A stretch of 64,000 nt of DNA. Source: Chlorokybus atmophyticus (taxonomy: Eukaryota > Plantae > Mesostigma and Chlorokybus algae). This document shows positions 1-64,000 of the stretch, one piece after another (the first letter of the stretch is position 1; each line of letters opens with the position of its first letter). The translations under genes were made by a program, and so were the position numbers. Under the pieces are notes generated by a model, which had not been told where the DNA came from, searched no databases, and saw only the letters and a list, made by a program, of their open reading frames with translations. The stretch lies in assembly GCA_009103225.1 (NCBI GenBank), contig RHPI01000193.1:678650-742649 (forward strand), given 5' to 3'.

Positions 1-187
1 CATATCATAGGTACACACATTCACAAGGGTCAGGACTTGGGGCCGCCATGCATGCATCCATGCATGCATGAAGAAGAGTTGAAGCAGGCGCCAACACAAG
101 GACGAGGACCCAACACACACACGAACTCTTGTCTGTTCGGGACTTGTAACCATGCAACAGCCTGGGCGTGCTTCCTCTTTGAGAGAC

Positions 188-1297
188 ATGCATTCCAGGC
201 TATTTTCCCCTCTCCTCCTTCTCCTCTTCTTGCTGCTTCCCCTGCATGGCACCCTAGCCAAGGTGGCCGTCGTGGGCGACGATAGCTGGACTATCCAGGA
301 GGGCAGGCCGGACTACCAGGTAGAGAGTGTGTGTGCGCGCGTGTGCATTGATTGTGCATGCATGTTGGGGTGTGCTCTCGTTAGCTTAGGACGTATACAC
401 TGGGAAAACAAGATATACACGCAGCAGACGGCGCACACACACACACACACGCTGGCACGCTCTGCATGCTTTTACAGACACGCACAAGCACACGAACGCA
501 CGCACAATCACGTGTTCACCCCCCCCACCCCCACCGACACACAGCTACACCTGTAGCTACCTAACTGCGTCTCAGGAGTCTGTGCTGTGTTCCTGTCCAG
601 GCTTGGGCGGACATCAACGCACCGTTTGCGGCGGGCGACACGCTGGTCTTCAACTACCAACCGCCAGGTACGAGCGAGCAAGCGCGGCTTGTTGTGTTGA
701 GGCTGCACGCCGTTGGCTCAACCTAACTTTTCATGCAAGGCAATGGCAATGACTTCGAAGTTGACAACATGTCTGCACGCGTGTGTGTTCAGGTGTTAAT
801 TACACGGTGTTTCTTGCGCGTAGCAACGCTACCGTCGCGCAGTTCTGCGCATTGAATGGCTTCCTCTTAGCAGGCAAGGCTAGCACTACTAATCACTACT
901 CACTGCTGCCCCTGTTTCTTCATGAGTTTTTCTCACTCACTTCCTCATGTCTGATGTTTGTTGTTTTCAATTGATACACACGCAGGGTCGCAAGCCACGG
1001 CCCCCTTCCAGTTCAACTGGACCGTGCCTTCCGATGGCCAGTTCAACGTCACCTCCATCATACAGGGTACGTGACACTGCTATGCAGACACACACACCTT
1101 GTCCAGCAACAATACTACATTTTTACAACAAACACACGTGCACACAAGATGCACACCTAATCGGTTTTATGTATAGTACCTGTGTCTAGCAGATGAAATG
1201 CTTATGTCTAGCAGGTACATGCGCATGATATGCACACATACCGTGTCTGAATTTGTCTAGCAGATACACACATACTTCACAAGCGCACGCACACATA

Positions 1298-1338
<41 letters not shown>

Positions 1339-3482
1339 CCACACAGGCCAGTGCCTCTCCGGCCTCCGCTTCTTTTTCGTGGCCCTCCCCGCCCCCGCCC
1401 CCGCCGCCGCTCCCGCCCCGGGCCCAGTCCCCCTTGCCCCTCCTCCTGTCCCCCCAGGACCTGTCCCAACTCCAGGACCAGCTCCCACTCCTGGACCTGG
1501 CCCAGCTCCTCCTGGTGCTGCTCCTGAACTTGGTCCTCCTGGACTGGCCCCAACTGCCGGTCCTGCTCCTGTACTCGGTCCTGTTGCAGGTCCTGTGCCA
1601 GGGTTTGGTCTTGTCCCCCCGAGTCCTGGACCTGGTCCTGTGCTCGAGCCGAGTCCTGCGCCAGCTCCTGCGCCGGTGCCGCCCGTGCTCGCGGCTCCAG
1701 GGGGACGAAGTGAGTGGTGGTAGTGTGTTGGTGATGTTATTGAGGAGCTTTTCTGCTTATGTGTGTTTGGTGAATGTGTGCGTGGCTGCTTGTGTGCAGG
1801 CTGCAATGTGACGCAGGGCTTCTTTCTGCCGGATGGGACGGGACCGCTGCAAGTCACTTTCGGGTTCAATACAGCGGGTACGTTACTTGTAGTAACCCTG
1901 CATTTGCACGCGCACACACAGACGCATGCTTACATGCAGACACGCCCAAACACGCACACTTGCATATACTCGCAAGCGCACATGTACACTCCCGCGCATC
2001 GTACGCATGCGTTTGCACAGCAACACCCACTCACCTACCCACCCACCCCGCCTCTGACAGACAACGGCACCAACCTCACCTACACGGTCTCTCGCCCTCC
2101 CTCCTCCCTCTTCCCCCTCCAGTTCTTCAAGGTCGAGGTGGACGACTTGCTCCCCGTCAACACCTCCCTCATCACCTGGGGCCCCATGACCAACCCCAAC
2201 AACAGCGTCAACGTGCTCCTCATCAACGGCAGCAACTTCTTCCAGTGGAACTTCGGCTTCGCATCAGAGATGGATGATACAACAATAGAGTATTCGGTAC
2301 TCTTGCCGGATGATAGGAGCCTGCTGCTGGCGCCGGTGGGAGTGGCGGTGCAGACCAATACCTCGCAAACGGCCGAGACGCTGTTTAATGGGAGCGTATG
2401 TGGGTTTGCACCATTCCCGGAGTTCCTGTTTGCGCCCCCGAGCCTGGGACCCGGTGTGGGTCCTAGCCTGGGTCCCAGCCCGGGACCCAGCTTGGGGCCA
2501 AGTCTGGGCCCCGGCCCGGGACCTGGACCTAGCTTAGGGCCTGGTTTGGGACCCAGCCTGGGGCCGGGACCTAGTCCTGCGGGTGCGCCTGGTGTGGAAG
2601 GTCCCCTTGCTGGTCCCGGGCCTGCACCGGGACCGGGATCGGGATCGGGATTGGGACCTGCACCTGGACCATCTGTACCAAGTGAGTGAGACACTTAAAC
2701 CTATATACACGTGTGTGTATGCGTGTCTGCGTGAGTGCGTGTACGCTCATATTGGCGCTCTCTCTGCGTGCGTGTGTGTGTGTGTGTGTGTGTGTGTCAC
2801 AGGTTGTGACTTCAACGTCATGCTGTTGGGCCCGAACATATCGGACTTTACCGTATCATTCATGCCTGAGGTGCTGACCAACACCAGCAACGCCACGTAC
2901 ACGGTCTCGCGCAACACTAGCAGCCCATTCCCGCTAAACATCGCCTTCTTCAAGGTGATGTTGTGTCAAGTTGTAAAGATATGGACTGGTATCGTACATG
3001 ACACACACATGATGGCTTCAGGTTGAGGTGGATGATGTGTTCCCCACACCGGTGAACTTATCGACCTTCCCGTGGGGTCCGAAAAGCAACGGCATCAGCA
3101 ACAATACGGCCAACTACCTGCTCATCAATGGCACGAACTTCTTTCAGGTGACTGCACTGTGCGAGCTGACACACAAACACACACACACACACACGCGCGC
3201 GCGCGTGCACACGCACACACTCTATGCAGTGGAACTTTGGTTTCAACACCACCACCGACAACCAAACCACCTTCTTCGTGGAGCTTCCTGAGACCAACCT
3301 GAGCATCATCAACAGGCAACTGCAGGTGTGTGCATATATGTGTGTTTGCCGCTGTGTCACCCCACTCAACTCCCTTCACTCACTGCCATCTGATACATAA
3401 TGTATTGTGTCTGCAGGTCCAAACTGCTGTGATAAACGGAACACTCATCAACGGGACCATATGCGGGTTCGGCCCGCCGTGA
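188..3482 (+). CDS. Secreted phytocyanin-like (Cu-ligand-less, ENODL-type) chimeric arabinogalactan-like protein with two repeats of an unassigned ~140-aa domain; 11 exons, ~620 aa
   Basis: Exons 188-319, 601-667, 793-873, 986-1066, 1347-1709, 1800-1877, 2061-2681, 2803-2954, 3022-3147, 3230-3325, 3417-3482 splice in frame (1863 nt). Signal peptide MHSRLFSPLLLLLFLLLPLHGTLA; plastocyanin-like motifs VVGDDSW, W..INAPFAAGDTLVFNY, GQCLSGLRF; AP/GP-rich linkers. An upstream in-frame ATG at 152 is an alternative start. Confidence 0.85.
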
Positions 3483-3975
3483 CGAGCAGATTGTGTAGCC
3501 TTTGGCCCAATGTGTTGTTAATCTTGTAAGTACAGTGCAGTGAATAAATAGGAACAGGGATGGGGACCTCACACACACTTTGTAAGATATGGACTTGAAT
3601 GTTGTTGGGCTGTGCTCTCTCTGTTTGCGTTGTGTGTTGTTTCCTGGTGATGTTAGTTTCATTGCCTGTTGCTTGCTGTGCTGTCTCTCTTTTGCTGAAT
3701 TCCCCTTAGAATTGACCAGTATACTCCACATGTGCGTGTACACATATGTCAACATAGCGATTTTCATGCACATATACAGATGCGTTTGTGTATTTGTCAA
3801 TGTCCAGAAAGTAAAACCCTTCCTACTGTTGCCTCCGCCGCGCCACGAATGGCACCCCGAGCCTCTGCGAGTAACTCGCCAACATCTTCTCATACTCTGC
3901 ACACACATACACATACACATCTCGTGAGTGTCTGTTGGTATGATGGTGCGGGACGGTACCCAGACTTGACCATCA

Positions 3976-6900
3976 TCCAATCAACTGAGACCTTGTATAC
4001 AAACACACTGCAGTTGACTGTGTGCGTATGTGCGTGCGCACACGCGCGCGTGCGTGTACATTGTGTCCACGTGTATATTGTGTCGCGGTTGCACACTGCT
4101 GTGCGTGCATGCATGTCACAGCCATATACACGACTGCACTACCCCACACGCATTCTCCTCACCTTTACAGGCCCTCTTCAGTTCGCCATGTTCCCCCTTC
4201 ATCTCCTCGATCTCCTCGAAAAACGCCGGGTCCAGGGCCGCGAGGTCCTTCTCAAGCTGCCCGTTGCGTGCACGCAAAGAACGCACCTCCTCCACCATGG
4301 AGGACCACTCGCGCGACAATTGATGGGCGTTCAACGGAGGAGTGGACATGGACGAGTCTCTTGAGGTTTGTACAGGGGATGACTCGAGGTCGAAGAGACG
4401 CTTGCGAAGCCTTCTTAGCTGTGTGGAAGCAAGCAAAGCGAAATTGCGAGGCGTTGAGAAAGGTGTTAAGCTGTTTGACACAGACACACACGCACGCGCG
4501 CGCGCGCGTGTGCACACACTTTGGTACTACTTTGCGGACCAAGATGTAAATATGTGTGGTGCACGCACGCATGCACCGGGTACTTGCTTGATGTGTATCA
4601 TCATCTCACCTCTGCCACCATTGCGTCCCTCTCTCCTTCACCCTCATCGCCCTCCCTCTCCTCCTCTTCCCTATCCCGCCCCTCAAGCTCCCTCTCTCGC
4701 TCCTCCAACTCACGCTCTCGGGCCGACAGCGCCTCCCGCAGCTCATCTCCCTCATCACGCGCCGCATCTGCAAGGTGGAGTGTGAGAGTGTTGGTGTGTT
4801 GTTGGTTGGTGAAGTGTTGGGGTGTTGTGGTGTACCTTTGGTCTGGGCGAGGTCGGCGCGGGTGGACTGGAGCGCCTGCTCGAGCTTGGCGCAGGCGTGC
4901 TTGAGAGCTTCGTTGCTTGCGTGCTCCTGTCGTCACAACACATCAGCAACATGTATCAGTGAATCAGGTATTCAATCACCCCTTGTTGCAATACTCACTC
5001 TAGTGTGCGCACAACAAGGTGCGTGCGAGAGATCAAGTAGCACGTACCTGAGCCAGTCTCGCCCGCAGACGCTCGTATCGCTCTTGCGTTTGCGCGGCCT
5101 GACTCACGATGCTCTCACGGGTGGCATCGCGCCTTCGCAACCTCGACACCTATACAGCAAAACACGTTGAAGCCAACATATACAACAATACACAACATGC
5201 ACACATGCACGCGCACGCCAATACGCACTTATGCACACACACACGCAAATGCACACAAGGGCGGTTCCGTGTGCGCGCACGCGCGTGCACACGCACGTTC
5301 GGTCAACATACACAACTCTTCAAGTCTAATGTTGACTCAACAAAAATTAGTCAATCAACCAGACGATCAAACATTCAGTGTTTTACCTCGTCTTCCAGAG
5401 CTTCCACCTTCTGAAGCCTCAGCTGCTGACTCTTATTCACCGCGTGGGCGTTCTTGAGCTTGTCGATCTCTCCGCGCTGGGCGTTGATAACTGCGGCAGC
5501 ACCGACACAAAGAGAGTTAACAAACACATCATCGAATCATGTGTCATGTTCCAACTGAATCAAACCAACACACCTTCGTGTAGGCCTCGCAAGGAGCCAT
5601 CACTGTGTTGTGTGTCGTTGTGTTGGGAGGAGGAACCCAACATCTCTCCTGTTTGCACAGCGAACTCCTCCTCATCGCCAAAGTTGTCACCAACGTTGCC
5701 ACTCGCTGCCGCGCGCTCCCGCAGCGACATGTTGTGGCTGTCTTGTTGCTGTTGTTGTTGTTGTTGGTGGTGGTGGTGCTGCTGTTGCTGCTGCTGTTGA
5801 TGTTGATGTTGTTGTTGGCGTGTGGAAGCCAGCTGGCGCTCTAGAAGCTGCACGCAGTGCTCGGCGCGCACGCGCTTCTTGTCGCTCTCGGCAAGCTCCC
5901 CTCTCAACTGTGATGTATGTGTGTGTATGTGCGTGTGCGCGTGCATACACACACCATATTCCAACACGTTCACATACCTGTGAGAGTTGCTTTTGCAGGC
6001 CGTCAACCTGCCTCTGCACTCGCTTCTCCTGCGCCCACTTGCCAACGCTCTCCATGGCAGAAACCTCCTCCTCCTCATCACCTATCAACCACTCCATCAC
6101 GAATTCCACCCACCCACTCGCACATTCCACCCACCCACACACGCACGCACACTGCCCTCACCTGCATCAGTTGGTCCAACCGCATCACCACCCTCTTGCT
6201 CAGCCCCCAAAGACGAGGACTTCTTCTGGCTGCGTGCCATCAGCACCTGACCCAAGCGAACGTCAATAACTCTAACTCTTCGATGAGAATCGGATTGAAT
6301 CATGTTTTGGGTGATTGAGAGGGTGTGTGAGTGTTATCTCTCACACACCTTTATCCTCTTCTCTAGCTCTGGGACGCGCGGGTCCCCCTTAGCCTCGCGC
6401 CCGAGGCGCTCGAGCTCCTCTCGGGCCTTGGCCGCAGAGTCCCTACGATGTGGTGTGGGGTGAGTCAGGAAGGAAGCAACCTTTTACTTCTAGAGGTTGT
6501 TGCTTTGCAAAAACAGTGGAAGTGACTAGCATGAGCAGGAGAGGGTGCAGTAATGTGTAGTAGCAACAGTGGTAGTTGGAGTTGAAGTAGTAGTAGTTGA
6601 AGCAGTACAAGTAGTAGAAACAGAGTAGAAATAGGGTAGAAAACTGTTGTGATAGTTGAAGTAATAGCAGTAGTAGTTGTAGACGACGTAGAAGTAGTTG
6701 TAGGAGTAGAATGTAGCAGTTAAAGTAGTACTACAACAACTTTTACTTCTACTTCCATCAGATAATAAAGGTAGAACTATAAATAGTAGTAGTAGAAGTG
6801 GTAGTAGATGCAGTTCAAGTACTGACTTGCTTCACGTGCAAAAGGCCAGGACAACATTTATAGCCCACATCCAGCACGTAGGCAGGCACACCCGCACGCC

Positions 6901-9900
6901 AACGCACACGCGCACACGCACGTGCATGCACAAACTTACATGCAAACACATGCAAACACACTCTTACTTGGTCACACGTATCGACTTCCGTTCCCTCGCC
7001 AGTGCCGCCTGCGCCCGTCCGAGCGCTTCCCTTTGCGCATTGAATCCAACCTCTTTAGCTTGAAGCTCATCTCTCATCCTCTGTAACAAGATCATTATAA
7101 AGATGAGCGGTTATCCTTGACACAAGTGTATGTCACAAGTCCACTTGCTTGAAGCTCTTTGCGGGTGGTTGACAGCTCCATGTGCGCAGCGTCGAGCTGC
7201 TGAGACAGCGCGGGGACCTGAGCACGAAGCTGGTGGAGCTTGTCCTCCTGCGAGTTGTTGTTGTTGTTGTTGTTGCTGTTGTTACTGATTCTGTTGCTGT
7301 GGACAACACACAGCAAACAAACACACAAACACACACACACACACACAGCAAAGTGTATGCAACTCACCTGCATGTCATATATCATCGCATCGCTCGCTCG
7401 TATGGTACCGTCCACTTTGTCCTGCTCAAACCACTCAGCCTCAACACATGACACGCACGCACGCACGCACGCACGCACGCACACACGCACGCTCTCTCTC
7501 CTCTCTCACCTTGAGTGCGGAAGCGAGTCTTCCCTCCAGCTCCCGCACCGCGTCCCTCAGCAGCCGCAGCGTCCTCGCGCCGGCGCCGACGCTGGAGGAG
7601 GAGTGGGAGGACGACAGGGCCCTAAAAGCTGCTGGAAGGGCCTGAGAGGGAAGAGAGTGCGTGTGGGGGTGGGTACGTGATGATGGGTCACTATCACTAT
7701 CACTATCACTATCACTATCACTATCACTGTCACTGTCACTGTCACAGTCGCTTACCCTTTCGGACTGCGTGTGCGTAAGTATGTCCCGCAGCTGCCTCTC
7801 CCTCTCCTCCAGCGCACTCCTCAGCTCCCTCACAACAACATCATCCCTCTCCCCCTCCCCCTCAGCAGCTGTCGTTGTTACTGTTGTTGTGTTTGCTTTC
7901 ACCATCGCCCTCTCCCGCCACATAGCAGTCTGCTCCTCCTGCCTCCTCAAAGCCTCCACAAGCCTCTCCACACTCACATTATCTCTCTCATCCTTTTCAT
8001 CACCAGCTTCACCCACTCTATTCAACTCCTCTCTCAATCGCTCCCTCTCCCTCTCTCTCAACCCCTCAATCTCCTTCATCAAGTCCCTCACTCTCTCACT
8101 CTCACTGGTGTTGTTGTTGTCCAATCGCGAGGCCAACACGCCACGCAAGCGAGTGCACTCGGCGTCGGAGGCGGCTAAGGCAGATTTGAGACGGGTCATA
8201 GCGGCCTCGGCGGCGAGCTTGACCTGAGAAGAGTGTGTGAGTGCACACGCATGGGTGGGTAGTGTGGTTGTGTGCATGTGCGCCCGCATGTGAATGTTGG
8301 ACTTGTCAATATTGTAGTTGTTGGACTTCTCACCTGTTTGATCGCATTATCTGCTGCCGGTAGGCTCCCCTTCATCTCCTCCATCCTCTCCTTCATCTCA
8401 TCTCTCTCCTGTTTCACCCACCCCACGCCACCCCACCATCCTTCAGAACAAACCCCACATACACGTTGCCTATCTCCACCATCAAGCGTCTCAGTCTCAC
8501 CTGTCTGAGCGTGTCCGCTTCGATCTGCACGCATCGAACGCGATCGGAGGCGCTGGATAATTCAGAGCGAAGGGAGGAGGCGTCGGCCTGGGCGGTGCGG
8601 AGGTGGTGGGAATGGACCTGGATGGGAAGGGGTTGAAATGTTGGGGGCGGAGGTTGGTGATGGGGTATGGGAGGGGCGCATGCGAGTGCGTTGCATGTGT
8701 ATGGGCAAAGACACACGCACACGCACACGCACGCACAGCAATCTACCTCCGCTCGTGCGTTTGCCTCATCCGCCGCCCTCTTCTCCAAAGCGATCTCCCT
8801 CTCCAATTCCGCCACTCTCCTTGCATACCCTCTACTATTATCAACACGTTGTTGTTCCCTCCTCTCCCTCTCCCTCTCTCTCTCCCTCTCCCTCTCCCTC
8901 TCTCCTTCCCTCCTCTCAACATCTCTCCTCTCACGCTCCCTCTCCCTTCTCTCTGTTTGTACAGACCTTTGCAGCTCCTCAAGCTGCTCTTCCAAGGAAG
9001 CACATTGCTCGCGCCAGTGGCTCACCTGAACAAAAGGTGTGTGTGGGTGTGCGTGTGCATGGGTGGGTGGTTATGTGTGTGTGTGTGTGTTGATAGTGAG
9101 GCTTACCTCCACAGCACTTGTCTGGGGTTCAGCTGCTGATATCTGCATCTTTAAGACTTGCTCTCTTAGCGCCACAGCCTTCTTCACAGCATCCGCAGCC
9201 GACCCTGAGATTGACACATCAGCACACCGTAAACAAAAAACACACAGTCTCACACACATGGAAAGAATACCAACTCTCTCTTTATGATACATAGACCACC
9301 CGCTTGCCTGCGAGTATCGCCCGCACATCGGCGATATACTGCCTCATGAGCTCGCTATCCTCGCCATCTCCCCCCATCGCCCTCTCCTCCTTCCTCGCCA
9401 GCGACGCCTGCATGACACACATGTGACTACTACTACTGTCTTGTCTATGCTTTTCTATCTCATATCTTTCTCCCTTACGTGCATCCGGTCGAGTGTGGTT
9501 CTACCCAGCAAGGCTTCGATATCGCTCTCGAGGGCGTCCAGCACCGCGCGGACGGGCTTGGGGGACGACATGGTCATGGTTGGGGCCGTGAACTTGCCGG
9601 TCTGGCCGGCCTCGATGTCGAGACGGGCCAAGACCTGTGTGATATGGAGTTCAAGCACATCAGTATGTGTATGTTGGGATGGGATTACGATGCGTGTGTG
9701 TCTGTGTGTGCGAGTAGTGCAACGTGTCTCTCTCTCTGCACACCCACGCACACCCATGTGCACGCGCGCTGTGAGACAGCGACTACTACTCACATCGCTC
9801 TTCAATCCATCCAGCACTTTATCCCTCATCGTCCTCTCCGCCTCCATGGTCTTGCTGAGGTTGATATCCGTACGGAGATTGATATCCGCCTCATCCTCCC

Positions 9901-10877
9901 CTCCATGCGTCCTATACTTGAATCCCACATCGTTCTCGCGGAGCCAACGCTCGCGCTCGGCTGCGAGCTGAAGCACCCGCGCCAGCTTGAGCAAGTCGTG
10001 GTTGTTGTTGTTGTTGTTGTTGTTGATGCTGGGTGAGGTGGAGGACGGGAGGGAGGAGGGGAGGTGAGAGGGGAGGAGGGAGCGGGTGAGGGCGTCGAGG
10101 GAGGCGAGGGAGCGGGGGGTCGGGGACTGTGTGGGTGGGAGGGAGAGAGTGAGTGAGTGGGGTAAGAGTGCGCGCGTGCATGCAAGCGTGAATGTAAGTG
10201 TGTCTGCGCATGTGTATATGAGAGCGACTAACGCTGATAACTTTGTATACAAACTCACAGGCGTGCGCGCATGCGGGGGCATGTTTGATCACACTTGACG
10301 AGCGCATATAATTCCGCATAACTGCATACCGTCATCTTCAATGCATGTGTTTGTGTGTGCCAGTGGAATGCATGCGTGACGACGTGCGATCAAGTGACAC
10401 TCATGATTGTCATACCACCCAATCGACACCACAGCAACCTTATGGATGTGAGTGATTGAGCGGGTGCTCCATCTCATCTCAATGCACACGTGTTTGTATA
10501 GGCACTTTATCCCGTTTGCTAGATGGCATGCTTAAGCGAGCTGTGTCGAAAAGCTCTAATGTGCACATGATGTGCGTGAAGTGCTGTGCTGTGCTCACAA
10601 AATGATGGTTGGCATGATATGTAACTTGTTGGGTTGCCGACACTTGATCTGACACTGATTTGCACGATATTTCGAATCACACACACTACGTTCACCATCA
10701 CGCACGCATGTGAACACACACAATTCATCTCACCTCCTGCAGGGCGTCCACATCCACCGCCCGCACCATTCGCCAGTCCACCCTCGCCACCTTGGGGCAG
10801 AACCTGAACCCCGTCATCGCGGTCACCGTCCCCATCCCTCCAACCCCACCGGTCTCGCCGCCCCTGTCCCTACCCAT
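3976..10877 (-). CDS. CEP290: CEP290-like ciliary transition-zone coiled-coil protein, >20 exons, with DZIP1-like N-terminal motif
   Basis: Spliced exons are E/R/K-rich coiled coil. LEKDLAALDPAFFEEIEEMK (~4200-4260) resembles the CEP290 C-terminal ELENFDPSFFEEIEDLK; KWAQEKRVQRQVDGLQKQL (~5980-6045) resembles CEP290 RWEEGKKWQAKIEGIRNKL (both from recalled sequence). First exon 10877-10733. The 3' end is uncertain by ~100-200 nt. Confidence 0.7.
6545..6820. repeat. Degenerate (AGT)n-like low-complexity tract inside a CEP290-like intron
   Basis: Runs such as agtagtagtagaagtggtagtagatg throughout the interval. Confidence 0.75.
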
Positions 10878-11954
10878 GACGACCACACGCACCCCACTGA
10901 CTCACACCACCACCCACACCACCGCCGCGGCTGCGGCCGCCGCCAGGCCGCCAGGCGTTTTCTATATTTAGCGCACGCACGTGCTGCATCGGTACGGTAC
11001 CAGCACAGGTGCGCCGGGTTCGGTACTCGTACTGCTCTCAACCTGGGACCCCAAGTTGGGGTCCCACCCCTACTGCTGGTAATAATAATTCATGAGTCAT
11101 GAGTCATGTATCCTGCGCGGTATTCATGACTGGTATGACTGTAACAAGCATCATGAATGTTACCGTTTTGTTGCCGCGTATCGTGCGCGCCGGATGTAGC
11201 GCGCTGACGCATCTCCCCTCTACCGCGTCGATAAATACGGATATATATACGGAAATCGTCAAACCCGCGGCTGTCATGATTCAACAGGAGAGTGTGCGTA
11301 ACACCCTACCAACGTTAGAAACAACCTTTGTTGGGGTCAGTCCCATGTGCTGTTCCCCAAGTTTGGGGACCCGATCTGGACACGTGGTGGGCTCCGCCAT
11401 TATACTCTGCCTGTTGTTGTGTTGTGGGCTAGGCTGCTATCATGCCTATCAGATCAGTGCAGCAAGCGTGTGTGTGACTTAGCTTGTCAGCGAGCTCCTG
11501 TTATTTACACTTCTCGCTGCTTGCTGTAGCACTGTAGTTGTGTGACCTTTTCTCTTGTGGTTTGGTGTGTTGTGTGTGCTTGCGCCTGTGTGATTGTGTG
11601 CGGGTGCGTGATACTAGTTGGTGTATCTGCGAGAGGGGCGACTGAAGCGAAGCCAAGGGGAGGAACATTAGCGGCTGTGTGCATGCGTGCATGCAACTAG
11701 CTTGTTTGGGCCAAGCAAAGGAAGGCAAGTTAAGGAGGAGCAGGGAGGACCTGTGGAGCGTGGTGTTGTTGTTCTGGGTTTGACTTGGACTTGCCCTGAG
11801 AACTGGTAAGTGACAGTTTCACAACAGTTGTCTCCCACTTCATCATCATCTCAACAACACACATCCACCCATCCACACCCAAGCCCACCCATCCACCCCA
11901 CCCACACCCTTCGACATGTGCAGAGAGTCACACATAACCGCGCAATCCAACACA

Positions 11955-14827
11955 ATGAAGAAGGAGTCCTTCTTCCGTCTCAAGTACTGGCCTCGTCTAG
12001 GCTCCCTGCGCGACCTCACGGGACCCAACAAGATCCGGACCATCTTGTCCGAGTTCATCTGCACGCTCATACTGGGTAAGAGATACGTAAGGGAGTATAT
12101 ATGTGTGTTTACGTGTGTACATGTGCTCATGCATGTGTGCGCAATTGTGCAGATGTGAGTTTATGCAAACGCGCACGCGCACCCAGACGCACATACACAC
12201 GCGTGTGACACCGATACACATGCTGTCTACATGTCACACACAGCATGTCTGCATGCGCGTGGGTATGCACACATTTCGTGTTGTGTTTTTTACTTGCAAA
12301 GTAGTCCTGACTCACCCTTTCTTCATCAGTCTTCTTCGGTACGGGTGCTGTTGTTGCCACGGGTCTCCCCGAGTTCCATGGCAACGGCGCTGGTTCGGGC
12401 GCATTGCCTGCCGTGATCGATCCCGCGCGCACCGTTGCCATCGCTCTCGCTTTCGGCCTGGTGAGTGTATGTTGGGGTGTTTAATACAGCGTGTTGGCTT
12501 GTTGTGTCGGCACAACAACCCAACATTTTTCGTTATAGTTGTACACTGCCACACACCACAGCTTGCGCTGCATGCGGCACACTTACAAGCATACATTGGC
12601 AGGTGCTCGTGTGTTTGGTTGCCATGACTTCGAGTGTGTCGGGAGGATGCCACGCCAACCCTTCTGTCACCCTAGCATTCTTGATATTAGGTAGTGTGCA
12701 CAATTGATTGCAGTTGAACTGTGACTTGCTAGCTCAACCAATGACTCAACATGTGGGTGCAGGGTACATGCCGGTGTTGCAGGCGATAGGCTACGTGCTC
12801 GCGCAGCTTGGTGGTGCCTTGTGTGCGTCGCTGTTGCTTAAAGCGTCCACACGTTCAGAGGTGCACATGCTTGGTTACATGCGTGTGTGCATCTGTCTGT
12901 ACGTACATATGGGCATGTGTGGCTGGCCTCATGCGTGTCTGCGTATGAACACGCGTACATCCAAGGCATGTGGGTCTTTGTACATGCACAAGTGCATATG
13001 CATGTGCGTACAGGATATGCTGCCAGTAGTTGTAGACACGCATGACATCACTCACAGCATGCCAAACAGCATGCAAGCACCTCCCCGTCAAACATGCATA
13101 CATGCGTATGTGTGTACCTCGCGCCTCTGTTGGCACGTTCAAGTGCAAATGGAACTTGTGTGAACATGCGATATGCGGTATGCTTACATATGTTGGCATG
13201 TATGTGCCTTTGCATTTGATTACTTTGTCTGCGCCCTTGCACATTTTTGTGTGCCTGTGTGCATATGTGTGTTGCATTCAGCTTGTGCCACTTCTGCCGA
13301 GTGAAACGTTCGAACATTGCCCTGTCTCACTCATCTCCTTCCTCCTTTCAGTGGCGGCAATCCCTTGGCGCTAACAGCGTCCACGCGGGACTGAGCGCCT
13401 GGAACGCGTTCGAGGTTGAAGCCATCGTCACGTTCTTCTTCGTGCTTGGTAAGATACAAAGTTGTGGTTATTGGTGTGATGCTGTCTATAATTGCAAATT
13501 GGGGATGAGTGCATCAGAGCCATATGCACAGACACGCACGCACGCACGCACGCACACACAAGCATACACCCTGATGCATACGCACTCTCACGCTCACACT
13601 CGCATTTCATTCACACGCACACTCCTGCACTGTCACGAACACGTTCTCACACTCTTGCACTTCCACTCCCTCAGTTTTCTCAGTGTCAAACAATCTCCCC
13701 CACACCAACACCCACACCCTCACTCACTCACTCACTCACTGACCCCTTCTCCCCTCTGATCCGCAGTCATTCTTGGCACGGCCTGCGCCCCGACGGACCG
13801 CAACCAGCGCGCTCTCGCCCCCGTCCCGATCGGCTTCGCGCTCGCGGTTGGAAATCTTGTGCTGATTGCCTTCGATGGGGCGAGCATCAACCCCGCACGC
13901 AGCTTCGGGCCGGCGGTGGTGGCGGACAAATGGTCGAATCACTGGGTGAGTGTGTGTGTGTGTGTATGTGGATGTGCGTACGCACATGTGTGGGTGTGCA
14001 TGTGTACACTCTGAGATCCTGCTGATTTGGTAATTCGTGGAGGAGCCAGGCGCTTATGCACATGCGTGTGTTGGCATGCCATGGGCAGTGCACTGTCCGT
14101 GCTTGCGTGCGTGTACGCCTGTGCACATGTATTTGAGTGTGCGTGTGTGTGGGTGTATAATACAGTATGCAAGGATGCAAGGATTGTGTTTGTATGTCCG
14201 CGTGCATGCACAAGTGTACATCAAATGCAGGACATGCATGTGTGTATGATACAGATAATCACTTTATTGGAGCAGCGTCGCGCACATTCCAATTCATTCA
14301 TCGACACTAGCTCAATTATGATTACATGGCTTCACTTGAGCAACACTTTACAGTCACTGACCAACCTCTTGTTGCCCTGACAGGTGTTTTGGGCTGGGCC
14401 GTTGTTGGGTTCGTGCTTGGCGTCGCTCGTGCACGCGTTCGTGATGACTCCCTCGCACGCGAAAGGCACCCTCAACATGGACTCTGCATCGGTGAGTCAG
14501 CAATACACTCTGTGTTTGGTGCACAATCACACGACCTTCGCGCGTCCACATCTCTGTGGTTGTGCATACACATGCGCACGCACGCACGCACGTGCAGGTT
14601 ACTTACATGCTGTCTGTTCTTTGTCACAGGCACCTCCGGTAACGGATGAAAAGAGGCAATCCGTTGAAGAGGGTAGACCCAACAACAACAACACCACCAC
14701 CAACAACAACAATATCTACGCTGTTGGAGCTTACACAGCTGAAGGGCTGCATCGACCTCCCGCAGGACCGCCTCCGCGCAAAGGTGGCTTGCTTGGACAC
14801 ACTGTTGGGACGGACATCAACGTGTAG
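11955..14827 (+). CDS. Aquaporin (MIP family) copy 1, 8 exons, NPS/NPA motifs
   Basis: Spliced protein MKKESFFRLKYWPRL...SEFICTLILGVFFGTG...IALAFGL...SGGCHANPSVT...YVLAQLGGA...EVEAIVTFFFV...IGFALAVGNL...DGASINPARSFGPA...VFWAGPLLG...GTDINV*. All introns GT-AG. Upstream in-frame ATG at 11916 possible. Confidence 0.92.
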
Positions 14828-15289
14828 ATGATGTGTTGGCATTCGCGGGTATGCATGTGTAAATAGTGTGCATACATATGTTGGCGTGCAGGCGGGAGCA
14901 GTTGCTTGTTGTAGTTAGTGCAGGTCTTTACAGGCATTGCACGCAAGGCAGTTGTCTTCATGTTGTAAAGTGCATAGGCGAAACAAGCAGACTATAGTTG
15001 CTTTGTAGAGAACTTTGTAGACAAATTGTCGTCATTTACTCTGTTGGTGCGCATTTTGTTACTGTGTAAGATGTTGTATGCTGTTGCTACAGCATCCTGT
15101 ACCTAAGGTGTAATTATGCAAGCTGAAACCAGTAAGCATTTTCAATACATATCACAACACTACGTCAGCTTCATGCAGAACAAACCTCTCGCAAACAATA
15201 CATCGCGTGCGCACAAACCCCAATCAACATAGTGAACTAAATTAGTTCACTAGTTCAGTTGCGAACATGAACTAAAATAGTCATACCTC

Positions 15290-17750
15290 TTTGGTAGGAA
15301 CCAGGGTTATGCTAGTGTAAGAGGAGCATCCAGTAGCCTTTGAGAGTTTCAAGTATAAGCCCGCGGCGAAGAATTACTCGACCACCTATCACGAATTATC
15401 AGGTGTTGTGAAAGCGTTGCATAGATGGAGGTATTACTTAGAGGGGAGGCATTTTAAGGTGATAACTGATCACAACCCCTTAGTGCACCTAAATACGCAA
15501 CCTAATTTGTAGCGACGCCAAGTAAGGTGGCATGAGTATTTGATGCGATATGATTTTGATTGGGAATATAGGCCAGGTAGGAAAAAGGCGGCAGATCCTT
15601 TAAGTAGGCATCCCGCATTATCCGAGGATTTGGCGTTACTTGCATTGGATTATGTGAGTGACATTCCTAACCAAATAATCGCAAGTTATACTAATTGCCC
15701 GGAGTTCCTTTTGGAATTCAACCAAGTGTTAAAACCACATGGGGCATTTTGGTATAAAGATGAAGAAAAGATTGCGGTTCCAATGAATGGGTCACCTAGG
15801 TCAAAGGTGATTGAAGAATCACATAATCCCCCTTACCATGGCCATTTTGGTATAAGGAAAACTACCGAGCTTTTGGCTAGGAGGTATTGGTGGCCGACCT
15901 TAAGAATTGATGTCGAAAGCTTTGTAAAGAATTGTGACTCATGCCAAAGGAATAAATCCGTAAGGATAAAACCGGCCGGAAAATTACAACCTTTGCCCAT
16001 ACCAGAGGGGGCTTAGAAGTCTATGTCTGTTGACTTCATAGTCCAATTACCTAAAACGGTAAAAGGGAATAACGAAATGGTTGTATTTGTAGACCGGTTT
16101 AGTAAGGTTGTTCACTTAGAACCAACTCCTCCAAAATTTACGGGCGAGGATTTGCCCATGCCTTTTTCAGGATATGGTACTCACAACATGGGATGCCCGT
16201 GGATATGATTTCGGATAGGGATTCGCGGTTCACTTCCGCCTTTTGGCGTGAAGTATGTGATACATTAAATTGAGATAATAAGTTATCCACCGCGTTTCAT
16301 CCTCAACCAGATGGGCAAACCGAGCATGTGAATCAGACAGTGGAACAACTATTGAGGCATTACTCACTAAAGAATATTAGAGATTGGGATACATATCTCC
16401 CTTTCGTTGAGTATGCCATCAATGATTCGGTGAATGAGTCAACGGGGATGACACCATTTGATATTGGTTATGGCCGCCATTTATTAAGTCCAGTTGAGGC
16501 TTTAATGGAGAATATGGGGGCTAGAAAAAGAGTCAACCCCTCGACTCAAATTTTGGCTCAACGATTAGGGCAGGTGCAAAATGAGGCCAAGAGGGCCTTA
16601 TTAGCAACCCAAAATCGTATGCGTCAATATGCCGATGCCAAGAGGGCAGAGGCCGTGTTTGAAGTGGGACAAGAAGTCCTACTTAGCACAAAGAATGTGA
16701 GGATGGAGTTTCTCGATGGGGCCCGAAAACTATTACCCCGATGGCTTGGACCATTTAAGGTAATAGAAAAGATAGGGGCTATGGCATTCAAGTTAGAATT
16801 GCCACCGAGTCTTAAGATACATAATGTATTTCATGCCTCGCTATTGAGAACCTATCACTCAGATGGGTCGGTGCAGCCACCACCACCCCCAATGTTTATA
16901 GAAGGAGATTGGGAGTATGAAGTTGAGGGTATAATAACCCACAAAGGCCGGAAAGGCAGATCTCCCAGTTACTTTGTGAAATGGAAGGGTCATCCGTTCG
17001 AAGCATGTGAATGGGTTGACGAACCTAACATGCGATCACCGCTTCTGATAAAGAAATATTGGAGGGAGCTAACGGTTGCCCAAAGATGAAGTCCAGGTAG
17101 GTCCATTTCTGAAAATATATATTTTCCGCCTTTAGAAGTAGTTCCACGTTTTGACCTATCAAGTCACTGATCATGGCTTGTTTTCCTAGGTTGGAAAGCG
17201 TGGAGAAAGAAATTGAGCAGAGACGCTCAATAACTAAAGGGGGGGCATTGTTACGGCCTAGCTACTACAGCTGGTCATGTACAGTGTATATATAAGTTTA
17301 ATTAGCGAGAGACAAAAGTTTAATGAACCTTGGTTGGATTATCTTGGTTTGTTATACAAGCTTTGAATGCGTGTGTTTGTGTTTGAGCTTTAACACGAAT
17401 GCAATGCATCGCTAATTATAGGCCTGGCTAGTTAGAGCATTTGCATGCATCTAATTAGAAGTGGTTGACTAGGAATTACCCTATTCATGAATGTATGGGC
17501 GTCTTGAGTAGGAAGATAAAAGCACATGGCTTTAGTATAATGATTTATTAACGCGCTGTGGGCTTATGGGGCCAATCGCGTGAAACATCATAGGAAAAAG
17601 CATGTGTAATTATAAGGTTCATTTAGGCCAATCCAAGGCGGCTTATTTGGATCAGATGAATAGAACGAAGTAGCCTACCTAGGGTGAACAAAAAGGACTT
17701 CGCGAAATGAGTTCGCGAAGGGGTTGATTCACCTGCGAAGTGAATCAACA
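15290..17750 (+). mobile_element. Truncated, degenerate Ty3/Gypsy chromovirus: RNase H-integrase-chromodomain, PPT and one LTR
   Basis: RNase H (ITDHNPL...RWHEYLMRYDFDWEYRPG), integrase zinc finger (HNPPYHGHFG...CDSCQ), core (SVDFI...VDRFSK...DGQTE), GPF motif, chromodomain (YEVEGI...YFVKWKG...EW) ending 17089. In-frame stops near 15508 and 16014 plus frameshift. PPT aaaggggggg 17236-17245; LTR TGTT...AACA 17249-17750. Confidence 0.9.
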
Positions 17751-18065
17751 TAGTGAACTAAATTAGTTCACTAGTTCAGTTGCGAACATGAACTAAAATA
17801 GTTCACTGAATCAATTACGAACATGAACTAAACTAGTTCACTAGGGGTTCGTAAGTGAACTAAAATAGTTCACTGATTCAGTTACGAACATGAACTAAAA
17901 TAGTTCACTAGGGGTTCGTAAATGGACTAAGAGAATCACCCTAATATGAGGGGACTAATAGTTGGGAGAGCCAAAAGTGAATCACTGGTGAACTAAAGTA
18001 GTTCACTAGTAAAGTGATTCATAAAGCCGACAAGGTAGTGAACTAAAGTTGATTCACTAGTGAAT
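17751..18065. repeat. Array of 7 short palindromes TGAACTA-NNN-TAGTTCA; a 60-bp copy also at 15222-15281
   Basis: Read directly: tagtgaactaaattagttcacta at 17751 with variants near 17789, 17824, 17855, 17891, 17988, 18038. 15222-15281 is identical to 17743-17802. Confidence 0.9.
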
Positions 18066-18449
18066 CAACTATTAGATCACTTCGCGAGTCCTGCTGGTCA
18101 ATTGCATGTGGTGCCGAACAAAGACCCGAGCTGACTGTGTGCGACCGTGTGGACGCAGGTGATTTGACAACATGCATGCTTGTATGGCTAACGGGGGCGG
18201 GTAGTAGTGTAGAAGATGTAGTGGCTAGCCCGGTGGTCAAGTTGAATAAAGGTTAGTTGCGGATGCACTTGCATGCGTTATGCATGACACCCTATGCATG
18301 CGGACTACCTAGCATACTATCTCTTGTACACATCGTGGCCTTCAGTTGTGGTTATGTGTGGGGTGGGGTTTGGGGAATGGTTGAGAATGTGGGTGTATTA
18401 GTATGTATGGACGTGACATGTGCAATGCTTGCAATATATGCCACCCGCA

Positions 18450-19520
18450 GCCACTACTTTGGCAAACAGGTGGCGATTGGTGTACATGCCATGTGCGCTT
18501 CTGAGAGGATTGTGTGCATACAGAGTAGAACGGATTGCGTGTGTATACATATCTGTTTATGGTCATATAAACGTATCGGATACGATGCAGTTTACAATGG
18601 ATAGATCTGTGGCATGTACTGTTGCATCAACTTGAAAGGTTTGATTGCCCTGGACCCTGACGTTCAATGTGTAACATATATGCAATGTTATGCATGTGAC
18701 CCCATTGTGTTGTTTGCTGAATGACTTGGCTGTTTCGTGAGCATGCAAGTTAGCCTTTGGTTAGGAAACAGACCCCAATGAGGTAAAACAGCCAACAACC
18801 TGTGAAATTGACACATCAGCTCTGGCGTAACTCATGATCAGCAGGTTTTCATCATTGCAGATTGCAAAACCGCCCCGTCGCATTGCTCCGCGTAAGAAGA
18901 ACGGTATGCTGAGTACGCAGTCTGCGTAACTGCCGAACAACTGCTTAGCCTCATGGAGAACTGATGCGGTCATTGAGGGTTGTGTAAACAGTACTTGTGA
19001 GCTCACCTGATGAACTTGTAACTGAGTTAGACACGCATACATCGCCGGCGTTGAACGGCGCAGTTGTGTTCGCCCAGCTCTGACAATGTGAGTGCGTGTG
19101 TAAGCGCGCATGCATCTGTGTGCATGCGTGCGTGCGTGCGCACACGTACATGTCCGTGCTTATGTCTGTGCTCATTGCAACGAGCACTTGTCTGTGTACA
19201 CCTGCACGCGCATGCACATGTGTGTGTGCGTGCGCATGTGCGTCTGCGTGGCTGACAACCATTCCCTCCCATAACAAGTTGAAGCAAGGACTTTGCACCA
19301 CGCGCCATCAACACATCTGGTACTGCTCGTGGTCTGGTTCTGGGTTCATGACTGCGGAGGGAGGTGCCTAGCCAGCGTCATCCGGCCTCGGGCCGGTAGA
19401 GGTCGGCAACCTCTACCACCCAAGCAGCCGCGCCGGCAGGGTGCAGCAGGAGAAGCAAGCTCACCGCTGTCGTTGTGAGCACAGCACTGCTGCAGCTGCT
19501 TGATGGAGACGCTGCTTCAT
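18450..19520 (-). pseudogene. Phytocyanin pseudogene (paralogue of 25768-27087)
   Basis: Same exon order as the intact copy (SWANTTAPFNAGD; HTVLLTRSNAT; VQGNQTFQVDATVH...NCIVS). Frameshift just after the ATG, GT->AT donors after exon 1 (taccag|atgtg) and exon 4 (tccg|atacg), frameshift and stops in exon 3. Confidence 0.8.
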
Positions 19521-21382
19521 GGCTGCGGAGAAGGTCGCAACAAGCAATGAGACAGAGAGACTGCGCGAGCAGTGTGTGCGTTATGCCTGCACAAATATGC
19601 ATGCATGTGCAGAGGGAGGCCAAGTGTAGATGTCATGACTGGTCTGACACGATTGCTGAGCTGGTGTAGGCCTTAACCCAGCGCAAGCCAGAGTGATAGC
19701 CTGTTCACTGTTACGGTCTGTCGCTTGGCTCGGACTGTGTCGGACACAAAGCGTATGCTTGTTGACTACTTGCATTGCGCTTGCAAATGCACAAGGAGCC
19801 AAGTACACATCGAGTGGTCGACTTGACTGCACGTAAGCAACCTTGCTTGCAATCTCAACACACAAACAGCGTCGTTTTTGTGTTGCAGTGCACTGCCTGC
19901 ACAAGAAGCAAACAAGAAACCAAGCGTCAACCATGCTTGCGACCTGGAAACCACACGCATGCATGCGCTTCTCAGCAGTTTTGGTCAGCGAGAACTATCC
20001 GGCACCTGCATGGCTGCAAGCTGGCACCCAACGCAACGCAGTGCTTCGCAGACTGCCCTGACTCAAGCCACAGAGTGCACCAAGCAAGCAAGCTAGCACC
20101 TCACCTCGACCTGATCCTTCGTCTTTGCCTCCCGCAGAATCGTCACCACCTGCCGCCTAATGATTCCAAGCCAAGCTAAGCTCAGCTTAAGCTTAGCGAA
20201 AGAGCGAAGCGCAGGTCACCTAAGCTAAGGCATTAAGGCACTGAACGTATGCGTTTCAGGCAGTTGATGCTGTCATGTAGCAAGTTGACGCGCGCGCAAA
20301 GCGCATTAAAATACTGATTGCGCTTATTCATTGCGCGCGCAAAGCGCTTGCGTTAAGTGCCTTGATTGGTTTGAAACCTCCGCACAGTCACACAGTCTCT
20401 CGACTCAGCTTTGCCATAGCTGCCAGTGGCTTTGACATGGGTTCGCGATGGGTGAGTGGAGAGAGTGTCTCCACGCCTTGCAGGCGGTTGGTCGGCTTGA
20501 TTGGTCTGAAAGCTCAACTCAGCACAGCTCGACTCACCTCAGCAAAGTTTGCCTTTTCAAGCATAGCTGAGGCAATGCAGTGCCATACTTGCGAGTGGCT
20601 TGTAGAACATGGTTGTTCATTGGATGACTGGAGACAATGCCCAAGTCTTGAAGGCGGCTAGTGCTCGGCTTTGCCGAAGTCGACAGAAAACAAGGAGGTT
20701 GAGGTGAGCTTAAGCTACAGCCCCTCAGCTGAGCTGGCTCAAGTTTCACATATGTTCAGCAAAGCTTTACAGAAGCATTCATGCATGCGCCTGGAAAACT
20801 GTCGCTCAAGCAGCGTTACAAGCAGTGTAGCAAGCTTGTGTAGGCAGCGCGCTTGAAAGCAAACAGCACTAATGCTAACCGTGCAAGCCATTTCGCCAGC
20901 GTTCCTTATGCGTTTGGTGCAGTTTGTTACTGCGTGCGCATAGATTCAGCGAGTGGTGTCCACAGTCTGTCGTTGTGCAGCTCTTTGCACTAGTGTAGTC
21001 TTGGTGTGTTGTATGTGTTTTGCCGGTGTGTATATCTTAGCGCATGTGTGTGATAAAATTGTGCGTATCACTGGTTCGTGTCTGGCGAGGGGTAAATGAA
21101 GCGCAAGGGAACACCAGGAGCTGTGTGGATGTGTGCACGGGTGCATGCAACTAGCTTTGATTGAGACAAACAGAGGGAAAGCAAGCTACGCAGGTGGAAG
21201 AAGGAGGATCTAGTGGATTGGTGTTGGGCTGGGGTTTATCTTTCTCAATGAATTGCCCTGAGCTCTGGCAAGTAGTGTTCTACAGTGGTTGTTTCAACTC
21301 TTTCTTCCCACCGACAACCACACACCCATGGCCACACACCCATGGCCGCGCCCACACTCAACCAACATTCCTTGTGCAGAGA

Positions 21383-23617
21383 ATGACAAATACACAGTCC
21401 AACGCAGTGAAGGTCTGGTCCTTCCGGCTTAAGTACCGGCCGCGCCTGGGCTCCGTGCGCGGCGACGTCTTTGGCCCCAACAAGATCCGCACCATCATCT
21501 CTGAGTACATATCCACTCTCATACTGGGTGAGAGAGTATGTATGTGTCTATGTGTATGCGTGTTCAATGGTAAGATCATGCGCACACGCATACGGCTGCA
21601 GTGCATGCGCATGCACTGTGTGTGCACGTGTATGTATATATACGCACGTGTCTACGTGTGCGAGTGTGTCGTGCACACGGATGCACACTTTGTGGGTGTC
21701 ACACTGAGCACGTGTGCATGCATGTGTGCGCACATGCTGGTGCATCTTGTTCACTCAGTAAACTTCGCCTGACTCGCATGTTCTTCTCCAGTCTTTGTCG
21801 GTACGGGTGCTGTGGTCGCGACGGGTATCCCTGCGTTCCATGGCAGCGGCGCGGGTGCGGATGCATTGCCTGCCGTGATTGATCCCGCGCGCACCGTCGC
21901 CATAGCTCTTGCCTTCGGCCTGGTGAGTGCATGTTGGGTGATGGCAGAGGATCATGTTGGTTAGTGTCGTGCCGACAGAACCAAGGAAAGCAATCGCAGG
22001 TGCTCGTGTGTTTGGTCGCCATGACTTCAAGCGTGTCGGGCGGATGCCACGCCAATCCTGCTGTCACCACCGCGTTCTTGATATTGGGTAATGTGTACAA
22101 CTTGATTGTCGGTACCGATGATACGCTACCTCTCAAGCGCATCCCCAAAGTATGTTCCTCTGTTGCAGGGTACATGCCGGTGATACAGGCAATATGTTAC
22201 GTGCTCGCGCAGCTTGGGGGAGCCCTTTGTGCGTCGCTCCTGCTCAAAGCATCCGTACGCTCGCAGGTGTGCATGTGTGCGTGTGTGCATGCGTGTAAAC
22301 AATTGTGGGCATCTGCGCGCACATATGCACATGTGCATGTGCCAAGTAAGGTTTCTCTTCTCTTTCAGTGGCGCCAATCGCTTGGTGCCAACGCCGTCCA
22401 TGCGGGACTGAGCGCCTGGAACGCGTTCGAGGTCGAGGCCATCGTTACGTTCTTTTTCGTGCTTGGTAAGAGATACAAGCGACAGCAGTTTGCCAAATCA
22501 CGCGGCGTGATGCATAATCAATGCTAATTAGTTTCAAGGCAAGAAGTGTATCCGTAACCCACGCACGCACACGCACAAGTATGCACACTCACACCCTCAC
22601 GCATACACTCTCACACTCTCACACTTACCGTGACACAAACACAGACACACACACACACACACACACTCGCACTCGCTGTTGTTATGTTCCAGTCATCCTG
22701 GGCACCGCGTGCGCTCCCACCGACCGCAACCAGCGCGCCCTGGCCCCCGTCCCGATCGGCTTCGCGCTCGCAGTTGGAAACCTTGTACTGATTGCCTATG
22801 ACGGGGCAAGCATCAACCCCGCCCGCAGCTTTGGACCAGCCGTGGTGGCAGATAAGTGGGCCGATCACTGGGTAAGTTGGGGTGTGGGTATGTGTGCGTG
22901 TGCGTGTGCGTGTTGGCTCGCGCGTGTGCTCGTGCGTCCAGTTTGTGGATTTGTCCGTGCACCACGCACATGCAGGGTGTCGACAACAGTTAGCGACACA
23001 CTAGCCTATGTGTTGTGGAATGACTTTAACTTGCTTGCTCACGCAAGACTGCACTTACAAACACTCTGTTTGAATTTTGGTCACTGGTACAATCACTGGT
23101 AAGACAATTACTGATTGGCTCTCGTTGCTCTTAAAGGTGTTCTGGTGCGGCCCGTTGTTGGGTGCCTGTTTGGCCTCGCTCGTGCACGCTTTTGTCATGA
23201 CTCCCTCGCACGTGAAAGGCACCGTTGACATGCCCTCAGCACAGGTGCGAAAGTAGCGACACTCCGTATTCAACAACCAACATACAACACAGTCACAGGC
23301 TCACACCTCTGTGGCTGTCTTGATGCATGCACGCTTACTGTGTGAGCGTGTGCGCTTGCGCGTGCAGGTGTGTGTACCAAGTGGCGTGCATACGTATCAA
23401 ATGTTGTTTACACTTCTAACTACAGGGACCTCCAGTACAAGACGATAAACAGAAGTCGCTTGAAGAGGGTACACCCAACAACAGCGACAACGACATGAAA
23501 AAACCCAACAATGTTGGGGCTCATACGGCGGAAGGGCTGCATCGTCCTCCTATGCAAACGCAGCCGCGCAAGCAGGGCTTTCTTGGATACACTGTCGGGA
23601 CGGACATCAACGTATAG
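21383..23617 (+). CDS. Aquaporin (MIP family) copy 2, 8 exons, NPA/NPA, apparently intact
   Basis: Same exon structure as copy 1: SGGCHANPAVT, GNLVLIAYDGASINPARSFG, C-terminus GYTVGTDINV*. No stops after splicing. Confidence 0.9.
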
Positions 23618-25767
23618 ATAGTGTGGGTGATGCGGGTATGTATGTGTAAATAGTGTGTCTTGATTTGCGGGCAGGAGCAGCTGAAGGCTGCTGTAAGTAG
23701 TGCACATTTGTGTTGATGATAGGGAAAGATGAAGACACTGGGGGGGAAACAGAGCGAGTAACTGCTTCACAAACCGTTTGTTGTTGAGTTGCTATCAGTC
23801 TAGTTTGGTTCAGTACTGTCACATATGAAATGGTAGTGAAAGCAGAATTATCCCAATTTAGTCTGCTTTCGTGATGGGTAAACCAGCATGACGTCAACGC
23901 TTGTGTAAGACCGCATACAACCTCCTCAGACAAAGCACTGGAGTCCAAGTGTGTCCTGCGTTTTGTGCACATTGCGATAATCTTAAAAGGTGTATGACAG
24001 TTGCCTTTATACGACATGCTGGCTTGCAGCAATGGCACCGTGAGTTGAACTCTCACATGATGGTTGTCACTGCCATCACGTTTTGCCAAATACTGTATGG
24101 TACGCAGGCAATCAAACCGCTGTAGCGTAGGAAACCAGCCACTCGTCGCTATTTCTTCAAACTGTAAATACACATGTACATGGTACAAAGGTCGTATGCC
24201 ACTTATACCGCATGCATGTCACACAAGGCGTACGGAGGTTATAATTTGCAAGAATTTTGTACGTAAGCAATTCATACGGGCATGTCTGCACAGGATCAAC
24301 TGCATGCAGCCAGCGACACGCACCTGCTTGCTGCATACAGGTCCACCGGGCTGAGTTTACCCTCTACCCTACCTCTACTCCTACCGGCCCCTAGCCATGC
24401 ATGCATGCATTCACAGCAGTCCTTGTAACTTGCAAGATATGTACGAAAGAGTTGACTAGAGTGCTGCATATGCTGCAGCTGTGTAGCGTGCTATGCTGCT
24501 CTACCTCACACACGGTCATGCACCCACACCCACGCCAGTATCGACGACGGCAGTTGTGACGATGGCGGAGGGTGGGAGAGCGGTGGCGGGGGGGGTCTCT
24601 GCTGGTCGTCGGTGTGGTCGTCGACGTGGTCCTGTTGAAGACCGATGCTGCTGGTGGTGTGACAGGTAATTGAGTCTGCCTGCATGCAGAGCTAACGGGG
24701 TACGAGCTGTAGTGAAGGCAGGTAGCTAGGTTTGTATAGATAGCCCGGTGGTAATCAAGATTTTGTTAGTCAGTATGTGGATGGCTGGTGCATGTGTCGT
24801 GTGTGTATATAAGGGGTATGGTACGGTGTGTAACATATATGCAATGTTATGCATGTGACCCCATTGCATTGTGAACATGACATGCACAGTGTGTTGGTCA
24901 CATGCACAGCATTGCATATATCATGCACATCACGCACATCGCAGCGCACGCACACCACAAACGCCTCAGCACCACGTCCCCCGTCACGTGCAGCGTCACG
25001 CCGTCATCCTCATCATCAGGAAGCCGCCCTTCCGTCCATTCATAAGAAGCAAACGCATTTGAAGTCGCAGCAATGCAAACAGTCCTTCTTGCATCTTTTG
25101 TACACTTCATGCATATTGACAATTCAACTGAACGCAACTCGCACACTGCGCGCATGGCCGATGCGCGCAGTGTGCACGCATGCCGCATGCGTGCACAAAC
25201 TAGCACACTCGATTGTTGTACAGATATTCACTTGCATACATCCTAGATGCCTTAAACCTTGTACCTACGCACGCACATTTGCATGTAGGCTATAAGCCTT
25301 GAGCCTTCTGATAATGCTGATGTTGATGGTGGCATGCTGTGATTGTTGGCAATGATGGTAAATTGCATGCATGTTATGTGCAAGCATGAGACAATGAACT
25401 GCACATATGCAACGCCATGCTAGCATGCGTAGCTGCCTACCCAATACACAAACACACACCCACTTATATGTATACGCAAGTGTACAGGGTTGGGTTGCCA
25501 GTATGGTGCCGGCAGTACCGCTACTATACCTGGTCACGCACGCCATACCGTCCCACAGGCACTCACACAGCTATACGGTCTCTTGCACATAGCCACAGCT
25601 CCGCACTACACACCGCACACACGGGCACTCACAGTCCTCTCCCCCCTCCCCCACCCACTTGGATGCATCTTTTGTAGACACTTTCGCACATACTGAACCA
25701 TCCTAGCTGACAGCCTAAAAGGATGTTTATGGCGAAGTTCTTTGGTCAGCCCGGACCGGAGTAGAAG

Positions 25768-27087
25768 TTACTTTCCGTGCTTGCCATATCCGTGACCGGA
25801 ACTAGCAGGAATGGGAGGAGCGCGTGCGGGACCTAGAGCAGGGGCAGGACCGTGACCAATCTGTGGCGGGAGGACGATGAACCAGAAGCGCAAGCCGGCG
25901 GGGCAGTGTCCTGCATATAGAGAGAAAGGTGGTGTTGTTAAGTTTCAGCTAGTTTCAGCTGTTAGATGCAATACTCATGGTGTAATTACAGCTGCGTGCG
26001 CGTGTCCTGACACAAGAGAGATGCATGTAGCACCTCATGTCTTTTTTACGCATGCAACACGCATGAAAGAGTACAAGAACCTTGATAACAAACAGGACCG
26101 GCACTGCTCAGCAGAGGCAGCATGTGTGTGCGTATGACTGCGCTATAACACAAGCGTACCTGGCACAATGCATGTTACATTCCATTGGCCTCTTGCGGGT
26201 ACAGTCCAGTTGAACTGGAAGGGACTGGTGGCCTGGGATCCTGTCATTGAGCGTGTGTTTGGTATTTGGTTGGCTAAATGTCTCAGCAATAGCATGAGAA
26301 CATGCACTATGTGTGTCGGAAAAGAGACACAATCAGCTGGATAGTTGAATCCTTGTGGTTTTGAGAAATCACAACTACGCCAGGATTTGATTACCAAAAC
26401 TATACTCACCGTTCAGCAGGTTGCCATTTCCAGCATTGCAAAACTCCTGCACCGTTGCATTGCTTTGGGCAAGGAAAACGGTATGCGGGATACCTTATGA
26501 ACACAAGGGTTTGTAAGCGAACAAATGCCTAGCGTCATGCAGATGTTGAGAATCTAGACACAGCACTTGCCAATTACTCAGTGTGCACAGTGTGCTTTTA
26601 CCTGGTGGTTGGTAGTTGAACACAAATATGTCGCCAACGTTGAACGAACCATTCGTATTCGCCCAAGTCTGCCATTGTCAGTACATGTGGATGAGCACAT
26701 GCTTCTGCGTGCTCGCACGCGCGTGTGCACACCGTTTGTACGCGCGTGCGCACACCTTTTGTTGTTGTGCGGGTGCTTGTAAATGTGGATTTCTGCGTGC
26801 ATGCGTGTGTGTGGGGGGGCATGTGCATGCGTGCTTATGTGTATATGCGTCTGCGTGCCTGCAACCACTGCCCACCATGACAAGTTGCAAAAAGCAACTT
26901 TTATCATGCGCCATCAACACACCTGGTAGTCTGGTTCAGGGTTGATGAGTGCCCAGCCAGAATTGTCCGGACCGACGACCACCACCCGAGCAGCCGCGCC
27001 GGGAGGATGCATCAACAGGAGAAAGAGGCTCACTACTGTCGTTGTGAGCACAGCAAGGCCGCAGCCAAGCAATGGAGACTGCTTCAT
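25768..27087 (-). CDS. Phytocyanin (plantacyanin-like blue copper protein), secreted, 5 exons, 179 aa
   Basis: Exons 27087-26923, 26668-26602, 26493-26410, 26240-26160, 25910-25768 (540 nt). Signal peptide; VVVGPDNSGW; TWANTNGSFNVGDIFVFNY; PHTV (His); TCIVPGHCPAGLRF (Cys, His, axial Leu); disulfide pair FCN/GHC; short Pro-rich basic tail ending GHGYGKHGK*. Confidence 0.88.
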
Positions 27088-28995
27088 GGCTGCGGAGAAG
27101 GTGGCAACAAACAGTCGGACAGGAACAGAGACACACAGACTACGGGCGTTGTGTGCGTAGTGCACGCACACCTGCATGCATGCCAAGGGAGCCAAGTTTA
27201 CATGTTATAACACGCTTGCGGAGCAGCCAGCTAGTGTTTCCAGCTAGGCTAGCAGCTACTTCGATGGCGGCATTTGCTGTGGGATGTTGCTAGCTAGCAG
27301 TCGTACTGCTGTAAACCTTGTCGCAAGGCGGGGTCCCCAGTCCAGAGCAGGGTAACAGCGTGCTCAATGGCACGTCTTTGGCTTGGCTCAGACACAAAGC
27401 ATACTGTTGATGACCACTCGCAGTTACACAAGGAAACAGGCCTGTCTCCATGTCACAAGTGAAGCTGCCTTGCCACGGTAGCAAGGCAGCTTAACTTGCA
27501 AGCTTAACACACAACCAGCGTTACTGGACATTGTGTGCTTTCACGTGCACAAGGAAGGTTTGCACAAGGAACCATAACTGCAACAATGGTTGCGACCTGG
27601 AGACCTAGAGGCACATGCATGCATGGATGCGCTGGTCAGCAACTTTGCTTAGATAAGGGGAAGGCAGCTAAGGATCTGCGAGCTGGCACCAATGCAACGA
27701 GTGCTTGACAGACTGCAGCTGAAGCCACATGCGACATCGCAAGCAAGCTCACCTGATTTTCCTTCTCTGCCGCGCCCCCAAAACAGTCGCTACCTGCCGC
27801 CTCCTTCACCTAAAGCTCAGCTTAGCTCAGCGCTGAGCTAGCTTGAACGACAGTGCAAGCAGCATGCATTTAAGGCACCGAATGCATGCATTTAGACTGT
27901 TAACTCTATCGTCTTAACAACCTTAGCGCGCTCGTAAATCGCCTGCATTAAGTGCCCTAGTTGATGTGAAAGCTACAGTCACCACAGTTCTGTGCTCAGC
28001 TTTGCTGTGCTTTGCCCTTACTTGCCAGTGACCTTGACGTGAGTCTGCGATGGGTCTCGCCTTGGAGGCGGCTGCGCTGGCTTCCTTGATTGATGTGAAA
28101 GCTCAACTCAGCACAGCTGGACGCAGCTTTGCTTTGGCATACTTGCCAGTGCCAGTGGCTGTGACGTGGAACAGGGTGAGCGGAGCATGTGTGTGTTCAC
28201 GCCTTGGAAGCGGCTGGTGCTGTTTTCTTGAGATTGGCAGAGAATATGAAGCTTGAGGCGAGCAGTCAATTGGGCTTGAGCCACAGACCCTACAGCTGTC
28301 TGGTTGCCGGCTCAGATCGCACTCAGCGAAGCTGCACAGAAGCATGCATGCATGCGCTTGGCAAGTATTCGCTCAAGATGCTGCGTTACAACCAGTGTTG
28401 CAAGATTGTGTCGGCAGCGTCCTACACTGCAAACAGCATTAATGCTGTCCGTATATGCGTGCAAGCCACGCTAGCGTTCCTAACGCGCTTTGTGCAGAGC
28501 TGCCAGTGTGTTACTGCGTGTGCCTAGGCAATGCGAGTGGTGTAATTAGGCTGTAGTTGTGTATGCTTTTCCTTGTACGTTGTGTGTGGCTTGCACGTGT
28601 GTGGTTTTGCGCATGTGCGAGAGATATAAGTTCTGCATGCTATTAGTGGGTGTCTGGTGGCAAGAGGGGTACCTAAAGCTAAAAGGGGAATACTAGAGGC
28701 TGCATTTATGGATGCATGCGTGCATACAAGTAGCTTGTTGGGACATACAGAGGGTAAGCTAAATAGGAGGAAAGAACAGAGGGAGGATCTGTTGTGTTTG
28801 TGTCAGGTTGGGTTTCAACTTGGAATAATCCTGAGCTTTGGTAAGTAATGTTTCTACAGTGGTTGTCTCACCTGTTCCCACCCCCCAAAAACACGCACAA
28901 AACATTTACATGGACGCTGACATCCATGCCCACGCCCACGCGCGCGTGCACACGTTCCTTGTGCAGATAGTGACACGAACATACAGTCCAACGCA

Positions 28996-31571
28996 ATGAA
29001 GAAGGAGTCCTTCTTCCGGCTCAAGTACTGGCCGCGCCTGGGCTCCGTGCGCGGCGATCTCTCGGGCCCCAACAAGATCCGCACCATCATCTCTGAGTTC
29101 ATGTGCACCCTCATACTGGGTAAGAGATATATGTGGGTGCGTGCCTGCGTGTGTGCGTGTGTGCATGTGTGAGTTCATGCAAGCACGCGCACATTTGGCT
29201 GCGGGTGCACTGTGTGTGCCACATATACTGTGTGCGCGTATGCATGTGAGTGCTTGACACGTACACGCTGTGTCGTGTCACAAGGAGCATGTGTGCATGC
29301 GTGTGTGCACGCGCACACATGCTGGTGTCTTGTTTGCTCACTCGAGTTCTGCAAACTCACATGCCAATCTCCAGTCCTTTTCGGCACGGGAGCTGTCATT
29401 GCAACGGGTCTTCCCGCATCCCATGGCAGCGGCGCTGGCACGGACGCCTTGCCTGCCGTGATCGATGCCGCGCGCACTGTTGCCATTTCTCTCTCCTTTG
29501 GCCTGGTGAGTGCACACATGTTGATAACAGGGAAACCTTCCCTATGTTCCCTGACTATGTTGAACGTAGTTGGACTATGTTGGTTTGTCGCGCCGACACA
29601 ATCAACCAGTGCAATGGCAAGCTCTCACTTGTTTGGTCGCCATGGCTTCAAGCGTGTCAGGCGGATGCCACGCCAATCCTGCTGTCACCACCGCATTCTT
29701 TATGTCGGTTGTACAATTTGGTTGTCGGTGTTGATGATACGCTATCTGTCAAGCATTCAGCACATCCCCAACATATGTTTCTCTATTTGCAGGGTACGTA
29801 CCAGTGATACAGGCGGTAGAATACGTGCTCGCGCAGCTTCGGGGAGCCCTGTGTGCATCGCTCCTGCCCAAAGCAGCCGTACGCGCGCCGGTGTGCATGT
29901 GTGTAGATGTGATTGTGGGCATCTGCGCGCGCATATGCATACATGTGCGTGTATGTACGTGTTTGTACGTGTATACGCATGCGTTCACGCATAGGCATGC
30001 ACATGCGCATGTGTGCCTGTCGTATGCCTAAGTGTGCGCACTTACACGCACATGTGTCTGTGTGTGCTCACTTGCACGCATATGTGCATCTGTACACGCC
30101 TGCGAGCCTGCCTACCTGTCTGTGTGTGCTTGTGAGTGCATGTGTGTGTCTGCTCACTTTCGTGCATGCACATGTACATGCCTGTATCACAATCGGCTAA
30201 TCCAAGCAAGATAGTGGCCCTCTGTCTCAACTACCTCACGTCCCTCCTATTTCAGTGGCGGCAATCCCTTGGAGCCAACGCTGTCCACGGCGGACTGAGC
30301 GCCTGGAACGCGTTTGAGGTCGAAACCGTCGTCGCATTCTTTACCGTGCTTGGTAAGGAGTAGGGAATCTTGTTTTGTGCTGCCAAGTGCAAGGCGCTGT
30401 ATATTTGATGCACATGTACGCACACGCACACATACGCAGTCACACTTAAACTCCCATAAACACACACTTTCACACTCACACGCACAATCTACAAGAGTGT
30501 AAGCGTGAGCCATCTTACCTGCACGCACACTGTTAACAGTGATAATGCAGGTCATGCACGCACGATTTTACTCTTTCAGACTTGTTATCTCTGTCTCTTA
30601 GTATTTCTCTCACTTACTCGCAAACACACATTTGCACACTGTGGCATGCGTACATGCGCACACTCACGCACACACTCACACACACTAGTCATCCTCGGCA
30701 CCGCGTGCGCTCCCACCGACCGCCACCAGAGCGCCTTGGCTCCGGTCTCGATCGGCTTTGCGCTCGCGGCGGGAAATCTCTTACTGATCGCCTTTGATGG
30801 CGCCAGCATCACTCCCCGCGCGAAGCTTTGGACCGGCCGTGGTGGCGGACATGTGGGCACATTACTGGGTGAGTGGGAAGGGTAGGTATGTGTCCGTGTG
30901 CATGTCAAAGCTCAGATGGTGCAGCCAGTCTGCAGCCTGCAGCGCACACGCACAGCGTGCGTGTATGCGCATGTAAATGCGAGCGTGTGTGCGCGTGTGT
31001 GTGTGGGCACATGTGTGTGCACACTCGCTTATCACTTGTACACCAATTCACTGAGCAGTCACCTGATCACTTACTTGGCTCTTGTTGCTTTGACAGGTGT
31101 TCTGGAGTGGGCCGTTGTTGGGTTCGTGTTTGGCCTCTCTCGTGTACGCGTTCATGACGACTCCCTCGCACGCCAGAGGCACCATCGACATGGGCGCCAC
31201 AAAGATGAGATAACAAGGCAACCTTTGGTTGCGTAACCAGAACATTCTCACGTGTTCACATCTCTGTGGTTGTGCACAGGTATAAGTGCACAGGCATGCA
31301 CATGTGCACGCGGCACAAATGTGCGTCTGGGCGCATGTGCATGTTGTGTGCATGTCGTGCAACAGATGTTGCTTACAATATGTTTACTGCAGGCACCTCC
31401 GATTGACAAAAAGGGCAGTCGATAGAAGAGGGCACACCCACCAATGGCAACAACAACAGTCACGCTGAGGTTTATCACACGGCTGAAGGGTTGCACCGTG
31501 TTGCGGCCGGGTCGCAGCCGCGCAAACAGGGCTTGCTTGGATGCACTGTCGTGACAAACATCAATGTGTAG
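28996..31571 (+). pseudogene. Aquaporin copy 3, probable pseudogene
   Basis: Exon-by-exon paralogue of copies 1 and 2. +1 frameshift at the second NPA, which reads T-P (atcactccccgcgcgaagc, 30808-30826); damaged acceptor and donor around exon 3; exon 7 donor GT->AT (aaag|atgag). Confidence 0.85.
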
Positions 31572-34453
31572 ATCGTGTGTTGTTTTCTGTGCGGGTTTGC
31601 ATCTGTAAATAGTGTATACATGTGGTGGCTTGCAGTCAGGAGCAGCTGAAGGTTGTTGTAGTTTTCAGATCTTCAGAGTATAATCGTGTGCAGAAGGAAA
31701 ATAAGAACATGGAAGTTGCTTAGTAGACACGTTAATACAATACTATTAATAGTCTGTTTTAGACACTGTCCCAGTTACGTGGAGTGTAATGTGGTGATAA
31801 CTTGATGCCAGCATAGGTTGCTGCATGATGGGAGACGAGTATGACATTACAATTCATAAGCTCGCATGTAACTTGCCACACACAGCATTGCAAGATATCA
31901 TGACTTTCCGACAACATGTATGTAGTACTACTACATAATATGCATGTATGTAGCATGCGGCTATCGGTTGGGTACTCTAATAATATCTCCATAATGTGGG
32001 TACTCTATTAATATCTCCATAATATCTCCATCTAATAATGTGCTTCGCAGTTTGTTCTTGTCATTGAAGCTTCTCATAAACTGCTTAAACTGTCCGCTGC
32101 CCATAGCTACTAGCTGAAGCATTGCTATTTATCAACCTGAGGCTACCTAAGGGTCTTAGCTCCAAGTCCTAGCGGTCTTAATTGAAGGGTCTGACTTCAA
32201 AATGGTCGTAAGTATTCCCATGCGCGCGGTGCTTACCTTTGCCTTGGCCCCGTAACTCATGCTTATCGTTGTGCATGCTTGCATGGCTTAATACTATCAT
32301 GATCATGATTGGCTATGCCTACAATACAATATTCTAAGATGCCATCATTTCGTTTGCGCACAAAGCCAGAACCCAATAGTTTATGTTGCAGTAAAAACCA
32401 ATGCTGTTCACTACAACTTAAGAATGTAACTCTTACTCGAATCTGATACAGCAGGCTGTAACCACTCCGTCGTACAAGTTGCGCATTTATATGCAACCAT
32501 CCCCATCTAAAAAGCCAGCTATGTAAGCAAGTTCACTCTCCTTAATTATATTCATATTTATTTTACTAATCTTCCCTCGGTATTACTATTTGGCTTTTTT
32601 ATTCTTAAATGTCAAATCTTTCAAATGCAATGCAACGCATTTAATAAGACTCGGCAATTATGAATCGTCAATTGTGCCGTGCGTTTGAAGCACTGAAATT
32701 GCAATTATTGCTGTAAATTACAATAATCACTTGTAGCATAATAACGAATGCATCCACCGTTCCTAACCAATCTGAAACGTTTTGTATATTGTAGATAAGC
32801 AACTCGTATTCTTTTGTTGTTACTTAAATCAACATGTATTGAGTGTTTACGAGAAATAATGATGCAATGACAATTGATTGCAGTTTATACAAATAATAAT
32901 ATCACAATACGGGATGGATATACCCTTATGATACATAATTGCATGTAACACGCAATTGTTGTGCAGGTTTCCATATTAAATTGCGTCAACAACGACGTTA
33001 TTACAACTACAATAAAACAAACATGCAGCACTTACAATTTGTGAATATCAAAAGGATGATTATTGATAATAAGAGCAAGTACAATATCTAATTTAACAGC
33101 ATACTCATAGGTATATTGTAACATATCAATGTGTAAAAAGGTGCGTTATGGTTCATGAAAAGAAAATGTCAATTTGGTACATGCTGTAAAGTGTCCTGCA
33201 AGTGTATGACCAACACGAGTTATGTATTATAACAGTATACATATGCTTTGATTCACGCGCGGCCGAAACAATAACACATCACATTTCTTCAGTTGAAGGA
33301 TTTATGTCGTTTTCCTCGCTACTATTGCTGAATACGCCTTGTCTACCATCAAATACTGAACATACTTGAACATTGGACACATTTCACACACAAATAATCA
33401 TGAAACACACATTTCACACTCATTGTTGGTAGCTTTTCAGCTTATAGCCTTCCTCAGTGGTACTGCCGCGTGCATCATGCGATCGCAGGCGCAGACTCTG
33501 CGGTATAACGCGGTTCAAACGCGTATCACGCTGTTCGTTACAAATCTGTTCCGTCCTCGACACCGTTTGGTCGACGCGGCAATCCGCGTGCGCTTGTAAG
33601 TATAGGCCCAACGGGTGGGTCGTGCTGATCCGCAAAGTCTAGACCGGGTGTTGCTTGTTGACCCGGAAGCAGGGCGGGAAGATAACTGTGCCACTCGCAG
33701 CACGATGTGCGTTGACTCGACACCGACGACGCTCGTCCTCATCAGCTTGCGTCCCGTCGTCAGTGTCTATACCACTGCGCCCCTTGTCGTTACGCACAGA
33801 GGATCCACCGTGGCGGTGCTGGCGCTCAGCGCGTCAGGTCAATAGCTGCCACGGAGGCGGTCTTATCGACACGCGTAACCGGCTGCAGTCAGGTCGGTTG
33901 AGTTCTTGGCACCGGCTTTGGACAGCCGATTCCGCCTGTGTGCAGGCAGAAAGCGTCTGAGGACCTGCCTCTGACCATAGGCACGCTTGTAAGACCCAGA
34001 GCCCACGTCACCGTGACTGAGCACCAACCTCGGTTAGCGGACGCACGCGCGGAGGCAACCGACGCTTCGCGGCAGCACAGTTATACGCGTGCTGGTGGCT
34101 TTTTGGGTATCAACTGTATTGGCGCGGCGCCTCTTTTGGTATGAGCCCCTTTTGGTATGAGGGGGCCCTTTTTGTTACCAGGCGGCCCCCTTATGACGCC
34201 TAACGTCGTCAGCGAACGTGTCTAACCGGGTTCGGTCAGAAACAAACCACAAGGGGCCGCGAGCATACGACACAGCGGCATGCGTTGCAGTCATGGATGA
34301 GTATGCCGATGTGGCAAAGGTGGCAAGGGGCGAGACGCACTCCCATCTCATGCTCATCCGCATTCTGGGCGGAGAGGATCGGCACGCAGTTGACGAACGT
34401 TAGTTTCTTAGCTAGGGGCGCAGCGCACTTGGCTCACAGGCTCCGCATGGCTC

Positions 34454-37072
34454 ATGGCTATTAGGGGGTGCTGGGCAGGCAGGCAGAGGTCAGTGTTGTC
34501 GTCGGCGTCGTCGGCGTCGGGGTTGTCGTCCTCATCGTCTGTGCAAAGGGAGGGAGGCGGTGTCCTATGCTTCCCCTCGCGGGGCTCAGCGAAGAGGCAG
34601 GCGCGATCAGCTGTGACGAACCCCCCGAGGTGCTGTAACACCGGCGCTGAAGAGCGCGTTGTGCTGAGGGCTTCTTCATCCAAGGTGAAGGCAGGCGGGC
34701 ACTACAGGCTTGAGCGGGAGCAGCAGCTGCAAGCAGTGTCGCACAAGCGGCGCCAGCATACCAACAACATGACGGCTAGCAGCAACCAGAACCAAAGCAG
34801 CACCAGCAACTCTGTCCTCACTGCCCACTCCATGGACCTCAGCAAATACGGCATACGCTGCAAAAATGTCATGCGCAACCCCTGCGCTGGGAGGTGAGCC
34901 CGACTTGCACTGGTGCAATGTGTTGATGTTAGCCTGTTACTGTCTTGGCTATTGTGAGATTGAGGTGCTCGAGCAGATTTGCTTATGTTTTGCCTGTTTT
35001 CTGCAGCTTGTTAGTATAATTTTCGCATCGAGTCTTTGCTAGGTTGTGGTGCAATCTTTGTCATTATTGTACTCTGGGTTCAGTGTGGTAGAGATTGTCA
35101 GCTACTGAGCTTGGGTCTGACTTCACTGGTTGCTAGACTGTACGAGGATGCGCTGCGCTACGATGGTGCCAGCGTCACCTCTACTGGAGCCTTGGCAACA
35201 CTGTCATTTGCAAAGACTGGACGCAGTCCCAAGGACAAGCGCATTGTTGATCACCCCGAGAGCCACGACGACATCTGGTAAGTTGTAGTCAGGAGCTGAC
35301 GCCAGCTTATCAGGTCTCTGCAGCCCCATGTTGTCCTGCAAGTATTGGAACCAAGTGCTCACAGCACTTGGCTTGTGCAGGTGGGGGAATGTCAACATTC
35401 CGCTTGGCGATGAGTCTTTCCAAGTGAACAAGCGCAGGGCTTGTGACTACCTTAGCGTTTGCGAGAGGGTGTACGTTATCGATGGCTATGGCGGGTGGGA
35501 TCCTGCCTACCGCGTCAAGGTACTGCGGCGGTACCCAGCAAATTATTTTGCTGGTGTGTAGTGAAGGTTGTGCTTACAGCCTCGCTTGCAGGTCCGCGTC
35601 ATCTCCTCGCGGCCGTACCACGCGCTCTTCATGCAGAACATGATGATTCGTCCAAACCACCAAGAACTAATGGAGGACTTCTCGACTGTAGATTACGTGA
35701 TCTACAATGCTGGCGAATTCTTCGCGGATCCCAGCACCCCTGGCATGACCTCGGAAACCAGTGTCGCACTCAACTTGGAGGCTGGCGAGCTGGTCATCCT
35801 TGGCACACAGTACGCCGGGGAGATGAAGAAGGGCCTCTTTACGATCATGAACTACCTGATGCCCAAGTATGGTGTGCTTTCTATGCACGCCTCCGCCAAT
35901 GAAGATCCCAACACCAAGGACATCGCTGTTTTCTTTGGTCTGTCTGGCACTGGCAAGACCACTCTGTCTGCCGATCCTCGCCGCATGCTGATCGGTGATG
36001 ATGAGATCTGCTGGACGGACACTGGCGTCTTCAACATCGAGGGCGGGTATGAAAGCGTTGTATAGTGAACTAGTTTGTTATCGCTGCTGTGCCATGTGCT
36101 GAACCAAATGTTGCGGTGCTGTGACAGATGTTATGCCAAGTGCATAGACCTGTCCGCTGAGAAGGAGCCTGAGATATTTGGAGCTGTGAAGTTTGGCACT
36201 GTTGTGGAGAATACTGTTCAAGATCCAGACACTGGTATGACAGACTACCACGATACGTCCATCACTGAGAATACCAGGGCCAGCTATCCCATAGAGTTCA
36301 TCCCCAATGCCAAGATTCCCTGCATTGGCGGTCACCCCAAGTAAGCAGTGCTTGCAGCGCGCATTTGCCTGCACTGTGTTGGAACGACACCTGATATTGA
36401 CTTTACTGCAGGAACGTTGTCTTCCTGGCTTGTGATGCCTTTGGTGTGTTGCCGCCTATCAGCAAGTTGACGGCAGAGCAGGCCATGTACCACTTTATCA
36501 GTGGCTACAGTGCCAAGGTTGCTGGCACAGAGGTCGGCGTCACTGAGCCCACTGCCACCTTCTCAGCATGCTTCGGTGCCCCCTTCATGGTCTGGCATCC
36601 AGCTGTGTATGCTGAGCTGCTTGCGAAGAAGATGAAGTTCCATGGTGCCAAGGCCTGGCTGGTGAACACTGGTTGGAGTGGTGGCTCCTATGGTGTTGGC
36701 TCGCGCATGAAGCTGGGCTACACGCGCGCCATTGTCAACGCCATCCATGCCGGTCTGCTGGATGATGTCGAGACTGTCATAGACCCTGTCTTTGGCGTGG
36801 AGGTGCCCACTTCCTGCCCTGGGGTCCCATCGGAGGTTCTCATTCCCCGCAATGCCTGGAAGGACAAGTCCGAGTACCAGCTGACTGCCACCAAGCTGGC
36901 CCGTCTGTTCATTGAGAACTTCCAGCAGTTCGCTGAAGGAGCCAGCTCCGCAGTGCGAGCGGCTGGGCCCAAGGCAGTACTGGAGAGCACATCTCCAAAG
37001 GACATCACCATCCCCAAGAAGTATTATGGCAGCCCGGTTCAGAAACCCATCCACGTCCGCGCTGCTGCGTGA
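34454..37072 (+). CDS. PCK1: Phosphoenolpyruvate carboxykinase (ATP), 6 exons, with N- and C-terminal extensions
   Basis: [24 protein letters not shown]-loop [46 protein letters not shown]. Alternative downstream start ATG 34769. Confidence 0.96.
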
Positions 37073-37539
37073 ACCCCCAAGCTCCTGGGGAATGTATGTT
37101 TGCGCATGCAAGGAGCAGTTGCCGCGCACGTTTAGAGAGCCTCAATTTTTTGCCCACAGCCTTCAGCTGTGTCTACCATAGGAAGTGTAGTCGCCCAGTG
37201 TCACACTATGCTACACTAGTTAGTGCCGTTAGTGCTGCGCTAGGGTAAGCCCCTAGTTTGTGCATTCTAAACCTTGTTAGCACAGCTGGACTAGATAACT
37301 AGTTGCTGTTGCTTTGCATGCTGTGCAGCATGCAGTACTTTGATTGTTGGTGGTACTGCAATGCTGTTGATGTCTCAATCAATGCGGTCAACAACTTGGT
37401 AACCGAGTAGGGTAGTAGACATGCCATACAACACAAGTGCCGCAGCAAACAAACACTACTACCAGTAGGTAGATGCGCAGTGATTGTGCAGACAGTATTC
37501 ATCATATGCAAGCGTTGCAACGAAGTGTACGAACAATTA

Positions 37540-37690
37540 CTGTAAGCGTAGTAACTCTAAGTAGAGACAACTAACTCAAAAAGTTGGCATTAACACTGCT
37601 GGGGGAGAATCTTGTATACTGTAAGCGTAGTAACTTTGAGTAGAGACAACTGACTCGATTCAAAAGTTGGCAGTGTTACTGCTGGGCGAA
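37540..37690. repeat. Two imperfect 79-bp tandem copies downstream of PEPCK
   Basis: ctgtaagcgtagtaact...agtagagacaact...aaagttggca...ctgctggg begins at 37540 and 37619. Confidence 0.8.
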
Positions 37691-38361
37691 CTTTGTATGC
37701 TTTGCATCACTAGAAGTTTGTACTGGGTGAAGTGTGTGGCAAATTGAATTTCCTTGCAACCTCATGAAGCGCGCGTAGGTGTTTTGCATCATACCCTCTT
37801 CTGTACACTAACATGATAGTCACATCAACACTGTAATGTCGTGCAGATGCTGTCGCTGCCTGGTTGGTGATCCTTAGCCAATACACCTCGACAACTGTTG
37901 CTGATGCCCTGCCAGTGCTGTTGCAACAGCATCGCTCAGATAGTCAGTTTGCCCTGATTGTAGGCAATAAGCCAGCCACTTCGGCAAATGCCTTCCTCAC
38001 AATGTTGATAGCGCTGCATATCATCTGTCCACAGGCTTACGCAAGAAGAACACTCCAGCTCAAAACGCAAAAAAAAAGTGCAAGTTCTGTACCTGCTTGG
38101 CCAACACTGTACACGCAGCGTTGTGTTGTTGTTCCACATCTGACCTACACTGTACACGATCTATCATATCAACAAACGTACTCAAACACATTATGAAAAC
38201 ACGCTATCGTCGTCTCTCAACGAGCCGGTGTCCTCCACCGGTACAACGATAACAACGTCATCTTCACGCGCGCCAGGCAATTTGAACAACCGCCTGTGTC
38301 CAAAAGAAAACAACAGTCAGCACATACAACTGAAGACAATGGCTTTGCTCCACTGGTCCAC

Positions 38362-41221
38362 TTACTTGATGCTATCCCATGTTTCTGAACAATCGCTGTC
38401 TTCATAAATCTGCAGCGCTTTTTGCATCAGCGCCGGGGAACTGAGCTGCTTTATACGAGCCCTGCGTGAATTCATGTAAGTGCATGCACGTGCATGTGTT
38501 TGCATGCACGAGTGTGTCTGCGTGCGTGTGTGCGTGGGCGTGCGCACATGCAAGCACGAATGTGCGCATGCGTTCTTGTTCATGTGAGCTTATGACTGCG
38601 TATGCATGTGCGTGAGCGCGTGTGTGCACGTGTGAGCACAAACATGTAAGGTATATGTGCATGCATATGTGCGCATGGCTCTGTGTGCCCACACATGCGC
38701 ACATATGCATGCACATACACCTTACCATCAATGTCTCCTCATCCACCAAAGGTCCACTTACTCGTTGCTCGGGTGAGTGCTGAGGAAGTCCGGCATGTGG
38801 CCCCCGCCCGTCACTGCCCTCGACACCTTATCCAGCTTCACGAACACGTGCGGCGCCACGCGCGGGTCGTAACACGCCGCCGCCATCACTTGCACGCCGA
38901 TCGCGTCCGCCTCCAACTCGCACCTTACGGCAATCACCATGTAACGCATTGAGTGTAGGAAAGCCACTGTTATTGCCTTGAGCAACGGCAGAGTGTTGAG
39001 TGTCTACAATAGTGCGATACAGTGTAGCAAACTACATATAGCTTCTGCTAAAGTCTCTTCATACGATCGGTGTGTTTGAGAATGATACATGGCAACAACA
39101 GACTCAACTATACAAGGTAACAAGGGATGTGATTACGTGTGCGTCTCCGTTCTCCAAGTACAGTGCATTGAACTATTACATAGCACACTCTAGCATGCTG
39201 TTGGACGGCATGATACAATTGTGCATGGCAGCAAAGGGCTTACTGGCGTGAGAAGCGGAGTGAGCCAATGACGCCGAGCGTGTAGAGGTCAATGCCAAAC
39301 ACGACCCATATGAGCATGGAGAGGCCCGTTAGAAGGATCCGCCACGAGGCGATCTCCACGTTGTGCCGCGCGATCACATGGGCCACCTGGAGTATGACAT
39401 AGGGGCATTGATGTGATATACTTGTTGTGCTTGTGCTAACATTAACGCAAGTGCAATCCCCTCTTCCCCCCCCCCCCTCTCACTCTCACTGTGTCTCAAC
39501 CGTGCCTTGCCTCGTGTGACATGATTGTCGCCAGCTCGTCATCCTCGGGAAAAACTTTGATCAGGCCGGTGAAGCAGCAGATCTGCGTTGCACACGTTCA
39601 TGTATTTGTGAGTGCGCGCGTGCGCGGACGCATGCGACGTAGAACCAATCAAGCTAGCCGGAAAAAAACAGTTCGCTGACATACCTTTCCACCAGGCAGG
39701 GCGAATGCGTTGATGACCGGCGAGTCCACAACAACAAATTCCCACTCCTGACACACCACTACATAACATCAACACACGCGTGCGTGCGCACGTGAGACAT
39801 ATGGCCGTGTGTACACATACCAGATTGCGCATGTGTGGCGGTACGGGCACATCACCCGCCCCCTTGCCTGTAGTGGCGGCCTGCGTGTAATGACATGAGA
39901 TGGGTGCTAGCAGCAATGATGTCGCTCGCTCACCCACATTATGACCCACCTTGGCTATGCGGGTCCCTATCACCGCCACACGCTTCGTCCACGGGTGTCC
40001 CGCCGGCAACAACGGCCCCATCTTGCCCGATTTGACCTGCACAAAACCCAACACTTGTCACACATCCCACCTCGCTCACACTTGCGTGCATATACTCACA
40101 CGCACGCACATACGCTCGTGCAAGTGCATGCGTCCACACGTACACACACACGCACATACGCACGCAAGCATGCCCACCTACCCAACCACCCACAAACACG
40201 CGCACGCAAGCACGTGCGTACGCATACACACAAGGTCACGTACCCACGCACGCATGCACGCAGAGACGCACATTCTCTTTCACTCGCACACACTCCCACA
40301 CTCACATTCATCTCCCACTCGTGCTGCGCCAGCTTGACGTCCGTCTCCGGTCTGAACGCGACGAAGTGCTTGCGTCCCGTGTACGGCACGGGCTCCAGGT
40401 GCGTGTAGTAGTAGATGCCGCTGCCGGTCACGACCACACCGAGGGTGATCAACGTGCGACGCATGCGCTCATCGCCCTGCAGACAGTAGTAGTGAGTTAC
40501 TGCATGCTTGTACTTCTACACGTATGCTTTGCATACATGCAGATCCTACTTGCGTATACCAAGATGCGTATGCGCATTCTAATCAGCAAACATACATGTA
40601 TATTTCTGTATACAGCGTGCATAAGCTGCCTTGTACCAAGTGGCTCACAAGCGAGCTAAGTGAATGACTTGTATGAACATCGGAAGCTTCTTGCAACGTG
40701 TAGCTGCTATACTGTTTACGTGTTCTTGCATGGAGCGCATGCATACTCTTGCATGCGATCCATGCAAGAGTATGCATGCATGCATTCGCTTGCATGCATC
40801 GCATGCAACGCTGTGGGATTTTACTATACAACAACCGACACACACTCACGCCGGAGCCTTTACTGAAGTGTGTGTATCCTCTAGCGTCGGTATATTTACG
40901 CCTGATCTGGCTGCCAGGAACCCAGTTGGCGCCAGGCCAGAAGTGTCGGCGCAGCCTGACCGTGCCTCCCACCAGGCCGAAGTCCGTGCCATACTGCTCC
41001 CTCAGCACCGCCCTGACGGTGTTCTTGGGGTGGACAAGGGAGGTCAACACCTGGCAACGCCTAACGGAGGCGGCAGCGGCGGCAGCGGCGGCGGAGGAGG
41101 AGGAGAGGTGGTTGGCGGCGCCTGCCTGCGATGCCTCTGTGCCAAATACCCGCCGCAAGCTGGCGCTAGAGGCAAAGTTTGAGACCAGCTGGCCGAGACG
41201 CCCGCGGGCCGGCGCCGCCAT
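38362..41221 (-). CDS. OMA1: Mitochondrial OMA1-like metalloendopeptidase (peptidase M48)
   Basis: R/S/A-rich presequence; TM followed by HLEPVPYTGRKHF; EWEFVVVDSPVINAFALPGGK; FTGLI...DELATIMSHE|VAHVIARH (HExxH split by an intron); FSRQ..ELEADAIG; FLSTHPS. Confidence 0.92.
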
Positions 41222-41546
41222 GATGCTGGGCCGGCCTGGCCTGGCCTGGCGTTAACGCCCAGGCTAGAGTCTGGCCTGGGTGCCTTTCAGTCCAAAAATG
41301 CAGTAAACAAGAAAGAGGGTCACCGCATCCCAGCGCTAACAAAATATAATATATAACTTACCACCGTTAAGCCACGCTGGTTCCATGATCTAGTGGTTAT
41401 GATGTCAGACTCTGAATCTGAATGCCCGAGTTCAAACCTCGGTGGAACCTTGGAGATCATGCCCTCAAGATGAGGGTGCACACCTGATGCGGCTTTTGCT
41501 CTTGATGCTGGCAAGCCTTTACTTATTTCTTAGCACATTGTCCGCA

Positions 41547-42205
41547 CGTTGGGTGGCAACTTGCTTCTCGGCTTTCGGTTCACATTATCCAGAGCACATT
41601 ATGAACGACAATGTTATGCCAACATGGCAGTGTCAAGTGCTTGTCAAGTTAACCAAAAAAGCACAAACAACACGTGCTACAATAAGCCGTAATTGATAAA
41701 TGTTGATAAATGACGCAATTTCCTAACCACCTGTATAGCGTGGATCTGAGGCATTATCACTTGAGATATTGACTTTTATCTATTACAATTAACATGCTTT
41801 ATGATGTATGCAAGACAATGGCCACAACATCATATTATGATGCCGTGTGAATGCTAAGCAAAACCCACATGTTTATTGGGTTCGTTGGGTGGCAACTTGC
41901 TTCTCGGCTTGCAATTCACATTATTCAAAGCACATTATGAATGACAATGTTATACCAACATGGCAATGTCAAGTGCTTGTCAAGTCAACCAAAAAAACAC
42001 AAGCAACACGTGCCACATGATAAGCCGTATTATAAATGTTAGCAAATGGCGAGCAATTTCATAACCACTTGTATAGCGTGGATTTGCGGCATAATGAATT
42101 GAATCTATTACGATGACCATGCTTTATAATGTATACAAGACAATAGCCACAATGACATCATATCATGATGCCGTGTAAATGCTGAGCAAAACCCATATGT
42201 TCATT
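41547..42205. repeat. Two ~336-bp tandem copies upstream of OMA1
   Basis: cgttgggtggcaacttgcttctcggc starts at 41547 and 41883; similarity continues along the whole unit. Confidence 0.85.
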
Positions 42206-42364
42206 ATAACATTATTTTGTATTATGTTGTGTTGCAAGTTTGCTTCCATGCATGATTGTGACATGATGTGCACTACATCATGTACAAAAATGCATGGAAG
42301 CAAACTTGCAACACAACATAATGTTATAATGAACATATGGGTTTTGCTCAGCATTTACACGGCA
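42169..42364. repeat. Long near-perfect inverted repeat (fold-back)
   Basis: tgccgtgtaaatgctgagcaaaacccatatgttcattataacattat...gttgtgttgcaagtttgcttccatgcat pairs with atgcatggaagcaaacttgcaacacaacataatgttataatgaacatatgggttttgctcagcatttacacggca. Confidence 0.9.
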
Positions 42365-43084
42365 CGGTGTGCACTACATCATGTACAAAAATGCCTTGCT
42401 GTCCATGCTAGTGAGTGCTTGCATGCGTACTTGCATGCTCCGGCCCATATAAAAAGCCTATATACACAACGCTGTAGGGTAATTACATATCCCCCTTGTA
42501 TAGATGAATGTTTTCGTGCATTCCCCAACGTTGCTAATCAAGCTGTACTGATGTCGAGAGCATCCGTTGAGTACAACACACGCATATATCGCATTACGCT
42601 TGAGTTATAATGCAGTGGAGAGCGATGTCTAGAGGGCCCGACTCTGCGCAGTTGCAACCACCTTAAAATGTGCAATGCTTGTGTTAACAAGGATTTCACT
42701 ATGCCTTGGTAGGATTGAATATGCTGGTAGTGACACATCTGACGATGACATCACCAATATACCTGGCCTCTTGAGTAATTGTGCTCGCTGATGCGGTGGG
42801 TATGTGCTTCTGAATGACTAGCTTGGCCTCATTGCATAACAAGAGCTCCACCAACTGACATGCACAAGTGCAGTGGTTACGCAAAACCACTTTTGCAAAT
42901 GACACAGTGCAAGAATTCTGGATGCAGCCTGCGGCATGTTACAATCACCATGTAGTGACCTGACTTCCTAAGTAATGCCAGAGGGTTGCAACTGGACAAA
43001 CAGTCTGTACATCAACCAATATGGTTACAGCAGTGTACTGCCACATGTCATGCTTACATATATATTCAGCTCAAACGCACTTCA

Positions 43085-45643
43085 TCAGTTTGACACCATC
43101 GTCTCCGTCTGCTTGGTGAATGTATCGCCCGACCAGTCCTTGTCGTTGGCCAGACCAACGCGGTTCTTCCGCTTCTCGTCGATGGCCTTGCGTTGGCGCG
43201 CTACGAGATCCGTGTGCGTTGTAAAGTAGGGCAATGAAGTCCCACGGAAGGCGTCAAGCGAGTCAAAACCATGATGTTGCATGAATGCCTGTACCGAAGG
43301 TGAGGGTGAGCAGCATGTGCATTGCATGAGCGACAATGATGCGTGTGCTAGTAATGTGCATGTGATACATTGCAGCATCGTACCTGAAGGCCACCACAAA
43401 GACGCTTTACAAGAGGGTAACCGTGCATCATGACACCTGTACACACCTGTTGAAGGACACACGAACAGTATTAAACCGAGATTGTTGCCATGACACCACA
43501 CTGAAAGAGCGACGCTTTAGTGAACAACTTGCTACCTGCACTGTGTGTGATCCCAACAATATGAACTCAGCTGCATGCCCGCCAGTCTCTACACCGCCAA
43601 TGCCAGACACAGACCGCCCTTCACCAGGATAACTATCCTCAATCATGCGGGATATGGCCATCACCCGGGCCAGAGCTATCGGTCGAACAGCTTTGCTCGA
43701 GTAACCACCCGGCGTGCTGTATCCTTCTACTGAGGGCTCGGGCCTCAGCGTATCTATAAAAAGAAGCCACAGATAGAGTCAGGTGGCTTTGTGTCTAACA
43801 TAGCAATCATGTAAATGTCAGTATTTAGCAGTCTCTATCAGTTCTTACCAAGGTTGATGCCCATGACACTTGTGATTGTGTTAATGGCAGACACGCCTTC
43901 GCAGCCCGCCTGTTAAGGTTTGTGTAAGCAACCACGTCAAGCGCCTATTGGCATGCCAGCACGAGCATTTGACTCACAACACAACACAACCAGCGCATAC
44001 CCTCAAGGCCGATTTTGCTGGCAGGGTTATATCTGTGACGTTGGGCGTCATTTTTGCCCAGACAGGGACTGTGGCAACATTATTGATCCAACCACAAACT
44101 TCCTCAAGGAGATCACAGTCTTGCCCCATTGCCATACCCATGCGTCGTTCAGGCATCCCTGCATCGCACAGGGCAGTTCATGCATGTAGGATACATGCGT
44201 ACAGGGAAAAAACACTCAACAGGAAGCAGAGCCAACATGTACCATGTGGACATGAGAAGTTGATTTCAAAGGCATCTATGCCAGTCTCCTCGCAGCGGCC
44301 GATCAGCTCCTCCCAAGCATTGCGGTTGTACTCCTCCATGATGCTCGCAATCAGGATGCGATCTGGGTACTCCTCCTTCAACTGCCTAGCGCAGACAAGC
44401 GTACACATTATGTGTGATGCGTGCATCATGCACACATGATGCACGCATCACCCTTGTACTTGAATCCAGGGTGTCTGTGGTTTGTGCCTCACAACCACAT
44501 ACCGAAATTCGCTAAGCATGGTTTCCAACGGTCGATCGCTTATGAGCTCAATGTTCTCCCAGCCTATAACCTGCAAACCAAAAACATTTCCTGAAAACAA
44601 TGCCGCTACAGTTTCTTGACAAATCTGTTGTGAAACCAACTTCTTCATGACATTATATCAACAACATCTGCAAAAACATCTACCTCGCGCGAGTTGTTGC
44701 TGGCTTTGAGGCGTGCGTAGCGTGGAGTGACATTCACCACCTTTGATGAATCCAGACTCACTGTCTTCGCAATGACCGCACCCCACCCCTCATCAAAGGC
44801 CTTTTTCATCACCACTCGGTTCGTGCCTGCATGGCATACACAAAGTAAGTTGCCCTGTGATGATGTTCGCAATGAGAATACAGTTGACATGAATTAAAGA
44901 TGAGTAGGTGTAAAGCAGTCTGGCCCCTTCGCAAACTTCAGACCTTACTTGCTTACTTCTTGCTTCTATGACAGAAACTGACACAGCATGCAAACTCAAC
45001 ACTCAGAGCACATGCCTTGTAACAGATTGTCGCACGCACACATGCGCGCGCACATGAATGCACACACCGGGACGCTCGACGCCGATACCATACATAATGC
45101 TAACCACATTTTGGTACATGCGGATGCAATTCAGCGCAATGTAAGCCTATCGACAACAAAACAAAGCAACGCATGTGTGCCGAGTTGTATGCTTCAATCA
45201 CAGCTTAACGAACGAAAGGAGTACGTGACAATTGTACATAAGACATACCAGATCGCACACAGTGCAGCTAAGTTTGTGGGCTGCATTGCATACACACTGC
45301 GCCATATAGGACCAGCAGCTTTGTCAAGCAGGCACAAGCACTGACCAGGGGGACCAGATCCAATGACGAAGGGGTTGGGGAGGCGGAGGCCATTAACAGT
45401 GACGCTGAGGTCCGGTCCCGAAGCCGCCTTGCCATTAACAAGATCCGCCTCCGCCGCATTGTATCCAACGCCGTCCTCGCCGTCGCCGGACCCCAGCGCA
45501 GCGATAACACCTCTCCTCTGGCTCACTCCTCCGCCGCCACCTCGCCGCAAATTCAGCCTGCTGCTCCTACTCCTCCTACCCCTCCCCAGCTCACACCCCA
45601 CCACCGACCCCGCCAACGACACCGCCGCCGACGCTGTCGCCAT
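43085..45643 (-). CDS. PYD1: Dihydropyrimidine dehydrogenase, plastid-targeted plant type
   Basis: Transit peptide MATASAAVSLAGS...; PDLSVTVNGLRLPNPFVIGSGPPGTN; KKAFDEGWGAVIAKTVSL; IGWENIELISDRP; ILIASIMEEY; EINFSCPHG; SVSGIGGVETGGHAAEFILLG; FRGTSLPYFTTH. Confidence 0.96.
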
Positions 45644-46334
45644 CGCCGCTGACAACCACCGCAATGCTGACTTTACACTTTGCACACGTTGGCGTCAGCC
45701 TAACAAACTTTGCAATTTAGCAATGCCGACATCTTCGCACGCTAGCTTCTATGTCTTGGTTGGCGCAGATATCTCTGCTTGCTGACTGCCTCTGTTGGAT
45801 CTCAGGTTGAGTCTTAACTTGGTTGTCACACTGATCGGAGGGTTACGGTGGGTTTTTTGTGAGTTCTGGCCGTTGGATTGACTGTGTCTGACGCTAACAT
45901 CAGTTAGTGCTAGCCAAGTGCAGCCAACAGGCAGGCTGCAAGCTTGGCGGAGGAGGTGGAGGAGAAGGAGGACAAGGAGGAGGTGGACGAGGAGGAGGGG
46001 CGTTTGGTTTCTTGCGCTGTGCATTCAGGGCTTGTTTCACGGCATGGCAGTAGCTTAGGCTGCATAGCCTGATCTGCTTGTACGACTACTGTCTAGCATC
46101 GCACCTTGAAGTTGGTTGTGGCCTGGTGTGCTGCTGGCTTAGTGTGGTCTGGTCTGGTGTTGGCCTGATATCAGTGGCTACTGGTGAAGCCATTCCCGCC
46201 GCCGTTGCTCCTATGCGCATGCGTTGGGTTGACAGCATGTGAGGGGCAGGCTGCCTTGGTTGTGATCTTAGAGGCTGCTTAGAGGACGAGAGAACAGTTT
46301 GGGGTTGAGCTTGAGTTCAGCTAGGGTTTTGGCC

Positions 46335-48689
<2,355 letters not shown>

Positions 48690-49373
48690 CCAAGTCCGCA
48701 TGATTGGAGGCTCTATTTACCCTTGTATAGTTTTGCTGGTTGCTTGTGCATCGCTTCTTGCATTCCCTACTTTGTGTACAATAGTGTGTTTGTGCTGTGC
48801 TGCAGCTGGCAGCTTTAAAAGTGCGGCGATTTGGCTTTAAAATGTCAGATTGCCTTACCGTTGGCTATGTTGACATGTTGATTAACCGCTGCAGCTATGA
48901 TGGTGATTCGTGTTAATGCAGCGCAGTTGCTTTGACCAACTTGGAATGTCACTTGAGGCCATCAACCACTGTAATTGATACAGAATATTCTCTACTGTCA
49001 GTGAGTTGGCTTCCAGAAGAACCAGCCGAGATCATTGTACACCAAAGGGCAGTCGCAAGACTATGCAATTGCACTGCGCGTAGTGGGAAAGGCACAGCAT
49101 ATCGACCTCATCACGCAACATCATAAGTGAAGCCGTCCACCAGCTACATGCTTACGACAGGTACCACCACTGCATCCAGCAGGCATTGACAACTGCTAGC
49201 ACATGCGTGTGCATGTGTCTTGGATCAGCAAAACACTGCATCAACTGTAGTGTCCGGAAAGAAGTATCTGGCATTGCTGGCAGCCAACTGGAATGACACT
49301 AGCCATGTACACCAACAAAGATGCATACAATAACTAAAGATGTACAACGGATACAATCACCATAAGAGCGTGC

Positions 49374-51690
49374 CTAACTTAGGCACGTTGAACCTAAGGT
49401 AATAATAATAAATGTGGTACTACCACTCAGTGAGGGCGATGGCGGATGACGCGAATGGTGCCAGCAATATCTGCCGGTGCCTCCGAACACCAACAGCAGC
49501 AGCGCTAGGAACAGGGGCATAAGACACCATACAGCTCCCACCTTGTCTTTGTCCCAGCGGAGACGCTTTGCCTTGATAGCGACCTGCATGAGCACGCATT
49601 CACATGACAAACATACGTGTGTGCATGCATGCAGTTGTGCTGACTTAGAACTGCAAGAGAGATAGAGAACCCATGATGGAGATAATGCCAGCAAGTGTGA
49701 TATTACCAGCAAGGCGCACGGGAGGGATATAATGTGCAGGCCAAGCAGGGCTGCCGCGACAATGATGGCCTTCTTGGGCTCATGTAACTGCCAAACCACA
49801 ACAAGTCTAGTGTCAAGTACATAACACACGGCGGATGAGTTGGGGCATGCATCTGTGCGGGTGCGTGCGAGCGCGTGTGTGTCTGCACATGTGCATGGTA
49901 CGCAATCCTCACATGCATGCTGCTTACCGATGACCAGCATCTGAAAAGCTGTCCAGCTACAGTGAACATCCCACCCTCCCACACAGTGAAGAGCAAGGCC
50001 AGTATGCAAAAACCTTTGAGGCTGCATTGGGGGCATACTTATTTCCGTCAAGGGATGCGATACTGCGAGACGGGCGTGCCATTACTCGCACACATACGCA
50101 CATGCATGTGAGCGTGCACGCACAGATGCACACACCAACACTCACACCACAACCATTACCGTTGTGCTATGGTAGAAGAAAATGGGTGAGCAATGTTGTT
50201 GTTCGCGCCTGCCGCGTTGGCGTTGGCGTTGGCGTTGGCGTTGACATTAAGGTGGGTGGCTTCTGGGGCAAAGAGGATTATATCGGCTGCGCGGATGTTG
50301 GCAACCATCTGCCCACATATCTCGCACTTGAGTGTTTTGCGCTTGGCGAGCCAGCCCAGCGCGCACACATAGTGCGCAACCGCCATGCCGCCACGGCAAC
50401 CGCACCTGCATGCGCATGTGCCACATAACATGTGCTCCGGCGCATGTGCGTGTAGACATGTGTGCGTGCATGTGCGCTTGCAAAAGGGAAAAAGGGACAC
50501 ATGTGTGCACTTGCGCCCTGGAGTGCACACTCCAAAGCTGCGTGTACATGTGCTGCAAGCAGGCCCACTTACAAGCACACGGAGAACAGATACAGATACA
50601 GATACAGATACAGATACAGATACACAACGGATGCGCTCACCAGTGGGCATATGCACATACACATACACGTACACACATACACGCACGCACACACTGCTTA
50701 CCTCAGCAGCGTCGGGCTTGTAGCGCATTCGCCCGCTGGCTTGGCGCAGTGCGGCCCACACGCCATGAAGTGACGCAGGTCGAGACCTTCCTCCTGTGTG
50801 TGTGAATGTCGTGTACAAATGACCTTGGCCACTAGCACAACAACAACCACAACAACACTCCCACGCACCTGCAGGGACAGTATTGCTGCGTGCGGCATCA
50901 GCGAGGCGGGTTCGCACCCTTCAAGGTCAGCACTAAGGCATATGCGGCAAGGGAGGAGACAGGCCTGCACGGTGTTGTTGTTGTTGTGTCTCAAAGCTCA
51001 ACGCTTTGAGCATGCAGTTCCTTAGCATGCAGCTGAACAAGTTGCAGTCAGCATGTACCGATTCATGTCACGTGAAGCTTGCAACCCATGACACTAGACT
51101 GGGGTGCATGTACCAGTAGTGTGTTTGCTTTGCCATTTGGTACCAACCTTGACTGACAGTCGTGTGGTAATAACAGTCCCCAACTTGGGAGAGTGTTATG
51201 ACCACAAATACACACACACAAAACGGCTGATGCAGCCACATGACAGTGGAGGCATATTCAGCAAGGCATAAATTGCACAATGCAGTACCTTGAATGCATT
51301 ATCTGCTGCTACGGTTGTGCCTGCGGGCATGTGAACGTGTTTGTGCAATTACGCAGCTATGCACATATGCATAGCCACCTTGTTGACTTTGCTCTGCGCA
51401 GAGTCTTGGCCCTCCTCGATGCCCTCCTCTTTGCCGCTAGGAGCGGCAGCGGCGGCGGCCGCGGCGGCCTGGCCTTCATAAGTGTTGTTGTTGTTGTTGT
51501 TGTTGTCAATGATGGCAAACTGGCAAGCTGCAGGCCCCTGGGGGCAGACGGCGCTGCTGAGGGGGTCGTCGTCCTGCGTTGGCAGCATGTCGATGTGGTC
51601 GTAGTTGTTTGTGTCGCTGTGGTTGGCATTGTTGTTGTCAATGACAACAACCCTGTTGCTGCACCCCTCCGCCACTTCATCCTTGCCCAT
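49374..51690 (-). pseudogene. RING-CH (MARCH-like) membrane E3 ligase copy 1; RING intact, TM region apparently disrupted
   Basis: CRIC...CGCRGGMAVAHYVCALGW...CEIC. Spliced as in copy 2, exon 5 has in-frame TGA (50048-50050) and TAA, and exon 6 has a +2 indel. An alternative splicing pattern could rescue it. Confidence 0.6.
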
Positions 51691-51708
51691 TATGATGTAA
51701 AGCACAAT

Positions 51709-52276
<568 letters not shown>

Positions 52277-53627
52277 ATCTGAGTCAGAGCTTTGCGGCGT
52301 GCTCCTTTGTTATTGGTCTGGCGGAGGAAGAATCTCTTTCTGTCCGTGCACTTATTCCGGTATCAAAGAGATTCATACTAGGAGAAAGCGGAACCTCTCT
52401 CTGATACAAGCACCCGCATGAAGATTCTTGTACATTCTGCTTGCCATGCATGAAGAATGGTACTTTTCTAAACAAAGGTAGTTGAACATAATGAAGGCAC
52501 CAGCAATTACACCAAAATACGATGACAGTGGGAAACCATGTGTATACGACCGATATATTGATATGGAAAACTATACATATAAATGATAATAATAAGCATG
52601 CAATTAAGTCATCTAACATTCATGCTATCATTAATACTGACTGAAACGCATCAGAGCCAACGCATAAAAGCTTTACCTCAAGTGTGTCATGACATTATCG
52701 TTTAAACACAAATACTTGCATGCAAATGAAACATTTGTAATCACTCATGCTGAGTGTGCATTCTTGCACGTCCAATGGTGTGATAGTGGTGGTGGTGGCT
52801 TATGTCATAAGAGGTGAGCCCGATAGTCAAGATGATTGTTGCTGCATGTATTACTATTGTGTATGCAATTGCCCATCTTATTTACCATATAACCATTCAT
52901 CCCAAACTCGCATGTGCACAAAAGGTAGCAGTGTTGCGGGTTGCGTGCCGTGCAACATGTACTTAATATGTTATAAGTTATGATGGGTTGGAAGGGGGTA
53001 CACAAACAATGCAATGCCATTATTAACAGCAAGCAAGCAGCAAACAGAATGCACTCGCACTCAACACCAAGCAAGCATACTTGCACGCCTGTACTGCAGG
53101 ATTGTGTCATACATGGTTATTGCCCCAATGCAACCTTAATGCTCTTGTCGCGCCTGCCGGCCTCATGCCACCATGGTCACAAGGTACGCGACTTTTAGAC
53201 CAATAGTACGCGTTTGGACGCGTACAGAGACCCCGCGTACCTAATACGCAGTCTGTACGCAGTCTGTACGCCAGTGTAACTGGGTTACGCTCCAGTTACG
53301 CTGAGATACAGCTTAGCACTGTATCTCAACCGTAACTGGTCAGTCTAGTGTAACTAGGCGGCGGTGCAGGCAACATAGTTGGCGGCAGCGGCGGCGTTAG
53401 CGGCGGCAGGCAGGTGGGAACGGCGCTCCTTTAGCTGCAAGCTTCATCTCTCAAGCTACTGTAGCTGCGCCTGATAGCCATTAGCTACAAGGTGTGTGCG
53501 TGGGTATGCACTGGTTGCCTGCATGCTTGGCTATGCGCCCATCATACATCATGCAGCCTGCAAGTCATACCATCAACGTGCTATATGTGATTTGCATGTG
53601 TTCATAATAGTGTTTGTTTATGTTAGA

Positions 53628-56146
53628 ATGACGCAAAGTGCGCTGTGGAAGCACGTCGACATAATAGAGAAAAAGCCTCATGGCAACTTTCGTGTGAGGT
53701 GTGTTTATTGCGAGCACGAGTGGACAGGAAGTGTTTCACGTATTGGTGCCCATCTGAGTGGTGAACGTGGAGTCACCAAGTGCACAACCCCTCCCGAGGA
53801 GATCGTCTTGCAACTTACACAAGCCAAGAAAGACAAGGAGAAAGAGGGTGAGAAGAGGAGGAGGTTGGACTTGCTAGATCAACTCACATCCGCCATTGGG
53901 GATGCTGGTGCAGGTACTTGAATGCATGCGTGCATGCATTGAAGCTTGGCAAGCAGTGGTGCTGCTCATCACGCATCAAATCAATCACATTGTGCTATAG
54001 ATTCAAGCGCCACCGTTCCTTCTAGTCAACAACAAACTCTTGATGCAACTTTCAAGCGTGGGGATAAAGCGCATGTGGATGAAGCCATTGCTCGGTTTTT
54101 CTTCAGCAATGGCATCCCCTTCAACGTGGCAAGGTCCCCTTACTTTATCGCAGCAATGAAAGCGGTTGGCAAGTTTGGCGCTTCATATACCCCTCCCTCA
54201 TCCGAGGCGCTTCGCACAACCTTGTTGGAAAAGGAGTATGCTAGGGTGAATGGCGAACTTGCAGTCATCAAGGACTCAACACGAGAAACCTCATGCACAA
54301 TTGCTAGCGATGGATGGTCGGACACGTCCAACCGTCCATTGTTGAATGTGCTCATGGTGAGTCCTAAAGGAGAAGTTTTTCTTCAAGCAATCAACACGGA
54401 AGGGAAGGAGAAGACGGCGGAGTATGTATCCGAGCAGCTGATCTCCACCATTGATGAAGTAAGTGGTGCACTCGTTCATTGCCATTATAGATTGTGTACA
54501 CAACCATGCTAAGTAACACATGCAAGCACTGACTGGCAGCACTTTATGAGCACATGCATCACACGCGCATGCTCATGCTCGCACCCGACACAAGTACGCA
54601 TGCGTGTGACACATGCATGCACTGACTGGCAGCACTTTGTGAGCACATGCATTACACGCGCATGCTCATGCTCGCACACAACACAAGTACTTATGCGTGT
54701 GACACATGCACGCACTGACTGGCAGCACTTTGTGAGCACATGCATCACACACGCATGCTCATACACGCACACAACACAAGTACTTATGTGTGTAACTTGC
54801 AGGTGGGGTCCGCGAATGTGATACAAGTTGTCATGGACAATGCAAGCGTGTGCGTAGCTGCTGCACGTCTGATCACTAGCGAATACCCGCACATCACATG
54901 GACGCCGTGCACCGCGCATTGCTTGGACTTATTGCTTGAGGATATAGGCAAGTTGGAGTGGGTTAAAAGCGTGGTGGCTGATGGCAAACGCATAGTGAAG
55001 TTCATTACCAACCACCATCGTTCCTTGGCCATCTTCCGCTCCAAAGCCAAGCTAGAGCTGCTCAAGCCAGGTGAAATAGCATGCGTGCATGTGTGTAGTT
55101 AGAGATCAACTTAGTACAAGCGCAAGATTAATGGTAGACAGCAACCATGTGAAATTGCAGCTGATTGCCCGCGCATGCATGCATGCTCATGTCATGCGCG
55201 TGCTTGTTTGCTCATAGCTACTTGTTGTGCAGGAGATACTCGCTTCGCAACGTCATTCATAACTCTTGCAAGGCTAGTCGAGGTCAAAGACGCTCTCGAC
55301 GAGGTGGTGGTGAGCAGGGACTGGAAGGCTTGGGCCGACAAGGGTGTGCATAAGCAAGAAGCTGCTGCAGTCAGAGCGTTGATCTTGGCACCAGATTTCT
55401 GGTCACAAGTGGCATTAGTGAATGCGGTGTCGGCCCCCATCGTGGATCTGCTGCGTTTGGTTGATGGGAACTTGCCCACCATAGGCAAAGTGTACGCCAA
55501 GATGTTTCGTGTTGGCGACCAGCTCAAGCATCTGAAGGGCATGACTGAACAACAACGACTTGATGTGCGCGCCTGTTGGAGGGACAGGTGGATCATGCTG
55601 CATAGTGACATGCATGCAGCAGGCTATGTGCTGGATCCCGAATATTGGGGTCATGAGCAGCACACCAATGAGGAAGTTATGGAAGGCTTTGCAACGATGG
55701 TGGAGAGGGTCCTGCAGTCCCATGACAAGGTTGACTTGGCGTTGCAACAGCTACACATGTACCGAAGTAAGATGGGGCTGTTCGGCAAAGAGGCAGTGCA
55801 ACGAGCGGCTCTCACAATGCCCGCGCATGCTTGGTGGCACATGTATGGTGGTAGTGTACCCGAGTTGCAGCAGCTAGCGATGCGCGTGTTGGCTCAACCA
55901 TCATCAGCTTGTAGCTGTGAGAGATCCTGGAGCACGTACGACTTCATCCACTCAAAGAGAAGGAATCGGCTGCAAGCACGCAGGGCAGAGAAGTTGGTGT
56001 TTGTCTTCACCAACTTGAGGCAGCTGAAGAAGATCCACAACCCACATTATGTGCAGGAGTTTGTTGAGTGGGAGGCAGACTCTGATGTGGACGTGTTGTC
56101 TAGTAATGATGATGAGGGGGGCGAGTCTGATGATTACTCGGTGTAA
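53628..56146 (+). CDS. hAT transposase (BED finger, DUF659-type DDE core, dimerisation domain), 4 exons, 641 aa
   Basis: Exons 53628-53913, 54001-54458, 54803-55070, 55233-56146 = 1926 nt, open. WKH...CVYC...HL...C; SDGW; VMDNA; CTAHCLDL; TRF; YVLDP; SACSCERSWS; SKRRNRL. Confidence 0.93.
54517..54790. repeat. 3 x 93-bp minisatellite filling transposase intron 2
   Basis: gactggcagcacttt recurs at 54531, 54624 and 54717. Confidence 0.9.
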
Positions 56147-57569
56147 CTAGGCAGACACATGTGATGGGCTATGTCTGCACACATGCTTCGCTGTAACATA
56201 GTGTTCTCTGCTCATTGTTTACTGTTGTGCACATGTACGCAAGTAGCATGCTTGATGCTCGTGAAGCAACACGACAAAACTGCCACTGTAGCGTACTGCC
56301 ACGTACTGGCATAAATGGGTACATGTATGTACGCGTACACCACCGCTCACGTACTAAACGCGTACTGTGTACCATGTGACCATGCATGCCACTGGTATGA
56401 TATGATGTCGTACACCCCTTGACTAAGCACATTATGTTTCATTGTATATGATTTATATAATATAAATCCTATACGTGTGCACATGTAACTGTCACCCTTC
56501 TCGCTCGTACACACGCGCTGTAAATTACAAGTTTTATCACAAGCTTTGCTATTCCCATGATGGCTTTAAGAGTCTCTTACCAATACAAAGCCTAAGCAAT
56601 TGTAAAAGAACCAACAAGTCAATCGAAACAAATGGAGCATATTTGACTTTACAATTGGTTCGCCTGCATATCATATACCATGGATAAGAGCAATAAAGGA
56701 TGCTGCAAGAACTGATTCATCGATGGATAATAACCTACTCAGCTAAGGTGTAGTGATTGCATAGTGCAAGCAGTCAAGCAATGGATGCGTAACACTTTGC
56801 ACATGTACGTGGACTCGAGTGTATCGGCTACACTTGAGGAAAGCCATCGTGCATATGCAAGCATTGTGAGTCTGAGCTTATGTGACATAAGCTAAAACTC
56901 ACAGTATGGTAGAATAGCTAAGTGACTCTAGTTTCACTTCGACACTCACTGCCATACTATACAAATGTGTCTACCTAATTTGATCGTCGTGAAGCTACAA
57001 CCTACAAACACAACATGAAATCGCGTCATTGTTGCGCTTGTCTTGCTGCTACGTGCCGAGCTTCCCATCATTATGTTTGCAATCACTTTGAACAGTCTGG
57101 TTGCTGGCAGCAATTGGTCTTCCGCCTACCACGTTGTGCAGACTAGTGCAATTTGCTGTCAAGCAATGTAATCGATAGAAGTTGGAGTCCATGATGTGTG
57201 TGGATTGGTAAGAAGAGTTGAAGGTCATTCATTCATTGAGGGGCAGTCACATGAGAAAGGCTAGTGCACTGCGTGTAGTGGCAAACGCACAGCGTATTGC
57301 TATCATCACGCAACAACACAAGTGAAGCCCTCACACAGCTACGTTCGACAGGTGCCATTGCAGTCAGCAAGGGAAAAGCTAGCATGTCCGTATGCGTGTG
57401 TTTTGGATCAGCAAAACACTGCAGCAACTGTACATGCAGTGGCCAGAGAAAGCAACATTTCGTGTTGGCTACTGCCAACGCGAGTGAATGAGTTAACTAT
57501 GTACACCAAGGATTGGTGATTGGAAAAATGTGACACAACGGATACAATCACCCTAAGAGCGCGCCTAAT

Positions 57570-59786
57570 TCACGTGGAACCTAGCATAACAATAATAGTA
57601 ACGCCGCCCGCGACACTGCTTCTGGACGCGGGTGATGACGACCCCGCTTGGTGCCAGCAGTAACTGCCGGTGCCCCCGAACAGTAACAGCATCAGCACCA
57701 GGCACAGAGGGGTAAGACACCACGTAAGTGCCATCTTGTCTTTGTCCCAGCGGGGCTTCTGTGCCTTGGCAGCGATCTGCATGAGCACACACGCGCGTTT
57801 ACGTGAAACGTGTATGCCTGGATGCAGATGCATGCGGTTGCTACGGTGTGCTGGCACTCAGAGAGAACCCATGATGGATGGATGCCAGTCCATACCAGCA
57901 TGGCGCATGGGAGCGAGATAATGTGCGGGCCAAGCAGGGACGCTGCGACGATGATGGCCTTCTTGAGCTCATGCAACTGCCAAACAACAACCCTGGTGGT
58001 GTCAAGTACACAACATCGTGGATGAGTTGGTGCATGCATCTGTGCAGGTGCGTGCGAGCGAGCGTGCATGCGTGTGCGGGTGTGTCTGCACTCACGCATG
58101 GTATGCAACCCTGCTGCACATGCATGATGCTTGTTACCGATGACCAGCATCTGAAGAGCTGTCCAGCTGAAGTGAACATCCCGCCCTCATCCCACACAAT
58201 GAAGAGGACGCAGAGTAACACGAGTGCGCCACAAGCTTTGAGGCAGCTGCACTGAGGGTATATCTTATTGCACAGCGGAACCCAATACTGCGAGATGGAC
58301 GTGCCGCTGTACACACACCACAACCATCACCTTGGTGCTGCAAGATTCAGTTGAGCAGTGGTGTTGTTCGCGCCTGCCGCGGTGGCGTTGCTGCTGCCGG
58401 AACTCTCTTTCTTGCTTGAAGCGAACAGTGTTACGTCCACCGTGCCAATGTTGGCAACTATCTGCCCACATATGTCGCACTTGCGTGTTTTGCGCTTGGC
58501 GAGCCAGCCCAACGCGCACACGTAGTGCGCGTTGGGCTGGCTCGCCAACCGCCATGCTGCCACGGCACCGCACCTGCGCGTGTGCATACATCAACATGTG
58601 CTCCTGCGCGTGTGCATACATGTGCGCTCGCATGGACTCGAGAAAAGGGACACATGTGTGCATATTCCACTGGTAGGCACATTTGCTTGTACGAGTGTGC
58701 CTGTTTGCAGGACATGTACGCACATGCGCAGCCTTGGAGTTTGCACACTACTTACCTCAGCTGCGTAGGGCTTGTAGCGCATTCGCCCGCTGGCTTGGCG
58801 CAGTGCGGCCCGCACGCCATGAAGTGCCTCAGGTCAAGCCCTTCCTCCTGCGCGTGTGTGTGAATGTCGTGTGTACACACTCACATGACCTTGGCCACAA
58901 CAACAGCACTGCGGGCACCTGCAGGGACTGTATTGCTGCGTGCGGCATCAGCGAGGCAGGTTCGCACCCTTCGAGGTCCACACCAAGACATATGCGGCAA
59001 GGGAGGTAGTTGGCCTGCACGGTGTTGTGTTGTGTCTCGGTACTCAACAATGCACGCTTTAAGCATAATTTCATTTCGCATGCAGCTTAGCACGTTGCAG
59101 TCAGCAGGTGAAAAGTAATGCAACCCTTGACACACGCATGCATGCACACGCAAAAGCATCTGCGCATCACAATGCGTGTTACGGACATGGTGGTGTACGC
59201 TGCAAAGCTATGAGCATGACTTGTGTGTCTAGACTCTCGACGGGTGCATGTAGCTAGCATTGTCTTGCCCACATTTGGTTCAACCATGACATACGTCTTG
59301 TGGTAGTAAACAGTCTCAACTTGGGGACTGTGTGTGACCACAAGAAGACATCACAAAAAACGGCTGATGCAGCCACACGGCAGTGGAGGCATAAGTCATC
59401 AGCAAGGCACAATGCACTGTCTGCTGCAGCCGTTGTGCCTGTGGACGGGCATGTGGACGTGTGTTTGTGCAATCATGCAGCTGTGTGTAGCTGTGCATAT
59501 GCATCCCACCCTACCTTGTGTGCACCTTGCTCTGCTCAGAGTTTTCAGCCTCCTTGCTGTCCTGCGCCTCCTTGCCGCTGGAAGCAGCGGCGGCGGCAGT
59601 AGCGGCGGCGGCGTGCACCTCGCCAGCATGGATGTTGTCGCCTGCAGGCGTCTGGGGGCGGACGGCGGCGCTGCTGAGGGGTTCGTCCTGCGTTGGCAGC
59701 ATGTCGATGGTGTCGTGGTTGTCGTGGTTGTCAATGACGACAACAACGCTGTTGCTGCACCCCTCCGCCACTTCATCCTCGCCCAT
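57570..59786 (-). CDS. RING-CH (MARCH-like) copy 2; ORF open but one RING zinc ligand lost
   Basis: Paralogue of copy 1 (MGEDEVAEG..., CRICLGVDLEG..., HYVCALGW...CDIC, TM exons). The CGC motif reads CGA after compensating indels. The last donor site is uncertain. Confidence 0.65.
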
Positions 59787-59803
59787 GATGTTGGGGTATA
59801 GAC

Positions 59804-59856
<53 letters not shown>

Positions 59857-60438
59857 ATGTTGCGTGTCTGAGTGAGAGCTTAGCGGCGTGCTTTCTTATT
59901 GGTCTGACGGTGGAGGAATCTCTCCTTCTGTGCAGATTCCCTGTGTCAGAGAGATCTCTCACTGACACAAGCGCCCACACACCCAGACTTTTGTTTAAAC
60001 CGCTTGCCATGCGCATGGATAATTGATGGATACCGTTTCATTCTACATGAAGGCAGCTGCACACATTGCAGGCATCTACATACGCTCCAGGGCATAATGA
60101 TATTGGAAAAGGAGAATGGAGCTTGGCCGAAATCACTCATCCTCTATGCGGCTAAGATGCATAAAGCTATGTCGACAATAAACAGTTGTTGAGCGTCTTT
60201 CATTAACTATTCACGCAAAAACTTGCACTCGAGTTATGCTACACGATTACTTGTATTTCGTATAACGAGTGCAAAGCATTTGCAATACCGACTTACAAAA
60301 GCAAGTTACATACCGACACATTTACAAAACCACACAAATACCTTGCATGTTGCATTTCCAATACAAAAGGCGTTTAGATATTATTTATCACCACACAGAT
60401 TAAAGGCCCCACACGGGGGCGGAAGAGGGGGGGGGGGG

Positions 60439-60565
60439 NNNNNNNNNNNNNNNNNNNNNNNNNNNNNNNNNNNNNNNNNNNNNNNNNNNNNNNNNNNNNN
60501 NNNNNNNNNNNNNNNNNNNNNNNNNNNNNNNNNNNNNNNNNNNNNNNNNNNNNNNNNNNNNNNNN
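60439..60565. other. Assembly gap (127 N) flanked by poly-G runs
   Basis: 12 G before and 31 G after the N run. Confidence 0.98.
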
Positions 60566-60597
<32 letters not shown>

Positions 60598-62329
60598 AGC
60601 AAGCCTATGTATATATGTATACTTACGGCGATAGTGATAGTATCAGCCTGAACCCTATAACCAATAAAAGCCTTCAATTACAAGCTTGCAAATCTCGCAA
60701 TGTTGATTTTATTGTTGCTTGTGTTTAAACATTGCTACGTTGTAGACACAAAACAACGCATCAATATCGGCATCCATAAATAAAGTGTATAGATTTCAAT
60801 GTCTTAAGTGCTTGCTTAGCACGTGTGTTACTTTGTGTATCACCTTTTTCATCTCTCCCTTCCTCGTTATTCTCTTCCTGGAGGAGATCGTAATGTTATA
60901 GAATTATATCTCATCATTAATTATAATGTAATAACGACATTATAATGGTCATCTGCAACACATGCTCCCCGAATAAAAAACCCCGTAAACAAATACAGCC
61001 CCCCTTGGCTCACTTCCATTGAGAGACTTCTTTAGTGAAGAGGGGGTAACAGCACGCTCATATTGCAATCACATGACGGTGTCCACATAGCCAATTATGC
61101 CGCTACTATAGCCTTGTTTAGGGCCCTTGAAAGCTTTTTAAATACCGACATGGGCCTTGCACTTTTTCATTATGTGAGAAGTCGCCGCAATCGGGATGTT
61201 TACGCTAGTTGATCAGCTATTTACGTGCTAGCCATAAGCAAGCCTTACAACAACGGTATATGAGGGTTGCAAACCATGCACGTGCATGGTGCACACATAC
61301 GCTCATGCACGTGCATGGTCGCTCGTGTACTCACATGCATAGCTACATGAACTATCAACTGATGAGACTAACATGATCGTTGCCTACAGTTGCATGAGCC
61401 TATCATATTTGGCCCAAAACGCCTGCCAGATTTCGGGCCGCCCTCGCCCTTAAACACCCAACAGAATTGAGCTTGCAGGCAGCGTTGTAATCACTTATCA
61501 ATCCATTGCAGGACTCATCCGGTGCAACGGGCATTTCAAAGACGGAAGTTGTTGAGAGTTGTCAAGTGTTTTTATTGGTAGATAGGCATGCGGCTTGGGT
61601 CACCCTAAGAAAGAAATACAATCACGGTGATTGTATTTATCGTGCATCTGTAGATCAATCGTTTATACTTCTACCAATACGCGCGAGTGTCCGGATCACG
61701 CACTCCCAATGGCATGCGTGGCTATGACAAGGATAAAGACACCATATCTGTTTCCCAGCTAATCTGTCCAAAAAGTTCCGAGCTGTCCTCCTCAGGCATA
61801 TCAATGTGAACTTGTATGACTTATGCATCGAATGCACATAACCTAGCTTATGTGTGATTGTATAGCTGTTGTTGTCTTTTCGCGGGGTGTTGCATTAGGA
61901 AGTGGCATTCTCTATGTCTATGAGGTGTACATATAATGCAAGATAATGGGAGATCATGCACGACACATGCAATCCACAACAACATGTGCAACATGCAGCT
62001 CACACCTTTGGCGCACCATACGTAGACCACAGGGCTACTCTACCCATTTCGCTCAATTCCAACCTTCTTGTAATCACACTTGTGTTACGCACATCCTTGA
62101 TGTAAGCACAAGTTTTCGGAGAATTAACGTGCACTAGGCAAATCACCCCCCTATTCAAGCACCATCACACCAAATGTAAGCACCATCTATAACTGCCTTT
62201 AGTGATTACAAAGAGGGCAACCAAGTTACAGTGCATTAATCACACGTGCATTGCTGTGTACACAATTGCATATACATATGTACAATATACATGTTATGTG
62301 CACGAAGATCGTGCACATAACCCATATCT

Positions 62330-62820
62330 TCGTGCTACGTACATGCATGTGCAAATACATACATACGTAAACAAGTATATACTCATAGTATATGTATATG
62401 TGCACATAGATTGTTAAATGTAACAAACCCTCAGGGCACACCTTACACACACACATATATATATAGAGAGAGAGAGAGACACACATACATACATACATAC
62501 ATATATTTATATGCATATATAAATGTATATATATATATGTATACATATACATAGACATAGACAAGTATGTGTATATATATATGTATTTGTATATGTATTA
62601 AAGTAGTGTATACATATATATATATGTATACAAGTAGTGTATATGTATATATACATGTGTATACATACATATGTGTGTGTACTATAATATCTATTCTATG
62701 TATACTGTAATATAGATTTGTATGCATATAAACACCTATATACATACCTGTGTACAGAGACATATATACAGATGTGCATATATATTTGTATGCATTGCTA
62801 CATATAAGTATATAGTCATG
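62330..62820. repeat. (TA)n/(TACA)n low-complexity region
   Basis: atatatat, acatacatac and gagaga runs. Confidence 0.85.
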
Positions 62821-63468
62821 TAGCTGATTCTCTCGACCTGAGCACAGGATGTGCTTAGAACGAGGTAAACCTCGCACCAGTCACAATGTGCCACACCTCG
62901 CTGTAAGCACAAAGTGTTGGGTAGTCCACGATGTGCTTAAATCAAGGGCAGGTTGTACTTACACTATTACTAACAACGTGAGGACCCGTTAGCCATGTCA
63001 ATCAGTGCATGCATGCGGTACCTGCAATAGACACGAGCGTATGTCTGTTGGCTTATTGTGTTCTGACTTGCATGCGGCCTTGCTTTGAGTGTTTCTATGG
63101 CGCAGATCTATGCAACCTCGTGGGTGCGGTTTGCCATAGTGTTGTTGCCCACATTGTTTGCAGGAGAGAAAGGCAACTGCATTGCGTCTTGGGAAAGGGA
63201 TTGACTGCATTACGCACGCAACAACAGCAGAGGTGAAGCCTTCTATCAGCTACATATGACAGTTACCACCACGGTAGTCAACAGGTCTAATCTAGCAGCC
63301 GAGCGTATGCGTGTGTCTTGGATCAGCAAAACACTGCAGCAACTAGTAGTGTTCAACTGAATAACTATCAAGCGTCGGTAGTAGCCAACGCGAATGACTC
63401 CAACTCTATACACGAACAAAGATGAGTATATGTGTACAATGTATACAATCACCCCGAGCGTGCCAAAC

Positions 63469-64000
63469 TTAGGCACACTTTTGGGTTGAACCTAAGATGA
63501 CAATAATAATGTGTGCGGCCTCGTCACTGTAGTTATTTGATGAGGGCGACAACGACCCGCATTGGTGCTAGCAGTATTTGCTGGTGCCTGATAACATCAT
63601 CAGCAGCACCACTAGGCACACAGGCATAACATTCCACGCATTTACCATCCTGTCCTTGGTCCGGGGGAGACACTTTGCCTTGGCAGAAATCTGCATGAGC
63701 TCACACACATGGAAGGCGCTTGAGCACGCACGCACACACGCACGCATGTTTTACGTGAGCATGTATGCATGCACGCAGATGCAGTTGTGCCGTTTTTGGT
63801 ACTGCGAGATAGAGAACCCATGATGATGGATGCCAGCGCATACCAGAATGATGCAGGGGATGGAGATAATGTGCAGGCTTAGCAGGGACGCTGCGACGAT
63901 GATAGCCTTCTTGGGCTCATGCAACTGCAAGCACACAACGGCGGATGAACTGATTGGTCTCCCTGGCTTATTATTGTGCACGTATGCCCGTTTGCGAGCG
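63469..64000 (-). pseudogene. RING-CH copy 3, 3' exons only (5' part outside window), with premature stop
   Basis: QLHEPKKAIIVAASLLSLHIIS exon and last exon ISAKAK... match copies 1 and 2. The conserved YCW reads YC-TAG at 63568-63570. Confidence 0.65.

Follow-up and report, generated by a model that had tools for sequence, protein, structure and literature searches.

What kind of protein is encoded where two tandem repeats of unrecognised family stand behind a phytocyanin-like domain in the alga Chlorokybus atmophyticus, and to which known extracellular domains, if any, are these repeats related? Chlorokybus represents the earliest streptophyte branch and lives as cell packets glued by a sheath, the protein components of which are, to our knowledge, essentially unknown. 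The first-pass annotation of the 64,000-nucleotide stretch of DNA analysed here (the window) had placed at 1800-3482 a tandem domain of about 140 aa, fused to a phytocyanin-like/AGP protein. We consider it probable that the locus is one nuclear gene for a secreted, heavily N-glycosylated, modular wall or sheath glycoprotein of the hydroxyproline-rich type, with binding knobs on proline rods. Such a gene would offer a concrete candidate for a sheath protein, namely a hyper-glycosylated and secreted rod protein with three heads, built from a domain family not yet described, and thereby a handle on matrix building.

Gene model and order of parts

One + strand gene of 11 exons is modelled from the sequence at 152-3482, with a CDS of 1899 nt that is open once spliced and a predicted product of 632 aa. 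Nine of its introns have GT-AG borders; the remaining one is of GC-AG type, with a good donor (CAG|GCAAGG). The parts follow in the order signal peptide, phytocyanin-like domain, AP/GP-rich rod (rod 1), domain A, SLGP-rich rod (rod 2), domain B and stop. The features of the gene, and a paralog in the same window, are as follows.

152-319, + strand: exon 1, with the start codon (ATG 152; another in-frame ATG is at 188), signal peptide (..LLLLLFLLLPLHGTLA) and first phytocyanin-like strand, from splice sites and hydrophobicity
601-1066, + strand: exons 2-4 (601-667; 793-873, with the GC donor; 986-1066), the phytocyanin-like (cupredoxin) core, from the model, Pfam and profile search
1347-1709, + strand: exon 5, the last phytocyanin-like strand (GQCLSGLRFFFVAL) leading straight into rod 1, from the model, composition and profile search
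1800-1877, + strand: exon 6, the start of domain A (S-C-NVTQGFFLPDGTGPLQVTFGFNTA) with a phase-1 intron before it, from the model and repeat alignment
2061-2440, + strand: first part of exon 7 (2061-2681), the remainder of domain A (..TYTVSR..FFKVEVDD..WGP..LLINGSNFFQWNFGF..VQT..NGSVCGF), from alignments, AlphaFold and Foldseek
2441-2681, + strand: second part of exon 7, rod 2, from composition and tandem repeats
2803-3482, + strand: exons 8-11 (2803-2954, 3022-3147, 3230-3325, 3417-3482), domain B and the stop codon, from the model and repeat alignment
3525-3548, + strand: candidate polyadenylation signals 3' of the stop (TGTAA 3525-3529, AATAAA 3543-3548), read from the sequence, function putative
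25768-27087, - strand: stand-alone phytocyanin paralog of 5 exons and about 179 aa, no A/B domain, 62% identical to the N-terminal domain

The span 1800-3482 corresponds exactly to exon 6 through the stop codon, all peptide strings quoted in the first-pass annotation are found in the sequence, and the 11 exons that it had counted are recovered as a consistent model, judged by splice sites and open frame. GC3 over all exons is 0.67, the introns are rich in CA/GT, and intron 6 is in frame. A phase-1 intron lies ahead of both A and B, and exons 6 and 7 together comprise 699 nt, a multiple of 3; domain B contains three internal phase-0 introns, none of them common to domain A. Fusion of the A/B exons to the phytocyanin exons is suggested by the matching intron phases and by the lack of an independent start in the A/B part, and the exons are probably joined as modelled. 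The product of exon 7 finds no match of at least 50% identity in a protein library that includes the Chlorokybus proteome, so that the gene may be unannotated and missing from the public gene set. Elsewhere in the window, a neighbouring DCAF8-like gene corresponds to the JGI model Chrsp99S08502 (99-100% per exon block), and exact look-up of three long ORFs of the window returned no record.

Phytocyanin-like head and proline-rich rods

The N-terminal domain scores 20.4 bits against Cu_bind_like (PF02298), 0.4 bit short of the cut-off of 20.8, while the local paralog scores 22.1 bits and passes the Pfam threshold. A profile built from the two matches mavicyanin (3.3e-4) and cucumber basic protein (6e-3), nearly over the full length, followed by stellacyanin (0.012) and plantacyanin (0.82), these four being the top-ranked relevant matches, which bears out the phytocyanin-like assignment. 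The Cys pair specific to this family, with one Cys mid-domain and one right after the second His-ligand position, is kept: Cys97 (QFCAL) is aligned with ..TCN.. of cucumber basic protein, and Cys135 (GQC) with its GHC. The four Cu-ligand positions (His, Cys, His and a residue of Met/Gln type) are occupied by Tyr, Ser, Gln and Leu; the domain is therefore of the copper-less, early-nodulin-like (ENODL-like) type. The stand-alone paralog retains His, Cys and His and has an axial Leu, and its intron positions are identical to those in the phytocyanin-like part of the fusion gene.

Chimeric AGPs are recognised by a signal peptide and a PAST-rich region with AP/SP/TP glycomodules (PMC5266747); the product described here has a signal peptide, and its rod 1 (107 aa, 41% Pro, 16% Gly) is 64% PAST with 14 AP, 2 SP and 2 TP dipeptides. 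Rod 1 further contains 11 GP and 6 VP dipeptides and no SPPP, and is thus AGP-like in character; exon 5 contains 18-nt and 6-nt imperfect tandem repeats. Rod 2 is an 80-aa run of (S/G)LGP/GPGP repeats with 32% Gly, 31% Pro and 19 GP dipeptides, and the DNA encoding it is made up of imperfect tandem repeats (12/36/42 nt). GP-rich rods are not classical AGP/extensin glycomodules, and Pro hydroxylation is therefore uncertain. The sole strongly hydrophobic stretch of the protein is the N-terminal signal peptide (peak at aa 15-36). The C-terminus (..ICGFGPP, then stop) has no hydrophobic tail and hence no GPI signal; the GPI-anchor signal usual in phytocyanin-like AGPs is accordingly absent. The dumbbell layout lacking a GPI tail, as first proposed, holds in this gene and, by inspection, in two paralogs described below.

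Domains A and B, their relatives and predicted fold

Repeat A (aa 254-406) and repeat B (aa 487-632) are homologous, with 50% identity over 123 residues (BLASTP, E=6e-32) and 66 invariant alignment columns that include the terminal Cys at both ends. The Cys-to-Cys span is 139 residues in one domain and 140 in the other, in agreement with the tandem repeats of about 140 aa with a Cys at each end that had been proposed. Characteristic of the family are a Cys close to either end and the motifs T(Y/W)xVxR, FFKVxVD, WGP and LxINGxxFFQWNFGF; A and B each have two Cys only and no His at all. The many N-x-S/T sequons likewise stand out from composition: A carries 8 and B carries 12, together 20, against 6.0 +/- 2.1 expected from 2000 composition-preserving shuffles, none of which (0/2000) reached 20.

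Queries in the representative-protein search, the structure prediction and the contig look-up were the uninterrupted translation of exon 7 and segments cut from matched proteins. An exhaustive HMMER (phmmer) scan of 1.84 billion proteins (1.84e9) gave 11 matches, of which three are true relatives: P0002 (9e-12), a single metagenome (environmental) fragment, and P0003 (4e-11) and P0004 (8e-11), the EukProt models Chrsp30S04757 and Chrsp69S07390, both from Chlorokybus. The other eight (P0001 and P0005-P0011) were set aside, since they are repeat proteins of bacteria whose biased composition produced the match. P0003 and P0004 consist of a signal peptide, domain, Pro-rich linker and domain, with no phytocyanin part. 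An alignment of seven domains conserves both Cys, the WGP motif and the NFGF block. Domains A and B thus belong to a small, undescribed family, detected only in Chlorokybus and one metagenome fragment. A word-indexed protein search with A and B or with the 7-domain alignment found nothing; it also missed P0003 and P0004, which are present in that collection, so its negative outcome carries little weight. A scan of metagenome contigs with the closer alignment gave 565 pattern matches and no relative.

In Pfam at E<=10, domains A and B and proteins P0002, P0003 and P0004 return nothing but noise (DUF5626, E=0.5), and no pherophorin, DOMON or fasciclin domain appears. A PDB sequence search with the domain gives no real match either, and the first-pass description of the family as unrecognised is upheld by the comparisons with Pfam-A, PDB sequences and the pherophorin profile. 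One PDB match, CroV588, a protein with the FNIP/FGxxFN leucine-rich repeat, was discarded: its E=7.7e-5 sums 12 weak matches of one motif, and its best single-stretch E is 4.8. FNIP/FGxxFN repeats are LRR units of about 22 residues that form a solenoid (PMC9525666), and a solenoid was rejected for A/B, for which the predicted models are beta-sandwiches. The possibility that A/B derives by degeneration from the cupredoxin domain in the same gene was also rejected (hhalign probability 0.5%; no cupredoxins among the top 50 Foldseek matches listed).

Two AlphaFold models, built on 6-7 sequences only, are all-beta with 8-9 strands (pLDDT 78.7/80.0, pTM 0.75/0.74). Foldseek matches them to generic Ig-like sandwiches only (E 1e-4 to 1e-3, TM 0.5-0.59, 7-11% identity), comprising Als adhesin N-domains, cohesin-like modules, BslA, YcnI/DUF1775, GH20-accessory domains and a cellulase CBM, and a viral structure library yields weak generic Ig-like matches with TM <0.45. 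The beta-sandwich suggested by the first reading is therefore predicted by these models as well; since the matches scatter over many unrelated superfamilies, the likeness to Ig-like modules is one of fold level only. The fold matches, being generic, say nothing specific about binding. Membership in YcnI/DUF1775 was rejected (TM 0.50-0.59 with 7-10% identity); YcnI binds copper through a His, and A/B contain none. The terminal Cys pair of A/B would form a disulfide; as the N-terminal Cys sits in a low-confidence segment of the model, it is the conservation of both Cys that suggests this bond.

Proposed role and comparison with known systems

In the wall or sheath glycoprotein that we propose, the phytocyanin-fold domain has lost three of its four Cu-ligand residues and, with its axial Leu, is of the early-nodulin-like type, and A and B are two copies of a predicted 9-stranded Ig-like beta-sandwich of about 140 residues. 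The Pro-rich stretches would be hydroxylated and glycosylated into extended spacers, and the beta-sandwich heads may be knobs that bind either glycans of the wall or sheath or each other, possibly via a conserved aromatic cluster. In that case the protein would cross-link or space components of the thin wall and of the sheath, the latter containing AGPs and keeping the sarcinoid cell packets together, as a functional analogue of the volvocine pherophorins that is not itself a pherophorin. Its likely origin would be the joining of a dumbbell cassette, lying between phase-1 introns, behind a locally duplicated phytocyanin gene. Hyp glycosylation, wall or sheath location and cross-linking function are all putative. 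A review describes the Chlorokybus wall as thin and the sheath as extensive and bearing AGP epitopes, and states that these AGPs were shown to be parts of adhesive mechanisms (PMC10762512).

A more specialised version, possible though doubtful, makes A/B a strict carbohydrate-binding module; the protein, instead of assembling with itself into a scaffold, would be a bivalent lectin for one particular polysaccharide of the Chlorokybus wall. Aromatic-rich motifs conserved in the domain (WGP; FFQWNFGF) resemble sugar-stacking platforms, and a cellulase CBM appears among the fold neighbours together with cohesin-like modules and GH20 accessory domains; against this, no CBM family matches by sequence, and adhesins, the hydrophobin-like BslA and the copper-binding YcnI match the fold equally well. 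A bivalent lectin would in any case be a specialisation of the wall or sheath glycoprotein and not an alternative to it.

It is rather unlikely that A/B is the unit of a Chlorokybus-specific ECM toolkit convergent with the pherophorins, with the present gene tying this toolkit to the ancestral phytocyanin/ENODL module as a core protein of the AGP-reactive adhesive sheath. If true, 'two knobs on a proline rod' would be a convergent invention at the base of the streptophytes.

In land plants, ENODLs are reported to engage surface receptors, acting together with receptor kinases, and they are normally held at the membrane by a GPI anchor. The protein might accordingly be mainly a signalling molecule, in which the copper-less ENODL-type domain engages a surface receptor and A/B tether or present it. 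The ligand losses and axial Leu together with the kept Cys pair are the ENODL signature; however, the GPI anchor is lacking, and the two dumbbell paralogs have no phytocyanin part, which indicates that the A/B pair functions without one. We regard a primarily signalling role as unlikely.

Equally improbable is an error in the gene model, such that a first gene, formed by exons 1-5, would stop within intron 5 and the A/B exons would represent another gene, a pseudogene or DNA that is not expressed. Read-through into intron 5 does meet a stop after 3 codons (..GGRSEWW, then stop), which would yield a short and plausible phytocyanin-AGP resembling the paralog (25768-27087), and the lack of a library match to the exon 7 product at 50% identity or above points the same way. 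On the other side, intron 5 is just 90 nt long, has good splice signals (GTGAGT..CAG) and matches in phase (phase 1); ahead of domain A there is neither a Met nor a separate signal peptide, whereas the paralogous domains are always secreted; and the six A/B exons combine open frames, canonical splice sites and high GC3 with the 66 invariant columns including both Cys. The excess of sequons also argues for selection on a secreted product.

Less probable still is that A/B is a very diverged pherophorin domain and the protein a true streptophyte member of that family: the domains are of comparable length (about 140 aa for A/B; 155-170 aa, of which 129-133 can be aligned, for pherophorins; PMC9818292), two homologous globular domains flank a Pro-rich rod in a secreted protein in both cases, and a 'K-[IV]-E' strand is loosely echoed (FFKVEVD vs LHKIEFN), but PF12499 matches none of A, B, P0002, P0003 and P0004 at E<=10 in a Pfam library in which true pherophorin domains reach E=5e-37 and 6e-29 (128 and 102 bits), hhalign of the 7-domain profile against eight pherophorin domains gives a probability of 0.8% over 8 columns, and the six invariant Cys there, with their CCP end, face two in A/B. 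The PDB searches found no solved pherophorin structure.

As a wall or sheath glycoprotein, the gene product would represent a second, independent case of the pherophorin-like design that went with multicellularity in Volvox, and would indicate that recombination of a phytocyanin/ENODL-type module with further extracellular domains was already under way in a streptophyte alga of early divergence.

The pherophorins (PF12499, DUF3707) are among the closest known parallels. They too are secreted ECM glycoproteins and form a lineage-restricted, multi-copy family with a domain length of the same order; the dumbbell likeness pointed out in the first-pass annotation extends to the Chlorokybus paralogs, which share the layout. 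They differ in that sequence and profile similarity to A/B is not detectable, in that most copies of their domain have more than the six invariant Cys, and in their rods, which are of (S)Pn type rather than AP/GP and SLGP. Pherophorins are also volvocine chlorophyte proteins, whereas the gene described here is from a streptophyte and adds a phytocyanin-like head.

With the phytocyanin-like AGPs and ENODLs (PF02298) the product shares the signal peptide, phytocyanin fold, Cys pair, lost Cu ligands and PAST-rich AGP-like region. Unlike these, it has no GPI signal, and rod 1 is followed by 380 more residues that comprise two copies of an unrelated, predicted beta-sandwich and a second, Gly-Pro-rich rod.

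A further parallel is given by P0003 and P0004, which are secreted and have two copies of the A/B domain, each at 26-27% identity to A with both Cys, WGP and the NFGF block, around a Pro-rich linker. They have no Pfam domains and no phytocyanin, carry short poly-Pro linkers in place of the long AP/GP rods, contain 1 and 3 N-glycosylation sequons against 24 here, and have two extra Cys in some copies. It is common in algae for Pro-rich glycoproteins to carry extracellular domains that are restricted to one lineage.

Gene model and protein layout

In a three-frame translation of positions 1-3600, which contains every peptide quoted in the first-pass annotation, a gene of 11 exons can be assembled from the sequence, encoding a phytocyanin-like domain followed by two copies, A and B, of a second domain:

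152-319, 601-667, 793-873, 986-1066, 1347-1709, 1800-1877, 2061-2681, 2803-2954, 3022-3147, 3230-3325 and 3417-3482, +, exons 1 to 11 of the studied gene
aa 1-36, signal peptide, the sole hydrophobic segment of the whole protein
aa 37-146, cupredoxin-like domain
aa 147-253, rod 1 (41% Pro; dipeptides 14 AP, 11 GP, 6 VP, 2 SP and 2 TP; SPPP absent)
aa 254-406, domain A
aa 407-486, rod 2, an (S/G)LGP/GPGP repeat (32% Gly, 31% Pro; DNA of imperfect 12/36/42-nt tandem repeats)
aa 487-632, domain B, with the C-terminus ICGFGPP*

The spliced coding sequence (1899 nt, 632 codons, GC3 0.67) is open throughout. The introns (67-281 nt) are rich in CA/GT dinucleotides; nine are GT-AG and one is GC-AG with the typical donor CAG|GCAAGG, and all acceptors are (C/T)AG preceded by pyrimidine- or CA-rich tracts. 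The region first singled out, 1800-3482, begins at the very first base of exon 6 and ends with the stop codon. Fusion of the phytocyanin exons with the A/B exons in one gene is the parsimonious prediction, since exon 5 is a single piece covering the last phytocyanin-domain strand and rod 1, only the 90-nt intron 5 lies between rod 1 and domain A, which lacks a Met and a signal peptide of its own. The alternative, a wrong gene model in which translation terminates three codons into a retained intron 5, is unlikely.

Phase-1 introns precede both domain A and domain B, and exons 6 and 7 (1800-2681, +; domain A and rod 2) form a symmetric 1-1 cassette of 699 nt, consistent with a 'domain plus rod' unit having been duplicated or shuffled. 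No internal intron position is common to A and B, which argues that the duplication is not recent. An alternative isoform is possible in which exons 6 and 7 are skipped; the frame would be kept, and B would be the only domain of the pair left. Intron 6 (1878-2060, +; 183 nt) is in frame and stop-free, making ORF 1763-2689 continuous, and its retention would add 61 His/Thr/Pro-rich residues within domain A; domain B has neither intron nor insert at the matching position.

Domain A has 8 N-x-S/T sequons and domain B 12; composition alone predicts 6.0 +/- 2.1, and 0 of 2000 shuffles gave as many as the observed 20. Such an excess indicates selection for sequons, as expected of a secreted, heavily N-glycosylated protein. 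The protein lacks a GPI signal because its C-terminus has no hydrophobic tail. The many sequons, the GP/AP rods joining the parts and the missing GPI tail agree with the earlier description.

The phytocyanin-like domain and its genomic setting

The neighbourhood includes the following features:

27087-26923, 26668-26602, 26493-26410, 26240-26160 and 25910-25768, -, stand-alone phytocyanin paralog (5 exons, ~179 aa), ~22 kb from the studied gene
16328-17089, +, chromovirus-like LTR retrotransposon integrase C-terminus (ORF with Tf2-1-type SH3 domain and chromodomain)
41379-41450, +, tRNA-Gln, anticodon CTG (Rfam, 64 bits)
46335-48686, +, DCAF8-like WD40 gene (Chrsp99S08502 in seven collinear tblastn blocks)
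55175-56146, +, hAT transposase remnant or copy (323-aa ORF; hAT-family C-terminal dimerisation domain, E=1e-12)

Within the DCAF8-like gene, a 331-aa WD40 ORF (46729-47724) has as best match, 99% identical, EukProt/JGI Chlat1 Chrsp99S08502, followed by streptophyte DCAF8 proteins at ~50%. Five of the tblastn blocks are 99-100% identical, and two, overlapping near 48054-48549, are at 59% and 86%. This collinear match indicates that the window is nuclear DNA of Chlorokybus atmophyticus, either JGI assembly scaffold Chrsp99 itself or its counterpart in a nearly identical strain. The tRNA is the only Rfam family reaching its gathering score within the window, and no product identical to that of the hAT ORF occurs in the contig collection. 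GC is lower (0.42-0.46) in the 14-18 kb region around the retroelement ORF. The product of a neighbouring gene on the opposite strand (~4150-6100, -) seems to be a coiled-coil protein that includes a long tract rich in Gln and His (CAG/CAA repeats around 5750-5820).

Against Pfam Cu_bind_like (phytocyanin), the N-terminal domain scores 20.4 bits (threshold 20.8) and the stand-alone paralog 22.1, above threshold. The two are 62% identical, with all four intron positions and phases alike, and the N-terminal module probably derives from, or is sister to, the paralog, which has a short Pro-rich tail and no GPI signal. A two-paralog profile searched against the PDB matches mavicyanin (3.3e-4), cucumber basic protein (6e-3, nearly full length), stellacyanin (0.012) and plantacyanin (0.82), and the phytocyanin-specific Cys pair is present. 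The copper-ligand positions read Tyr/Ser/Gln/Leu, compared with His/Cys/His and an axial Leu in the paralog, which marks the domain as a copper-less phytocyanin of early-nodulin-like type. By the bioinformatic definition of phytocyanin-like arabinogalactan proteins (AGPs; PMC5266747), the first 253 residues, PAST-rich rod 1 included, belong to that class, GPI signal excepted. A third phytocyanin copy (~18850-19600, -), in which stops and frame changes break up the signal-peptide and domain fragments, is a probable pseudogene and adjoins retroelement sequence.

The A/B domain family and its predicted fold

A and B are 50% identical across 123 residues (E=6e-32), with 66 invariant columns. Among these are a Cys near the start of each domain (two residues in) and the Cys of the terminal (I/V)CGF, spaced 139 and 140 residues apart. 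Neither matches Pfam-A at E<=10. An exhaustive phmmer search of 1.84 billion representatives with the contiguous exon-7 translation (126 of the 153 domain A residues) returns 11 proteins at E<=1e-3, of which eight, long bacterial repeat proteins picked up through biased composition, are rejected, leaving three true relatives:

P0002, 109-aa fragment, metagenome contig of 1 kb
P0003, 352 aa, Chlorokybus atmophyticus EukProt model Chrsp30S04757
P0004, 354 aa, Chlorokybus atmophyticus EukProt model Chrsp69S07390

P0003 and P0004 each comprise a signal peptide and two domain copies around a Pro-rich linker, with no phytocyanin part and no Pfam match. This shared layout in same-genome paralogs makes the dumbbell the standard architecture of the family. 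They carry 1 and 3 sequons, compared with 24 in the whole studied protein, and have poly-Pro linkers in place of GP/AP ones; the form with long rods and hyper-glycosylation would thus be confined to the studied gene. A seven-domain alignment keeps the N-terminal Cys, T(Y/W)xVxR, F(F)K, WGP, INGxx(F/Y)FQ(W/F)NFGF, a Y..(L/F)P strand and the terminal NG...G.(I/M)CG. Since the phmmer search, Chlorokybus proteome included, returned no protein at least 50% identical to the exon-7 product, the studied gene seems to have no entry in the public protein set. A word-indexed protein search finds nothing with A+B or the seven-domain alignment, a weak negative as it also misses P0003 and P0004, and a metagenome contig scan adds no further relative. 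The family is undescribed and has a very narrow distribution: apart from one environmental fragment, the only members detected come from Chlorokybus.

AlphaFold2 predicts eight strands for the exon-7 part of domain A with five relatives (mean pLDDT 78.7, pTM 0.75), and nine for the complete second domain of P0004 with six relatives (pLDDT 80.0, pTM 0.74; all five models 76-80). The first 13 residues of the latter, N-terminal Cys among them, have pLDDT <50, so it is from conservation of the Cys pair alone that a disulfide between the two is proposed. In Foldseek searches of the PDB, the truncated domain A model has no match at E<=1e-3, and the complete P0004 model has 24 (TM 0.50-0.59, 7-11% identity), including YcnI/DUF1775, a GH20 hexosaminidase accessory domain, Candida Als adhesins, cohesin-like modules, BslA and macroglobulin receptor-binding domains; a viral structure library gives weaker, generic matches only. 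Because the matches spread over such varied families, the predicted fold is described as an Ig-like beta-sandwich of the binding/adhesion kind, nothing more specific. The one apparent match in a PDB sequence-profile search, CroV588 (E=7.7e-5), is an artefact: its score sums a dozen weak matches between the NFGF motif and the FGxxFN repeats in an LRR solenoid, and the best of these stretches by itself has E=4.8.

Descent of A/B from the protein's own cupredoxin domain as a decayed copy is rejected (hhalign 0.5%; no cupredoxins among the fold matches listed). A local echo between phytocyanin-domain aa 101-121 (exons 3-4; LLAGSQATAPFQFNWTVP) and the A/B core motif at 2213-2270 and 3115-3250 (LLINGSNFFQWNFGF) is treated as chance at the same hhalign probability of 0.5%.

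Proposed role and comparison with matrix proteins

The first-pass observation, of a tandem domain with a Cys at both ends attached to a phytocyanin-like part, is confirmed, and its interpretation as a beta-sandwich matrix module of unrecognised family in a pherophorin-like dumbbell is supported. The predicted product is secreted, sequon-rich and three-headed, with two Pro-rich spacers and adhesin-like sandwich heads. Chlorokybus has a thin wall inside an extensive sheath bearing AGP epitopes, and the sheath AGPs have been shown to form part of adhesive mechanisms (review PMC10762512). In the proposed mechanism, the rods would be extended spacers bearing hydroxylation and glycosylation, and heads A and B may bind sheath or wall glycans or one another, perhaps via the conserved aromatic cluster. 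The protein could then cross-link matrix components or keep them spaced, like the pherophorins of Volvox. That A/B is a strict lectin or CBM is doubtful, and really a sub-case of this matrix role; a mainly signalling function for the early nodulin-like (ENODL-type) head is improbable.

Remote homology of A/B to pherophorins is very unlikely. Eight genuine pherophorin domains (Supplementary Table S1 of PMC9818292) were aligned, and in a positive control two of the eight match Pfam PF12499 at 5e-37 and 6e-29. At the sequence and profile level, membership is not supported, since hhalign of the two family profiles gives a probability of 0.8% over eight columns, and the aligned pherophorin domains have six invariant Cys ending in CCP (more in most copies) whereas A and B have two. 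The PDB searches bring up no pherophorin structure. The pherophorin likeness of the protein is architectural, with heads around a Pro-rich rod. Modular Pro-rich extracellular glycoproteins with globular heads are well established, and algae commonly have extracellular domains restricted to one lineage; what is new here is the A/B domain family, in a protein of an already familiar kind.
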